From NCBI GenBank assembly GCA_963817895.1, contig CAWFQB010000007.1, positions 1 to 64,000 of the forward strand: a DNA stretch of 64,000 nt, in the 5' to 3' direction. The notes below the pieces were generated by a model. The model saw only the letters and a list, made by a program, of their open reading frames with translations. It did not search any database and was not told the DNA's origin. Source of the DNA: an uncultured Chthonomonadaceae bacterium (lineage in GTDB: Bacteria > Armatimonadota > Chthonomonadetes > Chthonomonadales > Chthonomonadaceae). The translations under genes were made by a program, and so were the position numbers. This document shows, piece by piece, positions 1-64,000 of the stretch (position 1 is its first letter; every line of letters starts with the position of its first letter).

Positions 1-13
1 GTAAATAAGGTAC

Positions 14-57
14 TTCTACCCATCTACCTACCTACCCATCTACCTATCTACCTCCCT
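14..57. repeat. Degenerate short-period tandem repeat (CTACC/CTACCCAT-like), probably one arm of an inverted-repeat element cut by the window edge
   Basis: ttctacccatctacctacctacccatctacctatctacctccct lies immediately upstream of the first ATG. Confidence 0.5.
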
Positions 58-1095
58 ATGAAATCACTCGTATACAGCGCCATTAAAACAGTTACGATGG
101 AAGACCGGCCCGAACCCGCGCCGCGCCCGGACGAAGTTGTTTTGCAAGTGCGGGCGACCGGCATTTGCGGCTCGGATTTGGCCGGGTTTTTGGGCCATTC
201 ACCGCGTCGTCAACCGGGGTTAGTGTTGGGGCATGAGGCGGTGGGAACCATTGCGCAGATGCCCGCCGCGTCGCCATCCGAAGGCAGGGATTGGCCGTTC
301 GCGGTCGGGCAGCGGGTTGTCGTCAATCCGCTGATGCCGTGCGGCGATTGCGCGGCCTGTGATGCCGGACAAACGAACATCTGTATCGGCTGGCGCATTT
401 TGGGCATGGATAATGTTGCGGGCGCGTTCGCGGAGCGGGTTGCGGTTCCCGCCGCCAACGTTTTCGCCATTCCCGATACGCTTTCCGATGAACGCGCCGT
501 GATGATCGAACCGCTTGCCAACGGCGTTCACCTGTTCAACCTTATTGGGCGTCATCAGTTCGGCGCATTGGCGATTTTCGGCGCGGGAACGCAGGGCAGC
601 CTGCTGGTATCGCTCGCCCGGATGCTCGGCTATCGCGACATTGCCATTGTGGATGTCAATCCGCAGCGGCTGGAAGTGGCGCAGGGGTTGGGCGCGAAGT
701 ATCTCATCAATGCGCGGGACGGCGATCCGGTTGCCGCCATCAGAGCCGCGTTCGGCGGAAACGGCGCGGACATTGTGATTGACGCGCACGGCAGCGAAAT
801 TGCCCGTCAGTCCTGCGTCAACGCCTGCCGCAAAGGGGGCGAAATCCTCCTTCTCGGCCTGCACGAAACCTTCAGCCGCGTGGAATTCAACCTCATAGTC
901 CGCAACGAACTGCGCGTACAGGGTTCATTCGCGTATACGCCCCGCGACTTTGCCCAATCCAAAAAGCTCATCGAAAACGGCGACATAGACCTTGCCGCCT
1001 GGACGGAAGTTCTGACGTTTGAGCAGGGGCAGGCCGCCTTCGACAAACTCACCTCCGATCCCGGCGCAACCCTCAAAATCGCTCTGACGCCATAG
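58..1095 (+). CDS. Zinc-dependent medium-chain alcohol/polyol dehydrogenase
   Basis: GICGSD and GHE catalytic Zn motifs; CGDCAAC..C structural Zn cluster; GAGTQG Rossmann motif. Confidence 0.9.
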   Translation: MKSLVYSAIKTVTMEDRPEPAPRPDEVVLQVRATGICGSDLAGFLGHSPRRQPGLVLGHEAVGTIAQMPAASPSEGRDWPFAVGQRVVVNPLMPCGDCAACDAGQTNICIGWRILGMDNVAGAFAERVAVPAANVFAIPDTLSDERAVMIEPLANGVHLFNLIGRHQFGALAIFGAGTQGSLLVSLARMLGYRDIAIVDVNPQRLEVAQGLGAKYLINARDGDPVAAIRAAFGGNGADIVIDAHGSEIARQSCVNACRKGGEILLLGLHETFSRVEFNLIVRNELRVQGSFAYTPRDFAQSKKLIENGDIDLAAWTEVLTFEQGQAAFDKLTSDPGATLKIALTP

Positions 1096-1131
1096 AGGGT
1101 ATGGCAATAAAAGCGGAAGGGAAATAAAGCA

Positions 1132-1383
1132 ATGGCGACAACACTGGAAGAGCGCGTAAGCGCGTTGGAAGCGCAGGTAGCGCAACTCCTTGCAGAGAAA
1201 CAGACGGGAAATAGCCAGGTTCTCTGGTACGAGCGTTGGAAAGGAGCCTTTCAAGACGATGAAATGTATGATGAGGCAATGCGCTTAGGCGCGGAGTACC
1301 GACGCTCACAGCCAACAGCAGCGGAAGAAATCGAGGCGTTGGAAAGAGCAGGCATTTATGTACCCCTTCCTCCTGGAAAGTGA
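1132..1383 (+). CDS. Small hypothetical protein, antitoxin-like (coiled-coil N-terminus LEERVSALE)
   Basis: 83-aa ORF with upstream GGAAGG. Its pattern (LEERVxxLE..W..W.G.F.DD..YDEA.RLG.EYR) resembles small orphan antitoxin-like proteins. Confidence 0.6.
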   Translation: MATTLEERVSALEAQVAQLLAEKQTGNSQVLWYERWKGAFQDDEMYDEAMRLGAEYRRSQPTAAEEIEALERAGIYVPLPPGK

Positions 1384-1525
1384 CCGTATCTCCCTCATTG
1401 CTCGGTCTTCTAAATACAATTTCCTATGTAAAATTGGCTACGGCTTCACGCCCGCTCAGGGGAACATTCCTGAATCTTCCGCTTTCTAACGTACATCAAT
1501 CCAGTTATATGCGGAAGGAAGCGTC

Positions 1526-2011
1526 ATGGAGAGTCGTTCCAAGTTTTTAGGGCATCCCATTCACACCATTCTGATTGTATTTCCGCTTGGGCTGCTGTCA
1601 ACGGCGGTTATTTTTGCCGCGCTGTTTCTGGCGACTCACAACGCCGCGCTGTCGCAAACGGCCTTTTACATGACGGCGGCGGGCGTTGTCGGCGGTTTGG
1701 TGGCCGCGCCGTTCGGCTGGTGGGACTGGTTTTTCATACCTGCCGGAACACGCGCCAAATCGGTCGGCCTGCTGCACGGAGTTGGCAACGTTGTCGTGCT
1801 GCTGCTGTTCGCGCTGAGTTGGCTGCTGTGGCGTCCCGATCCCATGCAGCCGGGTACATTGCCCCTCGTTCTCGCCTTTGCCGGGTTCGCGCTTGCCGGA
1901 GTCACCGGATGGCTCGGCGGCGAGTTGGTAGATCGGCTTGGCATCGGCGTGGACAATGGAGCCAACCCCAACGCGCCCAGTTCGCTTTCAAAGCGTCCCG
2001 CCCAGCCCTAA
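1526..2011 (+). CDS. DUF2231-family membrane protein
   Basis: GHPIH..L..FPLG, LLHG..N and GWLGGELV motifs; four hydrophobic segments; AAGGAAG RBS. Confidence 0.85.
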   Translation: MESRSKFLGHPIHTILIVFPLGLLSTAVIFAALFLATHNAALSQTAFYMTAAGVVGGLVAAPFGWWDWFFIPAGTRAKSVGLLHGVGNVVVLLLFALSWLLWRPDPMQPGTLPLVLAFAGFALAGVTGWLGGELVDRLGIGVDNGANPNAPSSLSKRPAQP

Positions 2012-2032
2012 AACAGTATTCAGGAGTTGTAT

Positions 2033-2077
2033 TGAACCGGCGCGCAGGAAAAGGTATTTTCCTGTGCGCCGGTTTCA
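2033..2077. terminator. Probable bidirectional intrinsic terminator between convergent genes
   Basis: Hairpin aaccggcgcgcaggaaaa-ggta-ttttcctgtgcgccggtt. Confidence 0.7.
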
Positions 2078-2149
2078 TTGTTGTTACCGAGATGAGGAAG
2101 GGCGCAATGAATCGCTCCCCTACGAGTCGTTATTTCAATGGTACAGGTA

Positions 2150-3337
2150 TCAACCGTTGACGCGCTTGCGGCGTACCAGAAAGCCCGCGCCGGTCACAAC
2201 CATGCCTGCCAGCATCGCCACATTTCCCGGTTCCGGCACAACCCCGGGATCATTGGCTTTCGAGAAGTTGATGTCGAATTGCAGGTACTTGGGCGCGGAA
2301 AGGCCGCTCGGTCCCATGGGGCCATTCTTTTCCGTATATCCCGCGATAAACTGCGATACGGAACTGCTGGACGGGTCGAAGGCGTAAATGCCGTCGTTAT
2401 AGCCCGCTGTGACGTTGAAAGCGCCGCTTCCGCCGCCGCCGAGCGCGGCAATATAGAGTTTACCGTCCGGGCCGATGTTGTTGCCGAAGGTGAATTCCAG
2501 GGCGTTGTTGGACGCGCTGCCGGTGTAACCCTTTGTCGGGTCCAGCGTGGCGACCAGAGTGCCGCTGTTGTCCGCCAGCGTATAGTGTTGTATGCTGTCG
2601 GGGCCACCCTGCGCGTTGTTATTCACGTACAGCGAACCGTCGGAGGCGACCGACAGGCCGGTGGGCCGGAAGCCACTGGTATGCGCGATCAAATCCTGCT
2701 TGTAGGTGAGATTGGAGTCCAGCCGGATCACTTTCGCGCTGCCGTTCGCGTAGTTGGCGGCGTAAATGTCGCCGTTGGCGGCGATTGCCAGATCGTGCGC
2801 CCCGGCAAACTGATAATTAGCAACGATATTGCCGGTTTTCAGGTCTATTTTCACAATGTATCCCGCTGTTTCCAGCGGAGCGTACAGGAACTTCGCGTCC
2901 GGCGTGACCAGGACGTTGCCGATACCGACATTGCCGCCATTGTAGCTGCTGAAGTTAATGGGAATGGTGCCGATAAGGTTCCCGTTCAGGTCATAGCGAG
3001 TGATGTTCGTCACCGCGTTGCCATGACTGCCGCCGACAACAATCAGATCGTTGGCGGTTCCGTTGACGCCCTCTTTGATGGGCGCGGAACTGCTGCCCAG
3101 AAAGAACGCGTTGGAAGTGTTGTTGCCGATGCCATAAGCCGTAACGCCTGTGATTTTGTTGGTGGTCTGGTTATAGGTGTACTGGTAGCGATCCAAAACA
3201 GACTTGCCATAATCGCTCACGTATAAGAGACCGGTGACTGTCGTGTCCGCATGGGTGACGGAGGCGAGTGAGGCAAGGCCCAAGCCAAGTCCCACAGCAA
3301 AAAGTCGTTGAAGGTTGTTGGTTCTGTTGTTAGTCAA
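2150..3337 (-). CDS. PEP-CTERM sorting-domain secreted beta-propeller-like protein
   Basis: C-terminal VPEP + TM helix + RRKR; signal peptide ending in THA-D; start reassigned to TTG at 3337 behind AGGA (ORF track starts at 3481). Confidence 0.85.
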   Translation of the reverse strand: MTNNRTNNLQRLFAVGLGLGLASLASVTHADTTVTGLLYVSDYGKSVLDRYQYTYNQTTNKITGVTAYGIGNNTSNAFFLGSSSAPIKEGVNGTANDLIVVGGSHGNAVTNITRYDLNGNLIGTIPINFSSYNGGNVGIGNVLVTPDAKFLYAPLETAGYIVKIDLKTGNIVANYQFAGAHDLAIAANGDIYAANYANGSAKVIRLDSNLTYKQDLIAHTSGFRPTGLSVASDGSLYVNNNAQGGPDSIQHYTLADNSGTLVATLDPTKGYTGSASNNALEFTFGNNIGPDGKLYIAALGGGGSGAFNVTAGYNDGIYAFDPSSSSVSQFIAGYTEKNGPMGPSGLSAPKYLQFDINFSKANDPGVVPEPGNVAMLAGMVVTGAGFLVRRKRVNG

Positions 3338-3797
3338 TCTGCCGTCCTGTAAAAAGGGAATGAGACCATCGCAGCAAATGCGGCGGCGCTCTGGTTGCGA
3401 TACGGCGATTGGCCGGACGGGTTTAATAGCGGTATTCCCTTGCCCCTGTTCAGGGGAACGCTGCGCAGGAATACCGCCCATCCCGGTTTGTCGCCACTCC
3501 CTTTATTGGCAAGATTTATGCCGTATTGACCCGTATTCATGCTAAAAAGGTACTGTTGCGTGGCAGAAATAGTATGTTTACAGAGGGCCAGCGGCGTAGC
3601 TTAACGACTTGCATGGCATTGTGATAGGCCGGTATGGATACTTCAAGGGTTTATATTGCCCATCTTTATTTCTGAACACAAATATTTTGCTCCCTTGTAT
3701 TTTTCGTCTCTGGTCGCTCTCCTTAGTAGTGAGCCGCTGAAACACAATGTTTCGGAAGGGCGCGGATGATTACAGGATCATCACAGGGAGAAACATC

Positions 3798-4304
3798 ATG
3801 AGAAGCTTCACACGTTTTTACGCGGCATTGGCTTGCTGTTTGGCACTGATGACATTGGGCGCGGGACAGGCGCAGGCACAAAGGGGTGGAAGCGGCGGCG
3901 GAGGCGGAGGCGGTGGCTCTACCGTCAACACGGCCACTCCTCTCCTCTTCAACTACATCGCCTCAATCAATGGCGCGACGCCGAGTTGTTCCGGCGACTT
4001 CACGCTGACAAACTCTATTCCCGGCTACTACACATGGTCAACGGTGAATATTTCGGTCAAAGCGAAGTCGCTCAATCTTCCCGACAACACGACTCTCACT
4101 GTCACTATTTATACGAGCGACAAAGTAACCGGTGAAATTTTCGCGCCTGTGCAGATGGCTCCTATGGTTGTGCTGAAGCAGGTCGGAACCGCAAGGTCCG
4201 CGACGAGCATCTTCAATTATACAGCCAACCAGATTGTACGCCAGCTTGATTGGGTTGTTGTGACCACTGCGGATGGAACGGTTGTCTTCAGCGCCCATCC
4301 GTAA
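3798..4304 (+). CDS. Secreted hypothetical protein with Gly-rich linker
   Basis: GGGAG RBS before ATG 3798; signal peptide ending in AQA; poly-Gly linker followed by a beta-rich domain. Confidence 0.7.
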   Translation: MRSFTRFYAALACCLALMTLGAGQAQAQRGGSGGGGGGGGSTVNTATPLLFNYIASINGATPSCSGDFTLTNSIPGYYTWSTVNISVKAKSLNLPDNTTLTVTIYTSDKVTGEIFAPVQMAPMVVLKQVGTARSATSIFNYTANQIVRQLDWVVVTTADGTVVFSAHP

Positions 4305-4403
4305 GAGTGGCAGGACAACTACTCCTGCATTGAGAGGAATTGCCGGATTGTCGGACTTCGCAAGAAGGAGATTGAACTCCATCGGTAGAAATAGTTTTCT
4401 GTG

Positions 4404-4446
4404 AACCGATAAAGTCTCACCTGTTCAGGATGAGACTTTATCGGTT
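4404..4446. terminator. Strong hairpin (terminator or REP-like)
   Basis: aaccgataaagtctca ... tgagactttatcggtt, perfect 16-bp stem. Confidence 0.55.
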
Positions 4447-4518
4447 ACAGATTGCTATAACTCCGATTGGTTAGTTTCAGTTCGAAACCAACCAATCCGC
4501 TGGAAATTCATCTCAACT

Positions 4519-5697
4519 ATGCAAGCCCTCACTCCCGCTAACGAACCCGAACGCCTTGCGGCATTGCGCCGATACGCCATTCTGGATACGCCACAGGAAC
4601 AAGCCTTCGACGATATTACCCGTCTGATTGCCACCATCTGTCACGCGCCCATTGCCGTTGTCAACCTCATTGACCGAGAGCGGCAATGGTTCAAATCCGA
4701 GATCGGGCTGGGCGTTCGGGAAACCCCGCTCGATATTTCCATTTGCGCCCACGCCCTGCTTCAACCCGGACTTTTTATTGTGCCGGATACCACGCAAGAC
4801 GAACGCTTCGCGAACAATCCCCTTGTGACCGGCGAGCCGAAACTGCGCTTCTATGCCGGGGCGCTGCTGGAAACCCCGGAGGGCTATCCTCTGGGAACGC
4901 TATGCGTACTGGACTACAAGCCGCGCGAGTTGACCGAGGATCAGAAGGAGGCGCTGCTGATCTTAGCCCGTCAGGTGATGGCGCAGATGGAGTTGCGCGT
5001 CAGGGTGGCGGAAAGCGCGGACCTGAACGAACGGCTGCGGCGGGCTATGGCGGAGTCGCACCATCGCATCAAAAACAGTTTTCAGATGATTACCGCGCTG
5101 ATCGAGATACAACTGCGGGAGGGGCGAGAACACATTCCGGTTAGCGAGTACCAGAAACTCAAATTGCATGTAACGACGCTTGCCGCCATTCATGATCTGC
5201 TCACCAGAGAGGCGAAAGCCGCCGAAGCCTTCGGGTATATTTCCGTGAAGGAGAGCATGGACAAGCTGCTGCCTCTCCTGCAACGGACGATTGGAACCCG
5301 CCACATTCATGCCAACGTGGAAGACGCGCTGCTGCCGCTGAAGCAGGGGGTTTCGTTCGCCCTGCTGGTAAGCGAACTTGTGAGCAATTCCGTCAAGCAT
5401 GCGGTCGGTGAGGTGCGCGTCGAAGTTTCGGTGGCGGAGCAAATGCTGTGTCTGACAGTGAGCGATGATGGAACCGGGTTCCCCGCCAATTTTGATCCGC
5501 TTGCGGCTGCCAACACCGGACTGGAACTGGTGGAGAGTTTCGCCCGTTACGACCTGCGCGGAACCACCCGGTACGGCAATCGCCCCGAAGGAGGCGGGCA
5601 AGTGACCGCGCGTTTCCCCTTGCCGGAAGTAGAAGCCGTCGTGACCGCCAGAAACCTGAGCGCGTCCGTTCTACCAGTCCCCAAACAAACTGCATAA
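4519..5697 (+). CDS. GAF-domain sensor histidine kinase (HisKA_2/HWE-like)
   Basis: GAF motifs (NPLVTGEPKLRFYAGALL, LGTLCVLD); H-box ESHHRIKN; ELVSNSVKHA N-box; DDGTG; GLELV. Confidence 0.9.
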   Translation: MQALTPANEPERLAALRRYAILDTPQEQAFDDITRLIATICHAPIAVVNLIDRERQWFKSEIGLGVRETPLDISICAHALLQPGLFIVPDTTQDERFANNPLVTGEPKLRFYAGALLETPEGYPLGTLCVLDYKPRELTEDQKEALLILARQVMAQMELRVRVAESADLNERLRRAMAESHHRIKNSFQMITALIEIQLREGREHIPVSEYQKLKLHVTTLAAIHDLLTREAKAAEAFGYISVKESMDKLLPLLQRTIGTRHIHANVEDALLPLKQGVSFALLVSELVSNSVKHAVGEVRVEVSVAEQMLCLTVSDDGTGFPANFDPLAAANTGLELVESFARYDLRGTTRYGNRPEGGGQVTARFPLPEVEAVVTARNLSASVLPVPKQTA

Positions 5698-5860
5698 TTT
5701 TGGTTTTCAATGCACACCTACAAACATCATGGAGATACGAACAAACCAGATATTCGCGTTGTAGCGGCTTTTTTCCTGTACGGACATTCGTCTGCGTAGG
5801 AGATTGGCGCGGACAGAGACGACTTTTTGTTCTTCGCAACAAATGGGCTTCGCGCCCTCT

Positions 5861-6496
5861 TTATCGCGCTCGTCGGCGTTGTGGGGCAGGCACGAAGCGC
5901 GCGAAATCGCCGGGAACCACATCGCCCAGATCACAGATGGGGAACAGGGGAACGCCCACCTTATCAAAAGCAACGGCAACAAACTCGCCACAGGAGTATT
6001 TGTCGCGGGGCGTGTAGTTGAAGTGGATAAAACGACAGAGACGATCCAGGATAATTACGCCGACATCCAGATCATCATAAGCATCGCCCACCTGGGTTTG
6101 CGCCCATGCCAGAGCGTCTTCCCCTTTACCTTCGGGCGCAGGAGCCACAACGAAATCGTTTTCGCGTCCCCATAAATCCTGACTCACCACGCCGGGTGTC
6201 CGGGCTTCCACCGTTCTGCCCTCTCCGGCATAGAGAGCGGCATGGTAGAAGGGCGAGCCGGTAAAACCGGTAATCAGGCGGTTCAGTCCCCGCGCATTGT
6301 GAAAGAGCAGAATGTCGCCGGGTTTCGGGGTAGGAACCGGAACCGGCTTTTCCGCAGACGAGTTGCCTGGCAACTGACTGGCGAGGGCGCGGCGCTTGCG
6401 CAGGTAAAGAAGGCCACCGGCTCCTGCTCCAATGCCCAGAAACAGCCAAAATAAAGTTTGAGAAAACCTCTTTTTCGTATTCGGGGGCAATGCCAC
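5861..6496 (-). CDS. Membrane-anchored permuted papain-like (YiiX/YebB, NlpC/P60) enzyme
   Basis: PGDILL, FYHAALY (His before Cys) and YSCGEFV; N-terminal TM helix. Confidence 0.8.
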   Translation of the reverse strand: MALPPNTKKRFSQTLFWLFLGIGAGAGGLLYLRKRRALASQLPGNSSAEKPVPVPTPKPGDILLFHNARGLNRLITGFTGSPFYHAALYAGEGRTVEARTPGVVSQDLWGRENDFVVAPAPEGKGEDALAWAQTQVGDAYDDLDVGVIILDRLCRFIHFNYTPRDKYSCGEFVAVAFDKVGVPLFPICDLGDVVPGDFARFVPAPQRRRAR

Positions 6497-6705
6497 TCTC
6501 CTGCCATTGATTCGTGTCCCTGTCGGCTCACAAGTTTCGGATTGAGTTTAAGAGTGTAATAGTGTACCCGAAAGACAGGCGCGAACATGGAACAGCAGGG
6601 CTACCTCCAGGGCCGGCCCTGATCACTTGTCTTACGCCTGCCGAACCGGAAGAAAAATATGCCAGAATAGGAACCTGTAGTCATTAGAATGATATAATAA
6701 TAGGC

Positions 6706-7296
6706 ATGGACAACACATTGCCGACCCTGCCGCAGATTGTAGTCATCGGCGGGCCGAACGGCGCGGGCAAATCTACTATTGCCACGCGCATTATTCCGCC
6801 GACAATGGAATTCGTCAACGCGGATGAAATCGCCAAAACGCTGGCGGATACCGTGACGGACGGCGTCAACTTTCGCGCCGGTCGCCTCGCCTTATAGCGT
6901 CTGGACGAACTGGAAGCCGAACGCGCCGACATCGCCATAGAAACCACGCTCGCCAGCCGAACCCTCGCGCCCCGTATTCAGCGCCTGCGCGAGAATGGAT
7001 ACGTGTTCAGTTTGTTCTATATGTGGGTTCCAGATGTGGAAGTGTCCATTGCTCGTGTCGCGGCGCGTGTTCGCAATGGCGGACACGACATTCCCGAAGA
7101 TGTAATTCGCCGCCGCTATGTGGCTGGCCTGCGAAACTTTTTCCACATCTATATGCCGCTTGCCGATCTATGGGGCTTTTATGTCAACACAAATTTCGGG
7201 CAGCCGGATATTATTGCTGAAAGCGATATGTCCGGCAATGCGCAAATCTATGATGCGCCGTTGTGGCAGCGAGTTCAGGAGATAGCAGGAAGATGA
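6706..7296 (+). pseudogene. Zeta-toxin-like/COG4185 P-loop ATPase interrupted by one in-frame TAG (6895-6897)
   Basis: GGPNGAGKST and FVNADEIA before the stop; the same frame continues with IETTLAS, RVAARVRNGGHDIPEDVIRRRY. Confidence 0.8.
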
Positions 7297-7490
7297 GTGA
7301 AGTAATCATTCGCCCCGCCGCGTCCATCTTTGCTAATCGCGACAAAATACATCGGCTTATGCGGGAAGCGGTAGTAGACGCGCTGCGAGACAACAAAGAA
7401 GCCGGTAATCCCATCGCCGTCTGGGAAGACGGCAAAGTGAAGATTATTCCGCCGGAAGATATTGTGCTGCCGCCTTTATCTGAGCCATGA
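7293..7490 (+). CDS. Small partner protein of the zeta-like ATPase (antitoxin-like)
   Basis: ATGA overlap with the ATPase stop; AV..AL...K.AGNPIAVWEDGKV..IPPE pattern typical of such partners. Confidence 0.7.
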   Translation: MSEVIIRPAASIFANRDKIHRLMREAVVDALRDNKEAGNPIAVWEDGKVKIIPPEDIVLPPLSEP

Positions 7491-7634
7491 TTGTCTTGAA
7501 CCCTGATTTTTATGATTTAAGGATTGCCATGATGATGCGGCCAACCTGTGCCTTGATCTTAAACGAGAGAGCAGGATTGAAGCGGGGTTTAATCCTGTTC
7601 ATCCTCTAATCCTGAAAATCAGGGTTCAAGACAA
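7491..7634. repeat. MITE-like element with perfect 20-bp terminal inverted repeats TTGTCTTGAACCCTGATTTT
   Basis: 7491-7510 is the exact reverse complement of 7615-7634; internal GATT/AATC periodic repeats; related copy at 47668-47770. Confidence 0.8.
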
Positions 7635-7672
7635 AGGGAAACTTTGCGGGCGTCTGACTCCGTAACGAACTG

Positions 7673-7681
7673 TGGTATAAT
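7673..7681 (+). promoter_or_regulatory. Extended -10 promoter of secA
   Basis: TGgTATAAT about 100 bp upstream of the secA start. Confidence 0.55.
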
Positions 7682-7780
7682 TAGGGGCAGTTAGTCCTAA
7701 ATTCAAATTTTCCGGTTGCTTTAATCCGCCTGCGGCTCGCTTTCGCGCCTGCCGCGCTATTGCATGAGGTGAAATCCGAC

Positions 7781-10700
7781 ATGGTTGCTTTGCCGAGCTT
7801 TATCAGCAAATTCTTCGACGCCAACGCCCGCGACATTGCGAAATACCAGTTGACGGTCGCCAAAATCAACGCGCTTGAACCGCAGATGAAAAAACTGACG
7901 GAAGAGCAGATACGCGCCAAAACGGAGGAACTGCGTAAGCGCGTTCAGGACGAGTACAAGGCCAAACGCGCCGAAGCGGAACCCGGCTGGGCCATCCTTG
8001 ACACGGATCAAAAGCGGCGAGAAGCTGACCGCCACATTTATACCCCGATTCTGGACAGCGTTCTGCCCGAAGCGTTTGCGCTTGTGCGCGAAGTGACTAC
8101 GCGGACGCTTGGCCTGCGCCATTACGATGTACAAATGATCGGCGGCATGGTGTTGCACGACGGGCGCATCGCCGAAATGCGAACGGGTGAGGGCAAAACG
8201 CTTGTCGCCACCTGCCCCATGTACCTCAACGCCCTGCTCGGTAAAGGGGCGCACCTTGTCACGGCCAACGACTATCTGAGCAAGCGCGACGCCATCTGGA
8301 ACGGGCCTGTCTATCACATGCTCGGCATGAGCGTGGGTATCGTGCAGGGACAATCTCCCGAATCCGGCGATGAGGGCGGCACGTTCATCTACGATCCCGA
8401 TTACGACGATCCACACTCCACATATGCCCGCTCGCTCGATAGCCGCAAGGAAGCCTACGACTGCGATATTACCTACGGCACGAACAACGAGTATGGCTTC
8501 GACTACCTGCGCGACAACATGGAGTTCAGCAAGGACGAACTGCGCCAGCGCGAACTGCATTACGCCATTGTGGACGAAGTAGACAGTATCCTGATTGACG
8601 AGGCGCGTACCCCGCTGATTATTTCGGGCATGGTGGAGCAATCTACGGATAAGTACCACGTCATGGATAAAGTCGTCGCGCTGATGAAAAAGGGCATTGA
8701 CGACCCCAAAAGCGACAAGGACAACCCCAACGCCGACAAACTGAACCCGAACATTCACTATGTCGTGGACGAAAAGGCCAAAACCGCCACGATTACGGAC
8801 GCGGGCGTGGAGTTCGTCGAAAAGGCATTGGGCTACGAGAACCTGTCCGACAACCACGAAATGATGCACTACTTGCAGGCCAGCCTGAAAGCGCACGGCG
8901 TGTTCCGCAAGGACATTGACTACGTTATCAAGACGGTCAAGGAAGAGGACGGCCCGGAAATCATCATCGTAGATGAGAACACGGGGCGGCTGATGTTCGG
9001 GCGGCGCTATTCGGACGGCCTGCATCAGGCGATTGAGGCCAAAGAGCATGTGGAGGTGAAAAACGAGTCGCAGACATTGGCGACGATCACCTTCCAGAAC
9101 TATTTCCGGCTTTACAGCAAGCTGGGCGGCATGACGGGCACGGCGCGAACCGAAGAGGAAGAGTTCCGCAAAATCTATGCGCTTGACGTAGTACAGGTTC
9201 CGACCAATAAACCCATTTTGCGCAACGATCTTGCCGACGTGATTTACAAGACGGAAGAGCATAAAGTCCGGGGCATCACGGCGGAAATCCTGCGCATTTA
9301 TTGCAAGCAGCAGCCGCTTCTGGTGGGAACCCGTTCGATTGAAATGAGTGAGCGCGTCAGCCGCCGCATGAACCCGGCTCTGCTGTCCCTGCGCTGTCTG
9401 ATTGAAGTGGCGCACGAGAAGCTGGAACTGAGCAAATCCGTTGACCCGGCCAAAAAGAAAGAGTACGTGGCCCTGCTCAACACGCCAATGGAGGCTTACA
9501 TCAAGTTGGAGGGCGAGGAGGGCAAGCAGTCCGCCCGCCGTATGCCGCCCATTGGCCCCAATCAACTCAAACCCATTTTCAAAGAACTGGGCATGAGCGA
9601 AAAAGCCCTTGATCCGGCGAACATGACCGAAATTATGCGGATATTCGAGATCGCCGAGGGCAGCAAGGAACTGTTGGAAGACGCGCTCACACACGGCATC
9701 CCGCACAACATTCTCAATGCCAAGTTCCATGAGCAGGAAGCCATCATCATCGCCGAAGCCGGACGCAAGGGTTCCGTGACGATTGCGACCAACATGGCCG
9801 GACGCGGCGTTGACATTCTGCTCGGCGGCAAGCACATCAATCAGGAGTTGCCACCGGTAGACGGCACGGCGGTATCGCTTGCCCGCGCCGAAAAAGTGGC
9901 GGAATCGTTTGACGAAGCCAGCGAGGGCGAGGATGCGGAAACCGAAGCCCCGGACGAGAGCAACTACCGACGGTTCGGCAAGGGCGGCGTGCTGGACGCG
10001 GTGACAACCGGCGCCCTGACGGATGAGGAACACAAAAAGGCCGGGGACGAGGTACGGCGATTGGGCGGCCTGTTCATCTTAGGCACGGAGCGCCACGAAA
10101 GCCGCCGCATTGACAACCAGTTGCGCGGACGCGCGGGACGGCAGGGCGATCCGGGCGAAAGCCGCTTCTTCGTGTCGCTTGAAGACGAATTGTGGCGGCT
10201 GTTCGGGGATCGCGCCAACCATCCCCTGCTGCGAACGTGGGACGAGCATCTGGCAATGGACGCGCGTTTGCTTTCTCGCATGATCGAAAACGCGCAGAAG
10301 AAGGTGGAATCGCACTACTTCGAGTCGCGCAAAAACGTGCTGAACTACGACGACGTGATGAACCGGCAGCGCGAGTTGATTTACAAGGAGCGACGCCGCG
10401 TTCTGGAAGGCGTAGACCTGCGCGACACGATTCTGCACTACATTCAGGAGAACATTGAGGGCGCGGTTCGCATCTACACGCCGCCGGACGTGCCGCAAAA
10501 CGAATGGGACTTGGACGAACTGTTCCGGGAACTGGACGAGTATTTCATGCTCTTCCCGGTTCTGTCCGTCAACGACTTGCAGGGCAAGACCCGCGAACAG
10601 ATGATTCAGTTCCTGAGCGACCATATCAGCAACGTGTACGAGTCCCGCGAGCGCGAAATGGAGGAGATGGAGCCGGGGCAGATGCGGCAGATGGAGCGCT

Positions 10701-11263
10701 GGATGGCCCTGCGCGCGATCAACGACCGCTGGATGGAGCATCTCGCTAACATGGACTACCTGCGCGAAGGCATCGGGTTGCGCGGCTATGAGCAGAAAGA
10801 CCCCCTTCTTATCTACCAGAAGGAGGCGTTCGACGAGTTCGAGCGGATGCAGCAGTCCATTCAGGATGACATCGTGCGCAACCTGTTCCGTATGCAGGTG
10901 GTGCAGCAGCCGCAGGAGTTCCAGTTGCCGCAACTGGACGTACAGAGCATGGAACTACCGCCGAATGTCGCGCCCGCCATTCCGCTTCCCGGTGGGCTGC
11001 CGCGTCCGGTTCGGCGCAACCGCGAAACCACGCCGGGTGACGTGTCCGCCGCCTTAGAGCCGCCGATGAGCATGGTGACAAACGTGACCGCCAACCGCGA
11101 AGGCGTGGAAGTCGCCAGCGTGGCCGGAGCCGTGGAAGCCAACAAGAGCGCGGGCAGCAAACTCCGCCCGGACGGCGCGCCCGCCGATTGGAAGGGTGGC
11201 CGCAACGATCCCTGCTGGTGCGGCAGCGGCGAAAAGTTCAAGCGCTGTCACGGCAAAGTGTAG
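7781..11263 (+). CDS. secA: Preprotein translocase ATPase SecA
   Basis: [60 protein letters not shown] and C-terminal SEC-C [19 protein letters not shown] RBS before ATG 7781. Confidence 0.98.
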   Translation: [1160 protein letters not shown]

Positions 11264-11271
11264 TTGCGGAA

Positions 11272-11320
11272 TAGCCCTCAACCCCTAGCCCCTTCTCCCA
11301 AAAAGCGTGGGAGAAGGGGA
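11272..11320. repeat. REP-like hairpin element (GCCCTCA..CCCCTTCTCCC-loop-GGGAGAAGGGG)
   Basis: Near-identical inverted copy at 59801-59846; related copies at 40065-40135 and 55792-55856. Confidence 0.75.
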
Positions 11321-11629
11321 ATTTGTTGGTACAGGCTCAAAGCAGGAAAAATATGTAGAGACAGCGTCGAAATAGTGGCAATGCAGCGCTTCCAGCCCGA
11401 TGTCTCGTTGTGTCAAATTGTGTGTAGAGGCGTCGTGACCTCAGCGGCGTCAGGGCGGTCGGGTGTGGACAGGCATCTTCTGCACCTCCCTTCCTGTGTG
11501 TCTGGCTTCTATATAGTACCTGCCTGGATAGTAGATGTTTGTACACTGCATCAGACAGGTGGAGTCGGGCGAAGGTTTCGTCTTTTTTGCGTTGTTCCGA
11601 TCTTTTTTCTGTCTTTTTTGCTGAATTGT

Positions 11630-11680
11630 TGCTGGCGTGGCAACGGCGAAAAGTACATGCGCTGTCATGGCAAGGTGAAG
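11630..11680 (+). repeat. Degenerate direct repeat of the last 17 codons of secA
   Basis: 43/51 nt identical to 11213-11263; reads CWRGNGEKYMRCHGKVK versus [16 protein letters not shown]. Confidence 0.8.
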
Positions 11681-11700
11681 TTTCCAGTATTTGATACGCA

Positions 11701-11729
11701 TTGACAATTTGCCTCCTTTCCTTTATAAT
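11701..11729 (+). promoter_or_regulatory. Perfect-consensus sigma70 promoter
   Basis: TTGACA (11701-11706), 17-bp spacer, TATAAT (11724-11729). Confidence 0.7.
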
Positions 11730-11802
11730 GGGATGCGTAAACAGATCGAGACGATTTTCTCAGGCGTTTACTTTTCCCTGACAGCAGGAAGGAGGCTTTG
11801 TT

Positions 11803-11976
11803 ATGGCAGATACTTTTGAGGTCTTAACCTTAGATAATCCTGATAAGTTGCTGAACACGAAAACCAATGTAGAGGCAACTGTCAGAAGTGGATTACCTTC
11901 TGGTGTAACCATTTCTCCCCCCTGCATGAACTCATCAGCGAAGCCGACAAAGCGGAAGCGGATAAGCAATGGGTGA
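11803..11976 (+). CDS. Small hypothetical 57-aa ORF (possible gene remnant), below the ORF-track cutoff
   Basis: AAGGAGG RBS; consensus promoter upstream; MADTFEVLTLDNPDK...; stop overlaps the GTG of the next gene. Confidence 0.4.
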   Translation: MADTFEVLTLDNPDKLLNTKTNVEATVRSGLPSGVTISPPCMNSSAKPTKRKRISNG

Positions 11977-12212
11977 TAGAAAAGACAAACGCTGAAATAG
12001 TTGGCAAGCGTGGCGAAGAGAGATATCAGAAACAAATACGGCACGAAGTAGAAGCGGAACACCGGGGCAAATACCTGATACTTGACGTTGATACCGGCTG
12101 CTATGAGATTGACACGGATATTGTGGCGGCCTCACTCCGCATCTATGAACGCCATCCCGATGCAAGGCTTTACACGGTTCGCGTCGGCTATCCGTCTGCT
12201 GTTAAAGTATAG
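11973..12212 (+). CDS. Small hypothetical protein (DUF5678-like)
   Basis: RGEERY...IR..VE.EH.GKYL.LDVDTG.YEID...RVG pattern, typical of small proteins usually paired with clan AA proteases. Confidence 0.65.
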   Translation: MIEKTNAEIVGKRGEERYQKQIRHEVEAEHRGKYLILDVDTGCYEIDTDIVAASLRIYERHPDARLYTVRVGYPSAVKV

Positions 12213-12414
12213 CCTGAAAGGGATAGCCGCTCGTGTTACAAGGCACTGTCAATCAAGACCTTGATCCTGAACAGCCTGCTCATCTATGAGCAGGCTGTTT
12301 TCATCAACTACTATCGGCGTTCTTCAACAATAATTCCTGACAGTGGCTTGCTGCAAGGAAAAACGACCTCATGGCGAGAATACAATCAGCAAGGTAGAAT
12401 CACCTCTACAGACC

Positions 12415-15261
12415 CTAACCGGTGTTACGCAATCCCGCCGCGATGCCGTTGATGGTGGCGGCGAGGGCGTAGTTGAGTTCGTCGGACTCTTCGCCCTGCC
12501 GTTTACGGCGGAGCAGGTCGAGTTGAATGAGGCTCATCGGGTCAATGTACGGGTTGCGCAGGCGGATGCTTTCGGCGAGCATGGGGCTGGTTTCCAGCAG
12601 TTCCGTTTGCCCGGTGATACGCAGAAGGACGCGCGTTGTCCGTTCCAATTCTTCGCGGACAAGCGCGTAGACCCGTTCGCGGACGCCCACGTCCTGGACC
12701 AGATCGGCGTACCGGCGGGCTATCGTCAAATCCGCTTTGGCAAGGCCGGTTTCGACATTGCGTATCATATCCTCAAAGAGGGGAAATTTGCGCAGCATGG
12801 TTTGCAGCAATTCCTCGTGGTGGGGATCGGCGTTGAGGAACCGTTCCAGCGCGTAACCGACGCCGAAATAGCCGGGGAGGACGTGGCGGGACTGCATCCA
12901 GCCGAACACCCACGGAATGGCGCGGAGGTCGTCGAGGCCGCGCTTCTGGCTGCGCCGGGTGGGACGTGAGCCGATACGGGCGTGTTCCAGTTCGCCAACG
13001 GGCGTGGCTTCCTCGAAATAGGGCAGAATATCGGGGTTCTCGGCGACGTTGGCGCGGTAAAACTGAAACGCCTCTTCCGACATGCCATCCAGAGCGGCTT
13101 CCCATTCGGGTTCGATGTTCGCGCCCCACCCGCCCGCCCGCGTCAGGGCTTCGAGGGATGCGGCGATTGTCAGTTCCAGATTGCGTTCGGCAATCACGCC
13201 ATCCGCGAATTTCCAGTTGAGAACCTCGCCCTGTTCGGTGATTTTGAGCGGGCCGTCAAAAGAGTGGGGCGGCTGCGCGGCGATGGCGCGATGGGTCGGC
13301 CCGCCGCCGCGTCCTACGGTTCCGCCCCGTCCGTGAAACAGTCTGAGTTTGACATTGCACTCCCGCGCCACTTCGTGCAACGCCTTGTGCGCCTTGAAAA
13401 TCTCCCATGTGCTGGTGAGCATCCCGCCGTCTTTGTTGCTGTCGGAGTAGCCGAGCATCACCTCCTGCATCCGTCCCCACGAGTTCAAAAGCGGCGCGTA
13501 GCTTTCGGATTGCCAGAGCTGGCGGCATATATCCGGGCAATTGCGCAGGTCTTCGATGCTTTCAAACAGGGGAGTGGGCATGATGCCGGGGTCACTGCCG
13601 TCCTCGCTTGCCGCCACGCAGACGCCGTTGGATTGCAGCAGCCACACGAGGGAGAGCATGTCGTCCACGCCCGTCGTGCCGCTGATGATATAGGTACGGA
13701 TGGATTGGGGCGGAAATTGCCGCTTCAACTCGCCTAGCGCGCGCATGGTTTCCATCAGTTGAATGGTTTCCGGGGCGGGCGCGGGCGGCAGGACGGTTTG
13801 CGCGGTGAGGCCGATTTGCGCGCCGGTTGCGAGGTCGCGCATGGCCTGCGCGTGGATTTTGGCGTGCTGGCGAATGTCGAGCGTATGCAGATGAAAGCCG
13901 AACGCCTGCGCCTGCCGCAACAGCGGAGTCAACAGCAGACCGGCAAGGCGGGCGCCCCGATTTGCTGTCAAACTGTCGCGCACAAGGCTCAGGTCGGCGG
14001 CAAAGGCTTCCGCGTTGGGGTAGGCGTGAAGGGTTTGCGGCGAAGGGGGCGCGTCCTGCGGTTCCACGCTGCTTTTCAGGCGGAACAGGACATAGGCGAG
14101 AAAGCCGCGATAACTCTCTTCGGGTGATTTGGTGCGAAACTGCCCCTCGTCCAATCGGATACTCTGCCCGTAATCGGCAAGCGCGGTTTTCAATGCTTCG
14201 GATACCGACTGCTGTTTTGCCGAGGAACTGAGCTGTTCGATAATTTCTTCAACCGCGTGTATGTAGTGCGTCAGAATAGCGCGGCGGGCAAGCAGGAGGG
14301 CGTTGCGGGTGGTTTCGGGCGTGACGAACGGGTTGCCGTCTCGGTCGCCGCCGATCCACGATCCGAAGCGCAGCACATCCGGCAATTGTTCGGGCGCGAG
14401 GGGAATGTTGTAAACCGCGCGAAACGCATCGGCAAAGGTTTCGTACAACCGGGGCAGGCTGGCGATTAAAGCGTTCGGGTAGTAGTCCAGTCCCATACGG
14501 ATCTCATCGCGCACGGTCGGGGCGCGTCGCCGCACCTCATCCGTCTGCCACAGCGCGGTGATGTCGCCCGCCATGATGTTCTCGCGCTCCCGCGCTTCCA
14601 GATCGGTCAGGGGCAGCCAGTCCAACCGCTCGATTTGATCGGCAATGCGCCGCCGCTTGAACAGAACCGTCCGCCGCGCCACTTCGGTCGGATGCGCGGT
14701 AAACGTCGGAACCACCTCAATGCGCCCGAAAATCTCCAGCGCCTGCTCCGCGTCAATGCCGTGCCGACACAATCGCTGCAACGTTCCCAGCATGGAACCC
14801 GGCTGCGGCTTGCGGTCAGGATTTACCAGCGCCGCCCGCAATCGCCGCTTCCGATGGTTGGCTTCGGCCAGATTGGTCAACTCAAAATAGATAGAAAACG
14901 CTTTGGTAACGCAGTACGCATCCTCCACGCTCAGTTCCTGAATACACGCCTCAAGGTGTTGGGTGTTGGGTGTTGAGATTTTCGATTTTCGATTTTCGAT
15001 TTTCGATTGTGTTGTTCCTATTCCCTGTACCCTGTTCCCTGTTCCCTGTTCTCTGTACTCTATTGCCAGTCGCCGCAGGGTTTCCACGGTTTCAAAAAGT
15101 TCGGTTCCGCCCTGTTCCTGAAGGATTTCGCCGAGCAGTTTGCCTAACGAGCGCACGTCGCGGCGCAGGGGCGCCTCTTTTTCCACAGTATCCTGGGTAA
15201 TCAGTTCCAGCAGCCGCGCGGTTTGCGCCTTAGTTGCCCAGAACGGCTCTTCGCTTGCCAT
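12415..15261 (-). CDS. ppc: Phosphoenolpyruvate carboxylase
   Basis: FTAHPTE, SWIGGDRDGNP, VMLGYSDSNKDGG, FHGRGGTVGRGG, LRAIPWVF and C-terminal RNTG; GGAGGG RBS before ATG 15261. Confidence 0.97.
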   Translation of the reverse strand: MASEEPFWATKAQTARLLELITQDTVEKEAPLRRDVRSLGKLLGEILQEQGGTELFETVETLRRLAIEYREQGTGNRVQGIGTTQSKIENRKSKISTPNTQHLEACIQELSVEDAYCVTKAFSIYFELTNLAEANHRKRRLRAALVNPDRKPQPGSMLGTLQRLCRHGIDAEQALEIFGRIEVVPTFTAHPTEVARRTVLFKRRRIADQIERLDWLPLTDLEARERENIMAGDITALWQTDEVRRRAPTVRDEIRMGLDYYPNALIASLPRLYETFADAFRAVYNIPLAPEQLPDVLRFGSWIGGDRDGNPFVTPETTRNALLLARRAILTHYIHAVEEIIEQLSSSAKQQSVSEALKTALADYGQSIRLDEGQFRTKSPEESYRGFLAYVLFRLKSSVEPQDAPPSPQTLHAYPNAEAFAADLSLVRDSLTANRGARLAGLLLTPLLRQAQAFGFHLHTLDIRQHAKIHAQAMRDLATGAQIGLTAQTVLPPAPAPETIQLMETMRALGELKRQFPPQSIRTYIISGTTGVDDMLSLVWLLQSNGVCVAASEDGSDPGIMPTPLFESIEDLRNCPDICRQLWQSESYAPLLNSWGRMQEVMLGYSDSNKDGGMLTSTWEIFKAHKALHEVARECNVKLRLFHGRGGTVGRGGGPTHRAIAAQPPHSFDGPLKITEQGEVLNWKFADGVIAERNLELTIAASLEALTRAGGWGANIEPEWEAALDGMSEEAFQFYRANVAENPDILPYFEEATPVGELEHARIGSRPTRRSQKRGLDDLRAIPWVFGWMQSRHVLPGYFGVGYALERFLNADPHHEELLQTMLRKFPLFEDMIRNVETGLAKADLTIARRYADLVQDVGVRERVYALVREELERTTRVLLRITGQTELLETSPMLAESIRLRNPYIDPMSLIQLDLLRRKRQGEESDELNYALAATINGIAAGLRNTG
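14955..15058. repeat. Three adjacent heptamer tandem arrays inside ppc, frame preserved
   Basis: (GGTGTTG)x3, (GATTTTC)x4 and (CCCTGTT)-like x5-6, encoding EQGTGNRVQGIGTTQSKIENRKSKISTPNTQHL. Confidence 0.85.
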
Positions 15262-15379
15262 GCGCCCTCCTTCGCTCGTCACATTCTCGTCACAATAATG
15301 TTGTATATACGCGGAATGACCGCAATTGTTCGGACAGATGGTTCTTCTTTCCTGCCACAACGTAAAATGTACGTGGTCA

Positions 15380-15408
15380 TTGACAGTTAATTAAATCACG
15401 ATTATAAT
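15380..15408 (+). promoter_or_regulatory. Perfect-consensus sigma70 promoter
   Basis: TTGACA (15380-15385), 17-bp spacer, TATAAT (15403-15408), upstream of the 15578 gene. Confidence 0.65.
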
Positions 15409-15577
15409 ATATTTTGAAATATTGCGTTTTACACGCTTCAATCGAATCTCTCGCCTTACGAGGATGGGTTTACAGCAGTTATACCCATAAGTGGAGCTAC
15501 CCTTCTTGAAAAAGCTCCGGAGAAGGGGAACCGGTAGAGCAGGCTCTTATAGCGCGGTATGAATACGGAGAGGAGAA

Positions 15578-16575
15578 ATGATGAGCGAAGAGAACGAAGG
15601 GCCGGAAATCGAAATCACCGATTCCATAATCATGGACTCTAAAATTTCGGCGCAGGAGAAATCAGGCTTTACGCCATTTTTGGAAACAACGCGGCAGGCT
15701 TCGGACCGGTCGCGGTTTATGATCTACCTGATACTGGTGGCGGTTGTCGCCAGTTTCGGCGTCTACCGTTCCGGGCGAGCGCCGGGCTGGAACAGCAAGC
15801 GTATCGCTTTCTATGAAAAAGTACCCGGCTGCTATAAGCCGGACTGGCAACATTCGAAGGACTCGGAATGTGCCTATATCTACACCCATCGCAAGGAACT
15901 TGGCGTTCCCGTGCCCGAAGTTTATAGCGCGGAAGTCGCCAAATCGCTGAACGAAACGTACAAGTTACAGCGCGAAGACGCTATCAAAGCCCGTCAGGAG
16001 GCGCTTACCATCAGCGTCCCCATTTTGGGCGCGAAATTCGACATCAATGATCTGGGACTGGTGAGCGGCGCGTCGCTTACGGCACTGCTGTTCATGCTGT
16101 ACGCTTCCACCCTGCGCGAAACGGAGAACTTGCGTAGAGCGATGGACAAAGCGCAAACGTTACAGATTTGACGCTGCTCGAATCCACGCAAGTGTTTTCT
16201 TCCGCCAACCACAACAACTCGCTGGCGGAGATTGTCACGGCTGTGCTGTACGCCCTGCCCGTGTTGATTTTAGTCACCATAGACCGATATGACTGGATAC
16301 GGCGCGTCAACAGTATTTTTCTGGAAGGGAACATCGCTTATTACATCGAGTACGCGATCAAGCTGGTATTCACAGCGGCCATAGCGCGTGGCGCGTATCT
16401 ATGCTGGCATCAGTCCCGCGCCATCAATCGGCAACTGGATAAATTAGGCGAAAAAAAGCGTGAATTTGAATTGCGCGAGAAAGAGGAACGCGAACAAAAA
16501 GAGCGCGAACAGACGGAACAAGCCGCTCCCCGCGCCTCTGTCCCCGCGCGACAAAACAGGAAAATTTCCCGCTAA
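15578..16575 (+). CDS. Hypothetical multi-pass membrane protein, probably one gene split by a frameshift near 16165
   Basis: ORFs 15578-16171 and 16168-16575 each carry TM segments; GGAGAGGAG RBS only before the first. Confidence 0.55.
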
Positions 16576-16641
16576 ACACTTTATCAGCGTAGATGCCGCT
16601 TTTGATAGCTACGGCGTACAGCGTTTGTGGTAAGAACGCAA

Positions 16642-17490
16642 CTACGCCTCGTAACCATTGCCTTCTGCATTGGACGCGCGAAGCAACTGCTGTGGTTCCG
16701 TTGGCGCAGTGGCAACAGTGGGGCGCAGCAGCATGTCAGGTGAAGTGGTTGAGGCGCTGGCGCGAAGCAGGGTTTGTTCCACGCGCAGCTGTTCGGCGCG
16801 TGTCGTCAGGTAGGGCAAGCACTCTTGCGCGGCAGCCCGCACCTCCAAATTACGCGCGGTACGCGCCGCTTTTTCGACATACGGAATCGCTTTCTCATCC
16901 CCAATTTGTTCCAACGCGCGCAAAATCGCTATTTTCAAATCCGCGCTCCAGTAGTTGATGCTCCAGGGATTGCGCTCATTGCGGCTTAAGATTGTGTATA
17001 AGAGTTTGCGCTGACCGGGCGTAAGCAGGTTCGCGTCCGTCACTCGTAAGCGCGGCAGCAGCCGTATCAGCGCCGGTCTAGTATCCCCCAATATAAATCG
17101 TCCATTCATCCCGTAAACATCCAGCAGCGCCCCAGCCGCCTGTGATATATCCAGAGCGCCAATATTGGAGATAGCAACTTTCGCCTGCGATTGCGCCGCA
17201 TGTGCCAGGATAATCGCAGTTATTGCAGCCACGACAACAAAGTCGTTCATTGGGTGATGACCAATAAGGCGATCATGCACATAGACTGCAAGGTAAAGCA
17301 AACAAGCCGTCGTAATCGAATACACTTGCAGATTGCGACATTGACGGATACGGCGCGTATCGTCGGCAATCAGGGCGTACAATTCCGCTTGCGCCTGCTG
17401 CCGCTCCGTTTCGTCGGAACTGTTCAGGCGGCGGGAAAGGGCAACGGTATCAATATGGGTGGGAAATGTGAGCATAGGTAATTTTTTCAT
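16642..17490 (-). CDS. Membrane protein with HEAT-like repeat and repeated LLRA/LLRP C-terminal motif
   Basis: Two TM helices; AILRALEQIGDEKAIPYVE; VRAAAQECL; tail TLLRAS..MLLRP..QLLRAS; start taken at MKKLPM. Confidence 0.7.
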   Translation of the reverse strand: MKKLPMLTFPTHIDTVALSRRLNSSDETERQQAQAELYALIADDTRRIRQCRNLQVYSITTACLLYLAVYVHDRLIGHHPMNDFVVVAAITAIILAHAAQSQAKVAISNIGALDISQAAGALLDVYGMNGRFILGDTRPALIRLLPRLRVTDANLLTPGQRKLLYTILSRNERNPWSINYWSADLKIAILRALEQIGDEKAIPYVEKAARTARNLEVRAAAQECLPYLTTRAEQLRVEQTLLRASASTTSPDMLLRPTVATAPTEPQQLLRASNAEGNGYEA

Positions 17491-17592
17491 CGTGAGCGCG
17501 TACTCTATTTGCGCATTACTTTCGCGATTGGGGCGCGTCGTACCAGCGTAAATTTCGCATGTGAAAATAACCCTGTTGTTTAAGGAGAAACC

Positions 17593-18054
17593 ATGCCTAC
17601 TCGCGCAGAACCAGAACAACTCGACGCTTTCAACACCCATACTCCCCGCCCTGCGCCTGTTGATCCCAAAATTACGCCGCATCCCGATGAGGTTGCCGCC
17701 CACCTTGCCAATGAGCGCACGTTTCTGGCATGGAGTTTCACGTCGCTGTTTATCATGAGCAGCGGGGTCGGCCTGGCGCGAACGCTGGTTGCCCTGAATA
17801 TGTCGCCGCTGACCTCAGGAGAAGGCGGATTTGTGTCTGCCCTTTTCTACCCCACGACGATGGGGCTGCTGTTTTTAGGGGCGGGGCTGTTGGTTATGAT
17901 CATGTCGGTATGTCGCTATATGAGCATCCAAGAGCAGATCATTGAGCGCCGCTTTCGCCCTTCATCAACGTGGGTCATGGTATATCTCGCTATTATTCTT
18001 GGAATATGCGCGGTTCTGGCAGGCTATATGCTGCAATTGCGGGGATCGTTGTGA
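17593..18054 (+). CDS. DUF202/YidH-family inner-membrane protein
   Basis: HLANERTFLAW motif; three TM segments; AAGGAG RBS. Confidence 0.85.
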   Translation: MPTRAEPEQLDAFNTHTPRPAPVDPKITPHPDEVAAHLANERTFLAWSFTSLFIMSSGVGLARTLVALNMSPLTSGEGGFVSALFYPTTMGLLFLGAGLLVMIMSVCRYMSIQEQIIERRFRPSSTWVMVYLAIILGICAVLAGYMLQLRGSL

Positions 18055-18190
18055 TTTGCGACAGACGACATACCGGGCTTGCAGATACTTGCCATAGAAG
18101 TCCCGTCGCAGCAGATACCCCGCGCGAGTTCCGTCAAGACTATTGCGAGGAGGCAGTGTTGTAGTCATAGTCGGCACAGGCGCAGTATTC

Positions 18191-19921
18191 TCATTTCGAT
18201 TTTGGCGTCGGGCTGATCAGGCGAAGCGTTTGAAGTTGAGCGGGATTGATTTTTATCTCCACCGCGCCGTTTGTAACTGGCAGCGGCGCGAGATCGGTTT
18301 CGATATGCATAGCCTGTGTTGCCGAAGATAAGCCGGCAGTCAGGGCGACGCGGACGGTGGACGGCACGGCAGAAAGGTTCCACAGCCGCGCGATCACGCC
18401 TTTTTCAATTCCCTCTTCGGCAGGCTTGACCGTCCACAAGATCGTGTTGGGGTCGCTGAGAGTCAGCAGCGCGTACCCGTTCGCCGGATACGGGCTGGTT
18501 TCCGTTCCGCTGATTCCGCCCGTCACGAGCGGATTCTGGTGTTCGAGCGCGAAGCGCATGGCGACTGTCGGATCGTAGGCTCCATGCGGGCGCAGGGAAA
18601 ACCGCTGTAGAAAACTTGTGGCTCCATTCTGGTCCTGGATGCCGAGATAGCGGCCGTCTACCTGGCCGCCCGCCAGAACGTTGATTTGCGGCGTGGCAAC
18701 GTCAAGCGTTTTGGCCGTGCTGTTGCCCAATTTCGCGAAACTACAATCGGCATTGGAAAGCGTCACGCCCTTTGTTCCCGTCCCGTCCGTAATGTCCGCG
18801 AAATGGTTCAGGGTCACATGATCGTAGCGGGCGTGGGTGTCGGCGTAATCGCCGCCCTGCGACTTGAGCCGGTCCCGAATAATCGCGCCGACCTCTTCGG
18901 TGTGAATGTCGGGGGCCGCAAGGTTGAAGCCGAAACTCCAGTAGCGAAGATTGCTGAAGTTGGCGGTGATATGATTGCGAATGTCAATCCTGTCCGAATC
19001 GCGGTATACCGTGATCCATGTCGTATGCTCCACCCCGGCGCGTCCCTCACAGCGCAGCGTTGTGGAAACCGGCCCGCTGTTTTCCACCGTAATCGCGCCG
19101 CCCTCGTCACCCGGCGACAAATCATTGAGTTTCAGCCCGCCAATGGCAGCGGCAAGTTCCGCATTTCCCCGCTTCTTATCTATCAGGCTGGCGATAGCGC
19201 CATCCGGTTCGAGCGTAATTCTAATCGCGCTATTTTCAACAATTCGATTGTCGCCGCTCACCATAACGGCGGGGCTTTGGGGCGCGGAACCGGGGCCGCT
19301 CAGAATTTCATAGGCTTTGTAACCCGTTGGCGGCACGTCGCTTGCCCAAATTCGCAGATAGCCTGCGCCCTCCAGCGTGACGATCTGGCGCGGCACATCC
19401 TTACCCGTCGTCACATCGCGGACATGGATGTTGGCGGAGCCGGTATAGGCGAAATCCGCAAAATCCGAGCGAACCGAGCCGAGCGGATTGAGCGCGTAGA
19501 AACGCCGGGCAGAAGCAGGCTTCTGAATCAAAACCCCCAGGCGCGCGGCGGCATCGGCATGCAGGGGATTGACATAGGCTTCGATCTCGCCGGCAAGCAG
19601 TTCCTGCCAGGCGGCGCGGGAAGCGCGGGAAACCGGGCCATCCGCCGTCCAGTCATGTTCCCAGTAGAGTCCTAAATCCGTAAACGCGAGATCGCGCGCC
19701 TTTTCGCGCCCCTTCAAGAAGGTTGACTTTTGCAGGCTGACAAGCGCGCTCATCAATTCCGCCGCCCGCAATTTTTCCACCGAGCGCCGGACGCGCGCCG
19801 ATGTTTCCGCCATCGAGGCCGAATACAAATCCCACTCATTGCCATACGTGACGTTTTCCGAGGGCAGGACGCCGCCGTACCGCTTTTCAAAATCCTCAAA
19901 AAAGTCGGAGGTACTGGAAAC
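18191..19921 (-). pseudogene. GH38-like glycoside hydrolase, 3' part, separated from its 5' part by the IS
   Basis: The frame reads VSSTSDFFEDFEKRYGG..GNEWDLY..LYWEHDWTADG from the TSD onwards; C-terminal VKPAEEG..RLWN. Confidence 0.85.
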
Positions 19922-20040
19922 GGTAGCACCGCATTAAACGGTGAAAAGTAGGGTTGCGGCGCAACAGGGTGGGTGAATGCGCAAGTGGGTTCGGCTGCTT
20001 CGTAGAGTTGGTTACCACACCAAAACTCACGGAGGTCGCC

Positions 20041-21153
20041 ATGAACCCACAACCCCTATTCTGCCTTAATCTGGCCTGTTCGTCAAGAGGCTTGCAAAAT
20101 GCAGGCAACATCATCGTTCACGACAGTCTGCGCGACCGCTTTCGCTGCAAGACCTGCGGACACACCTTTAGCGCCAGCAAAGGAACCCTGTTCTACCGGC
20201 TGCGCACCGACCCCAAGATCGTCATCTGTGTGCTGACACTTCTCGCCTGTGGGTGTCCGCTTCCTGCCATTGTCCGCGCTTTCGGCTTTGACGAGCGAAC
20301 CGTCACGAACTGGCAGCACAAAGCGGGGCAACATTGTGAAGCCGTCCACACGCATCTGGTGACAGGACACGCGCGCGACTTGCAGCAGGTGCAAGCCGAT
20401 GAGGTTCGCGTCAAGCTGCAAGCGCGTCTGGTGATCTGGATGGCGATGGCAATCTGCGTTCCCTCGCGCTTGTGGCTGGGCGGGGTTCTCTCGCCGCACC
20501 GAGACAAACGCCTGATTGTCCGTCTGGTCGCTGTGGTCAAAGCCTGTGCGCAACACGCGCCCTTGCTGCTGATGAGCGATGGCTTGAGCAGTTATGTTCC
20601 GGCCTGGTGCCACGCCTTCCGCGAGGCGGTTCGTACCGGCAAGGTAGGTCGCCCGCGTTTACAGACGTGGCCGCATCTGGTAATCGGGCAAGTGGTCAAG
20701 CAGTACGAACGTGGGCGCGTGATTGGCGTCGCGCAACGTCTGATACACGGCACGGTGGATCAACTGCAAGGCTTGCAGCCCGACGAACACAAACTCAACA
20801 CGGCCTATATCGAACGGCTCAATGCGACCTTCCGGCAACGGCTGTGTTGCTTGACACGGCGCGGTCGGTGTTTAGTTCGCCACGAAGCCACATTGCAGGC
20901 GGGCATGTACTTGCTCGGTTGCGTGTACAACTTCTGTACGTTTCACAAGAGCCTGCGCCAGGAGCAGGGCAAAGGTTCGGGCAAGTGGCAACAGCGTACT
21001 CCGGCGATGGCCGCGGGGATCACGCAAGAGTGCTGGAGCGTGACCGATTTGTTCGCCTACCGAGTACCGCCTGCGCCGTTTGTTGCCAGAAAGCGGCGGG
21101 GCCGCCCACCGGGAAGCGGCAAGAAAACGGCGCAAACGAGCGCACAAGCATAA
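20041..21153 (+). CDS. IS1-family transposase (Zn ribbon, HTH, DDE)
   Basis: CLNLAC..CKTC zinc ribbon; QADE, SDGL and NTAYIERLNATFRQ; RTPAMAAG; GGAGG RBS. Confidence 0.88.
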   Translation: MNPQPLFCLNLACSSRGLQNAGNIIVHDSLRDRFRCKTCGHTFSASKGTLFYRLRTDPKIVICVLTLLACGCPLPAIVRAFGFDERTVTNWQHKAGQHCEAVHTHLVTGHARDLQQVQADEVRVKLQARLVIWMAMAICVPSRLWLGGVLSPHRDKRLIVRLVAVVKACAQHAPLLLMSDGLSSYVPAWCHAFREAVRTGKVGRPRLQTWPHLVIGQVVKQYERGRVIGVAQRLIHGTVDQLQGLQPDEHKLNTAYIERLNATFRQRLCCLTRRGRCLVRHEATLQAGMYLLGCVYNFCTFHKSLRQEQGKGSGKWQQRTPAMAAGITQECWSVTDLFAYRVPPAPFVARKRRGRPPGSGKKTAQTSAQA

Positions 21154-21155
21154 TA

Positions 21156-22217
21156 GATACTCCGACAAATAAGTTTGGATTTATTCTTGGCGCGGGTAGA
21201 ATAGACGTATGAACCTTCACGAACTTGGCCGCTATCCCGAAAACAAAGTCCGTTCGCTCTTCGGACTACCCCACGCCGCCTTAGCTGAACTCTTCCTGGC
21301 AGCGCTTCCCGAAATCGAGCGCCGTCGCCAACAAGAACAGGCCAACAAGCCCACGCGCCGCCGCAAGGTGGGAGGCGGCCGCAAACGCCTGCTCAAGCCC
21401 TACCAGGAAGTGTTGCTGACGCTGCTGTACCTGCGCCACAACGTCGCCTTCTCTGTGGTGGGCATGCTGTTTGGCGTCAGCGCCGATGTGGCGGAGAACA
21501 CCTTCCATGAGATTGTCGGCGTCCTCAAAGACGTGTGTCCGGCCAACCGCTGGGAAGCGGAGAAACGCTGGACCAAGAAAGAACCCTCCTGGAAGCCCGA
21601 GGAGGTGGATCAGGTGATTGTGGATAGTTTCGAGACGCCGGTTCCGCGTCCCTCGATTGAACCCAAGCAACGCGCCTTCTACTCGGGCAAGAAGAAAGAC
21701 CACACGCTCAAGACCGAGGTCATCACCAACCGCAATGGCGACATTCTTGATGTGGATGCGGGCTATCGCGGCCCGAAGTCGGACAAGAAAGTGCATGAGC
21801 AGAGTACGGTTGCCAAGCAGTTTCCCCATGCGACGGTCAAAGGCGATCTGGCCTATCAAGGCTTACCCCACAGCGAAGTGCCGCACAAGAAGCCACGCGG
21901 AGGCGCGTTGAGCGCTGTGCAGAAAGAAGAGAACCGCGCCTTTTCCTCAGGGCGTGTGCGTGTCGAACATAGTATCCGGCGCGTCAAAGCGTTTCGGATG
22001 GTGCGTGATGAATATCGTCTGGCGACGGGATTGTTCCGTCGCACTTGCTTCTGTGTGGTGGGTCTGGTGCAATTGATCGCGCTGACACGCGAGCCGCAAG
22101 GCGCGTAAGCCGGGAAAAGTAAACGCGGAAAAAGGGTTTTCGACGGGTGGAGTGTGTCTGCTCCACCTGAGCGCTAGCCTGCCTCAAAACAGCCTATATA
22201 CTATTTGTCGGAGTATC
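21156..22217 (+). mobile_element. IS5-family (ISL2-like) element nested in the IS1 element
   Basis: Perfect IRs GATACTCCGACAAATA / TATTTGTCGGAGTATC flanked by TA on both sides; the reconstructed empty site is AATATT. Confidence 0.88.
21209..22108 (+). CDS. IS5-family transposase (HTH + DDE_Tnp_4-like)
   Basis: GGGRKRLL; LLYLRH; IVDSFE..RP; YSGKKKDHTLK; GDLAYQG; RVRVEHSIRRVK. Confidence 0.9.
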   Translation: MNLHELGRYPENKVRSLFGLPHAALAELFLAALPEIERRRQQEQANKPTRRRKVGGGRKRLLKPYQEVLLTLLYLRHNVAFSVVGMLFGVSADVAENTFHEIVGVLKDVCPANRWEAEKRWTKKEPSWKPEEVDQVIVDSFETPVPRPSIEPKQRAFYSGKKKDHTLKTEVITNRNGDILDVDAGYRGPKSDKKVHEQSTVAKQFPHATVKGDLAYQGLPHSEVPHKKPRGGALSAVQKEENRAFSSGRVRVEHSIRRVKAFRMVRDEYRLATGLFRRTCFCVVGLVQLIALTREPQGA

Positions 22218-22243
22218 TATTCACACTTAACTGTGGGGCTACC

Positions 22244-23211
22244 CTGGAAACGATCACCTGACGGTTTTTGTTGGTTTGCTTTTTCGCGATAACGTGGAAA
22301 TGCTCCGTGTAAGGGAACCCGATGATGCCCTGCTGAACACCCGGTTCCTTCGGGACCCCCGGATCGGCGGGAACGCCGGTTTTGCGCGCGAGGGTATCGC
22401 CGCCAAAGCCGAACGCCGCCCGAACCGAGTAGGGCTTGCCGGTCGTGGCGTCGGTGTAGCGGCTTAGAAAGGTCGCGTTCGAGTCCAGAAAGTTGATCGC
22501 GTATTCGGGTTCGCCCGCTTCCAGGTACGTTCCCAGGGAGTGCGGCCCCAACGAGTACCACTTCATCAGGATACGCTGCCCGTCCAGCCCGGTATACCAG
22601 TATATCTCGTGATTGCGCTGCGCTAAAGCGGCTTTCGGTATCTGGCTGGCGCAGCCGCAGACGCCCTTCCAACTGTACCGCGCCCCCGACCCTGCCCACA
22701 ACGAAGACAGTCCGAGCGGCAGGGTCTGATTCTCCATAGCCATAGCGAGCGGAAAGCGCAGGCCATAGCGCCGCTCCAATCGCCCCGCGTAATACATGCC
22801 GCGCAGGACGGCTTCCGTCGGCTGCGCCCCGTAACACGATACCAGGGTGTTGAGGGGCGCGCTGATATGCCCATCTCGAACCCGCTTCATCAGCCGGTCG
22901 AACTTCGCCGGAGTTTTTTGCCGCTCATAGTTCCAGAGCCAATAGCTGCCGTCGGCGTTGAAACGACTCTGGTAGGGCGCGGGATTGCCTTTCGCGCTGT
23001 CGGCAAGCCGCAGGTAGTAGTCGAGCATGTCCACGAAAACGGCGTTGTAGGTGTCGGCATTGACTGTCCACATATAATCGGTGTGGTCATCGTTCGCCAG
23101 ATAAATGCGGGTTTTATCCGCCTGAATGCGGGTTTTATCCGCCTGAGGCGCTGCGGACGCCGAAAGGCCGAACAGGACGGCAAAGTTGAATGCAAGCGAT
23201 AGTGGTTTCAT
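22244..23211 (-). pseudogene. GH38-like glycoside hydrolase, 5' part (signal peptide and catalytic N-domain)
   Basis: Signal peptide; NDDHTDYMW metal-binding motif; ends at QVIVS, the TSD; 21-bp tandem duplication (QADKTRI x2) at 23104-23145. Confidence 0.85.
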
Positions 23212-23488
23212 AGCATTGTCCAGGAGGTCATCAGGAATAACGGTTGGCCGTTGTTCCTGACGCCTTGCTTCTTAGCGCGTAGTTTTGTTTCCGATGCGAA
23301 CTAACAAGAGAAGATAGCAGACTATCCGCCTGTATTAAACTTGCTGGCGCAAAGCGAAAGCGAGTGATTTCATAGCAAAAAGCAACAGAGTTCTAAAAAA
23401 TTCTTTTGCAACCCCTTGCGAACCCGATAAAAGTAGGTTATACTGTACCACAATTCGACTAAAACGTATAACTAATAGGCTTAACCTT

Positions 23489-23501
23489 AAAAATCGTTTT
23501 T
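23489..23501. promoter_or_regulatory. Candidate LacI-family operator
   Basis: AAAAATCGTTTTT quasi-palindrome with central CG just upstream of the LacI gene; a second half-site-like AAAACG near 23461. Confidence 0.4.
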
Positions 23502-23521
23502 TCATAGAAGGCGGAAATTTC

Positions 23522-24631
23522 ATGGTGACAATGGGAGATGTCGCGGCGCGGGCGGGAGTTTCACAGGCAACGGTTTCGTTTGTTCTGGGCGGCACTTCCG
23601 ACCGTCTTAAAATCTCCCCGCAAACGCGCGAGCGAGTGCTGGAAGTGGCGCGGGAACTTGGCTACCAGCGCAATCAGTTTGCCCGCGCTATGGTGACGGG
23701 CAAAAGCCGCATCATCGGCGTTTTGACCGCGCCCTCTTCCGGCGAAAACATTATCCATATTATGACCGGGGCGATGGAGGCCACCAGCCAGAACGATTAT
23801 CTGCTCAAAGTCCTGCATCTCGCCTACGCCGGGATTGACGAGGCCACGATTGCCCGCTGCCTGGCCTGGCGGCTGGCGGGCGCGCTGATTGTCGGTTTGA
23901 GCGAAGAATCGCACCGGCTGTTGAACGACGCTTTCCGCGAAAACAAAATTCCCGTTGCCCTGATTGACAACGTTCCCCCTCTGGAATGGGGCGTTCGCGT
24001 CCGTTCAAATGACGAGCAGGGTATTGGGCAGGTGATTTCTCACCTGACCGGGTTGGGACATCGCCGGATCGCGTTCATGGGTGGGCGGCGGGGACCACTG
24101 TCGGAGTGGCGGGAACGGAGTTTTCGCGCCGCGCTGGCGGATGCGGGTTTGTCCGCCCCGGAACACTGGATACGGCACTCCTCGTGGGGCGACCAGACCG
24201 TTATGGAAACCGAAATACGCGCGCTGTTTGCGGAAAGCGGGCAGGATTTGCCCACTGCGGTTGTCTGCTCGGCGGATACCGTCGCTCTCGTCACGTTGCG
24301 CATTGCCCGCTCCCTGGGCCTGCGCCTGCCCGCCGACCTGTCTGTCACCGGCTATTCCAACGGCTCGCTTTCCGAGTTTGTAGACCCGCCGCTGACCACC
24401 GTTGACCAGGCGTTTCATGAGATGGGCCGCATTGCCGCGTCGCAGGTCATCGGTTTCGCCGAAAACGCCGATGCTGAAAACAGCGATACGGAAGTCCTCC
24501 AACGCTACGAAAACGCCACGCGCGGGGACATACAGATTCCCACCCGGCTGATTGAACGCGGCTCGACCGCGCCGCCGCCCGCAAGCGGCAAACATTGGAA
24601 AGGAGAATACGGTTTTGAAGACTCAGTATAA
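23522..24631 (+). CDS. LacI-family transcriptional regulator
   Basis: TMGDVAARAGVSQATVSFVL HTH; LGHRRIAF; DLSVTGY; PPLTTVDQ. Confidence 0.95.
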   Translation: MVTMGDVAARAGVSQATVSFVLGGTSDRLKISPQTRERVLEVARELGYQRNQFARAMVTGKSRIIGVLTAPSSGENIIHIMTGAMEATSQNDYLLKVLHLAYAGIDEATIARCLAWRLAGALIVGLSEESHRLLNDAFRENKIPVALIDNVPPLEWGVRVRSNDEQGIGQVISHLTGLGHRRIAFMGGRRGPLSEWRERSFRAALADAGLSAPEHWIRHSSWGDQTVMETEIRALFAESGQDLPTAVVCSADTVALVTLRIARSLGLRLPADLSVTGYSNGSLSEFVDPPLTTVDQAFHEMGRIAASQVIGFAENADAENSDTEVLQRYENATRGDIQIPTRLIERGSTAPPPASGKHWKGEYGFEDSV

Positions 24632-24920
24632 AGAGACAAAGTTGTTTTTCACGGGGCGCAGATACGGAAACGCGCCCATGCTCCTCGCCGCAATGCTTTG
24701 CGCAGGCGGCTCCCTTCTGGCGGGCTGTGGGAATAAAGAGGAGGCCGCGCCTGCTCCCACCGCTGCGCAGACTCCCGCTGCGGGGAAAGTTGCCGAGCCC
24801 GGCGCGGCTCCCCTCGAAAACGTGAAAGGCACGCCCGAACAGGAGGCCGCGAAGCAGCGGGCGATAGACGAGGGCGCGGCCATTCACGCGGCGAACGATC
24901 CCGCGCAGGGAGGAAAATAG
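24615..24920 (+). CDS. Small Ala/Pro-rich lipoprotein
   Basis: Lipobox LLAG-C; AAGGAG RBS before TTG 24615. Confidence 0.7.
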   Translation: MKTQYKETKLFFTGRRYGNAPMLLAAMLCAGGSLLAGCGNKEEAAPAPTAAQTPAAGKVAEPGAAPLENVKGTPEQEAAKQRAIDEGAAIHAANDPAQGGK

Positions 24921-25043
24921 CACGTTCGCCTGTTGCTACTCTTGCAGGCATTTTCTATCGTGTTAGACATGCTTGTTACCCTTCAGCTCTATTCGCTGAT
25001 TTCTCATCACTGTCGGTTGCTCAGGAAAGGGCATGGTTTCGAT

Positions 25044-25937
25044 ATGCAGCGTCGCTATCCACAACGGAGTACGATCTCCGCCTTCACCCTCATCGAACTT
25101 CTTGTGGTCATTGCCATTATCGCTATTCTGGCAGCGATTCTGTTCCCCGTTTTCGCGCAGGCGCGGGCCAAAGCGCGGCAAACCTCGTGTTTGTCCAACA
25201 CCAAACAGTTGGGGCTGGGCATTTACCAGTATCTGCAAGATTATGATGAGACCATGCCGAATGGAACCTATCGGTCGGCGGCGGTTGGCGGTTGGGCCGG
25301 CCAAATCCAGCCTTATACCAAAAGCTCCGCCGTGTTCCACTGCCTGAGCGATACTGTGAGCGTCCTCAAGTCGGATAAGCCGTCGTCTTATGGCATGAAC
25401 AGCAACATCGCGCTTACCGGCAACGGACAGGCCAACCCGCCGATCCCCAATACAGTCGTGAGCATTCCCGTCTATACCGCGCCCGCCAGCACGGTACTGC
25501 TGTTCGAGGTGGAGGGCAATACCAACGTGGATGTCAGCCAGTATCTGGAGGGGCCGTATTCGCTCAACTACAACTCCTCGCCCTTCGGCAACGGGAGCAT
25601 ACAGGGATACAGCCCCTCCGGCGGGGGAACTTTCGCGTCCTGCCCGCCGAATGGTACCTCTGCGACCCTGAAGTATGCCACCGGCTATATGGGAAGCCGC
25701 GACCCCGGCGCGACGTACTCCTGCTTTTATACCGGTCCTCTGGGAAGGCACAGCGACGGCGCGAACTACGTGATGGCGGATACCCACGCGAAATGGTTCA
25801 AGGGGGCGCAAGTATCTTCGGGCCGTAACGCCACCAGCCCCACCGCAGCCGAGCAAAACTATATGTACGGCAACGCCGCAGGCACACAGGGAACGCTCCC
25901 CGGCGGCAGCATCGGGGTCACGTTCAGCCTCTACTAA
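25044..25937 (+). CDS. Prepilin-type N-terminal cleavage/methylation protein (DUF1559, H-X9-DG-like C-terminus)
   Basis: [55 protein letters not shown]. Confidence 0.92.
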
Positions 25938-25938
25938 A

Positions 25939-26040
25939 GAGCCTATCCCAATAGGCCGGGTACAAAGAACGTACCCGTCTGAGTGGCCTGCGGCCAAGCG
26001 TCCTTCGGACGCAAATGCAATCGCTTATTGGGATAGGCTC
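25939..26040. mobile_element. 102-bp MITE with 15-bp TIRs GAGCCTATCCCAATA and TAAA target duplication
   Basis: TIRs at 25939-25953 and 26026-26040; TAAA at 25935-25938 and 26041-26044; internal 35 bp identical to 40210-40244. Confidence 0.75.
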
Positions 26041-26170
26041 TAAATGGGCGCGGCAACACTCCCGAAGCGTACCGGCAAAAGTTCGCCTTTCCCGGTACGC
26101 TCTACCTGCCGCTCCATGACATTCACGCACATCGGAGTTACCCGTGATGAAACCCTTTTTCTGACCGCTT

Positions 26171-28039
26171 TTGATTGTTCTGCTGCTGCCCTCGCAGGCG
26201 TATGCGGCAACCCTCCTCAAGAACGATTTTAACACGGCTGTTCCTGCCGCCTGGCCGAACGCGATTGCGGTTTCCAATCCCCGCGCGCTTTCGGCAACGG
26301 TCGCGCTTCAACCGGTCGGAACCGTAGACGTGGCGAACACCACGCAGCCCTCCGGCGGATTGCTGCTGACCGCGCGTAACATTCCCGCCACGCCCGGTAA
26401 ATGGCGCGCCGCTCTGGTCAGCGGGCTTTTGCCCGTGAACAATGCCGAAACTAATCCCGGCAAACTCACCCTCAGTTTCAGCCTGTCCGCTTCACTGGCG
26501 AAACCTGTTGCCGTTCGCGTCGAAACTTTCAACGCCGCGAGAAAACGTGTCGGCGGACTGTCCGGCATGATTTATCCTGCCGCCCCCGATTTCTTCCAGC
26601 GCTACGCCCTGGACCTTTCCACGCTGAAACCGGTGGGGGCAGGCAAGTTTCAGCCCGATGCCCCGTTCGTACAGTTCAGTTTTGAGATCGGCGACGCTAC
26701 CGGGGGAGGCGAATGGCCTGTGGGCGTGGAGTATCAGCTTCGCGTTGACAACGTGAATTATGCCACTCCCGATTATTATGTCAGCCCTACAGGAAGCGAC
26801 GCCGCCAATGGACGCTCGGAAACAACGGCTTTCGCCACCCCGCAGAAAGCGCTCGATGTGGCGCAGCCCGGAAATATTGTCCTGCTGATGGAGGGGACGT
26901 ATCGCGGCGGGCAGGCGAATGTGGCCTCCTTTCGACGCGGCGGCCTGCCGGACGCGTGGATCGTCCTCAAAAACTATCCGGGGCAAAACCCAATACTGAC
27001 CTCGACCGGATGGAATATCATCAGCGTCGCGGACGGCTCCAAAGAAAAGCCCTCGGAAATCCCGGCTCTGGCCTATCTCGAAATCCGGGGCCTGCATATC
27101 CGGGGCGAGGGCGATGTGGCAAAGACAAAGTATCCCGAAGCGATGAACAAAGCCAACTCGCGAACCAACTCCAACGGTATCGCCGTGGATGGCCGTTTCA
27201 TGAAAAATTATCCGCATCATCTGCGCATCGCGGACAATCTCGTTGAATACTGCCCCGGCTGCGGCATCGGGTCTATCGAAGGGGATTGGGTGACGGTTGA
27301 AAACAACATCTGCCGTTGCAACTGCTGGACGACGATCTACGGCACTTCGGGCATTTCTGTGATGGGCGCTTCTAACTTCGACGGCTCGGACAACATTTAC
27401 AGGGTACTCGTCCGAAACAATACCTGCTACCGCAACGAAACCTTTGAATTCTGGAAGGAAGTCAACCGCCCCTCGGACGGCAACGGAATTATTCTCGATG
27501 TCAATCAGAAGACCACTTTCCGCCCCAATTCCTCGTTCCGGGGCCGAACGCTGGTGCAAAGCAACCTTTGCTTCGACAATGGCGGTTCGGGAATTCATAC
27601 CGTCACCGCCAACCGGGTAGACATCATCAACAACACGGCGTACCTGAACAGCGCGTCCAAATCGCTGGAGTATTCCCAGATATATGCGTATGGTTCCGAA
27701 GACGCGCGGATTATCAATAACATCATGGTCGCGCCGGTCGCGGATATAGCGGCGGGCGAAAAGCCGGAACCGGTCAACGCCAGCAGGAAAAGCCCCGGCG
27801 TTCTGTACCTGCACAACCTGTATTTTGGCGGCAATATCGCGCCGACGATGGGCGAAGGGGATGTTATTGCCGATCCGGGGTTTGTAAATCCGTCTCGCGA
27901 CGGCAAGAGCGCGGATTTCCATCTGCGACCGGACAGCCCCGCCATCGGGCAGGGCGTCGTGTTTCCCTTCCTCCCGTTTCTCGATCTGGATGGCAAGCCG
28001 CGCAAGACCGCCCCCGCCAAAGGCGCTTACGAAAAATGA
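26171..28039 (+). CDS. Secreted right-handed parallel beta-helix protein (pectate-lyase-like fold)
   Basis: YYVSPTGSD..G....AFATPQKA; PGNIVLL.EGTY; DGNGIILD; NGGSGIH; DFHLRPDSPAIG; DLDGKPR. True start uncertain: ATG 26147 is followed by an in-frame TGA. Confidence 0.85.
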   Translation: MIVLLLPSQAYAATLLKNDFNTAVPAAWPNAIAVSNPRALSATVALQPVGTVDVANTTQPSGGLLLTARNIPATPGKWRAALVSGLLPVNNAETNPGKLTLSFSLSASLAKPVAVRVETFNAARKRVGGLSGMIYPAAPDFFQRYALDLSTLKPVGAGKFQPDAPFVQFSFEIGDATGGGEWPVGVEYQLRVDNVNYATPDYYVSPTGSDAANGRSETTAFATPQKALDVAQPGNIVLLMEGTYRGGQANVASFRRGGLPDAWIVLKNYPGQNPILTSTGWNIISVADGSKEKPSEIPALAYLEIRGLHIRGEGDVAKTKYPEAMNKANSRTNSNGIAVDGRFMKNYPHHLRIADNLVEYCPGCGIGSIEGDWVTVENNICRCNCWTTIYGTSGISVMGASNFDGSDNIYRVLVRNNTCYRNETFEFWKEVNRPSDGNGIILDVNQKTTFRPNSSFRGRTLVQSNLCFDNGGSGIHTVTANRVDIINNTAYLNSASKSLEYSQIYAYGSEDARIINNIMVAPVADIAAGEKPEPVNASRKSPGVLYLHNLYFGGNIAPTMGEGDVIADPGFVNPSRDGKSADFHLRPDSPAIGQGVVFPFLPFLDLDGKPRKTAPAKGAYEK

Positions 28040-28049
28040 AAATTTGTCA

Positions 28050-28934
28050 ATGGAAAACGTCAAGCCAGAGGGGAACCAGCAAGCCATGTTCGCAAGCCTG
28101 ATGCCGGAACTGCTGTCCATCAACGCAAACCTGCCCCGCGCCATCGCGCTTGCCGCCGCGCATGGCTTCGGCGGCGTGGATACGGCGGCAAACCACCTGA
28201 CCGACCCTGAACTGGATTTGGGACTGGCGGCAAACATGATGGCGGAGCATAATCTCCGCCCCGGCTATTTCAGTTTTCGGCCTTGGCGTGTTCCTGCCGC
28301 CGATGAGGAGTGGCAGTCCGCGCTTGAGTCGCTTCCCGCCGTCGCCGAGAACGCACGGAAATTGGGCTACGAGCGGGCCGCGCTTGTGGTGCTTCCCTTC
28401 CACGAGTCGCTGCCGTTCGACGCGGCGTTTGAGGAGCATGTCCGACGCATTGATTTCCTGACCCACATACTCGACGATTTTGGAATCGCGCTGGCTCTGG
28501 AGTACGTGTCGCCGCTTTCCCGTCGCGCCGCTTATACTCACCATTTTGTTTACGACATGCGCGGCATGTTGAATTTGTGTGACGCGCTGGCGTCGCCCCT
28601 CGCAGGCCTGCTGCTGGACAGCTTCCACTGGCACTGCGAAGTGGAGAGTGTGAGCGACATCGAGCGCCTGCCCGCCGAGCGCGTCGTGGTCGTTCATATT
28701 AATGACGCGCCGAACCTCCCGCATGAGGAACAGACGGTGGGAGATCGAACCCTTCCGGGCGCGACGGGCGTGATTGACCTGCTTGGATTCGTCGGCGCGC
28801 TGCAATCCATCGGGTATGACGGCCCCGTAACCTGTGAGCCGATGGCAAAAGCCATCGCCGCGCTGCCGCGCGCCAGTGAAGACGGCATCGTGGAACTGGT
28901 TTCCGCCGCGCTACGAAAATTCCTGTTACTCTGA
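28050..28934 (+). CDS. Sugar phosphate isomerase/epimerase (xylose-isomerase-like TIM barrel)
   Basis: LALEY, LLLDSFHW, VHIND, PGATGVID, GYDGPVTCE. Confidence 0.88.
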   Translation: MENVKPEGNQQAMFASLMPELLSINANLPRAIALAAAHGFGGVDTAANHLTDPELDLGLAANMMAEHNLRPGYFSFRPWRVPAADEEWQSALESLPAVAENARKLGYERAALVVLPFHESLPFDAAFEEHVRRIDFLTHILDDFGIALALEYVSPLSRRAAYTHHFVYDMRGMLNLCDALASPLAGLLLDSFHWHCEVESVSDIERLPAERVVVVHINDAPNLPHEEQTVGDRTLPGATGVIDLLGFVGALQSIGYDGPVTCEPMAKAIAALPRASEDGIVELVSAALRKFLLL

Positions 28935-29771
28935 ATGATTTATGAAAGGCGCAAAACTATGTCCAGACTGACTCACGCGCAGGTGGCGCAGTACCAAAAC
29001 GAGGGCTATCTGATTTACAAGGAGCCGACGCTCCCGCAGGAGAAGTTTACCGGTCTGCAAAACTACTTTGAGACGATTCTGCGCGATCTGCCTCCTGCGG
29101 AACGCCCGGAAACAATGGACGTGCCGCACTTCATGCACCCGGAATTGCTCCAATGGGCGTTTGACGATGCCGTTCTGGACATTGTTGAGTCCATTACCGG
29201 GCCGAACATCGCTTTGTACTCCTCGCATTTCATCTGCAAACCAAAAGGCAACGGCAAGCGCGTTCCGTGGCACGAGGATTCGGCTTACTGGAAGGGGCGC
29301 ATCACGCCAATGGAAATCTGCACCGTGTGGCTGGCAATAGACTCCTCCACCAGACTCAACGGCTGCATGAAGGTGATTCCGCGTACCCATGTCGAGGGCC
29401 AGAAGGGTTATTCCGACTATGACGCCGTAAACCCGGAGCAGAACGTTTTCGGCTCCGAAATCAAAGCCTCGCAACGTGACGACAGCAAGGCCGTTTACAT
29501 CGAACTCGACCCGAATGAGTGCAGTCTGCACGACGCCCGTGTTATGCATGCCAGCGAACCCAATACCAGCGCGATTCGCCGCTGCGGATGGACGATGCGG
29601 TTTTGTTCGAGCGCGGTCAAGTTCGACGCCGACCGTTTCGATGGGACGCACGTCGTCTATCTGGCGCGTGGGCGCGATCTGGGCGGCAATACCTACGCCG
29701 ACCCGACGCGCAGTTACCCCGAAGTGATCGCAAAGCGGGGGTTATCAGGCCGCTATCGAAACTCGCATTAA
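28935..29771 (+). CDS. Phytanoyl-CoA dioxygenase (PhyH)-family Fe(II)/2OG enzyme
   Basis: PWHED..YW (HxD), TVWLAID, NGCMKVIPRTH, MHAS.PN. Confidence 0.9.
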   Translation: MIYERRKTMSRLTHAQVAQYQNEGYLIYKEPTLPQEKFTGLQNYFETILRDLPPAERPETMDVPHFMHPELLQWAFDDAVLDIVESITGPNIALYSSHFICKPKGNGKRVPWHEDSAYWKGRITPMEICTVWLAIDSSTRLNGCMKVIPRTHVEGQKGYSDYDAVNPEQNVFGSEIKASQRDDSKAVYIELDPNECSLHDARVMHASEPNTSAIRRCGWTMRFCSSAVKFDADRFDGTHVVYLARGRDLGGNTYADPTRSYPEVIAKRGLSGRYRNSH

Positions 29772-29822
29772 TCACAGGATGGAAAGACAAGAGAATTCAG
29801 ATCAGTCGGGAGAAACGTAACC

Positions 29823-31883
29823 ATGCGTTCCAACGGGTGCTTTATTGAGGTTGCGGAAAATCGCCTGAGCGTGGGAAACGAACAATTTGCGCGGTCATGG
29901 CGAATTGGAGCGAATGGCCTCTTGTACGCGGACTCGTTTCAAGACGTGGTTACGGGCAGGGAATGGCTGGCCTCTCCTTCCGAACAGGCCGCGCCTGTCC
30001 CGCTCACACGGGCGGCATGGATGGAGGAAACGCGCGTTCTGACCCTGAACGCGCTTCCCAAACCGCTAAATCTCGAAGCTGATGCGCTGACGGCGGAATT
30101 GGCGGCAGTTAGGGAACGGCTGACGCTGCGTTACTTTTTACAGGTGTTCCCAAACTGTCGCGGTATCCGTATGCGGCTCACGGTGGAAGGCGATACGAGT
30201 AACAACGGCACCCAAGCGTCCGAAGCCACTGAAGGAGAACCGACCGAGCCGACCGGCATTGAAGCGGACGCGACGCGAACGAGCACGAATAAGCCGGGAG
30301 AAACCGATACTCTGGAAGCCCTGACGCTGGCCCCGTTACATCTGCGCTTAACCCAGGTGACATTGCAAGACCAGACAGACAATCACAACGAACTGGTTTT
30401 TGAAAACGAGTGGCTGCTGCATCCCTCCGAAACAACCCTGATGCTGCCGGGCTGTTTATTTTATGTGGAGGATGTGTTGACGGGCGCGGGGCTGATATTT
30501 CTCAAAGAAGCGCCCCTGCCATTGGCGCGTCCCATCCCCTCGCCCCATGATTTGCGCGTTCATTCGGGCGAACGGCGCTTTACCTTCGGGGGACACGGGG
30601 CGGATACCAATGGTGACGGGTATACGTTTGTCACACTGATGTATGCGGATAGAGAAGCGGGACGCATAGCCGCATTGCAGCAGTATCAGCGCAGCCTGCG
30701 CCCCTATGTTCCGGCGCGAGACGGCATGTTGGTATCCAATACGTGGGGCGACCGGAACCGCGACGCGCGTATTACCGCCGACTTCATGGCGCGGGAGATC
30801 GAAGCCGGGGCGCGGTTAGGGGTAGATGTGATTCAAATTGACGACGGCTGGCAGATCGGAACCACCAGCAATTCCATTCGCGCACAAGCCGCAGGCGGCG
30901 TGTGGGAAGGTTTTTACGCGGTTCAGGAGGACTTCTGGGCGGTCAACCCGGAGCGGTTCCCCGATGGCCTCCAACATTTAATCCAGGCGGCTCGGGAAAA
31001 TGGGATGCGGTTCGGGCTATGGTTCGGGCCGGACTCCAGCGAGGATTTTGCCAACTGGCAACGGGATGCCGACACCATCTGCCGCCTGCACCGCGAACTT
31101 GATACGGATTACATCAAAATTGATGGCGTGAAAGTGCGGACGAAAACCGGAGAACGCAACCTGAAAGCGTTTTTCGCGGACGTTCTGAACAGGACGGAGG
31201 GGCGCGTCGTCTTCGATCTGGATGTGACCGCTGAAGTGCGTCCGGGCTATTTCGGCATGATGCAGGTCGGCCCGCTGTTTGTCGAAAACCGCTACACGGA
31301 CTGGCGCAAATACTGGCCGCATCAGACCCTGCGCAACCTGTGGCAACTGGCGCACTACATAGACCCGCTGCGCCTGCGCATGGAGTTTCTGAATCACGCC
31401 CGCAATGGTGAAAAATACCTCAATGACCCTCTCGCGCCCTCGGCCTATCGTCCCGATTATCTGTTCGCGACCGTGATGTTCGCGTCCCCGCTCGGCTGGT
31501 TCGAGGTGTGCCATCTGCCCGAAACGTACTTTGCCGAAGCCGCGCCCCTGATTGCCGTCTGGAGGCAGCACCGGGAAGCCCTTGTTTCCGGCACGATCTA
31601 CCCGATTGGCGAAGCCCCGGATGGCGTAGCATGGACAGGGTTCGCGTCCGTCGCGCCCGATAGCCGCAGCGCGTACCTGCTCATCTTTCGGGAAGCCTCC
31701 CCTTCAGCGGAGTGGCAAATAAGCCTGCCTTTTCTGCCGAACGTGGAACAGCCGACGACTGGCGAGACGCTTGGCGGCGATGGAAACGCTACACTCCTGC
31801 CGGGACAAAAACTGGACGTCACCATTCCTGAATCACGGCGTTTCTTGTTCGCGCATGTCCGCTCAGGCGGCGAAGCGAAATAG
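29823..31883 (+). CDS. Alpha-galactosidase-like glycoside hydrolase (GH36/clan D)
   Basis: SNTWGD, QIDDGWQ, RFPDGL, FGLWFGP, YIKIDG. Confidence 0.85.
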   Translation: MRSNGCFIEVAENRLSVGNEQFARSWRIGANGLLYADSFQDVVTGREWLASPSEQAAPVPLTRAAWMEETRVLTLNALPKPLNLEADALTAELAAVRERLTLRYFLQVFPNCRGIRMRLTVEGDTSNNGTQASEATEGEPTEPTGIEADATRTSTNKPGETDTLEALTLAPLHLRLTQVTLQDQTDNHNELVFENEWLLHPSETTLMLPGCLFYVEDVLTGAGLIFLKEAPLPLARPIPSPHDLRVHSGERRFTFGGHGADTNGDGYTFVTLMYADREAGRIAALQQYQRSLRPYVPARDGMLVSNTWGDRNRDARITADFMAREIEAGARLGVDVIQIDDGWQIGTTSNSIRAQAAGGVWEGFYAVQEDFWAVNPERFPDGLQHLIQAARENGMRFGLWFGPDSSEDFANWQRDADTICRLHRELDTDYIKIDGVKVRTKTGERNLKAFFADVLNRTEGRVVFDLDVTAEVRPGYFGMMQVGPLFVENRYTDWRKYWPHQTLRNLWQLAHYIDPLRLRMEFLNHARNGEKYLNDPLAPSAYRPDYLFATVMFASPLGWFEVCHLPETYFAEAAPLIAVWRQHREALVSGTIYPIGEAPDGVAWTGFASVAPDSRSAYLLIFREASPSAEWQISLPFLPNVEQPTTGETLGGDGNATLLPGQKLDVTIPESRRFLFAHVRSGGEAK

Positions 31884-31910
31884 ATTTGGCTGCGCGCTTT
31901 TAGCCCCGTT

Positions 31911-32960
31911 TCAAGCAACATCGGTTATTTTGGAGGCCCGCTCGAAACGCCCCGCCTCGAAACCGCCGCGCATGGCAAGGGCAAGCGAAAGCATCTGCAC
32001 GGGCAGAATCTCAACAATTTGCGTTACGGCGGCGGGTACGGCGGGCAAACGGAAAGCGTCAAGTCCTTCCGTATTCGGGCCGACAAGCGCGGCATGTCCC
32101 CCGCCGCGCGTAATATCTTCGGCAAGCCGCCGATGCAGCAGGGCCGCGCCGCCTTCCCCCTCAAAAATAAGCGTGAGAACGTTTGCGCCCGCCATTTCCA
32201 ATGGGCCGTGCCGAAACGCCGCCGCGCTCATGCCTTCGGCGTGTCGGCGCGTGGATTCCTTCAATATCAAACCCCCTGTGCCTGTGGTAGCAAGCGAGTC
32301 GCCGCGCCCCGTGACAAACACGCTCTGAATCCCTTCCAGCAATGGCAGCAGTTCCGTAACATGTTCGCGCCATTTGCCGAGGTATTCGCGCGCGGCGCGT
32401 TCCGCTTCCGCCAACTCCTCCAACGCGGCGCGAACATCCCCGCCCGTCAACTGCGCCGCCAGCCAGTGCAGCGCGGCAAGCGTAGCGACATAAGTTTTGC
32501 AGGAAACCGAAGACTCGACGCCCGCATGAAGCAGAATCTTGCTGCCCGCCGCGCGTCCGAGCGGCGATTGTGGGTTGTTGGTGACGCCGATAAGATAGCC
32601 GAACCGGGCTGCCTGTTGCGCCAGAGCGACGATTTCCGCGCTTTCTCCCGACTGCGAAATGGCGACGAGCAGCGTTTGCGAACTGTAAAGCGGCTCAAAA
32701 CCGAAAAGCAACTCCGCCGTTTCCATCCAGTGTGAGGTATACCCGGCGCGGTGCAGGGCGCGATGCAGGGGATAGGCCGCATGAAGCGAACTGCCCATGC
32801 CCGTCAGTACAATGCGCGCGAATTTCCCCGACTGCCAATCGGCAAGCAAATCCGCGTCAAGCGTCAGTTCCGCCAATTTTGCCCGCGCTTCGCGCAGAGT
32901 GTCCGGCTGCGCAAGCAGGTCGTGGAAATACGCGCCTTCGATAAGTGCGCTATTTGTCAT
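31911..32960 (-). CDS. Double-SIS-domain sugar-phosphate isomerase/deaminase (GlmS C-terminal-like)
   Basis: TGMGSS, AISQSGES, VTNNPQS.L, LILKE, FRHGPLE, C-terminal SKIT. Confidence 0.88.
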   Translation of the reverse strand: MTNSALIEGAYFHDLLAQPDTLREARAKLAELTLDADLLADWQSGKFARIVLTGMGSSLHAAYPLHRALHRAGYTSHWMETAELLFGFEPLYSSQTLLVAISQSGESAEIVALAQQAARFGYLIGVTNNPQSPLGRAAGSKILLHAGVESSVSCKTYVATLAALHWLAAQLTGGDVRAALEELAEAERAAREYLGKWREHVTELLPLLEGIQSVFVTGRGDSLATTGTGGLILKESTRRHAEGMSAAAFRHGPLEMAGANVLTLIFEGEGGAALLHRRLAEDITRGGGHAALVGPNTEGLDAFRLPAVPAAVTQIVEILPVQMLSLALAMRGGFEAGRFERASKITDVA

Positions 32961-32974
32961 TCTTCAGTGAACTC

Positions 32975-34750
32975 CTATCGTTGGAACGGCATGGCTCTGT
33001 TGGTTGGCACGGGAATACGCGGAGTTGTGTAGCGCAGATTGGGCGTGACAAAGCGCGTCGCCGGAGGGTTCGCGGCGGTAAGATTCGGCTTGACCCCGCT
33101 GTTCCTTTCTGCGCCAATAGCCTCTTTGCGGGGCTTGCCGAAGTCTTCGGGGTTGAGATACTTGCCCGCTTCTGTTCCGGTTTTCTCCTGCTCCACTTGC
33201 AGCGGATGGTGTTTGGCGTAAGCGTCCGCGCGTACCGCTGTTACCTGCCACGAAACCTTCAGGCCGGGTTTGCCTCCCGCGATGGCAAACTGATTGTGGT
33301 CCATCTCGCGGTCTACATACACGGGAGCGTAGCCGCCCACACAGGTAAGCTGGTAGCGGCAGTCGCTATTTTCCGCTTGAAACCACTCGGGCATATCAAT
33401 AGTCGCTTTACCGTCGCTGTCGAGCAGGGTGTTGCCGCTATACGTGTTGAGTTGTTCGCTGCTTTCCACGCTGGCGTGAACGAGGTATTTGTGAGCAGGA
33501 TCGAGCGGATGATCTATTTTGAAGTGCTTGGTCGCCGCGCTCAAGGTTCCGGTGACCTGCACATCCCCCTGAAAGTAACCCGCGTACCCGCCGTTGCCCA
33601 AGGGAGCGCCATACACGCCCACGCGCCCGTAGCCCACCACGCCCAAACCGGCATTGCACTGTCCCTGCAAGCCGACAGCGTTGAGGAAGCCGTTGTCGTT
33701 ACGAAAGTAGCCGCTCGGGCTTTGCGTGGAGTTGCCGATCCCGATGACCGCTGCGCCGCCGGCAGCATTGGTTCCATACACGCCTGCCGCTTCCGCGCGT
33801 TCCGTGTATCCGTACACGCCATATCCATTCTTGCTTTGCCCCCACGTTCCCGCGCCGGAATTGGTGTTGACGCCGTACACGGCCGGGTCGTTGGGGCTGG
33901 CGCTCACACCGGCGACAGCCGTGGTGGTGATGCTGCTGCCAAACACGCCTGCCGCGCTGAAGACGCCGTTGGAGTTAATGCCGTTGCTGACGCCGTACAC
34001 GCCATACGTGCCTGTCGTTCCTCCGGGGATGCCGCTTATTCCATACAGCGCAGTACCTATGTCATTCGTGCCGAATACCCCCGGAAAGGTGAGAGCGCCT
34101 CGACCCCACACGCCGACCGCAGGCGTGGTTCCTGTGGACGCGCCATAAACGCCCGCAGACGTGGCGACGCCGTTGAAGACCGGTGGGGGAATGGAGGTGG
34201 AACCGACAAACCCTGTGAGTCCTATCACGCCGTAGCCCATAGCGCTTCCGCCGCGTACCCCAACGGAGAGGCCCGATCCATATACGCCTGTATCGCCGGA
34301 ACCCTGTACGCCTATGCCCGTGTTGGTACTGCCCGTAAAACTGGCCGTGCCGACCACGCCTCTGCCATCCTGAGATGTAGCCTCCCCCATCATGCCCACG
34401 CCTTGACTGCCCGTATTCAGGCCATAGATACCCAAAGTGTTGTGTTGGGTGGCAGTTCCCTGAATAGCAGTAGGGGTAAGAAAACTAAACTGACTTGTAC
34501 CCGTATTCGTAACAGCAAACGCCGCGTGGTCGGTAGACGCGGAACCCTGATAAGGCAGCGTCCAAATCGTGCCGTCACCGAGAGCGGGTTCATACGCCAG
34601 CGTGACGCCGAGCAGCAGGATGGTTCCCGCGAAGCGCTGCACAAAGCGCTGCCGGGGAGCGCGTGTCCGCAGCCAATTCAGGAAGCGGGTAACGCCTGCA
34701 TGAGACGGGACAGGCTGAGAGTTGGTTTCAAAGCGTTGCTTTTGCATCAT
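32975..34750 (-). CDS. Secreted Gly-rich GVYG-repeat (fibre/adhesin-like) protein with conserved C-terminal domain
   Basis: Many GVYG/GVFG/GVWG repeats; YAGYFQGDVQVTGTL; FKIDHPLDPAHKYLVHASVES; RYQLT; VSWQVTAVR; GGAG RBS before ATG 34750. Confidence 0.8.
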   Translation of the reverse strand: MMQKQRFETNSQPVPSHAGVTRFLNWLRTRAPRQRFVQRFAGTILLLGVTLAYEPALGDGTIWTLPYQGSASTDHAAFAVTNTGTSQFSFLTPTAIQGTATQHNTLGIYGLNTGSQGVGMMGEATSQDGRGVVGTASFTGSTNTGIGVQGSGDTGVYGSGLSVGVRGGSAMGYGVIGLTGFVGSTSIPPPVFNGVATSAGVYGASTGTTPAVGVWGRGALTFPGVFGTNDIGTALYGISGIPGGTTGTYGVYGVSNGINSNGVFSAAGVFGSSITTTAVAGVSASPNDPAVYGVNTNSGAGTWGQSKNGYGVYGYTERAEAAGVYGTNAAGGAAVIGIGNSTQSPSGYFRNDNGFLNAVGLQGQCNAGLGVVGYGRVGVYGAPLGNGGYAGYFQGDVQVTGTLSAATKHFKIDHPLDPAHKYLVHASVESSEQLNTYSGNTLLDSDGKATIDMPEWFQAENSDCRYQLTCVGGYAPVYVDREMDHNQFAIAGGKPGLKVSWQVTAVRADAYAKHHPLQVEQEKTGTEAGKYLNPEDFGKPRKEAIGAERNSGVKPNLTAANPPATRFVTPNLRYTTPRIPVPTNRAMPFQR

Positions 34751-35099
34751 GGTGGACTCTCCTTTGTGTAAGCGGGGGGAGGTTGTAAGGGGCAATGCGG
34801 CAGAGTATTCCCTGCGATTTGCGCGATTTCCTGCTTCCTGCATACTGTTTTCGCGGACGGAGGTATTTCGCATACAGCGCGTTCCGCTTTTTCAGGCGCA
34901 TAGCGAGTGGTTTCAACAGGAGTTTTGACAAAGGGTGGCGAATAGTGCGGTGAAACATCATCGGCGCGGGAATGACGCCAAACAAAGCGCGTATAAATAT
35001 AGATAATCCGCAATGACAAGGTGGAACGAACCCGCCCTGCGCCGCTGAACAGAATAGCCCATTCATGTAAGATTACAGTATTGAAAGGGAGCAGACGCC

Positions 35100-36080
35100 G
35101 TGATTTATGAACACGCGACGGAATTTGCGGGCAAGCCCGTGAAAGACTGGAATCTTGGCGACGCCGCCGACCCGCAGTTTACCTATCGAATTCTGGTGGA
35201 CTACGAGGATGCAACGCTGTGGATGGACAAACTGGCTGCATTTCTGGAAACGCCGGGGGCGGAACAGGCGACCGGGCTGATTGTGGGCAACTGGGGCGAG
35301 GTTGCCAGCGGCGATGATTCCGCCGAACTCGTGGAAGCGCTGACCGTTGCCCGCGACCGCCTGCCCAACCTGACCGCGCTGTTTATGGGCGACCTTGTGG
35401 GCGAAGAGAGCGAACTCTCGTGGATCAACCAAACCGATGTGTCGCCCCTGTTCAGCGCGTATCCCCGGCTGGAACATTTTCGGATACGTGGCGGCGCGGG
35501 ATTGCGCTTTGGTGGACTGCACAACCCACATCTGAAAACGCTGATTGTGGAAACCGGCGGTCTGCCCGTGGAAGCCCTGCAAGACATTCTAAACGCGCAA
35601 CTGCCCAATCTGGAGCATCTGGAAATCTGGCTTGGCGAAGAAAACTACGGCTGGAACGGCAGCATTGACAGCCTGAAACTCCTGATGGAAAACGATCTGT
35701 TTCCTAAACTCGCTTATCTCGGCCTGCGCAACAGCGCCATTTCCGATGCGATTGCCGCCGGATTGGTCAACGCGCCTATCATGCAGCATCTGCGCGTGTT
35801 GGATTTGTCTATGGGAACGCTGTCAGACGAGGGCGCGAAAGCTTTGCTGCAAAGCCCGCACCTGTCCCGGCTGGAAAAACTGGATTTGCACCACCATTAC
35901 CTGTCCGACGCCATGATCGCGCAACTGACCGGCAACCCCGCGCCGGACGCGGCGGCGCAGCCGCCCCTGGAGGGCATTGCCCCCGAACTGGCCCGTTCGC
36001 CCGGAATCGGCATCGTCGTGGATGTCAGCGACCCGCAGCATGAAGAAGAGTATGGGCGCTATGTTGCCATCGGAGAGTGA
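35100..36080 (+). CDS. STM4015-family leucine-rich-repeat protein
   Basis: LIVGNWG; LPNLTALFMGD....E.ELSWI; LIVETGGLP; LEHLEIWLG...YG; LDLSMGTLSDEGA; LDLHHHYLS; C-terminal RYVAIGE. Confidence 0.85.
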   Translation: MIYEHATEFAGKPVKDWNLGDAADPQFTYRILVDYEDATLWMDKLAAFLETPGAEQATGLIVGNWGEVASGDDSAELVEALTVARDRLPNLTALFMGDLVGEESELSWINQTDVSPLFSAYPRLEHFRIRGGAGLRFGGLHNPHLKTLIVETGGLPVEALQDILNAQLPNLEHLEIWLGEENYGWNGSIDSLKLLMENDLFPKLAYLGLRNSAISDAIAAGLVNAPIMQHLRVLDLSMGTLSDEGAKALLQSPHLSRLEKLDLHHHYLSDAMIAQLTGNPAPDAAAQPPLEGIAPELARSPGIGIVVDVSDPQHEEEYGRYVAIGE

Positions 36081-37266
36081 AACGCCGGAAATCGAACCGC
36101 TGCCGCCTGTGTCCCGCCCATTTGTCGTGATCGGCAATCCTTTGTGTCCCCGCGTGGATCGGTTTCAAACCGCGCTTGCGGGGTTGGGATTGCCGCCCGC
36201 GCAGGAAATCGCGTGGACGGACATTCTGGCGGGAGCGTCTGTTTGCCCGATGTGGTTCCTCCCGGCGCGATTGTCCGATTGGAAGCGCCCGGAACCGCCT
36301 TTCAACGGAACGCGCATTGCTGGCATTGGGGGCCGACCTGCCCGACCCGGAAGCGAAATACGAGCGTATTCCAAAACACGATGCGGCGAACATGGAGTTT
36401 CGATAAGGGGCGAATCGTCTGCCCCCGGCAATGGTATCTTGGGTTTCAAGCCGTACTGGAAATCGTGGAAGCGCAGTTAGCCGCCTGCGTCCACATTACG
36501 CGCATGAACCACCCGCCCGATATTGCCGTGATGTTCGACAAGCCACGTTGTCAGGAACGATTGCGGCTTGCAGGATTGCCGATTCCGCGCCCGTTGGGAA
36601 TTATCGCCGGATACAACGATCTTGTCGCCAAAATGCAGGCGGCGGATTGCGGGCGCGTGTTCGTGAAACTGGCGCACGGTTCGAGCGCGTCCGGCGTGGT
36701 GGCGTACCGAACGCAGGGCGACAGGCATCAGGCCACGACAACCGTGGAAATGGTAAAGCGGAACGGCAAACTGTTCTTATACAACACCCGCGATATACAG
36801 GTGTATACGCGACCCGAATGTGATTGCGGAACTAATAGATGCGCTGGCGCGGCATCGGGCAATGGCGGAAGAGTGGATACCCAAAGCGGGCATGGACGGA
36901 CACTGTTTCGATCTGCGCGTTGTCGTAATCGGCGGACAGGCGCAGCACGTCGTCGCCCGCCTGAGCCGCAAGCCCATGACCAACCTGCACCTGCGCAATC
37001 CGCGCCGCTCGTGGGAATTTGCGCGGGAATACATTGGCCCTGCAGCCGCCCATGCCGCATTGCAAACCGGTGAGGCCGCCCTGCGCTGTTTTCCCCACAG
37101 CCTGTACGCGGGCATTGATCTGCTGTTCGCGCCCGGCCTGCGCCGCCACGCCGTTCTGGAACTGAACGCTTTCGGCGACCTGCTTCCCGGCACACTCCAC
37201 GAGGGACGCGACACGTACACGGCGGAAATTCTTGCCGCATTGAGTGAGGAAGAAACAACGGATTGA
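36061..37266 (+). CDS. STM4014-family ATP-grasp protein; about 4 frameshifts in this sequence
   Basis: Segments across frames: FVVIGNP..RV..F, VRLEAPG, PRQWYLGF, MFDKP.C, VFVKLAHGSSASGVVA, EEWIPKA, FDLRVVVIGG, PMTNLHL, LELNAFGDLLPG. Confidence 0.8.
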
Positions 37267-37469
37267 GGAACCGCGAAATACGCGAAATAAACGAAAAGAA
37301 GAACAAAAGGAGAATAGACAGGATTAACAGGATTTTCAGGATTGAACAGGATTACAACAAGACGAAGGCTTGCCCCATCTGTTGTTCTCATCCGTGTTTC
37401 TCCGTGTCCTCCGTGTTCTCCGTGGTTTATCTTTTCTTTTTTCGTTTGTTTCGCGTGTTTTGCGGTTCC
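37267..37469. repeat. Nested short-period inverted-repeat element
   Basis: Outer arms ggaaccgcgaaatacgcgaaataaacgaaaa / ttttcgtttgtttcgcgtgttttgcggttcc enclose a CAGGATT array (37316-37355) and a CTCCGTGTT array (37388-37428). Confidence 0.8.
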
Positions 37470-37495
37470 CATCGCATTGGAAGTGAGTGGACTAG

Positions 37496-38307
37496 ATGTT
37501 GAACGCGCGGGAACTGGTGGGTACGCATGACGTGCTGTTGGTGACGCTGGATACTCTGCGCTACGATGTGGCGCGGGATATGCTGGCGGCGGGACAAACG
37601 CCGTTTCTGGCTTCGCTGCTGCCCGAACGGGGTTTGGGAGGAGCGGCACACGCCGGGAAGTTTCACGTATGCGGCGCATCAGGCGTTTTTCGCCGGGTTT
37701 CTGCCCACTCCCGCCGCGCCGGGACGCCATCCGCGCCTGTTTGCCGCCCGGTTCGCGGGCAGCGAAACCACAATGGACGGAACCTGCGTGTTCGACGCGC
37801 CCGACATCGTGACCGGATTTGCGGCAACGTGGCTATCATACAGTTTGCATCGGCGGCGTGGGGTTTTTCAACAAGCAAACGGCGCTGGGAAGCGTTCTGC
37901 CGGGTTTGTTCGCGGAAAGCCACTGGTCGTCGGAATTGGGCGTGACCGATCCGCGCTCAACAGAAAATCAGGTTCGGCTTGCCGCGCAAATTCTGAACGG
38001 ATTGCCGCCGGAAAAGCGCGTGTTTCTATTCCTCAACGTATCGGCATTGCATCAGCCCAACCGCTTTTATCTGCCGGGCGCGATGGAGGACACGCTTGAA
38101 TCTCACGCGGCGGCGCTGGCGTATGTGGACAGTCAACTGCCGCCGCTGTTCGCGGCATTGCAGGCGCGCGGCCCGTCGCTGGTTGTTCTGTGTTCCGATC
38201 ACGGCACGGCGTATGGCGAAGACGGCTATGAAGGCCACCGCATCGGCCATTCCGTCGTCTGGACGGTTCCCTACGCCGAGTTTATCTTGCCAGGTGACAT
38301 ACGATGA
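37496..38307 (+). CDS. STM4013-family sulfatase/alkaline-phosphatase-fold hydrolase; 2 frameshifts
   Basis: [65 protein letters not shown]. Confidence 0.82.
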
Positions 38308-38602
38308 TTGTGGAAGCATCAGGAAATTTGCTGGCTGCGGATGTGGACGCTCTGGTAAACACCATCAATACGGTCGGCGTCATGGGTAAAGGGATCGCGC
38401 TGCAATTCAAGCAAGCGTTTCCTGCGAACTTTCGTGCTTATGAAGCAGCCTGTTTGCGCGACAGGAAAACATCGGTTCGCTCGCGCTCCCGCCATTGGGT
38501 TGCGGGTTGGGCGGCTTGCAGTGGAGCGAGGTATGCCCACTCATTGAACAAGCATTCGCTGTCCTGCCGGATGTGGAAATTCGTTTGTATGTGCCGAAAT
38601 AG
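38304..38602 (+). pseudogene. DarG-like macrodomain gene with an internal deletion and frameshift
   Basis: N-half [33 protein letters not shown]; in another frame the C-half [23 protein letters not shown]; the central INFPTK-type segment is absent. Confidence 0.8.
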
Positions 38603-38626
38603 ACAAGAGTGTAAGGAAGCAACAAA

Positions 38627-40054
38627 TTGACAGTATCGCTTGATGCAACACCCTACGCGGGCTATACCTATGCGTACCCGCATAAGACGGCGTACCGCCC
38701 GCTTGTTCCGCCTGTATCCTTGAAGAATTTGTGGCAGGGCGAGAACCGGGACGCGCTATTCTTATATCTGCATGTGCCGTTTTGCGAGATGCGCTGCGGG
38801 TTCTGCAACCTGTTTACGACCGCGAACCCAAAGCAGAATTTTACGACCGCGTATCTGCAAGCGTTGCGGCGGCAGGCGGTTCAGGTACGGGAAGCGTTGG
38901 GGCAGGCGCGATTTGCGCGGCTTGCCATTGGTGGCGGGTACGCCGACGTTTCTCAACATCGCGGAACTGGAAGAATTGTTCGGGATTGTTACCGATCTGT
39001 ACGGCGTGGAACCGGGTGCAAATTCCCGTTTCTGTGGAAACGTCGCCGCGCACGGCGGAACCGGAGAAATTGACATGGCTGCGCGAACGGGGCGTGGATC
39101 GTATCAGCATGGGCGTACAGAGTTTCTCGAGCCGGAAGTGAACGCTTCGGGACGGGCGCAGAAAACGGCATGGGTGGAAGACGCGCTGGAACACATACGC
39201 GAAGCAGGCTTTCCTACGCTCAATATTGATCTGATTTACGGCCTGCCGCATCAGACGGTCGGCAGTTGGCTGTGTTCGCTGGAAATGGCGTTGCGCTGGC
39301 AGCCGGAAGAGTTGTTTTTGTATCCGCTGTACGTGCGCCCGCTCACCGGATTAGGACGCAAAGCGCAAAAAGTCGCAAAGTTTAAGACTGTCGGGAAGCA
39401 GGTACAACCACAAGGCGCGAAGTTCCGACGGTTTTCGATGACGCTGCATTAGAAGAATGAATAATGCCGCGCTTGCAGGTGATGATATTCGGCTTGCCTG
39501 CTACCGGGCGGGGCGGGAATTGCTGCTGGCGAACGGCTACGCGCAGGTGTCTATGCGGATGTTCACGCGCCTGAAAACCGGTTCCGAAGTTGCAAAGCCG
39601 GATGTGGCGTACTGCTGTCAGGAGGATGGCATGGTGGGGCTTGGCTGTGGCGCGCGTTCCTATACAACACGTTTGCACTACGCCAGCGAGTACGCGGTGG
39701 GCGCGCCGGGAGTGCGCGACATTCTGCGCGATTATGTCGGCAAGACTGCGGAAGCGTTTCAGTTTGCCGATTACGGTTACGCGCTTTCCGAAGCAGAGCA
39801 GAAACGGCGGTTCGTCATTCAATCCCTGCTGCAAACGTCAGGATTGGATCTGAGCGCGTATTTACAGCGGTTCGGAACTCGTTCCCCTCGCGGATTTCCC
39901 CGAACTGGCCGAACTCATCACGCGCGGATTGGCCGAACCCAACGGCAACGCGCTGCGATTAACCCCGGCAGGCATGGAACGCTCGGACAGCATTGGCCCC
40001 TGGCTCTACTCCCGCGAAGTCAACGTCCTGATGCAAACCTACGCGCTGCATTGA
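38627..40054 (+). CDS. STM4012-family HemN-like radical SAM protein; several frameshifts plus an insertion near 39360-39480
   Basis: [29 protein letters not shown] (CxxxCxxC), [73 protein letters not shown]. Confidence 0.82.
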
Positions 40055-40064
40055 TTACGATTCT

Positions 40065-40135
40065 AATAGCCCTCAATGGATGGCGTCCACTTGTAGACAT
40101 ACCCCTTCTCCCAAAGAAGCCTAAGCGAAGGGGAA
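40065..40135. repeat. REP-like element related to 11272, 55792 and 59801
   Basis: aatagccctcaa..ggcgtccacttgtagaca..ccccttctccc..gaagggga. Confidence 0.6.
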
Positions 40136-40185
40136 CTCATAAAGGCAGACGCTAACTACTATTTCACTACGGGACACATTTTGTC

Positions 40186-40284
40186 AGGGGTTGAAAACCC
40201 CTGTCTACATGGCCTGCGGCCAAGCGTCCTTCGGACGCAAATGCTTGTTTACAGTCTCTCGCGTCCGAAGGACGTTTGGCGGAA
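40186..40284. repeat. REP-like hairpin cluster
   Basis: aggggttgaaaacccct hairpin; ccaagcgtccttcggacgc with its inverted partner gcgtccgaaggacgtttgg; 35 bp shared with the MITE at 25984. Confidence 0.6.
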
Positions 40285-40353
40285 CGCCACTCAGACGGGT
40301 ATTTTCAATACCCGGAAACAAGGCGAGCGGTAGTGAAACCGCTATTCAACACT

Positions 40354-41205
40354 ATGGAACTATCAATTCTTTATCGGGGGCCGCTGTCGAGCTGCAATTA
40401 TGGCTGCGATTACTGCCCGTTCGCCAAGCATGTGGAGACGGATGCGGAACATGCGGCGGACGCGGCGGCTTTGCAGCGATTTGTGAATTGGATTACCGGG
40501 CGCGAAGAGGATCAGTTGTCGGTTCTGTTCACGCCGTGGGGTGAGGCATTGGTACGCAAACGGTATCAACGCGCCCTTGTCCATTTGACCAATCTGCCGC
40601 AAACCCGCAAAATCGCTATTCAAACCAATTTATCCTGCCGGCTGGAATGGACGGAAGAGTGCGACAAACAGAAATTGGGATTGTGGGCGACCTATCATCC
40701 GACGCAAACCACACGCGAGTTCTTTTTAGGTCAGTGCCGCAAACTGGACTCGCTTCAGGTGCGGTACAGCGTGGGCGTGGTTGGCATGAAGGAGCATCGG
40801 GACGATATTGAAGCCATGCGCCGGGAACTGCCGCCGCATGTGTACCTGTGGATAAACGCCTACAAGCGCGAAGCTAACTACTACAGCGACGACGAACTGC
40901 GCCACTTCACGCGGATTGACCCGCTTTTCCCCATCAACAACACGCGCCACCCCTCGCAGGGACTCGCCTGCCGCGCGGGAGACAGCGTTATCTCCGTAGA
41001 CGGGGACGGAACCATGCGCCGCTGCCACTTCATCAAAACTCCGATTGGCAACCTGTACGCCCCCGATTTTGCCGACTGTCTGCGTCCCGCCCCCTGTACC
41101 AACAAAACCTGCGGCTGCCACATCGGCTATGTCCACATGCCGCATTTGAAGCTGTACGAGGTGTTTGGGGAGGGCGTTTTGGAAAGGATGAGGGATGAAG
41201 GATGA
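40354..41205 (+). CDS. STM4011-family radical SAM protein (intact)
   Basis: ILYRGPLSSCNYGCDYCPFAK, FTPWGEAL, IQTNLS, LWATYHP, YLWINAYK; Cys-rich C-terminus (CRAG..RRCHF..C...TCGCHIGYVH). Confidence 0.88.
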   Translation: MELSILYRGPLSSCNYGCDYCPFAKHVETDAEHAADAAALQRFVNWITGREEDQLSVLFTPWGEALVRKRYQRALVHLTNLPQTRKIAIQTNLSCRLEWTEECDKQKLGLWATYHPTQTTREFFLGQCRKLDSLQVRYSVGVVGMKEHRDDIEAMRRELPPHVYLWINAYKREANYYSDDELRHFTRIDPLFPINNTRHPSQGLACRAGDSVISVDGDGTMRRCHFIKTPIGNLYAPDFADCLRPAPCTNKTCGCHIGYVHMPHLKLYEVFGEGVLERMRDEG

Positions 41206-41315
41206 AGGATGAAGGCAATGCCTTTTCTCTACTTGCCTTCCCCACGTTGAGGATGGGGCTATAAAGAAGCGCATCCTCTTCATCCCTCATCCTTCATCCC
41301 TCATCCTTCATCCTT
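41185..41315. repeat. Heptamer inverted-repeat element (GGATGAA)n ... (TTCATCC)n
   Basis: Arms at 41185-41214 and 41278-41315 between convergent stops; the STM4011-like stop codon lies inside the left arm. Confidence 0.85.
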
Positions 41316-41317
41316 TG

Positions 41318-42439
41318 CTACGTTTCCATCACCGGCTGATACTCGTCGGGATTGTCGAAACCGGCCAACCACGCGGCGGCGCGGCGGCACGTTCGGATTT
41401 CGGGCGGGACGCGCAGCATGTACTCTCGCTCGGTTGAAGGACAGGAAACGGACAGGCAGACGAGCGGTTCGTCACCGGCAATGGGAACGCGCAACAGGCT
41501 TCGCTTTCCGCCGGGATCGGTGTCCGTGTCCAGAACCTCTGCTTTCGCCTGCGCCATGAAGACCTCGTAGCCCATGCGTTCCATCAGGACGCGGCGCAAT
41601 TCCACATTCACCGTTTGCAGTATCTCATTGGGCTGAATGGTTTCCGGCTCAAAGGCGATACGGCGGTCAATGGTCACGCCGCGCCAGCGGATTTGCGCGT
41701 TCGCCACGCCCGGCGGCAGGGACGTGATGCCCGTATTGGCGATATCAATCCATGAGCGAACCCGCAGAGAGGGCGGCAAATCGGTAATGTTGGCGCAGCC
41801 GCTCAGGTCGAGTTGGGATATGTCCGTAAGCCAGTCGGGAAGGGCCGTGAACTGCATACAGCCCCGCGCCACTAATCGGCCTATCTGCACAGTGGCGTGT
41901 CGAGGCCAATGATGCATGCCCAGACAGCCGGAAATATCCAGAAACGAAACGTCCAGCCCCTCCGGCAGGGTTTCCAGACTGGTACAATCGCGCAGCAGCA
42001 GAGAACCGACTTTCAGGCCGACAGGCAACGTTTCCAACACTACGCAGCCGCTGCAATCCAGCCGAAAATCTACGCGCAGGTCGGAAGGCAGACCGTGCAG
42101 AAGCGTGTTGTTCAGGTTCAGTTCATTGCAATGCAGGCCATTTGGAAGGCTTTTCAATCCGGTGCAGCCCGTCAGGTTGAGACAGCGCGTTTTCAGGCCG
42201 TCGGGCAGAGTTTCCAGCGTGTCGCAGCCGCTCAAATCAATGTTGTCAGCCTGCAAACCGGCGGGCAGGGTAGTCAGCCAGTTTCCCCCGCTCAACACAA
42301 GTGAACCGGAAACGCGCAGGTTGGTGGGAGCGCGGTCTTTCAAAATCAACGCTGCCGCCTCTTTTGCCGGAACAGGCGCGTTGTTTTCTGAGGATGTAGT
42401 ATTGAATTCAATATCGCGGTCAAGGAGCAGGGCAGTCAT
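41318..42439 (-). CDS. LRR-repeat protein with C-terminal DUF6745-like domain
   Basis: Repeated LxxLPxGL/LDLSGC units, then NVELRRVLMERMGYE.F and V.CPSTEREY.LRVPP....C..A.AW..G; GGAG RBS before ATG 42439. Confidence 0.82.
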   Translation of the reverse strand: MTALLLDRDIEFNTTSSENNAPVPAKEAAALILKDRAPTNLRVSGSLVLSGGNWLTTLPAGLQADNIDLSGCDTLETLPDGLKTRCLNLTGCTGLKSLPNGLHCNELNLNNTLLHGLPSDLRVDFRLDCSGCVVLETLPVGLKVGSLLLRDCTSLETLPEGLDVSFLDISGCLGMHHWPRHATVQIGRLVARGCMQFTALPDWLTDISQLDLSGCANITDLPPSLRVRSWIDIANTGITSLPPGVANAQIRWRGVTIDRRIAFEPETIQPNEILQTVNVELRRVLMERMGYEVFMAQAKAEVLDTDTDPGGKRSLLRVPIAGDEPLVCLSVSCPSTEREYMLRVPPEIRTCRRAAAWLAGFDNPDEYQPVMET

Positions 42440-42458
42440 GGCAGATTCTCCGTTCAGA

Positions 42459-42571
42459 GGTGGTTGGTGACTGGTGGTTGGTGGTTGGTGGTTGGTAACT
42501 GCGTCTGCGGAAATGCGCGAAACCTTTAACCAGTACAACCAATCACCAGTCACCAGTCACCAACCACCAAC
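42459..42571. repeat. Heptamer inverted-repeat element (GGTGGTT)n ... (CACCAAC/CACCAGT)n
   Basis: Arms at 42459-42496 and 42538-42571, between two co-directional genes. Confidence 0.85.
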
Positions 42572-42868
42572 TCAGTCAATCACGCGGCGAATGGCAGTGG
42601 GCGTGTATTCGCGCTGGAACCAGAACTTGTAAAGACCCTGCGGCAGCGTGATAGGCTTGTGTTCCTGATGCACAATGCGGGCGGTGTCGCCGGTCACTTC
42701 CAGAAACATTTCGCCCTGATGCTCCCACAGAATGGCGGTTGCGCCATCCTCAATGCGGTGGCTGTGTCCGGTCAGTTCGCCCCGCGCCAGAATGGTGGTT
42801 GCGCGGCGTTTCGCGCTTTCGGGAAGAGCGGGCGCAGCCGCAATCAGAATATCTCCGTGTCTCCACAT
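42572..42868 (-). CDS. Small 98-aa His-motif protein (RHGD..GELTGHSH..HQEH..QREY)
   Basis: AAGGA RBS before ATG 42868; clustered His/Glu residues suggest metal binding; directly upstream of the DUF6745-like gene. Confidence 0.8.
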   Translation of the reverse strand: MWRHGDILIAAAPALPESAKRRATTILARGELTGHSHRIEDGATAILWEHQGEMFLEVTGDTARIVHQEHKPITLPQGLYKFWFQREYTPTAIRRVID

Positions 42869-43151
42869 GTCGTTCGTCCTTTCTTGCAGGCCGGAAGTAG
42901 AAGCAGTATTCCGGCGGGCGGTGAAGCGAGTGATACGACTGTTACTGTGAGGCCGGAGCGAAAAGAGGAAGACTGAATTTGCAAAATGGCGCGGCGTGTA
43001 GGAAAATATCGGCGGTGTGTCGAATAGAAACACGTCGGGTAAAATAAAGGCAGGGCTACGTCGGGAAACACCGGCGACCCTGCTGTCGCCGCTTCTTTTC
43101 CTCCTTAAATGATTTACAGGCAGGGAACTTATTTGCAAGAAAGAACTTTGT

Positions 43152-44903
43152 ATGTTGTTCAAACGCCGCTCTCGTTCCTCTTTGCCGTTGTTGCGTTCTT
43201 TTCTGCCGATCACGTTGAGTTTGTGCGCGATGCTGCCGGTTGTTACCCCGCCTGCCCGCGCGCATGGCAGGTTCGCGGGTTCGGGCAGCCAGTTGTTCGC
43301 TGAAGGCAAGTTCAATCAAGCGCGGGATGCTTATGCGTCCGCCGTCAGGAGCGATCCCAAAAACCCGGTTTTGCGCGTGGGGCTGTTGCGGACGTATCTG
43401 CGTCTGGACGACTGGCAGAACTGCGTGTCCGAAGGGCAAAAATTCGTTGCCGCGCTGCCTGCCAGTGCCGACGCGCATGGCCTGCTCAGTCTGGGGCTGA
43501 TGCGGGGCGGGCGTCCCAAACAGGCCGAAACCGAGGCCTACAAGTCGCTTGCTCTGGATGCCAGAGACTACTGGGGGCTTGTGGCGCGTGGGCGCGTCCT
43601 GACCTTCAATGAGCAAAAAGGCGAGGCCCGCGAAACGCTTACCCACGCCTTTGATATGCACCCCGACTGGCCCGACGCGCCCTTTTATCTGCTTCAAACT
43701 CTGGAGGAGAAGACCGGCGACGAGGAGAGGCAAAAAATCTATAAAGCCTACCTCAAAACCAATCCCAAAGGCCACCCGCACGACCGAACGATGGATAGCC
43801 TGTCCCGCGCGATGGATACCTACAACCCCGCCAACAGTCGTGAAGCGGACAAACCGGACAAAACTACAGGCGACCCAAAACCGGACGGGGAAAAAAAGGC
43901 GGACGGCAATAAGAAACCCGGCAGGAAGAGAGAAGCGCCGACGTTCGAGGCTATCGGCGCGATCAATGAACAGAAATTGAAGGACGCGGATGAGGGCAAA
44001 ATCAAGCCTGTTACCATTACCATCCCCTTTGAGCGCCTCAAACAGGACAACCAGACGATTATCATTCCTCTGAGCATCAACGGCGTCAGTATGCGGCTGC
44101 TGTTCGATACGGGGGCGGGACACGGCATTTCCGTTACCGGGGATGCCGCCGAGCGCTTAAACCTGCCCGCCATTTACAAATCGTTCGCGCGCGGCGTGAG
44201 CGGCAAGGAAGAGATACGGGTGTGCCGCGCCAAAGAGATGAAAATCGGCGCGCAGATGTTCAAGAACATCCCCGTAGATACTACCGCGAACGCCATTTCA
44301 CCCGACTTTGACGGGCTGATCGGTGGGGCGGTATTCGAGGAGTACGCCGTCACCGTAGATTACGAGAACAACAATCTGGTGCTGACGCGGGGCAAAACGG
44401 CAGCCGCGCCCGCGCCCGAAGAGGGCAATCATATCACGACGGTTCCCTTCCACGATTTTGGCGGCTACATAATTGTGCCGCTGAAACTGGAAGATCGCAG
44501 CGAGGCGGAATGGGGATTGCTGGATACGGGGGCGCAGGGTATGGGCGTCCTCTCCTATATTACCGCGTCACAACTGGCGAAAAAACAGCATACGGACGCG
44601 CAGGCGAAAGTCCACATTAACCAACGGCTTGGGGTCGGCACAACCAACACGGGCTTCGACGCCATTTTGTTCGAGTTCGCCATTGATTTGGGGTTGGTCT
44701 ACAACGCCGGAACGCCCTTCTTCATGGAGATGAAGCCCATTTACGGCGCGTCCATGATTGACACGGAAGTGAACCGCAGTTTCGACTTTCATCTGAGCGC
44801 GATTGTGGGCATATCGTACCTTGCCGAGGCCAAGCGCGTCACGTTCGACTACCCGCGCCACCTGCTCACAATGGAGGCCGGCCCGAAAACCGCCCAACCG
44901 TAG
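43152..44903 (+). CDS. Secreted TPR-repeat protein with tandem retropepsin-like aspartyl protease domains
   Basis: Signal peptide; TPR-like helices; LLFDTGA..DGLIG and LLDTGA..AIVG..L....VTFDY. Confidence 0.85.
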   Translation: MLFKRRSRSSLPLLRSFLPITLSLCAMLPVVTPPARAHGRFAGSGSQLFAEGKFNQARDAYASAVRSDPKNPVLRVGLLRTYLRLDDWQNCVSEGQKFVAALPASADAHGLLSLGLMRGGRPKQAETEAYKSLALDARDYWGLVARGRVLTFNEQKGEARETLTHAFDMHPDWPDAPFYLLQTLEEKTGDEERQKIYKAYLKTNPKGHPHDRTMDSLSRAMDTYNPANSREADKPDKTTGDPKPDGEKKADGNKKPGRKREAPTFEAIGAINEQKLKDADEGKIKPVTITIPFERLKQDNQTIIIPLSINGVSMRLLFDTGAGHGISVTGDAAERLNLPAIYKSFARGVSGKEEIRVCRAKEMKIGAQMFKNIPVDTTANAISPDFDGLIGGAVFEEYAVTVDYENNNLVLTRGKTAAAPAPEEGNHITTVPFHDFGGYIIVPLKLEDRSEAEWGLLDTGAQGMGVLSYITASQLAKKQHTDAQAKVHINQRLGVGTTNTGFDAILFEFAIDLGLVYNAGTPFFMEMKPIYGASMIDTEVNRSFDFHLSAIVGISYLAEAKRVTFDYPRHLLTMEAGPKTAQP

Positions 44904-44907
44904 GGGA

Positions 44908-44938
44908 GTTGATAGATAATAGTTGATAGTTGATAGAG
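44908..44938. repeat. Short TTGATAG heptamer array
   Basis: gttgatagataatagttgatagttgatag; a similar array occurs near 59735. Confidence 0.5.
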
Positions 44939-44979
44939 CCTGCCAGTGAAAGGAAGGCGCATGTCCGAGAGTAACGCCT

Positions 44980-45300
44980 TTTGACTGCCCCGCAGCATCC
45001 AGTGCCAGCGTTCGCCTAACACGCTATGCCAGACGCGCCGCAGCTCCTGAGCCGAACAGTTCCACAACTGCTCCACTGTCGTGACGCCAAACTCGTTCAA
45101 ACGCCGCTTCATCGCGCTGCCAATCCCCGGCAAGTCCGTCAGCTTCAATGCAAATAGCGCGTCCGGCAGATGGTCTTCGGGCCAGATGGTCAGGCCGTCC
45201 GGCTTTTGGCAGTCCGAAGCGACTTTGGCGAGAAACACATTGGGCGCGATGCCGACCGAGCGCGTCCGCAGGACACCAGCTTTGTCCAGCCAGAGATTTT
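44980..45300 (-). pseudogene. Internal fragment of a Y-family DNA polymerase (DinB/Pol IV-like)
   Basis: SVGIAPNVFLAKVASD.QKPDGL and LTDLPGIG....RL...GV.TV.QL; the catalytic N-terminus and little-finger domain are absent. Confidence 0.75.
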
Positions 45301-45320
45301 CAATCCCTGGCGATCCCGCT

Positions 45321-47651
45321 CTATTCGGACAGAGCAACGGTCAGCATTTCGCTTTCATCATTTGGCTTGAGGAGAACGCCCTCCGTTCCTGTTTGCATCG
45401 TTCCGCCGGTTATGGAAGCAGCAGTCTGAACGCCCACCAGCAGTATTTGCCAGTTGTGGTTGGCCCCCTCTGCGCGGAATTGTATCTGTGTCCCGGTTCG
45501 GCGCGTTGTCACTGTCAGCGCCGGATTGCCGCTCAGGTCGGGAATCGTGGTGACAATCTCCTTTTCCGATTCCAATTCGTATACGCGCAGGGTCACGCCG
45601 TCTGCAAAGTCGTAATCCGGCTTGTCGTTATTGCTGCCAACCGGAATGACCGAATGGGGGCGAACCAGCAGGGGAACGCTCATAAAATCGTGCGTTTCGC
45701 GTACCCAACCCGGCCCGCTGATTACTTTGCCCGTGAAGAAGTTCGTCCATTTGCCTTCGGGAACGTAGTAGTCCACGACGCCGTTTGTGGTGAAAACGGG
45801 CGCGACGAGCAGCGAGTCACCAAGCAGATATTGCCGGTCCAGCGTGTCGCAGGCGGGATCATCGGGAAATTCCAGCATCATGGCCCGCATCGGCCGGTAC
45901 GCCCGTCCGGTGGGATTGAACCGCCTGCCCGAACAGATAGGGCATCAGGCGGCACTTCAGTTTGGTGAAAAAGCGCAGCGTGTCTACGGCCTCGTCATCG
46001 AACAGCCAGGGAACTCGGTACGACGAACTGCCGTGCAGGCGGCTGTGCGACGAAAGCAGGCCAAACGCGATCCAGCGCTTGTACACTTCGGCCGGTGGCG
46101 TGCCCTCAAAGCCGCCGATGTCGTGACTCCAGAAGCCGAAGCCGGACAGACACAGCGACAGTCCGCCGCGCAGGCTTTCCGCCATAGACTCAAAACTGGA
46201 ATAGCAGTCGCCGCCCCAGTGCACGGGAAACTGCTGCCTGCCCGCCGTTGCCGACCGCGCAAACAGAACGGCTTCTCCCCTGCCCCGCTTTTCCTCCAAA
46301 ACATCGAAGACGGCCTTATTATAAAGGTAAGAGTAGTAGTTGTGCATCTTCTGCGGGTCGGAACCATCCTGCATACACGACATCGGTGGGAATACGCTCG
46401 CCAAAATCGGTTTTGAAGCAGTCCACGCCCATGTCCAGCAGCGCGCGCAGTTTGTCGCCGTACCACTGGCAGGCGTCCGGGTTGGTAAAATCCACAATGC
46501 CCATGCCCGCCTGCCACTGATCCGTCTGCCACACATCGCCATTCGGCTTTTTGAGCAGATAACCCCCGCCTTGCCCTCCGCGAACAGCGGCGAGAGCTGC
46601 GCGATATAGGGATTGATCCAGACGCAGATGTGCAGGCCGCGCTCTTTTAGCCGTTGCAGCATGGCGGGCGGGTCGGGAAACGCGCGTGGCATCCCACTCG
46701 AAATCGCACCAGCGAAACTCACGCATCCAGAAGCAGTCGAAATGAAAAACGTGCAGCGGCAAATCCCGATCCGCCATGCCCTGTATGAAACTCGTCACGG
46801 TCTGCTCGTCATAACTTGTGGTAAACGAGGTTGTCAGCCACAGCCCGAACGACCACGCGGGCGGTAGGGCAGGCTTGCCGGTCAGGGCGCGTATATTTCG
46901 CCAGCACCTCTTTGGGCGTCGGGCCGTAAATCACAAAGTAATCCAGCGTCTGCCCTCGAACGCTGAACTGAACGCGCGAAACCTTTTCCGATGCCACTTC
47001 AAACGACACGTCTTCGGGGTGATTGACGAACACGCCGTACCCCCGGTTGGTCAGATAAAACGGCACATTCTTATACGCCTGTTCGCTGCCGGTTCCGCCG
47101 TCCCTGTTCCACGTTTCCACGACCTGCCCGTTCTTGACAAAGGCCGTAAACCGCTCGCCCAATCCATACACGCACTCGCCCACACCCAGAGCAAGCTGTT
47201 CGTGCAGATACGGCCCGTTGCCCTCGACTTCCGCCAGTCCCAGCCCTTTTTGCCCGCTTTTCGTAATGGTGTTTCCATTGCCGACAAACTCCACTCCCCA
47301 CCCTTCGCCCCGCGCCACCTTCACGGCTAAATTGCCGCTGGCGAGGGTAGCGAATTCCTTATCCGCGCTCACCGTCACGCCTGCCGCTCCTCCTGCAAGC
47401 AGCGGAAACTGCGGACTGGCTTCCCGCTCGCCGCCGAAATGCGTGACCTGTACGCAAATCACGTCCAGCAGGGGCGAGGAGTAACGCACGGTCAATAATG
47501 GACCGTCCAGCGTGTTACCCCGGTTGTGAATCCGTTTCGCGGGAACCTGAACGACAAGCGCGTCCGGCAGGGTTTCCACCTCATACGCCTGTCCCGCATA
47601 AAATGCGCGAACGCCCTTCCGCATCATCCAGTTGCCATCCGTAAACTTCAT
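45321..47651 (-). CDS. yicI: Alpha-xylosidase (GH31, YicI-like); several frameshifts in this sequence
   Basis: MKFTDGNW, GTGSEQAYKNVPFYL, HFDCFWM, VWINPYI, FKTDFGERIP, VHWGGDC, WSHDIGGFE, SHSRLHGS, QYLLGDSLLVAP, spread over 4-5 ORF pieces. Confidence 0.88.
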
Positions 47652-47667
47652 TGTCAAACCTCTTTTG

Positions 47668-47770
47668 TTTGTCTTGAACCATGATTTATGTGATTAGGTG
47701 ATTAGCATGAGGAACGCGCCTCCTCAATCATGGTAATCCGAAAATCATAAGCATCATGGTTCAAGACAAA
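47668..47770. repeat. MITE-like element with perfect 18-bp TIRs TTTGTCTTGAACCATGAT
   Basis: 47668-47685 is the reverse complement of 47753-47770; same family as 7491-7634. Confidence 0.8.
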
Positions 47771-49822
47771 TTACGTTGTTTCTTCCAGGATACGGAGTCC
47801 GCGCCCCGGCAATGTCACCGCGTCGGTAAAGGTTTCCCCGGACAGTAAATCTGTGTAACTGCCGTTAGGAAGGGTGACTTCTGAAGGGGTGGGCGCGTGG
47901 TTGAGCAGGTACAGCAGGGGGTTGTCGTTGCCCGTTACGCGCTGCGTCACTTCTACATTAGGCGGCGGAATTGCGCCCCCGGCAAGCGGGGAATGAATGT
48001 CGTGCGCGGCGCAAATGGCCTGCAAGATGGCGCGTAAACCGACTTCTTCTAATTGCGTTGCAAGAAAGTACGCGAGTCCCTGCCCTGCCCGGTTGCGGGT
48101 GAAGGCCGGCTCGTCCGCGTAGAAATCATCCGTGTACGCGCCGAGCGTTTCCGCGCCCTCCATACGCAGGCGGTCGCACAGCAGGCCGGAAGAGAATACG
48201 GTATCGGCGGCGATGCTTCCGAAAGATTGCGTCAGGCGGATGCCATTCGTTTTGGCTTGGGGAAGCGCGTCCGTTTCCTCCACGCTCAGGCCGAGGACGT
48301 CACGCAGCGGGCCGGGACTGCCGCCCTCGTGGATCAGGTCGTTTTCGTCCACCAGTCCGCTGAAAAACGTCGTCAGGAACGAGGCTCCGGCCTGAACGCG
48401 ATGTTCAATCCGCGCGGCGTCTTCCGTTCGCAGCATCGTCAGCAGGGGCGCGACAATCACCTCATAGCGGGACAAATCGGCGTCGGGCGCAACGATGTCG
48501 GTTTGTATCCCAAGATTGTGCAGCGCGCCGTAATAGGCGCGGCACACCTTCACGTAATCCAAATCCACGCTTGGCCCGCTGGAAAAGCGCAGCCCCCACC
48601 AGTTTTCCCAATCGAACAGCACGGCCACACGCGCCGGGACGCGCCCGCCCAATGTGCGACTGCCCAACTGTTCCAGTTCCCGCCCCAGTTCCGCCACTTC
48701 CCGAAACACGCGATTGTCGGGGCTGCCGCTATGCTCCACAATCGCGCCGTGCAGTTTTTCGATGCTGCCCCGTGACCGCCGCCACTGGAAATACATCACG
48801 CTGTCGGCCCCCTGCGCGATTGCCTGATAGGACTGGACACGCAAGGCTCCCGGCGGCTTCAGGGCGTTGTAGGGCATCCAGTTCTGCTGCGAGGGGCTTT
48901 GCTCCATCAGCAGAAACGGCTGGCCCTCCTTCAATCCGCGCATCAGGGCGTGGTTGAAAGCGACATTGGCTATCGGCTCTTCGGGGCGCGGGTAGTTGTC
49001 CCACGAAACCACGTCCATATCCTGCGCCCATTTGCGATAGTTGAGCGGGAAGAACGCGCCCATCAGGTTTGTGGTCACGGGAATGTCGGGCGTGATTTCA
49101 CGCAAAACCGTCGATTCCGCCTTGAAACAGTTCAGCAGGCTGTCGGACTGAAAGCGGTAATAGTCCAGTCGCAAGCCCTGCATACTGCGTTCGCCATTGG
49201 AAAACGGTGGCTCGATCTGCGACCAATCCGTGTAGGTGTGGCTCCAGAACGCCGTCACCCACCGCCGGTTCAGTTCGTCCAGACTGCCATAACGAACTTG
49301 CAGCCAATCGCGAAACGCGGACGCGCACTGTTCGCAATAACAGTACGTGCCGTACTCGTTGCTGACGTGCCACATCACCAGCGCGGGATGATCTTTGTAG
49401 CGTTCGGCAATGCGCCGCGCGATTCCGGTAGACAGACGGCGGAAGTTGGGCGAGTTCGGGCAAAAACTGTGCCTGTTGCCGTGCCTGCGCCGGTGTCCGT
49501 TCTCATCCGTGACCAGCACATCCGGGTATTTCTGGTCCAGCCACGCGGGTTGGGCGGCGGTCGCGGTGGCAAGGCAGGCCGACACGCCGCTTTTCGCCAG
49601 CCGGTCCAGAATGTCATCCAGCCAGTCAAACGTGAACGTGTTCTCGTCGGGCTGCAAACTGACCCACCCGAAAATGGGCGTAGAAACGATGTTGACATGC
49701 GCCATTCGCATCAGGCGCATATCCTCGTCCCATATCTCGCGCGGCCACTGTTCCGGGTTGTAATCCCCGCCATAAAGCACAGCAGGCAGGCGCGTCACAA
49801 AATCATCAGGCGTAGCGGGCAT
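47771..49822 (-). CDS. Beta-galactosidase (GH42)
   Basis: YGGDYNPEQW, WHVSNEYG..CYC..C, VSWDNYP, LMEQSP, YFQWR..RG..EKLHGA. Confidence 0.95.
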   Translation of the reverse strand: MPATPDDFVTRLPAVLYGGDYNPEQWPREIWDEDMRLMRMAHVNIVSTPIFGWVSLQPDENTFTFDWLDDILDRLAKSGVSACLATATAAQPAWLDQKYPDVLVTDENGHRRRHGNRHSFCPNSPNFRRLSTGIARRIAERYKDHPALVMWHVSNEYGTYCYCEQCASAFRDWLQVRYGSLDELNRRWVTAFWSHTYTDWSQIEPPFSNGERSMQGLRLDYYRFQSDSLLNCFKAESTVLREITPDIPVTTNLMGAFFPLNYRKWAQDMDVVSWDNYPRPEEPIANVAFNHALMRGLKEGQPFLLMEQSPSQQNWMPYNALKPPGALRVQSYQAIAQGADSVMYFQWRRSRGSIEKLHGAIVEHSGSPDNRVFREVAELGRELEQLGSRTLGGRVPARVAVLFDWENWWGLRFSSGPSVDLDYVKVCRAYYGALHNLGIQTDIVAPDADLSRYEVIVAPLLTMLRTEDAARIEHRVQAGASFLTTFFSGLVDENDLIHEGGSPGPLRDVLGLSVEETDALPQAKTNGIRLTQSFGSIAADTVFSSGLLCDRLRMEGAETLGAYTDDFYADEPAFTRNRAGQGLAYFLATQLEEVGLRAILQAICAAHDIHSPLAGGAIPPPNVEVTQRVTGNDNPLLYLLNHAPTPSEVTLPNGSYTDLLSGETFTDAVTLPGRGLRILEETT

Positions 49823-49864
49823 AGTAAACCTCGAAGGTTGATCGTTGTCAGGAATATTCGGGCG

Positions 49865-50824
49865 TCACGGTGTTTTGGAAGCGAGGGCGCTGGTACGCAG
49901 AAATAGCGTAAAATAATGGCGTTTCTGCATTACCTCGTCATGCGGTAAATCCAGCGTGTGGATGAACAGCGGACGGCGGGGCGTAAGCAGCGTCTCGTTC
50001 AGGTTGGGTTCCAGAATCGTCTCGAACGCGACATGCCGCTGCCGCAACAGCGTAAGCAGTTGAAAGTTGGCGGATGCCAGATGCTCCGTGAACAGACTGA
50101 CAAGCCGATGCGCCGAATTGCGTTTGGCCCAATCCGCGAACGCCTCCAATTCGCCATAGGAGGCGTCGAACAGCAGCACGTCACGGATAGCGTCCTCCAT
50201 GCCTCCATGTTTCAGGATCGCGCCCGTTACGAGATAGCCGCCGCTGTGCGCGCTCAGGGCGATATGGCCGATACGCGCCGTATGGATTTTGCCCTCCGAA
50301 ACCAGAAACGCTGTAATCTCCTTCATCAGCGCGGCAAACGCGCCGGTTTCGTGTTCCAGTTTGCCGCCGCCCGAATCCTGCGCGTCCTTTGGTCCCTGCG
50401 GCACGATCAGAATCGCGTTACACTTGCTTTGCGCTATCTGCTGCCGCAACTCGTAACGATCCAGTACCTGCGCCACATGGTTGGACCAGCCATGAAAATG
50501 AACGACATAATCTACAGTCTCGGAGGGGTGGTAGTCGGCGGGAATAAAAATACCGACCGTGCTGTCGTTGTAGTGAGTGGCGGCATCATAAACCGTTTTG
50601 TCGTAGACATGGCCTTTGGCGCGGCTTTCGTGTGGGTAGGGCGAATTGTTAAACGGATGCAGCAGCGTTTGTCCGTCCGGCGTGGAAATCCAGCGCCCGG
50701 TATCGCTGCCCTCTTTGCCGCCGGCTTTCGTTTGGGCGCGCGCTTCCGTCATGCAAATCCTCGCCACAAGGAACAGCAGCATACACAGGGCAGATACAAG
50801 CCCTGCCTGATACCTGTGTTTCAA
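49865..50824 (-). CDS. Secreted alpha/beta-hydrolase-like hypothetical protein
   Basis: Signal peptide; VVHFHGW; LSAHSGGY nucleophile-elbow-like motif; LFDASY; GGAGG RBS before TTG 50824. Confidence 0.7.
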   Translation of the reverse strand: MKHRYQAGLVSALCMLLFLVARICMTEARAQTKAGGKEGSDTGRWISTPDGQTLLHPFNNSPYPHESRAKGHVYDKTVYDAATHYNDSTVGIFIPADYHPSETVDYVVHFHGWSNHVAQVLDRYELRQQIAQSKCNAILIVPQGPKDAQDSGGGKLEHETGAFAALMKEITAFLVSEGKIHTARIGHIALSAHSGGYLVTGAILKHGGMEDAIRDVLLFDASYGELEAFADWAKRNSAHRLVSLFTEHLASANFQLLTLLRQRHVAFETILEPNLNETLLTPRRPLFIHTLDLPHDEVMQKRHYFTLFLRTSALASKTP

Positions 50825-51162
50825 CTTGCCTCCTGTCTGCCTGGCGGCAGCGCTTCGGGTTCGTTCACGCCAGTATGTGGCTGAAAGCGCAGGGTTGTCA
50901 GCAACGTGTAGGCCGCGTTTCTTCCTGTCCGCCACGCCTGTTCCTGTTCCTCCCGACTGGCGGGAAGCGACGGCGCAAAAGCAATGTTCTCGAATTCGCG
51001 GAGGGCGGGCGCGCTACTCCCCGGCAGTTCCGCCAGCGTTTTCAGGGTAAACGCGCGCCAGTCCCTGAAGCGGGGCGTGTCCGCGTCGGCAAAATTCAGG
51101 GTGCTAAGTTCGGCCAGACAATGGCTCAGGGCAGTCAGGGTACGGGGTTGATTCATGGACAC
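50821..51162 (-). CDS. Small hypothetical helical protein
   Basis: 113-aa ORF with GAGG RBS; its stop overlaps the next start (TTGA). Confidence 0.5.
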   Translation of the reverse strand: MSMNQPRTLTALSHCLAELSTLNFADADTPRFRDWRAFTLKTLAELPGSSAPALREFENIAFAPSLPASREEQEQAWRTGRNAAYTLLTTLRFQPHTGVNEPEALPPGRQEAS

Positions 51163-51320
51163 AGCCTCATTCAGTTGTCATTACATTCATCAGGCAGCCG
51201 CCCCGCCTTTGGTTGGCAGAAACAGCCTGTTATCGCCCTGTACGCCCTTGTCAGGTTTGTTACTCTCTCAAATCAGTATCAGTATACCGGAAACACCGGA
51301 CGGATTGAGGTTATAGTGTA

Positions 51321-51355
51321 ACCAATCACCAGCCACGAGCCACCAATCACCAACC
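51321..51355. repeat. Heptamer array (CACCAAT/CACCAGC-like)
   Basis: accaatcaccagccacgagccaccaatcaccaacc, same unit family as 42538-42571. Confidence 0.55.
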
Positions 51356-51490
51356 AAAAGAGGAACCTTTCCCGCTAACGGCGAACATTAGGGCGCGTCT
51401 ATCGTATAGACTGTTTCCGCCCCTGATTGTTAAGAAACGGGCTTGCCGCCCTGATTCGTTCCGCCCGATGCGCCGAAAGGAAAGACCCGA

Positions 51491-53714
51491 ATGTGTTGTA
51501 AGTTCGGTTATGTGCTGACCACTGTGCTTTTGTTTGCGATGGCAGGCCGCGTTCCCGCCCAAAACACGCCCCCTTCCGAGGCCGATAGTTTTACGTTTCT
51601 GGATGTCACCGACCTGCACGTAAGTTCTCCGGGCAGCATCGAAGCCCTGCGCAAACTGGCGGATGAGGCCACGCAAATGTCGCCAAAACCCGCCTTTGTT
51701 GTCGCGAATGGCGATTTGACCGAAACCGGAACGCCCGCAGAACTCGCCAAACTAAAAGAGGCCATCGCGCCCTTAGAGCAGGCGGGTATCAAGTTTCACG
51801 CCGTTCCCGGCAATTATGATGTGCGCTGGTCGCCGGACGGCAAGGAGAGTTTCGAGCGCGCGTTCGGCAAAACATACCAATCGTTCGATCACAACGGGGC
51901 GCACTTTATACTGCTGGATACGACTGTCGCCTTAGAGCATTGGGGACATCTGGACAAGGCGGAACTGGACTGGCTGAAAAAAGACCTGACCAAAGTGAAG
52001 CCGCAAACGCCCCTGTTTGTCTTCATGCACCACTGGATCGGGCGCGACCGTCCGAGTGTTCGCGTAATTGACAACGAGTTCGATCTGGTTCCCATTCTGC
52101 GCAACCGCAACGTCGTCGCCATCTTTACGGGACACGGGCGGCAGGATTTGGCATGGCAAACCAACGGCGCGCGAACCTTCATGTCGGAGGGCCTGTATCA
52201 GGAACACGGCTCGTACTACCGCGTCAATGTTTCCAAATTGCTGGTTACGCTGGACAGGCAATTCCTCAAAACGGCGGGCGAACCGTTCCACGCCACCATC
52301 CCCATCGCCAACAAGTCGCATCCCTCCGTTCTCAAAGCCGAATGGGACGATCCCGACAATGCGTTTTTGTCCCGCCGCCGCCCGCAGGCCAGCCTGAACC
52401 CGCGCGCCGTCACCGACAATCCCGACAAAGAGACGGCGGAATACCGCATTGACGACGGCCCGTACCGCCCCCTGCTCAAAGACAAGCGCGACCTGTGGCG
52501 GCAGCAGTTCGAGACAAAAGACATTGCGATTGGCGTTCACACAACCGATGTGCGCCTGACCACGAGCAACAACGTCACGTATGAAGACGAACTTATCTTC
52601 GAGTTGGAGCGCAACAACAACGAACCCACGCAAAAATGGGCGATCAATTTAGACGGCCCGATTCAGTCCACGCCCCTTCTGGTGGAAGACGCGCTCTACG
52701 TCAGTTCCAACGACGGCAAATGCTACGCGCTGGAACTGGCAAAGGGCAAAAAACGCTGGACGTTCCCCACCAAAGGGCAGTTCCTCGCCTCGCCCGTCCT
52801 GGACGGCAACACGCTGTATCTCGGCTCGACAGACCACTATCTGTACGCGCTGGATTCGGGCAGCGGGCGGCAAAAATGGCGATATGATACGGGCGGGCCG
52901 GTTTTCGCCACCGCCGCGGTCGCGCAGGGCGTAGTTTGCGTGGGCGCGAAGGGCAAAATCGTGGGCGTGGACATCAATTCGGGCAAAATGCGGTGGTCGG
53001 TTCCCACTACAGCCCTGTTCCAGTCCCGCGCCGCTACGGACGGCAACACGTTCTACTTAGGCGGCTGGGACAATACCCTGTACGCCATTGACGCCACAAA
53101 CGGCAATACGCGCTGGACAGCCCGCATGGGCTACGACAAGAACAAGCAGCTATTGCCCACCTACTCGCCCGCGATTTCTTCCCCCACCCTCGCCAACAAC
53201 CGCGTGTTCATCTGCTCCAACGACGGCATCCTCCACGCCGTAAACGCGCAAACGGGCAAGGATGCGTGGACAGCCGCCGCGCCCACCAGTTCCGACTCGT
53301 TCGGCTACTCCACGCCCGCCGTCGTCGGCCCCTTCATCTACCTTGCCGGATTGGGCAAAAACGGCGACGTGTACTGTCTGGACGCGGGTACGGGCAGCAT
53401 TACATGGCGAGTCTCTACCGGACAAACCATCTACGACTCGTCGCCCGCATCTCGCCCCCGACGGCAAAACGTTCGCCATCATGGGCGTTCGGGGCCGCGT
53501 CTCGGTTCTGGACAGCCGAACGGGCAAGCGGGTGTGGGGCTACGAACTCGGACCGGGCAACATCTTCTCCACCCCGGAATACGACGGCCAACACCTCTAC
53601 ACCACCACAATGGCAAACGACGTGCAGTGTATCAACGCGCCCGGCGTGGGCGGAACCGAACGCCGCCAACCCCGCGCGCCCGCCACCGACACGCCGGGAA
53701 CAACCGCGAAGTAA
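51491..53714 (+). CDS. Secreted metallophosphoesterase fused to a PQQ-type beta-propeller (BamB-like repeats); frameshift near 53450
   Basis: TDLH, NGDL, GNYD, MHH, GHGR; repeated S.P....YA.D..G..W units; the last blades continue in the 53262-53714 frame. Confidence 0.85.
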
Positions 53715-53722
53715 AAGACAAG

Positions 53723-53856
53723 AATATTTCACCACCAGAGACACCAAGGACACCAAGAAATACAAAGGAGAAAGACTTCGATTATCATTGACCTCAATAT
53801 ATCTGCTTCTCTTCTTTTCTCTCTTGGTGTACTTGGTGTCTTGGTGGTGAAATATT
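53723..53856. repeat. 9-mer inverted-repeat element (CACCAAGxx)n ... (CTTGGTGxx)n
   Basis: aatatttcaccaccagagacaccaaggacaccaag / cttggtgtacttggtgtcttggtggtgaaatatt between convergent genes. Confidence 0.8.
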
Positions 53857-53879
53857 TTTCGTGTTCTTCTCTCCGTGGT

Positions 53880-54628
53880 TTACTTGTTTTTGAGGTTTGC
53901 GGCGGCGGATTGGTCGAGGAACCAGGTCAGTTCGCCGTTTGTCGGCTGCACGGCCTGCGCGGGCAGGCTGTCGAAGTCCTCCGGGCCTTCCAGAATGGCG
54001 GCTACTTTGTCGGCTTTGTCGGCCTTGTCCACGAGAAACAGGACATGCGCGGCGTTGTTTAGAGACGGGATAGGTCAGGGTGATGCGCGGCACGAAAGGC
54101 TTCAGGCCGGGTTCGGTTACGACGGCAAGGCGGGTTTGTTCATGCAGGGCGGGCTTGTGGGGGAACAGGGACGCGGTATGGCCGTCCGGCCCCATGCCGA
54201 GCAGAATCAGGTCGAAGCGCGGCAGTTGTCCCGGCTGTAGTTGGAAGAAATCGCGGCAGGTCTTCGGAGTACTGCTGCGCGGCAAGGTCGTGGTCGGGCA
54301 GGTCGGCGGGAATGCGATGAATATTAGAAATCGGTAGGGGCGTCTTCGAGAACAGCGCGGTTTGCGCCATCTTGAAATTGCTGTCGTCGCTGTCCGGGGA
54401 TACGCAGCGCTCGTCCCCGAAGAACAGATGTATCTTTCCCCAATCTATGGTATTGTAGGGCGGTTCCGTCAGCAGGCCGTACATTGCGGCAGGTGTGCGC
54501 CCACCGGCAAGCGCGACGGTAAACGGTTCTCCAATTCGCTCTCTGGCGGTATACAATTGCAGCAAATGGTCAGCCGCCGCCCGCGCAAGTTCGTCGGGCG
54601 TGTCAAAGATGCGAATCGCGCGGTTCAT
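53880..54628 (-). CDS. pgl: 6-phosphogluconolactonase; 2 frameshifts in this sequence
   Basis: [52 protein letters not shown]...LTWFLD across three frames. Confidence 0.88.
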
Positions 54629-54641
54629 ACTCTTCCTTTCA

Positions 54642-54758
54642 GTTCAGGTGTTCAGGTGTTCGGGTGTTCAGGACAATGCATCATTAAACGTCTGTTGGCG
54701 CGGCAAGGTTTATAATTCAGTTCCCGAACACCTGAACACCTGAACACCTGAACACCTG
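54642..54758. repeat. Octamer inverted-repeat element (GTTCAGGT)n ... (ACCTGAAC)n
   Basis: Arms at 54642-54673 and 54722-54758 flank the divergent pgl / ADP-ribosylglycohydrolase promoter region. Confidence 0.85.
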
Positions 54759-54771
54759 TAGAGGAACTTTT

Positions 54772-55545
54772 ATGCTTGGAGCCATTGCCGGGGACATCAT
54801 TGGCAGCGTGTACGAAGTCTCCAATATTCGCACTACGGATTTCCCCCTGTTTATTCCGCAATCGCGGTTTACAGATGATACCGTTCTTTCCATTGCCCTC
54901 GCGCACAGCCTGTTGAATGGCGAAGATTTCACGTTTCTGCTCAAATGGTACTTTCGGCAGTACCCACATGCCGGTTATGGCGGCGCGTTCACGCATTGGG
55001 CCTGGTCGGGCAGCCGGGAACCGTATAATAGTTGGGGCAATGGGTCGGCCATGCGCGTCAGTCCGGTCGGGTGGGCGTTTAATACCATCGAAGACGTATT
55101 GGAACAGGCCAAACGCAGCGCTGAAGTGACCCACAATCACCCGGAAGGCATTCGGGGCGCGCAGGCGATTGCCGCCGCAATTTTCCTTGCGCGTAACAAC
55201 CAGAGCAAGCAGGCGATACGCGCTTACATTGAGGATACCTTTGGATACGCGCTGGATGATACCATTGACAACCTCCGCGCCACCTATAAATTCGATGTTT
55301 CCTGTCAGGGTTCCGTGCCGCAGGCGATTATCGCGTTTCTAGAATCGGACGGTTACGAAGACTGCATCCGCAAAGCCATCTCCATCGGCGGCGACAGCGA
55401 CACGATTGCCTGCATGGCGGGCGGCATTGCCCACGCCTTTTACGGAGCTGTGCCGGAAAACATCAAGCGCGAAATGTACGCGCGTCTGGACGAGCCGCTC
55501 ATTGAAATCACTTTCCAGTTCTGCGAAAAGTTCGGCTGCGGTTAG
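54772..55545 (+). CDS. ADP-ribosylglycohydrolase (DraG/ARH family)
   Basis: MLGAIAGDIIGS.YE, FTDDT, GNGSAMR, THNHPEG, GGDSDT. Confidence 0.93.
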   Translation: MLGAIAGDIIGSVYEVSNIRTTDFPLFIPQSRFTDDTVLSIALAHSLLNGEDFTFLLKWYFRQYPHAGYGGAFTHWAWSGSREPYNSWGNGSAMRVSPVGWAFNTIEDVLEQAKRSAEVTHNHPEGIRGAQAIAAAIFLARNNQSKQAIRAYIEDTFGYALDDTIDNLRATYKFDVSCQGSVPQAIIAFLESDGYEDCIRKAISIGGDSDTIACMAGGIAHAFYGAVPENIKREMYARLDEPLIEITFQFCEKFGCG

Positions 55546-55791
55546 GAAAATAACAGCCGCGAATGAACGCGAATAAACGCCAATGGAAAGTTAAATTTGA
55601 CTTCCCTCTTCTGATTGCGTATCATTATAATGGTAATATGGCGACTTCCTGCGCATTCACATTCGCGCTTGAAACAACCGCCTGATTTCGGCGTCTACAA
55701 TAGTAGCGCGGAGCAGTTTGCTTCGCGTCATTTGCGCATGGATTCTAGCTGTGAATTACGGTAGCTATTCAGCCCTTTCTCATAATTTTAG

Positions 55792-55856
55792 AATAGCCCC
55801 TCTCCCAGATTTTTAGGAGAGGGTGTCCACAAGTGGACGCCCGGAGTGAGGGCAAT
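55792..55856. repeat. REP-like element
   Basis: cccctctccc..ggagaggg then tgtccacaagtggacg..tgagggc; inverted relative of 40065. Confidence 0.6.
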
Positions 55857-55891
55857 AGTTACGATTTCCCACTATATTTTTCGAGGAGTGT

Positions 55892-56872
55892 GTGATGCCC
55901 GTTCGTTCTTTGTCGCGCGTATCGTTGCGCAAGAGTTGTGTTCGCGTTGCTTCGCTGCTGAGTTTGGCAATGGTGGCCTGTGTTGGCAATATTCGTCCCG
56001 TGCGGGCGGATGGCAAATCCGCGCTGCCTCCGGGCGCGGGCGAGTTCAAGATGACCAAGCCCGTGCAGACGTTTTCGCCCGCCACGCTGGAAAACCACAT
56101 TGACGGGCAGGCCGAGTCCGTCAAGAAATACGATTTCAAGCAGTGCGATTACGCCGAATATGCCCCCGGCGGCAAGGGTACGCAACTGATAACGGTTGAC
56201 ATTTACACGATGGGCAGCCCGCTCGACAGCTACGGCTACTACAGCTATCAGCTGGGGCCGAGCGCGAAGGGCGTGAAGTTCCTGAAATTGGGGAATGTGG
56301 AGGGGTATCAGACGGGCGACAGCGTGAACTTCTGGAAGGGGCCGTACTACGTGGTCATCACGAACACAACCGCGAACGCGCCGCCCAGTTTTGCCGCCAC
56401 CATGCCCAAAATCGCTTCCGCCGTCGCCGCCAAACTGACCGGAGCGCAAACCCCGCCTGCGGGACTTGCCTCCCTTCTAACCGCCCTGCCGCCCGGTTAC
56501 ACGCCCCATTCCGAGGTGTATCAGCGCACGGACGTTTTCGCGCAGACGTTTTTGAAGAACGGCATCGTGGCGAAGTACCCGACAGCGGGGCCGCAGTCCG
56601 AGGCTTTTGTCGTTCAGTTGCCCTCTGCGGACGCGGCGAAACAGGCGTACACGCAGTATTCGGCCTATTTGACGCAGCCCACGCGGGTCGCCATCGGCGC
56701 AAAACCGCAGCCCCTGACCGGAATTGGCAGCGGCGCGGTTGTGGTGCGCTCGAAAGTGAGCGGCTTTTACGGGGCGGCGCAAAGCGGCAAGTACGTCATT
56801 GGCATCCGCCGCGCCAAGGATGCGGCCGCCGCGCAAACATGGCTCAAAACCGCTACCGCCAAACTGAAATAG
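55892..56872 (+). CDS. Secreted/periplasmic DUF6599-like protein
   Basis: Signal peptide; L..HIDGQAE....Y.F; VDIY.MG...DSYG.YS; FWKG.YYV. Confidence 0.7.
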   Translation: MMPVRSLSRVSLRKSCVRVASLLSLAMVACVGNIRPVRADGKSALPPGAGEFKMTKPVQTFSPATLENHIDGQAESVKKYDFKQCDYAEYAPGGKGTQLITVDIYTMGSPLDSYGYYSYQLGPSAKGVKFLKLGNVEGYQTGDSVNFWKGPYYVVITNTTANAPPSFAATMPKIASAVAAKLTGAQTPPAGLASLLTALPPGYTPHSEVYQRTDVFAQTFLKNGIVAKYPTAGPQSEAFVVQLPSADAAKQAYTQYSAYLTQPTRVAIGAKPQPLTGIGSGAVVVRSKVSGFYGAAQSGKYVIGIRRAKDAAAAQTWLKTATAKLK

Positions 56873-56926
56873 TTGCCTGATCGCTTGCCACAATGCCGCA
56901 ACGTCTTTGAAGGACCTCAACGCACT

Positions 56927-57343
56927 ATGACCGCGCGAGGTTTGTATCATAAAGACGTCAGAAACGCGCTGATTAAAGATGGCTGGACGATTACCGACGA
57001 TCCTCTGCGCCTGGAGTGGGGGCGCAAGGATGTTTATGTTGATCTCGGAGCCGAGCAAATATTGGGCGCGGAAAAAGAGCAGCGCAAGATTGCTGTGGAA
57101 ATTAAAAGTTTTATTGGCACTTCCGAAGTGCGCGATTTGGAGTTAGCCTTTGGACAGTACATGCTTTACCTCAACATTCTTTTAGATGTTGAACCGGATC
57201 GGCAAATATACCTTGCGGTCAGCAGCATCAAGTATGTCGAAATTTTTGAAGACTCGTTGGGCAAACTGCTTCTCAACAAAGGAGTCGTTCGCCTGCTTGT
57301 CTTTGATCCAAAAACGGAGAGCATTAAGCAATGGATACCTTGA
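56927..57343 (+). CDS. xisH: XisH-family protein (PD-(D/E)XK-like)
   Basis: V..ALIKDGWTITDDPL, DLGAE, IAVEIKSF, A.GQY..Y, EPDR..YLAV. Confidence 0.92.
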   Translation: MTARGLYHKDVRNALIKDGWTITDDPLRLEWGRKDVYVDLGAEQILGAEKEQRKIAVEIKSFIGTSEVRDLELAFGQYMLYLNILLDVEPDRQIYLAVSSIKYVEIFEDSLGKLLLNKGVVRLLVFDPKTESIKQWIP

Positions 57344-57669
57344 ACGAGTACCGCAGTTTGGTGGAAGCGGCGCTTACAGAGCAGACCCGCGTTCCTTTTT
57401 CCAGAGGCGATATTGGTATTGAAACAGTGTTTGACCGTGAAGCGGACCGCTATCTTGTTATGCTCGTCGGCTATAACGCGCAGCAACGGCGCGTACATGG
57501 CTGTCTGGTTCATGTAGATATTCTGGATGGTAAACTCTGGATACAGCGCGATGGCACGGAAAATGGCGTTGCGAATGACTTTTTGGAAGCGGGCATTCCG
57601 AAGGATAGAATTGTGCTTGCCTTTCATTCGCCTGCTGAACGTCAACACACTGAATTTGCCGTCGCCTGA
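57331..57669 (+). CDS. xisI: XisI-family protein
   Basis: FD...DRYL; RVHGCLVHVDI.DGKLWIQRDGTE.G.A..LEAGIPKDRIVLAFH. Confidence 0.92.
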   Translation: MDTLNEYRSLVEAALTEQTRVPFSRGDIGIETVFDREADRYLVMLVGYNAQQRRVHGCLVHVDILDGKLWIQRDGTENGVANDFLEAGIPKDRIVLAFHSPAERQHTEFAVA

Positions 57670-57737
57670 TGTTGTTCACGCAACAGATAAATTGAGGTTC
57701 GAACCGGCTAAGAAAACGGAACGCTTGCGGAAACGAT

Positions 57738-58808
57738 ATGGATATAAAGCAGTGCTATTCCATCCTTGTTGTGGATGTGGGCGCCTCGTTACAGGAAGTG
57801 AAAGTCGCGTATCGCGATCTGGCGCAAGTGTGGCATCCTGACCGCTTTCAGAACTCGCCGCGCTTGCAGGCCAAAGCCGCAGAACAGATGAAGCAGATCA
57901 ATGCGGCGTATGAGATGCTGACAAAACATCTTGCCGCGCCGCGAACAACGCCGACACAGGCAAAGCGGCCATCCAAACCCGCGCATGCAGAGCCGGTACA
58001 TTCGGATTGGTCAACGGCGCAGGCCAGTTTCCATGCGGGCAAGGCTTGCTACGACGCCAGAAACTACCCGGAAGCCATCTCGAACTTTCAAACGGCCATT
58101 GACCTGAACCCGCGCTATGAAGAGGCTTACAAACATCTTGCAATGTCGTTTAGCCGTTGCAGTCGCTACGAGGAGGGGTTAGCGGTATGGAAGAAACTGC
58201 TGACGATAAACTCCAACAACGCTTCCGCCTACATGGGACTGGCAGGCATCTACAAAAGCTATGCGTCACAAAGTGAAACCGGTGGGGATGACGCAAGCCG
58301 AAAGCGCTTTTTGGAACAGGCCTTAGCAGCGTACAAGCAGTATGTTCGGTTGCGCTCACAGGAGCCGGACGGCCATTTTTCTCTGGGCGAAACACACTAC
58401 CAACTGGGCAATTTTCGAGAAGCGGCAGAATCGTATAAACGAGTTTTGAAACTTGATCCGATTTCGGAGGGCGCGAATTTCAATCTCGGCTGCGCCTATT
58501 TCAGTCTTGGCGAGTACATGCTTGCCATCGAGTTTTTGCAGCAGGGCATCCGCATTTCGCGTTATAATCTGAGCGGTTCGTGGACAATGCTTGGACGCGC
58601 CTTCATGAAGATCGGCTGGATAAAGCAGGCCGTTGACGCTTATAAAAAGGCCATACATATCAATTCCAGAGACGCCGATGCCCACTCCGGTCTGGGCGAG
58701 GCGTATCTGGCGACGCATAATAAAGCCGCCGTTCTGGAAGTAGTCAACGTTCTGAAACAACTTGATGCCGCAAAAGCAGAGGAACTGTACCAGCAGACAT
58801 TCTCTTAA
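57738..58808 (+). CDS. J-domain (HPD) plus TPR-repeat protein
   Basis: AYRDLAQVWHPDRF..INAAY; multiple TPR motifs. Confidence 0.9.
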   Translation: MDIKQCYSILVVDVGASLQEVKVAYRDLAQVWHPDRFQNSPRLQAKAAEQMKQINAAYEMLTKHLAAPRTTPTQAKRPSKPAHAEPVHSDWSTAQASFHAGKACYDARNYPEAISNFQTAIDLNPRYEEAYKHLAMSFSRCSRYEEGLAVWKKLLTINSNNASAYMGLAGIYKSYASQSETGGDDASRKRFLEQALAAYKQYVRLRSQEPDGHFSLGETHYQLGNFREAAESYKRVLKLDPISEGANFNLGCAYFSLGEYMLAIEFLQQGIRISRYNLSGSWTMLGRAFMKIGWIKQAVDAYKKAIHINSRDADAHSGLGEAYLATHNKAAVLEVVNVLKQLDAAKAEELYQQTFS

Positions 58809-58826
58809 CCAGTTATGTAACTCATT

Positions 58827-59378
58827 ATGACAACGAAGATGAAAGCCACAATTGACGACCTGTACCGCATACCGGAAAACGGAAAAGCGGAGTTGGTCAA
58901 TGGAGAGATCGTTCTTATGCCGCCAACAGGAGCCTTTCCCGGACGCGCGGGCGGAGAAGTTTACGTCAGTTTGCGCCTGCATGAGCGGAACGTTGGCGGT
59001 GGCCGCGCCTATCCTGATAATGTCGGCTTTGTCGTGAATTTGCCGCATCGAGAGTCGTTCAGCCCGGATGCCGCCTGGCATACAGGCCCATCTACGGGTC
59101 TGAAGTTTTTACAGGGAGCGCCCATCTTTGCCACAGAGATACGCAGTGAAAATGACTACGGACCTGCGGCGGAACGCGCGATGGCAGCCAAACGCGCCGA
59201 CTACTTTGCGACGGGAACGCTGGTCGTGTGGGATGTGAATTTAACGAGTACGGATGTCATCAGGAAGTACAGCGCGAGTGACCCGGACAACCCGGTGATC
59301 TTCCGGCGTGGCGACCAAGCCGAAGCCGAGCCTGCGGTTCCCGGCTGGACAATGCCTGTGAATGAACTGTTTACATGA
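58827..59378 (+). CDS. Uma2/DUF820-family endonuclease-fold protein
   Basis: KAELVNGEIV.MPP, SPDAA, EIRSEND, KRADYF..G..VVW, PGW. Confidence 0.9.
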   Translation: MTTKMKATIDDLYRIPENGKAELVNGEIVLMPPTGAFPGRAGGEVYVSLRLHERNVGGGRAYPDNVGFVVNLPHRESFSPDAAWHTGPSTGLKFLQGAPIFATEIRSENDYGPAAERAMAAKRADYFATGTLVVWDVNLTSTDVIRKYSASDPDNPVIFRRGDQAEAEPAVPGWTMPVNELFT

Positions 59379-59432
59379 GAATGGATTTGCGAGATTGCTT
59401 TGACGCTGTTTGTTCTGTTGCTGGAGTTGCCC

Positions 59433-59735
59433 ATGAACGATACAATTACGTGTGAAGAGGTCGAACGCTTCTTTGAGGATTTCGCGACGGAACTGGAAAA
59501 GGGGCAGGCAACCGCGTATGCCCTGCAAAGTTTGGCGTATCAAGAAGGAAATACATTTTTCCGCAGCATCATTGAGGAAGTGTACGAAAGCGTCACTTAT
59601 GGCATGACGCTCACCGACGCGCTGATGCGGCATCCCAGCGTGTTCGATACGGACATTGTGGACGCGGTTCGCGAGGGCGAAGAAAATGGAACGCTTGCGG
59701 AAACGCTGTGCCGGCTCGGTGAAAGCGGCAACTGA
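59433..59735 (+). CDS. Stand-alone T2SS-F/PilC-like domain protein
   Basis: G.TLTDAL..HPSVF......VREGEENGTLAETL; only about 100 aa and no TM segment; GGAG RBS. Confidence 0.65.
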   Translation: MNDTITCEEVERFFEDFATELEKGQATAYALQSLAYQEGNTFFRSIIEEVYESVTYGMTLTDALMRHPSVFDTDIVDAVREGEENGTLAETLCRLGESGN

Positions 59736-59800
59736 ATAGTTGATAGTTCATAGCTAATACATTCCCATTGGCTATAAACTTGAAGCCTATCTTAATAGGT

Positions 59801-59846
59801 TCCCCTTCTCCCACAGTTGGGAGAAGGGGCTAGGGGTTGAGGGCTA
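59801..59846. repeat. REP-like hairpin element, inverted copy of 11272-11320
   Basis: tccccttctcccacagttgggagaaggggctaggggttgagggcta. Confidence 0.75.
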
Positions 59847-59884
59847 ATTGGTATCGGCAATCGGTTTTGAAGGAGAACAAGAAC

Positions 59885-60958
59885 ATGGCAGAAGATCAAA
59901 CGACGGGCAAACAGGATGCGGTGAAAGTCGCGCCGAAAGCGGAAGACCACGCGCTCAGTCCCGAAGAAAAAGCCGCGAACCGCCGCAAGTTTTTGGAAGT
60001 CGCGGGCGGATCCGCGCTGCTCGGCGGCTTATACGGCCTGACCTTCTTCAACCACGAGGACACGGCAAAACCCGGTAACATCCGCAAACCCGCCAAAGCC
60101 ACGCCAACCACGCCCGACATCGTAGCCGTCGAAGGCAACCCCGATTCGTATGGCGACATCACGGAACGCGCCATTAACGAACTTGGCGGCATTGAAAAGT
60201 TCGTCAAAAAGGGCGACAAAGTGGTGATTACGCCCAATATGGGCTGGATGCGAACGCCGGAACAGGCTGCCGCCACCCACCCGGACGTATTGCGCCGTCT
60301 GGTGCAGTTGTGTGAGCGGGCGGGCGCGTCGCGCATTACGTGCATTGACTACACGCTCGACGACTGGAAGCTGGCATTTGAAATTTGCGGCGCGAACAAA
60401 GCCGTGCTGGGAACCAAAGCCAAACTGCTGTCGCCCACCGAGCAGACGATGTACAAGCAGGTGGATATTCCGAGCGCCGTGCCGCGCATGACGGCGGAGG
60501 GTCTGGTTTACGATCCCAAGCACCACTTCAACCAGATCGAGCAGCACATCCCGCATGACATCATCGAAGCCGACTGCTTCATCGTGAACCCGGTCGTCAA
60601 AGATCACGAGGCCGCTGTCATCACGATTGCCATGAAGAAACTGATGGGCTGCATCTGGAACCGCAAGGACTATCACCGCTACGGCCTGCACGACTGCATT
60701 GCCGAACTGAACATGTTCATCAAGCCCACGCTGATTGTCACGGACGCCACCCGCGCCCTGCAAACGCGCGGCCCGAAAGGTCCCGGCGAAGTGACCACGC
60801 CGCATAAAGTGGTGGCGGGCATTGATCCCGTTGCGCTGGACAGCTACTGCTGCCAGTTTCTCACGGTTAAAGGCATCACGCCGGATCAGGTGAACCATCT
60901 GATGCTTGCCAACAGTCTCGGACGCGGCCAGATTGATACCAGCCAACTGAACGTATAG
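59885..60958 (+). CDS. DUF362-family protein with Tat-like signal
   Basis: NRRKFLE twin-arginine-like motif; LGGIEKFVKKGDKVVI.PN; A.THP; P.VK.H; MKKLMG; GP.GPG; DPVALD. Confidence 0.88.
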   Translation: MAEDQTTGKQDAVKVAPKAEDHALSPEEKAANRRKFLEVAGGSALLGGLYGLTFFNHEDTAKPGNIRKPAKATPTTPDIVAVEGNPDSYGDITERAINELGGIEKFVKKGDKVVITPNMGWMRTPEQAAATHPDVLRRLVQLCERAGASRITCIDYTLDDWKLAFEICGANKAVLGTKAKLLSPTEQTMYKQVDIPSAVPRMTAEGLVYDPKHHFNQIEQHIPHDIIEADCFIVNPVVKDHEAAVITIAMKKLMGCIWNRKDYHRYGLHDCIAELNMFIKPTLIVTDATRALQTRGPKGPGEVTTPHKVVAGIDPVALDSYCCQFLTVKGITPDQVNHLMLANSLGRGQIDTSQLNV

Positions 60959-61069
60959 GAAATATCTGGCGCAAAGGCGTAATGAACGCTTCCGAGTTTA
61001 TGTTTCTGGACGCGCCCAACTGCCGGGTAGAACTTCGGCGCAGCGTTGTTTGTGAACGCGAGTTTTGTT

Positions 61070-61104
61070 CAACAATATCGTGTCCGTAGGACACGATATT
61101 GTTG
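61070..61104. repeat. Perfect 16-bp-stem hairpin (REP-like)
   Basis: caacaatatcgtgtcc-gta-ggacacgatattgttg, followed by a ggggtttcaaccc motif like that at 40186. Confidence 0.6.
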
Positions 61105-61225
61105 CGCGGGGTTTCAACCCGGCGTACCCTCAGTTACAAATACACCAATAGAGTTCGCGCTTATGAACCCTGTTTAACACGCGCTTTCAACATTGAGGAT
61201 AGGTAAGTACACAGGAGCAGCAATC

Positions 61226-63504
61226 ATGGCGGATATACCGCAGCAAGGATTTGGATTAGGCGGCATCCAGCCGCGCCGCAACAGTGGCGGCGGATGTGGA
61301 AGCGGGTGCGGGTGCGGCAGTGGCGGCGGAGGTTGCGGAAGCAAGAACGCTGACGCCAGCGCAGCCAACGTTGTCCGACTTGGCGACATCGGCGGCGTAA
61401 TACAGAGGAAGGGGAAAAAGGAGAAAGCGACAGAAGATGCTTCTTCCTCAACTCTTAATCCTCAGCTTGCAAACGTCAAACTTGCGGCGGAAACTATCGG
61501 CGCGGGGGAAGTTGGCGCGAGTGGCGGCGGGGCGGCGTATTCGCGGTTTTCCGCCGAGCAGAAGCGCAAAATGCGGGCGGAACCGGGCAACAAGGCCGCG
61601 CATAACATCGTGCGGGTACGACGCGCCACGCAGATTTTTCTGTTCGGGCTGTTCGTCGTGTTCTTCTTCCTGACGACTGCCAACAGCCAGATGATGTGGG
61701 GCATCCCGAAGAACCTGTTCATGACAATGGACTTTCTGAACACGCTCAAGAATGGGATTGCGGCGCATAAATTCGCCGTGTACGCCATTGGGCCGGGGCT
61801 GTTCATTCTGTTCCTGACGCTTTGGGGCGGACGCATCTTTTGCGGCTGGATTTGCCCGCTTGGAACGGCTATTGACATCGGCGACACCCTGCTGTACCGC
61901 AAGGGTAAGCTGTTTTATACCAAAAAGCGCAGCGATACCCGCCGTTACCGCAACTGGAAATACATCTATCTGCTCGTCGGGCTGGGCGCTTTGGTTTTCA
62001 GCGTGGACATTCTCACGTTCGGCGACCCGATTTCGCTGATTACGCGCACGTTCACGTTCTGCTTCTACGCCCCCGTCGCGTATCTGTGGAACGGCATACT
62101 GGGCGTGGTGGCGGCTATTCCCGCCGGGCACAACGCGAACGGCAACCCGCTGCATCTGGACAGCGTGATTTACAACATGGGCGGCGACATGGATCGCTGG
62201 CACATGCAGAGTATGCACTTCTGGAACGGCGTCCCCGTACTCTTGATGTTCATCGGCATCATCGCGCTTTCGGGTTATCAGGAGCGGTTCTGGTGTCGCA
62301 ACCTGTGTCCGTATGGTGGCCTGCTGGCTCTGATTTCCCGCGTCTCGTGGCTGCGGCACTATATCAAAATGGACGGCTGCATCCACTGCAAAAAGTGCGA
62401 AATTCAGTCCCGCATGGGCTGCTACGACAATCTGGACAAGAACGCGAAACAGGAAGCCATGCACAGCATCAGCGAGTGTATTCAGTGCTTCCGGTGCGAA
62501 ACCATTTGCCCGACGGACGTGATTCAGATTCAGGCGAAAGTTCCCGCGAGTATCAAGGAGGCATTGGGAGCGGCGAAGCGTGGAACCGCGCCCCGTCCCG
62601 AACCGCAAACCGAGATAGATTTGGGCAAGCGGCGGGTTGTGGCGGCTGTGGGCGCGGGCATGTTGTGGGGAACCGCGACCAAAGCCAGCGCCAGCGAGTA
62701 TCAGGGCAGTATGCGCCGGTACAACAAGAATCGCCGCGCTATGCGCCCGCCCGGAGCCTTGCTGGAAGACGCGTTCTTGGCGGCCTGTACCCGTTGCGCC
62801 GAGTGTATGAAAGTGTGTCCGACCAACGCCCTTCAACCAGCAACCTTTGAAACCGGCTTGCAGGGATTGTGGACTCCGCTTCTGGTTCCGTCGAGCGGGC
62901 CGTGCGCGGAAAAGTGTACCAGTTGCGGCGACGTATGCCCGACCGGCGCTCTGCGTCCGTTTACGTGGCAGGACAAACGCTACAAGCTGAAAATGGGACT
63001 TGGCGAATGTAGACCGGTCAACGTGCGTGGCGTATAATGGCGGGCGCGACTGTATTGTGTGCGCCGAAGTATGCCCGTATTCCGCTGTGATTTTCAAGGA
63101 CACGTTCGACGACACGCTGCCCAAAGACCCTGACCGTTGCCATTGACCACAAGGACGAAACCGGCAAAGAAACCAACCGGGGCCGCATGAAGCGCGTCCC
63201 GACGGTTGACGAGAAACTGTGTACGGGCTGCGGACTGTGCGAGTACCACTGCCCGGTTCTGCCCGACCACTCCATCGTGGTCTACACGTTCCAGGAAGAC
63301 CGCGCGTACAACGAGCCGAAGGAGCGCCCGCTCGACGGCTTCCTGCGCAGCGGCTGGACGGAGCGCAAAGAATCCGGCAAAGATCAGGAGTACGCGGCAA
63401 CCGTAGAGCAGTTCAACAAAATCACCGGCATGAACAGCGCGCCAAGCCCCGGCACCGGTGGCGGTGGCAGTTCCTACAACCCGAACCCCGCACCGGGTAA
63501 GTAG
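61226..63504 (+). CDS. Membrane polyferredoxin (NapH/MauN-like fused to NapG/MauM-like 4Fe-4S domains); frameshifts near 63000 and 63130
   Basis: GRIFCGWICPLG, RFWCRNLCPYG, CIQCFRCETICP, RPPGA...F...CTRCAECMKVCP, C..C..VCP, CTGCGLCEYHCP. Confidence 0.88.
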
Positions 63505-63527
63505 GTTCGCAGCAACGGGTTTGCAAC

Positions 63528-63568
63528 AGTGGCGCATAGCAATCGTAACGAAGGCTATGCGCCACTTT
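63528..63568 (+). terminator. Intrinsic terminator
   Basis: agtggcgcatagc..gctatgcgccact followed by tt, after the polyferredoxin stop. Confidence 0.55.
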
Positions 63569-63589
63569 GCATTATGAAAAGGAAAAATA

Positions 63590-64000
63590 ATGCCTGATCT
63601 TTTTCCGCCCACTGTAGGCGTATTTACCAGAAATCACAAACTGTACATTGAGGAGGCTGTAGCCAAGAAGGATATTGTCCTCCGTTCCAACAAGCGCTGG
63701 ACCAGCGTAGAAGAACACCTACAGAAAGGTGAAATCTGCATTGTCTACCTTGCCGTTGTTGATGATGGGCCAATAGTACAGTACAAAGCCTGCTTGGAAG
63801 AAGTTCTACTTAATCCAATACGCGGTCAGCGGGCTACGGACGACCTACTTAAATTAACTCATTCGGGAATTGACGAAGACGTACTGTTAAAAATGGACGG
63901 AAAGCCCGTTCTGACACTTTATCGTCTGACAGACTGTGAGAAAATCACACCGTTTCCCATGACGGAGTTAATCAAAATCAAGGGCGGCGAGCCTATCAGC
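63590..64000 (+). CDS. Hypothetical protein, 3'-truncated by the window edge
   Basis: AAGGA RBS; ATG 63590; 137 open codons to the window end (MPDLFPPTVGVFTRNHKLYIEE...); AT-richer than neighbouring genes. Confidence 0.55.
   Translation, partial: MPDLFPPTVGVFTRNHKLYIEEAVAKKDIVLRSNKRWTSVEEHLQKGEICIVYLAVVDDGPIVQYKACLEEVLLNPIRGQRATDDLLKLTHSGIDEDVLLKMDGKPVLTLYRLTDCEKITPFPMTELIKIKGGEPIS

Follow-up and report, generated by a model that had tools for sequence, protein, structure and literature searches.

What does the five-gene cassette made up of the STM4015, STM4014, STM4013, STM4012 and STM4011 families do, and do two further genes that converge on it belong to the same system? The question is raised by a locus at positions 35100..42868 of the window, a stretch of 64,000 nucleotides from an uncultured Chthonomonadaceae bacterium, in which five co-directional genes on the + strand meet two genes on the - strand, encoding a His-motif protein (His protein) and an LRR protein with a DUF6745 domain (Table 1). 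An earlier note on this DNA had treated the seven genes as one module and knew of no demonstrated function for the STM4011-15 families. The literature searched agrees on the latter point: no functional study of these families was found (supplementary Salmonella fitness tables may hold phenotypes), searches by concept returned nothing relevant, and the available parts of the publications that name them do so only in lists or in passing.

Table 1. Features of the locus, with positions in the window
Feature	Position	Strand	Remarks
STM4015-family LRR protein	35100..36080	+	326 aa, intact; end ...RYVAIGE; NF038076, 308 bits
STM4014-family ATP-grasp ligase, RimK/LysX-like	36077..37266	+	NF038074 in pieces; 4 frameshifts
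STM4013-family alkaline-phosphatase-superfamily enzyme	37496..38307	+	NF038075; NPP-type Thr nucleophile (PGSFTYAAH); 2 frameshifts
Macrodomain (DarG-N-like) remnant	38304..38602	+	PF01661, NF048014; overlaps STM4013 stop
STM4012-family HemN-like radical SAM enzyme (CxxxCxxC)	38627..40054	+	NF006067 in pieces; 5 frameshifts, ~35-codon insert
STM4011-family radical SAM enzyme	40354..41205	+	Intact; NF038073, 409 bits; C-terminal Cys cluster (Twitch/SPASM-like)
LRR-DUF6745 protein	41318..42439	-	373 aa from ATG at 42439, intact; PF20530
His-motif protein	42572..42868	-	98 aa; phrog_27831; all-beta; likely metal-binding; conserved Asp at end

Rechecking of the open reading frames confirmed the positions and strands given earlier for all seven genes, and the family calls were upheld by NCBIfam profile scores and, for DUF6745, by Pfam (69.3 bits for PF20530 against a gathering threshold of 27). 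STM4015 and STM4011 lie above their NCBIfam cut-offs of 275 and 200 bits, respectively. The other core genes are broken into pieces that together tile their models. Three pieces of STM4014 score 21, 146 and 180 and three of STM4013 score 47, 96 and 258, with the best piece above the cut-off in each case (175 and 250), while the three scored pieces of STM4012 reach 148, 131 and 175, each under the cut-off of 380; this gene is 61% identical over 426 codons to an intact orthologue. Compared with intact orthologues, these three genes carry 11 frameshifts in this assembly, and the insert in STM4012 emerges from the same comparison. The frameshifts are probably assembly errors; the enzyme genes of the window may, alternatively, be true pseudogenes. 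Because of the frameshifts the window's copy is a poor experimental model, but other loci are intact (L002 and L111 from Capsulimonadaceae, L123 from Methylobacterium, L124 from Deinococcus, and L120). Both the frameshifts and the macrodomain remnant are absent from the earlier note. A scan for promoters and terminators gave counts near chance (7 vs 3.6 +/- 1.9 and 8 vs 11 +/- 3.7), and matches to the effector-like LRR proteins XopL, XopAC and XopAE, at 17-33 bits against cut-offs of 450-600, were dismissed as generic LRR similarity.

The cassette is real and widespread across many phyla, Salmonella included. STM4011 was above cut-off in 0.3-4% of sampled genomes (8/201, 2/151, 1/301, 5/201 and 6/251), whereas a core gene lay within 10 kb at 47/80 His-gene loci, so that the clustering goes far beyond chance. 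Enrichment of the His and DUF6745 genes at STM4011-15 loci, whose absence would have spoken against the proposed module, was thus found. The pair stood beside the core at 35/80 metagenome loci, at 7/12 plasmid-collection loci and in 1/19 randomly sampled genomes, a sample drawn from outside the Actinomycetota. The idea of a seven-gene module therefore holds as linkage but not as an obligate unit: the core occurs without the pair in Salmonella, Paenibacillus, Bacteroides and cyanobacteria, and the pair without the core at 26/26 viral loci and 18/43 full-flank genome loci, and also in Hymenobacter and Nostoc. The locus is a five-gene core with an optional two-gene unit, which is dispensable for the core chemistry since it is missing beside 18 of the 19 randomly sampled cassettes.

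These separate occurrences would also be expected if the pair had no functional tie to the core and had been inserted beside it once, hitch-hiking ever since. Most core-linked DUF6745 copies fall into one clade of a quick tree, and no DUF6745 match turned up anywhere in five core-bearing genomes, in a search that ran without a positive control, both of which fit such a history. Among 151 genomes of a planctomycete's phylum, PF20530 and STM4011 overlapped in the centre genome only (6 and 2 further genomes, respectively), a count to be read with the weak scores that the PF20530 model gives to LRR-type DUF6745 copies. However, the link has outlasted rearrangement into at least five gene orders, including one with the pair inside the operon between STM4015/14 and STM4013, and a second, non-LRR DUF6745 lineage, from Actinomycetota, is linked to the core too. 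Moreover, the same WGR head is found on both repeat proteins: it is fused to STM4015-type proteins at seven loci and fused to, or placed directly ahead of, DUF6745 at two, albeit near the core at only 12/159 core loci. We therefore regard mere hitch-hiking as improbable.

A possible activity of the core is suggested by the end of STM4015. Its terminal glutamate is kept in 53/55 homologues and 57/63 further copies (110/118), also where the remaining tail varies (YYPMITE, YFVEVGE, YLYEGDIE), and the 6/63 copies without it stand, for the most part, at the distal position of a tandem array. STM4014, STM4013 and STM4011 have no conserved C-terminal end, and STM4012 has only a partial one (LR in 17/48). 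For STM4014 and STM4013, single-sequence PDB searches with orthologues were uninformative and profiles were needed. In the profile search with STM4014, RimK and LysX were the six best among 40 matches (E 6e-5 to 6e-4; best RimK E 6e-5, best LysX E 4e-4), and cyanophycin synthetase was also matched (E 1e-3); the placement beside RimK/LysX comes from these profile matches rather than from a tree, and the best of them reaches only E 6e-5. Besides the ATP-grasp motifs, STM4014 carries the first-glutamate-binding arginine and the [ST]N motif of RimK/LysX ligases. Its invariant residues are K141, K183, D264, R266, N288 and N349, with R266 aligned over RimK R189 and TNLH over SNLH. The available portions of two reports place the first-glutamate site of RimK at R189, conserved in LysX/ArgX (PMC10375531), and describe LysX/ArgX as ligating onto the terminal glutamate of LysW (PMC4490483). 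STM4015 and STM4014 also remain neighbours in seven split cassettes. Judged from these sequence features, STM4014 likely makes an addition to STM4015, a product of the same cassette, at its final glutamate, which hardly varies. This residue could instead be structural: the His protein ends in aspartate in 23/23 phage copies, where no ligase is encoded close by, and an acidic end can hence be conserved without being a site of ligation.

The remaining core enzymes may act on such an adduct. STM4013 had been called a sulfatase-fold hydrolase, of which the fold stands and the sulfatase active site does not. Formylglycine sulfatases share the nucleophile motif C/S-x-P-x-R, whereas STM4013 has an invariant threonine (T58), and the family consensus PGSFTYAAH aligns to SLTFPNH of NPP enzymes; its best solved match in the profile search is the Xanthomonas-type NPP 2gsn (E 4e-5). 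A sulfatase is thus ruled out by motif. A HAD phosphatase lies within 1.5 kb of the core at 11/159 core loci, compared with 1 farther off; it is of the Cof type near the Salmonella cassette and is fused to STM4011 in Bacteroides, at a locus that lacks STM4012 and retains STM4013 as a fragment only. The intact STM4012 orthologue at L002 matches HemN (E 2e-30) and NocN (E 3e-23), a HemN-like scaffold as in class C radical SAM methyltransferases, and the family consensus has the CxxxCxxC motif; HemN-like enzymes also catalyse reactions other than methyl transfer. STM4011 has five invariant cysteines (C204, C222, C246, C251 and C253) and a weak match to SkfB (E 0.02).

We tentatively propose, giving it somewhat less than an even chance, that STM4014 ligates an amine to the STM4015 tail and that the radical SAM enzymes and the phosphoesterase tailor the product, probably during nucleic-acid or phage stress. 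The five-gene core would modify the free C-terminus of the LRR protein that it encodes, building up a chemical group there: RimK/LysX-like STM4014 would join the amine to the terminal glutamate, STM4012 and STM4011 would then tailor the adduct, and STM4013, as an NPP-type enzyme, would remove a phospho group from the adduct or its precursor. STM4013 and the recurring HAD phosphatase suggest that the amine donor may be phosphorylated or nucleotidylated. STM4015 as the substrate, like the order of the steps, is what we infer. The His/DUF6745 pair is retained by many cassettes as an optional partner. Of the functions guessed at earlier, protein modification has gained specific support, while nucleotide repair and anti-phage action gained indirect support only.

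The same ligase and tail would also suit the biosynthesis of a small metabolite. STM4015 would then resemble an amino-group carrier and serve as a scaffold on which the product is loaded and tailored before its release, by the logic of LysW/AmCP or pearlins. Phosphorylated intermediates would accord with the NPP and HAD enzymes, and the available part of PMC9303977 describes pearlin and AmCP products as being built on a carrier C-terminus, where radical SAM enzymes tailor the pearlins. There, however, the pathways finish by proteolytic release, and no peptidase or transporter recurs in the 45 largest clusters of 2,382 neighbouring ORFs. Unlike small carriers, the STM4015-type proteins are LRR proteins of 300-500 aa, present in up to four copies per locus and sometimes bearing WGR heads. 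With no release peptidase recurring among those clusters, we favour the modified STM4015 as the final product over its use as a recycled carrier, and we consider the metabolite reading rather unlikely.

Under the preferred reading of tail modification, the WGR domains carried by both repeat proteins suggest a setting of nucleic-acid damage or phage conflict. In an outright anti-phage defence, infection would be detected by the LRR/WGR proteins and answered with an effector that the enzymes produce; the pair would be a helper or a counter-defence captured from phages. The patchy spread of the cassette, the WGR fusions and the expansion of STM4015 copies would fit this, as would the position of the phage pair amid replication and recombination genes and the HipA or RES toxin-antitoxin genes near three annotated plasmid-collection loci. 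On the other hand, PADLOC 2.0 (library of 2023) left six of the seven proteins without a match and gave one weak HemN-like hit (E 2e-7, 76 aa), the 45 largest neighbour clusters are mostly housekeeping, as seen by inspection rather than by a formal defence-island statistic, and the Salmonella cassette lies in a housekeeping neighbourhood, with ompL and typA on either side. We thus find dedicated phage defence quite doubtful.

The macrodomain remnant within the window's operon raises yet another reading, in which ADP-ribose or similar nucleotide adducts would be the substrates of the cassette, during the repair of modified proteins or DNA. The N- and C-terminal ends of the remnant lie in different frames and its middle is missing; NF048014 matches with E 2e-25 across the first 50 aa, and the score of 89.6, from about 100 codons in two frames, stays below the full-length DarG cut-off of 250. 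No DarT toxin gene was matched among 18 ORFs in the NCBIfam scan. An ADP-ribosylglycohydrolase (ARH) gene inside one cassette, a NUDIX gene inside another, the NPP-type STM4013 and the WGR heads would be in keeping with ADP-ribose chemistry. Near the 159 core loci, however, we counted 0 macrodomains, 1 ARH (2 farther off) and 3 NUDIX (2 farther off), so that the theme is without enrichment, and on a relative's contig STM4013 is joined directly to STM4012 with no macrodomain gene. The macrodomain is thereby ruled out as an eighth conserved member, and a role in ADP-ribose processing appears very unlikely.

The His and DUF6745 genes form a separable unit that phages share, and their products are predicted to make up a complex of two proteins that binds metal and has a variable binding arm. 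The His protein, matched by phrog_27831 and by no Pfam or NCBIfam model, is all-beta and likely binds metal, with H35, H37, H67, H70, D6, E31, E69 and E87 as predicted ligands; its family spans 6,521 clusters at 50% identity, and the ESM Atlas returned unnamed clusters only. The DUF6745 protein (model pLDDT 94.8) combines a variable repeat arm with a conserved C-terminal domain of ~130 aa ending in E-T, and the window's copy lies within a mainly cellular LRR clade of the tree. Comparison with known folds gave at best VIA for the His protein (Z 4.4, rmsd 2.6, 50 aligned; best Foldseek E 0.57) and Z 4.6 (rmsd 4.0, 67 aligned) for the DUF6745 C-terminal domain, the absence of a clear match not being evidence for a new fold. 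It is tempting to speculate, as a distinct long shot, on a conflict or stress system of a new kind. Its LRR/WGR sensors would be chemically armed on the terminal glutamate by two radical SAM enzymes together with the LysX-like ligase, and the phage-borne pair would read or erase such tail marks in a metal-dependent manner, as a phage counter-measure that hosts would have repeatedly recruited to serve as the control unit.

Among known systems, gp175/gp174 of Microcystis phage Ma-LMM01 (phrog_27831 and DUF6745/phrog_31813) represent the same two families, adjacent and co-directional. Phage copies, for the most part, bear arms of another type than LRR and lie away from STM genes, whereas the window's copy is of the LRR type; the core link is, in these data, the first cellular context for this large unnamed phage protein family. 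Pearlins resemble the proposed system in that, according to the available part of PMC9303977, they are built at the C-terminus of a protein and tailored by radical SAM enzymes. Their pathways differ in relying on a PEARL ligase that requires tRNA, on a short carrier peptide and on a protease, and none of these was seen in the cassette. The Salmonella STM4015-STM4011 locus between ompL and typA, namesake of NF038076, NF038074, NF038075, NF006067 and NF038073, agrees with the window in all five families, in their order and in their orientation. It differs in a Cof-type HAD gene after STM4011 and in having no His/DUF6745 pair nearby, whereas the window has the pair, the macrodomain remnant and the frameshifts. 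Close to the proposed chemistry, too, are LysW with LysX (ArgX) and RimK with RpsF, which share an ATP-grasp ligase with a glutamate-binding arginine and a partner with an acidic tail and terminal glutamate. LysW is a small carrier with an EDWGE-like tail, and its pathways include a kinase, a reductase and an aminotransferase. The partner in the window is instead a large LRR protein ending in RYVAIGE, and among the 45 largest neighbour clusters the cassette lacks a recurring release peptidase, which could be encoded elsewhere. Where the LysW pathways have those three enzymes, the cassette has an NPP and a pair of radical SAM enzymes. Both radical SAM families and the ligase are orphans in the papers searched. 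If true, the tail model would supply substrates for the two radical SAM families and would extend the C-terminal chemistry of LysW and RimK to large sensor-like proteins.

All seven genes that the earlier note had described, five on the + strand and two on the - strand, are present, with STM4015-STM4011 matched by NCBIfam models and the DUF6745 protein by PF20530. The five core genes, the His-motif protein gene (His), and its DUF6745 partner each occur as a single copy in their own genome. A macrodomain remnant went unmentioned in that note. It keeps the two ends of a DarG-like macro fold, which lie in different frames, and its middle is gone. It is private to the window's lineage, since a macro gene was found near the core in none of 159 core loci and STM4013 runs directly into STM4012 on a relative's contig. 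We give very little credence to ADP-ribose processing as the role of the cassette, as related genes were not enriched near core loci. Four intergenic palindromic elements, two of them with 7-nt tandem arms, each have 47-126 similar places across the genome; we take them to be REP/MITE-like, and they stand outside the cassette/pair system. A glycoside-hydrolase-like gene, presumably alpha-xylosidase-like, appears split, which suggests further indels close to the locus.

Features of the locus and its flanks (window positions)
Feature	Position	Strand	Match or remark
Gly-rich repeat protein, 632 aa (flanking)	32975-34873	-	no match in Pfam or NCBIfam
STM4015	35100-36080	+	own NCBIfam model
STM4014	36077-37266	+	own NCBIfam model
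Palindromic element	37267-37469
STM4013	37496-38307	+	own NCBIfam model
Macrodomain remnant	38304-38602		overlaps STM4013 stop
STM4012	38627-40054	+	own NCBIfam model
Palindromic element	40162-40338
STM4011	40354-41205	+	own NCBIfam model
Palindromic element	41183-41316
LRR-DUF6745 protein, 373 aa	41318-42439	-	PF20530
Palindromic element	42459-42571
His-motif protein, 98 aa	42572-42868	-
TPR plus aspartyl-protease protein (flanking)	43152-44903	+
DNA polymerase IV (DinB) gene fragment	44849-45337	-	~100 residues matching
Glycoside-hydrolase-like gene	45321-47657	-	apparently broken into four ORFs

Frameshift-aware alignment of the window's STM4014, STM4013, and STM4012 with the intact orthologs of a Capsulimonadaceae cassette (L002) revealed four, two, and five frameshifts, respectively, at 58-74% identity. 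The aligned codons of the three genes contain no stops, and STM4012 carries an insert of ~35 codons containing one. Short base runs are the site of most of the 11 indels, and at 5 of the 11 places an opposite indel was found in relatives' contigs (run X1). Because 11 indels arose without any nonsense change, long-read consensus error is probably their source. Against this stand a low background (24 frameshifts over 119.8 kb and 3 over 18.7 kb, obtained by less sensitive methods), four flanking genes free of frameshifts, and the macro deletion, which looks like real decay. Mechanistic arguments on the cassette were drawn from intact orthologs, not from the window's frameshifted copy.

Among the best 80 of 426 His-gene loci in GTDB genomes, 77 contained DUF6745 (two misses stop at a contig edge), 47 had one or more core genes no farther than 10 kb away, and 32 had the full five; these loci are the closest to the query, include non-independent kin, and overstate the whole family. 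With full flanks, a core gene lay that close to the His gene in 25 of 43 loci. In five phylum samples that count their centre genomes, STM4011 exceeded its cut-off in 8/201, 2/151, 1/301, 5/201, and 6/251 genomes. Viewed from the core, a pair gene was present at 35 of the best 80 metagenome core loci (of 432; 9/20 with full flanks), at 7/12 plasmid-collection core loci (12 of 13 matching records), and at 1/19 core loci of random phylum samples (1/16 once three cut by contig ends are removed), the 19 including five near-kin Chloroflexota and leaving out centre genomes and genome G000.

The core-pair link outlasts rearrangement. Core and pair are convergent in the window, form a single run His-DUF-15-14-13-12-11 in four loci (L030, L071, L075, and L123), and are divergent in Streptomyces (L120 and L145); in four others (L033, L045, L050, and L067) the pair lies inside the cassette, with 14-15 divergent from His-DUF-13-12-11, and L073 has a split arrangement. 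We see a small chance that the pair is a mere hitch-hiker beside the core. A quick tree was built from 95 DUF6745 domains (135 columns; 14 short-flank rows and metagenome loci left out). Three core-linked actinomycete copies formed their own branch in it, outside a 72-row clade holding the other 52 linked rows, which would fit either two recruitments of the pair or one old link. A genome from the phylum of the window's host clusters with Capsulimonadaceae in this tree, so that the host probably belongs to the Armatimonadota. The proposal of one seven-gene module thus holds insofar as the pair is functionally tied to the core, but the pair is optional and the five-gene core stands without it.

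The His gene was found in all 26 viral loci and in phage Ma-LMM01, mostly with DUF6745 and never with core genes. Named neighbors of viral pairs were mostly annealases, helicases, nucleases, replication initiators, and integrases (110 of 146 ORFs scanned). Ma-LMM01, a phage of Microcystis, carries its pair (gp175 and gp174; L125:3767-7257) in the replication region, flanked by gp176, a weak processivity-factor match, and uracil-DNA glycosylase. In 12 of 68 pair-only loci, from Hymenobacter and Nostocales (L038, L040, L043, L052, L055, L057, L058, L062, L064, L065, L070, and L081), the next gene after the pair encodes a vWA-domain protein (619 aa in L057), possibly making a three-gene variant. 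The L052 record is titled Janthinobacterium, yet its DUF6745 and neighbors group with Hymenobacter, and it is likely a misbinned contig; its genome served only as centre of the 301-genome STM4011 sample.

The last residue of STM4015 was Glu in 53 of 55 copies and in 57 of 63 further ones, preceded by an acidic stretch and then usually RY-x-AV-[SG], and the terminal Glu is retained in divergent and WGR-fused forms. The six exceptions among the 63 are five distal copies in Herpetosiphon-type arrays of 3-4 tandem copies (L133, L134, L136, L137, and L138) and one cyanobacterial extra copy; a cyanobacterial locus (L132) has four copies. Four loci (L205, L212, L216, and L225) have a longer LRR protein directly before STM4014, with WGR in three and a short head domain, which we take to be TIGR02996-like, in all four; these proteins end in GDIE, ADIE, or GDME, so that the tail differs and the terminal Glu is the same. 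The core enzymes have no invariant C-terminal end comparable to that of STM4015. Against solved structures, an STM4014 profile of 37 proteins matched RimK and LysX best (E 6e-5 to 6e-4), followed by cyanophycin synthetase (1e-3), and the alignment sets the invariant DLR and TNLH of STM4014 against RimK DIR189 and SNLH. According to PMC10375531, the C-terminal Glu of the acceptor is bound at R189, a residue that LysX/ArgX share; these ligases link an amine to the terminal Glu of LysW (PMC4490483). STM4015 and STM4014 still adjoin in split cassettes.

The His protein family comprises 6,521 clusters at 50% identity. H37, H67, H70, H35, D6, E31, E69, Q85, and E87 are each kept in 134-148 of 150 diverse members and the terminal Asp in 134; D6, E31, the four His, and the terminal Asp are kept in all 23 phage proteins. 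Its predicted model is all-beta (pLDDT 87) with the last 8 residues at low confidence. The protein likely has a metal site, and its tail may fold on a partner. DUF6745 proteins combine a swappable repeat arm (LRR in the window, SV-rich repeats in some phages) with a conserved domain ending E/Q-T/S/A. Neither predicted model gave a clear match to a solved fold. As the Asp tail is also kept where the ligase is absent, STM4014 probably does not use the pair as another substrate. WGR, a nucleic-acid-binding domain, occurs within 1.5 kb of 12/159 core loci and farther off at 2, with one copy in the 7.5-Mb own genome; seven loci carry it as a fusion with STM4015-type proteins, and in two it is either joined to DUF6745 or placed immediately before it. 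That the two kinds of repeat protein have this head in common is our best hint that they might answer to a nucleic-acid cue.

STM4013 had been called a sulfatase-fold hydrolase, which is right for the fold, but its active site is of the NPP type: the sulfatase motif is absent and an invariant Thr aligns with the NPP nucleophile. A HAD phosphatase lies within 1.5 kb of 11/159 core loci, and the Salmonella cassette has a Cof-type one; this recurrence makes a phosphorylated intermediate likely. In Bacteroides finegoldii, STM4011 is fused to a Cof-type HAD (L122:8950-10530), STM4015 is fused to WGR, STM4012 is absent, and STM4013 is a mere fragment. STM4012 resembles HemN/NocN. STM4011 bears a second Cys cluster, and its matches, to the peptide-modifying SkfB and ChlB, are all weak. 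Single-locus inserts inside cassettes encode an ADP-ribosylglycohydrolase (L186:5712-6551), a Uma2 endonuclease (L006:7792-8283), and a NUDIX protein (L007:13237-13719, a stretch lacking STM4012).

We propose that STM4014 would ligate an amine onto the STM4015 tail, followed by radical tailoring and phospho-trimming. A modified protein is our leading, though tentative, end product. We rank it above carrier biosynthesis with release of a metabolite, to which we give a modest chance, because no peptidase or transporter recurred by the core among the neighbors read, whereas a protease is required by pearlin pathways (PMC9303977). A defence system is doubtful, PADLOC being negative.

STM4015-STM4011 and DUF6745 are already named families, and in public annotation they already appear as neighbors in Streptomyces, Deinococcus, and Methylobacterium. 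In a literature search covering main texts, largely open access, family names returned list or passing mentions only, never DUF6745/PF20530, and concept searches of the same scope found nothing on the cassette. The cassette is real, widespread, and unexplained; we infer its mechanism, its seven-gene form is optional, and the window's copy is frameshifted. The cassette would work in the manner of LysW/LysX or RimK tail ligation, but its carrier type sets it outside those systems.
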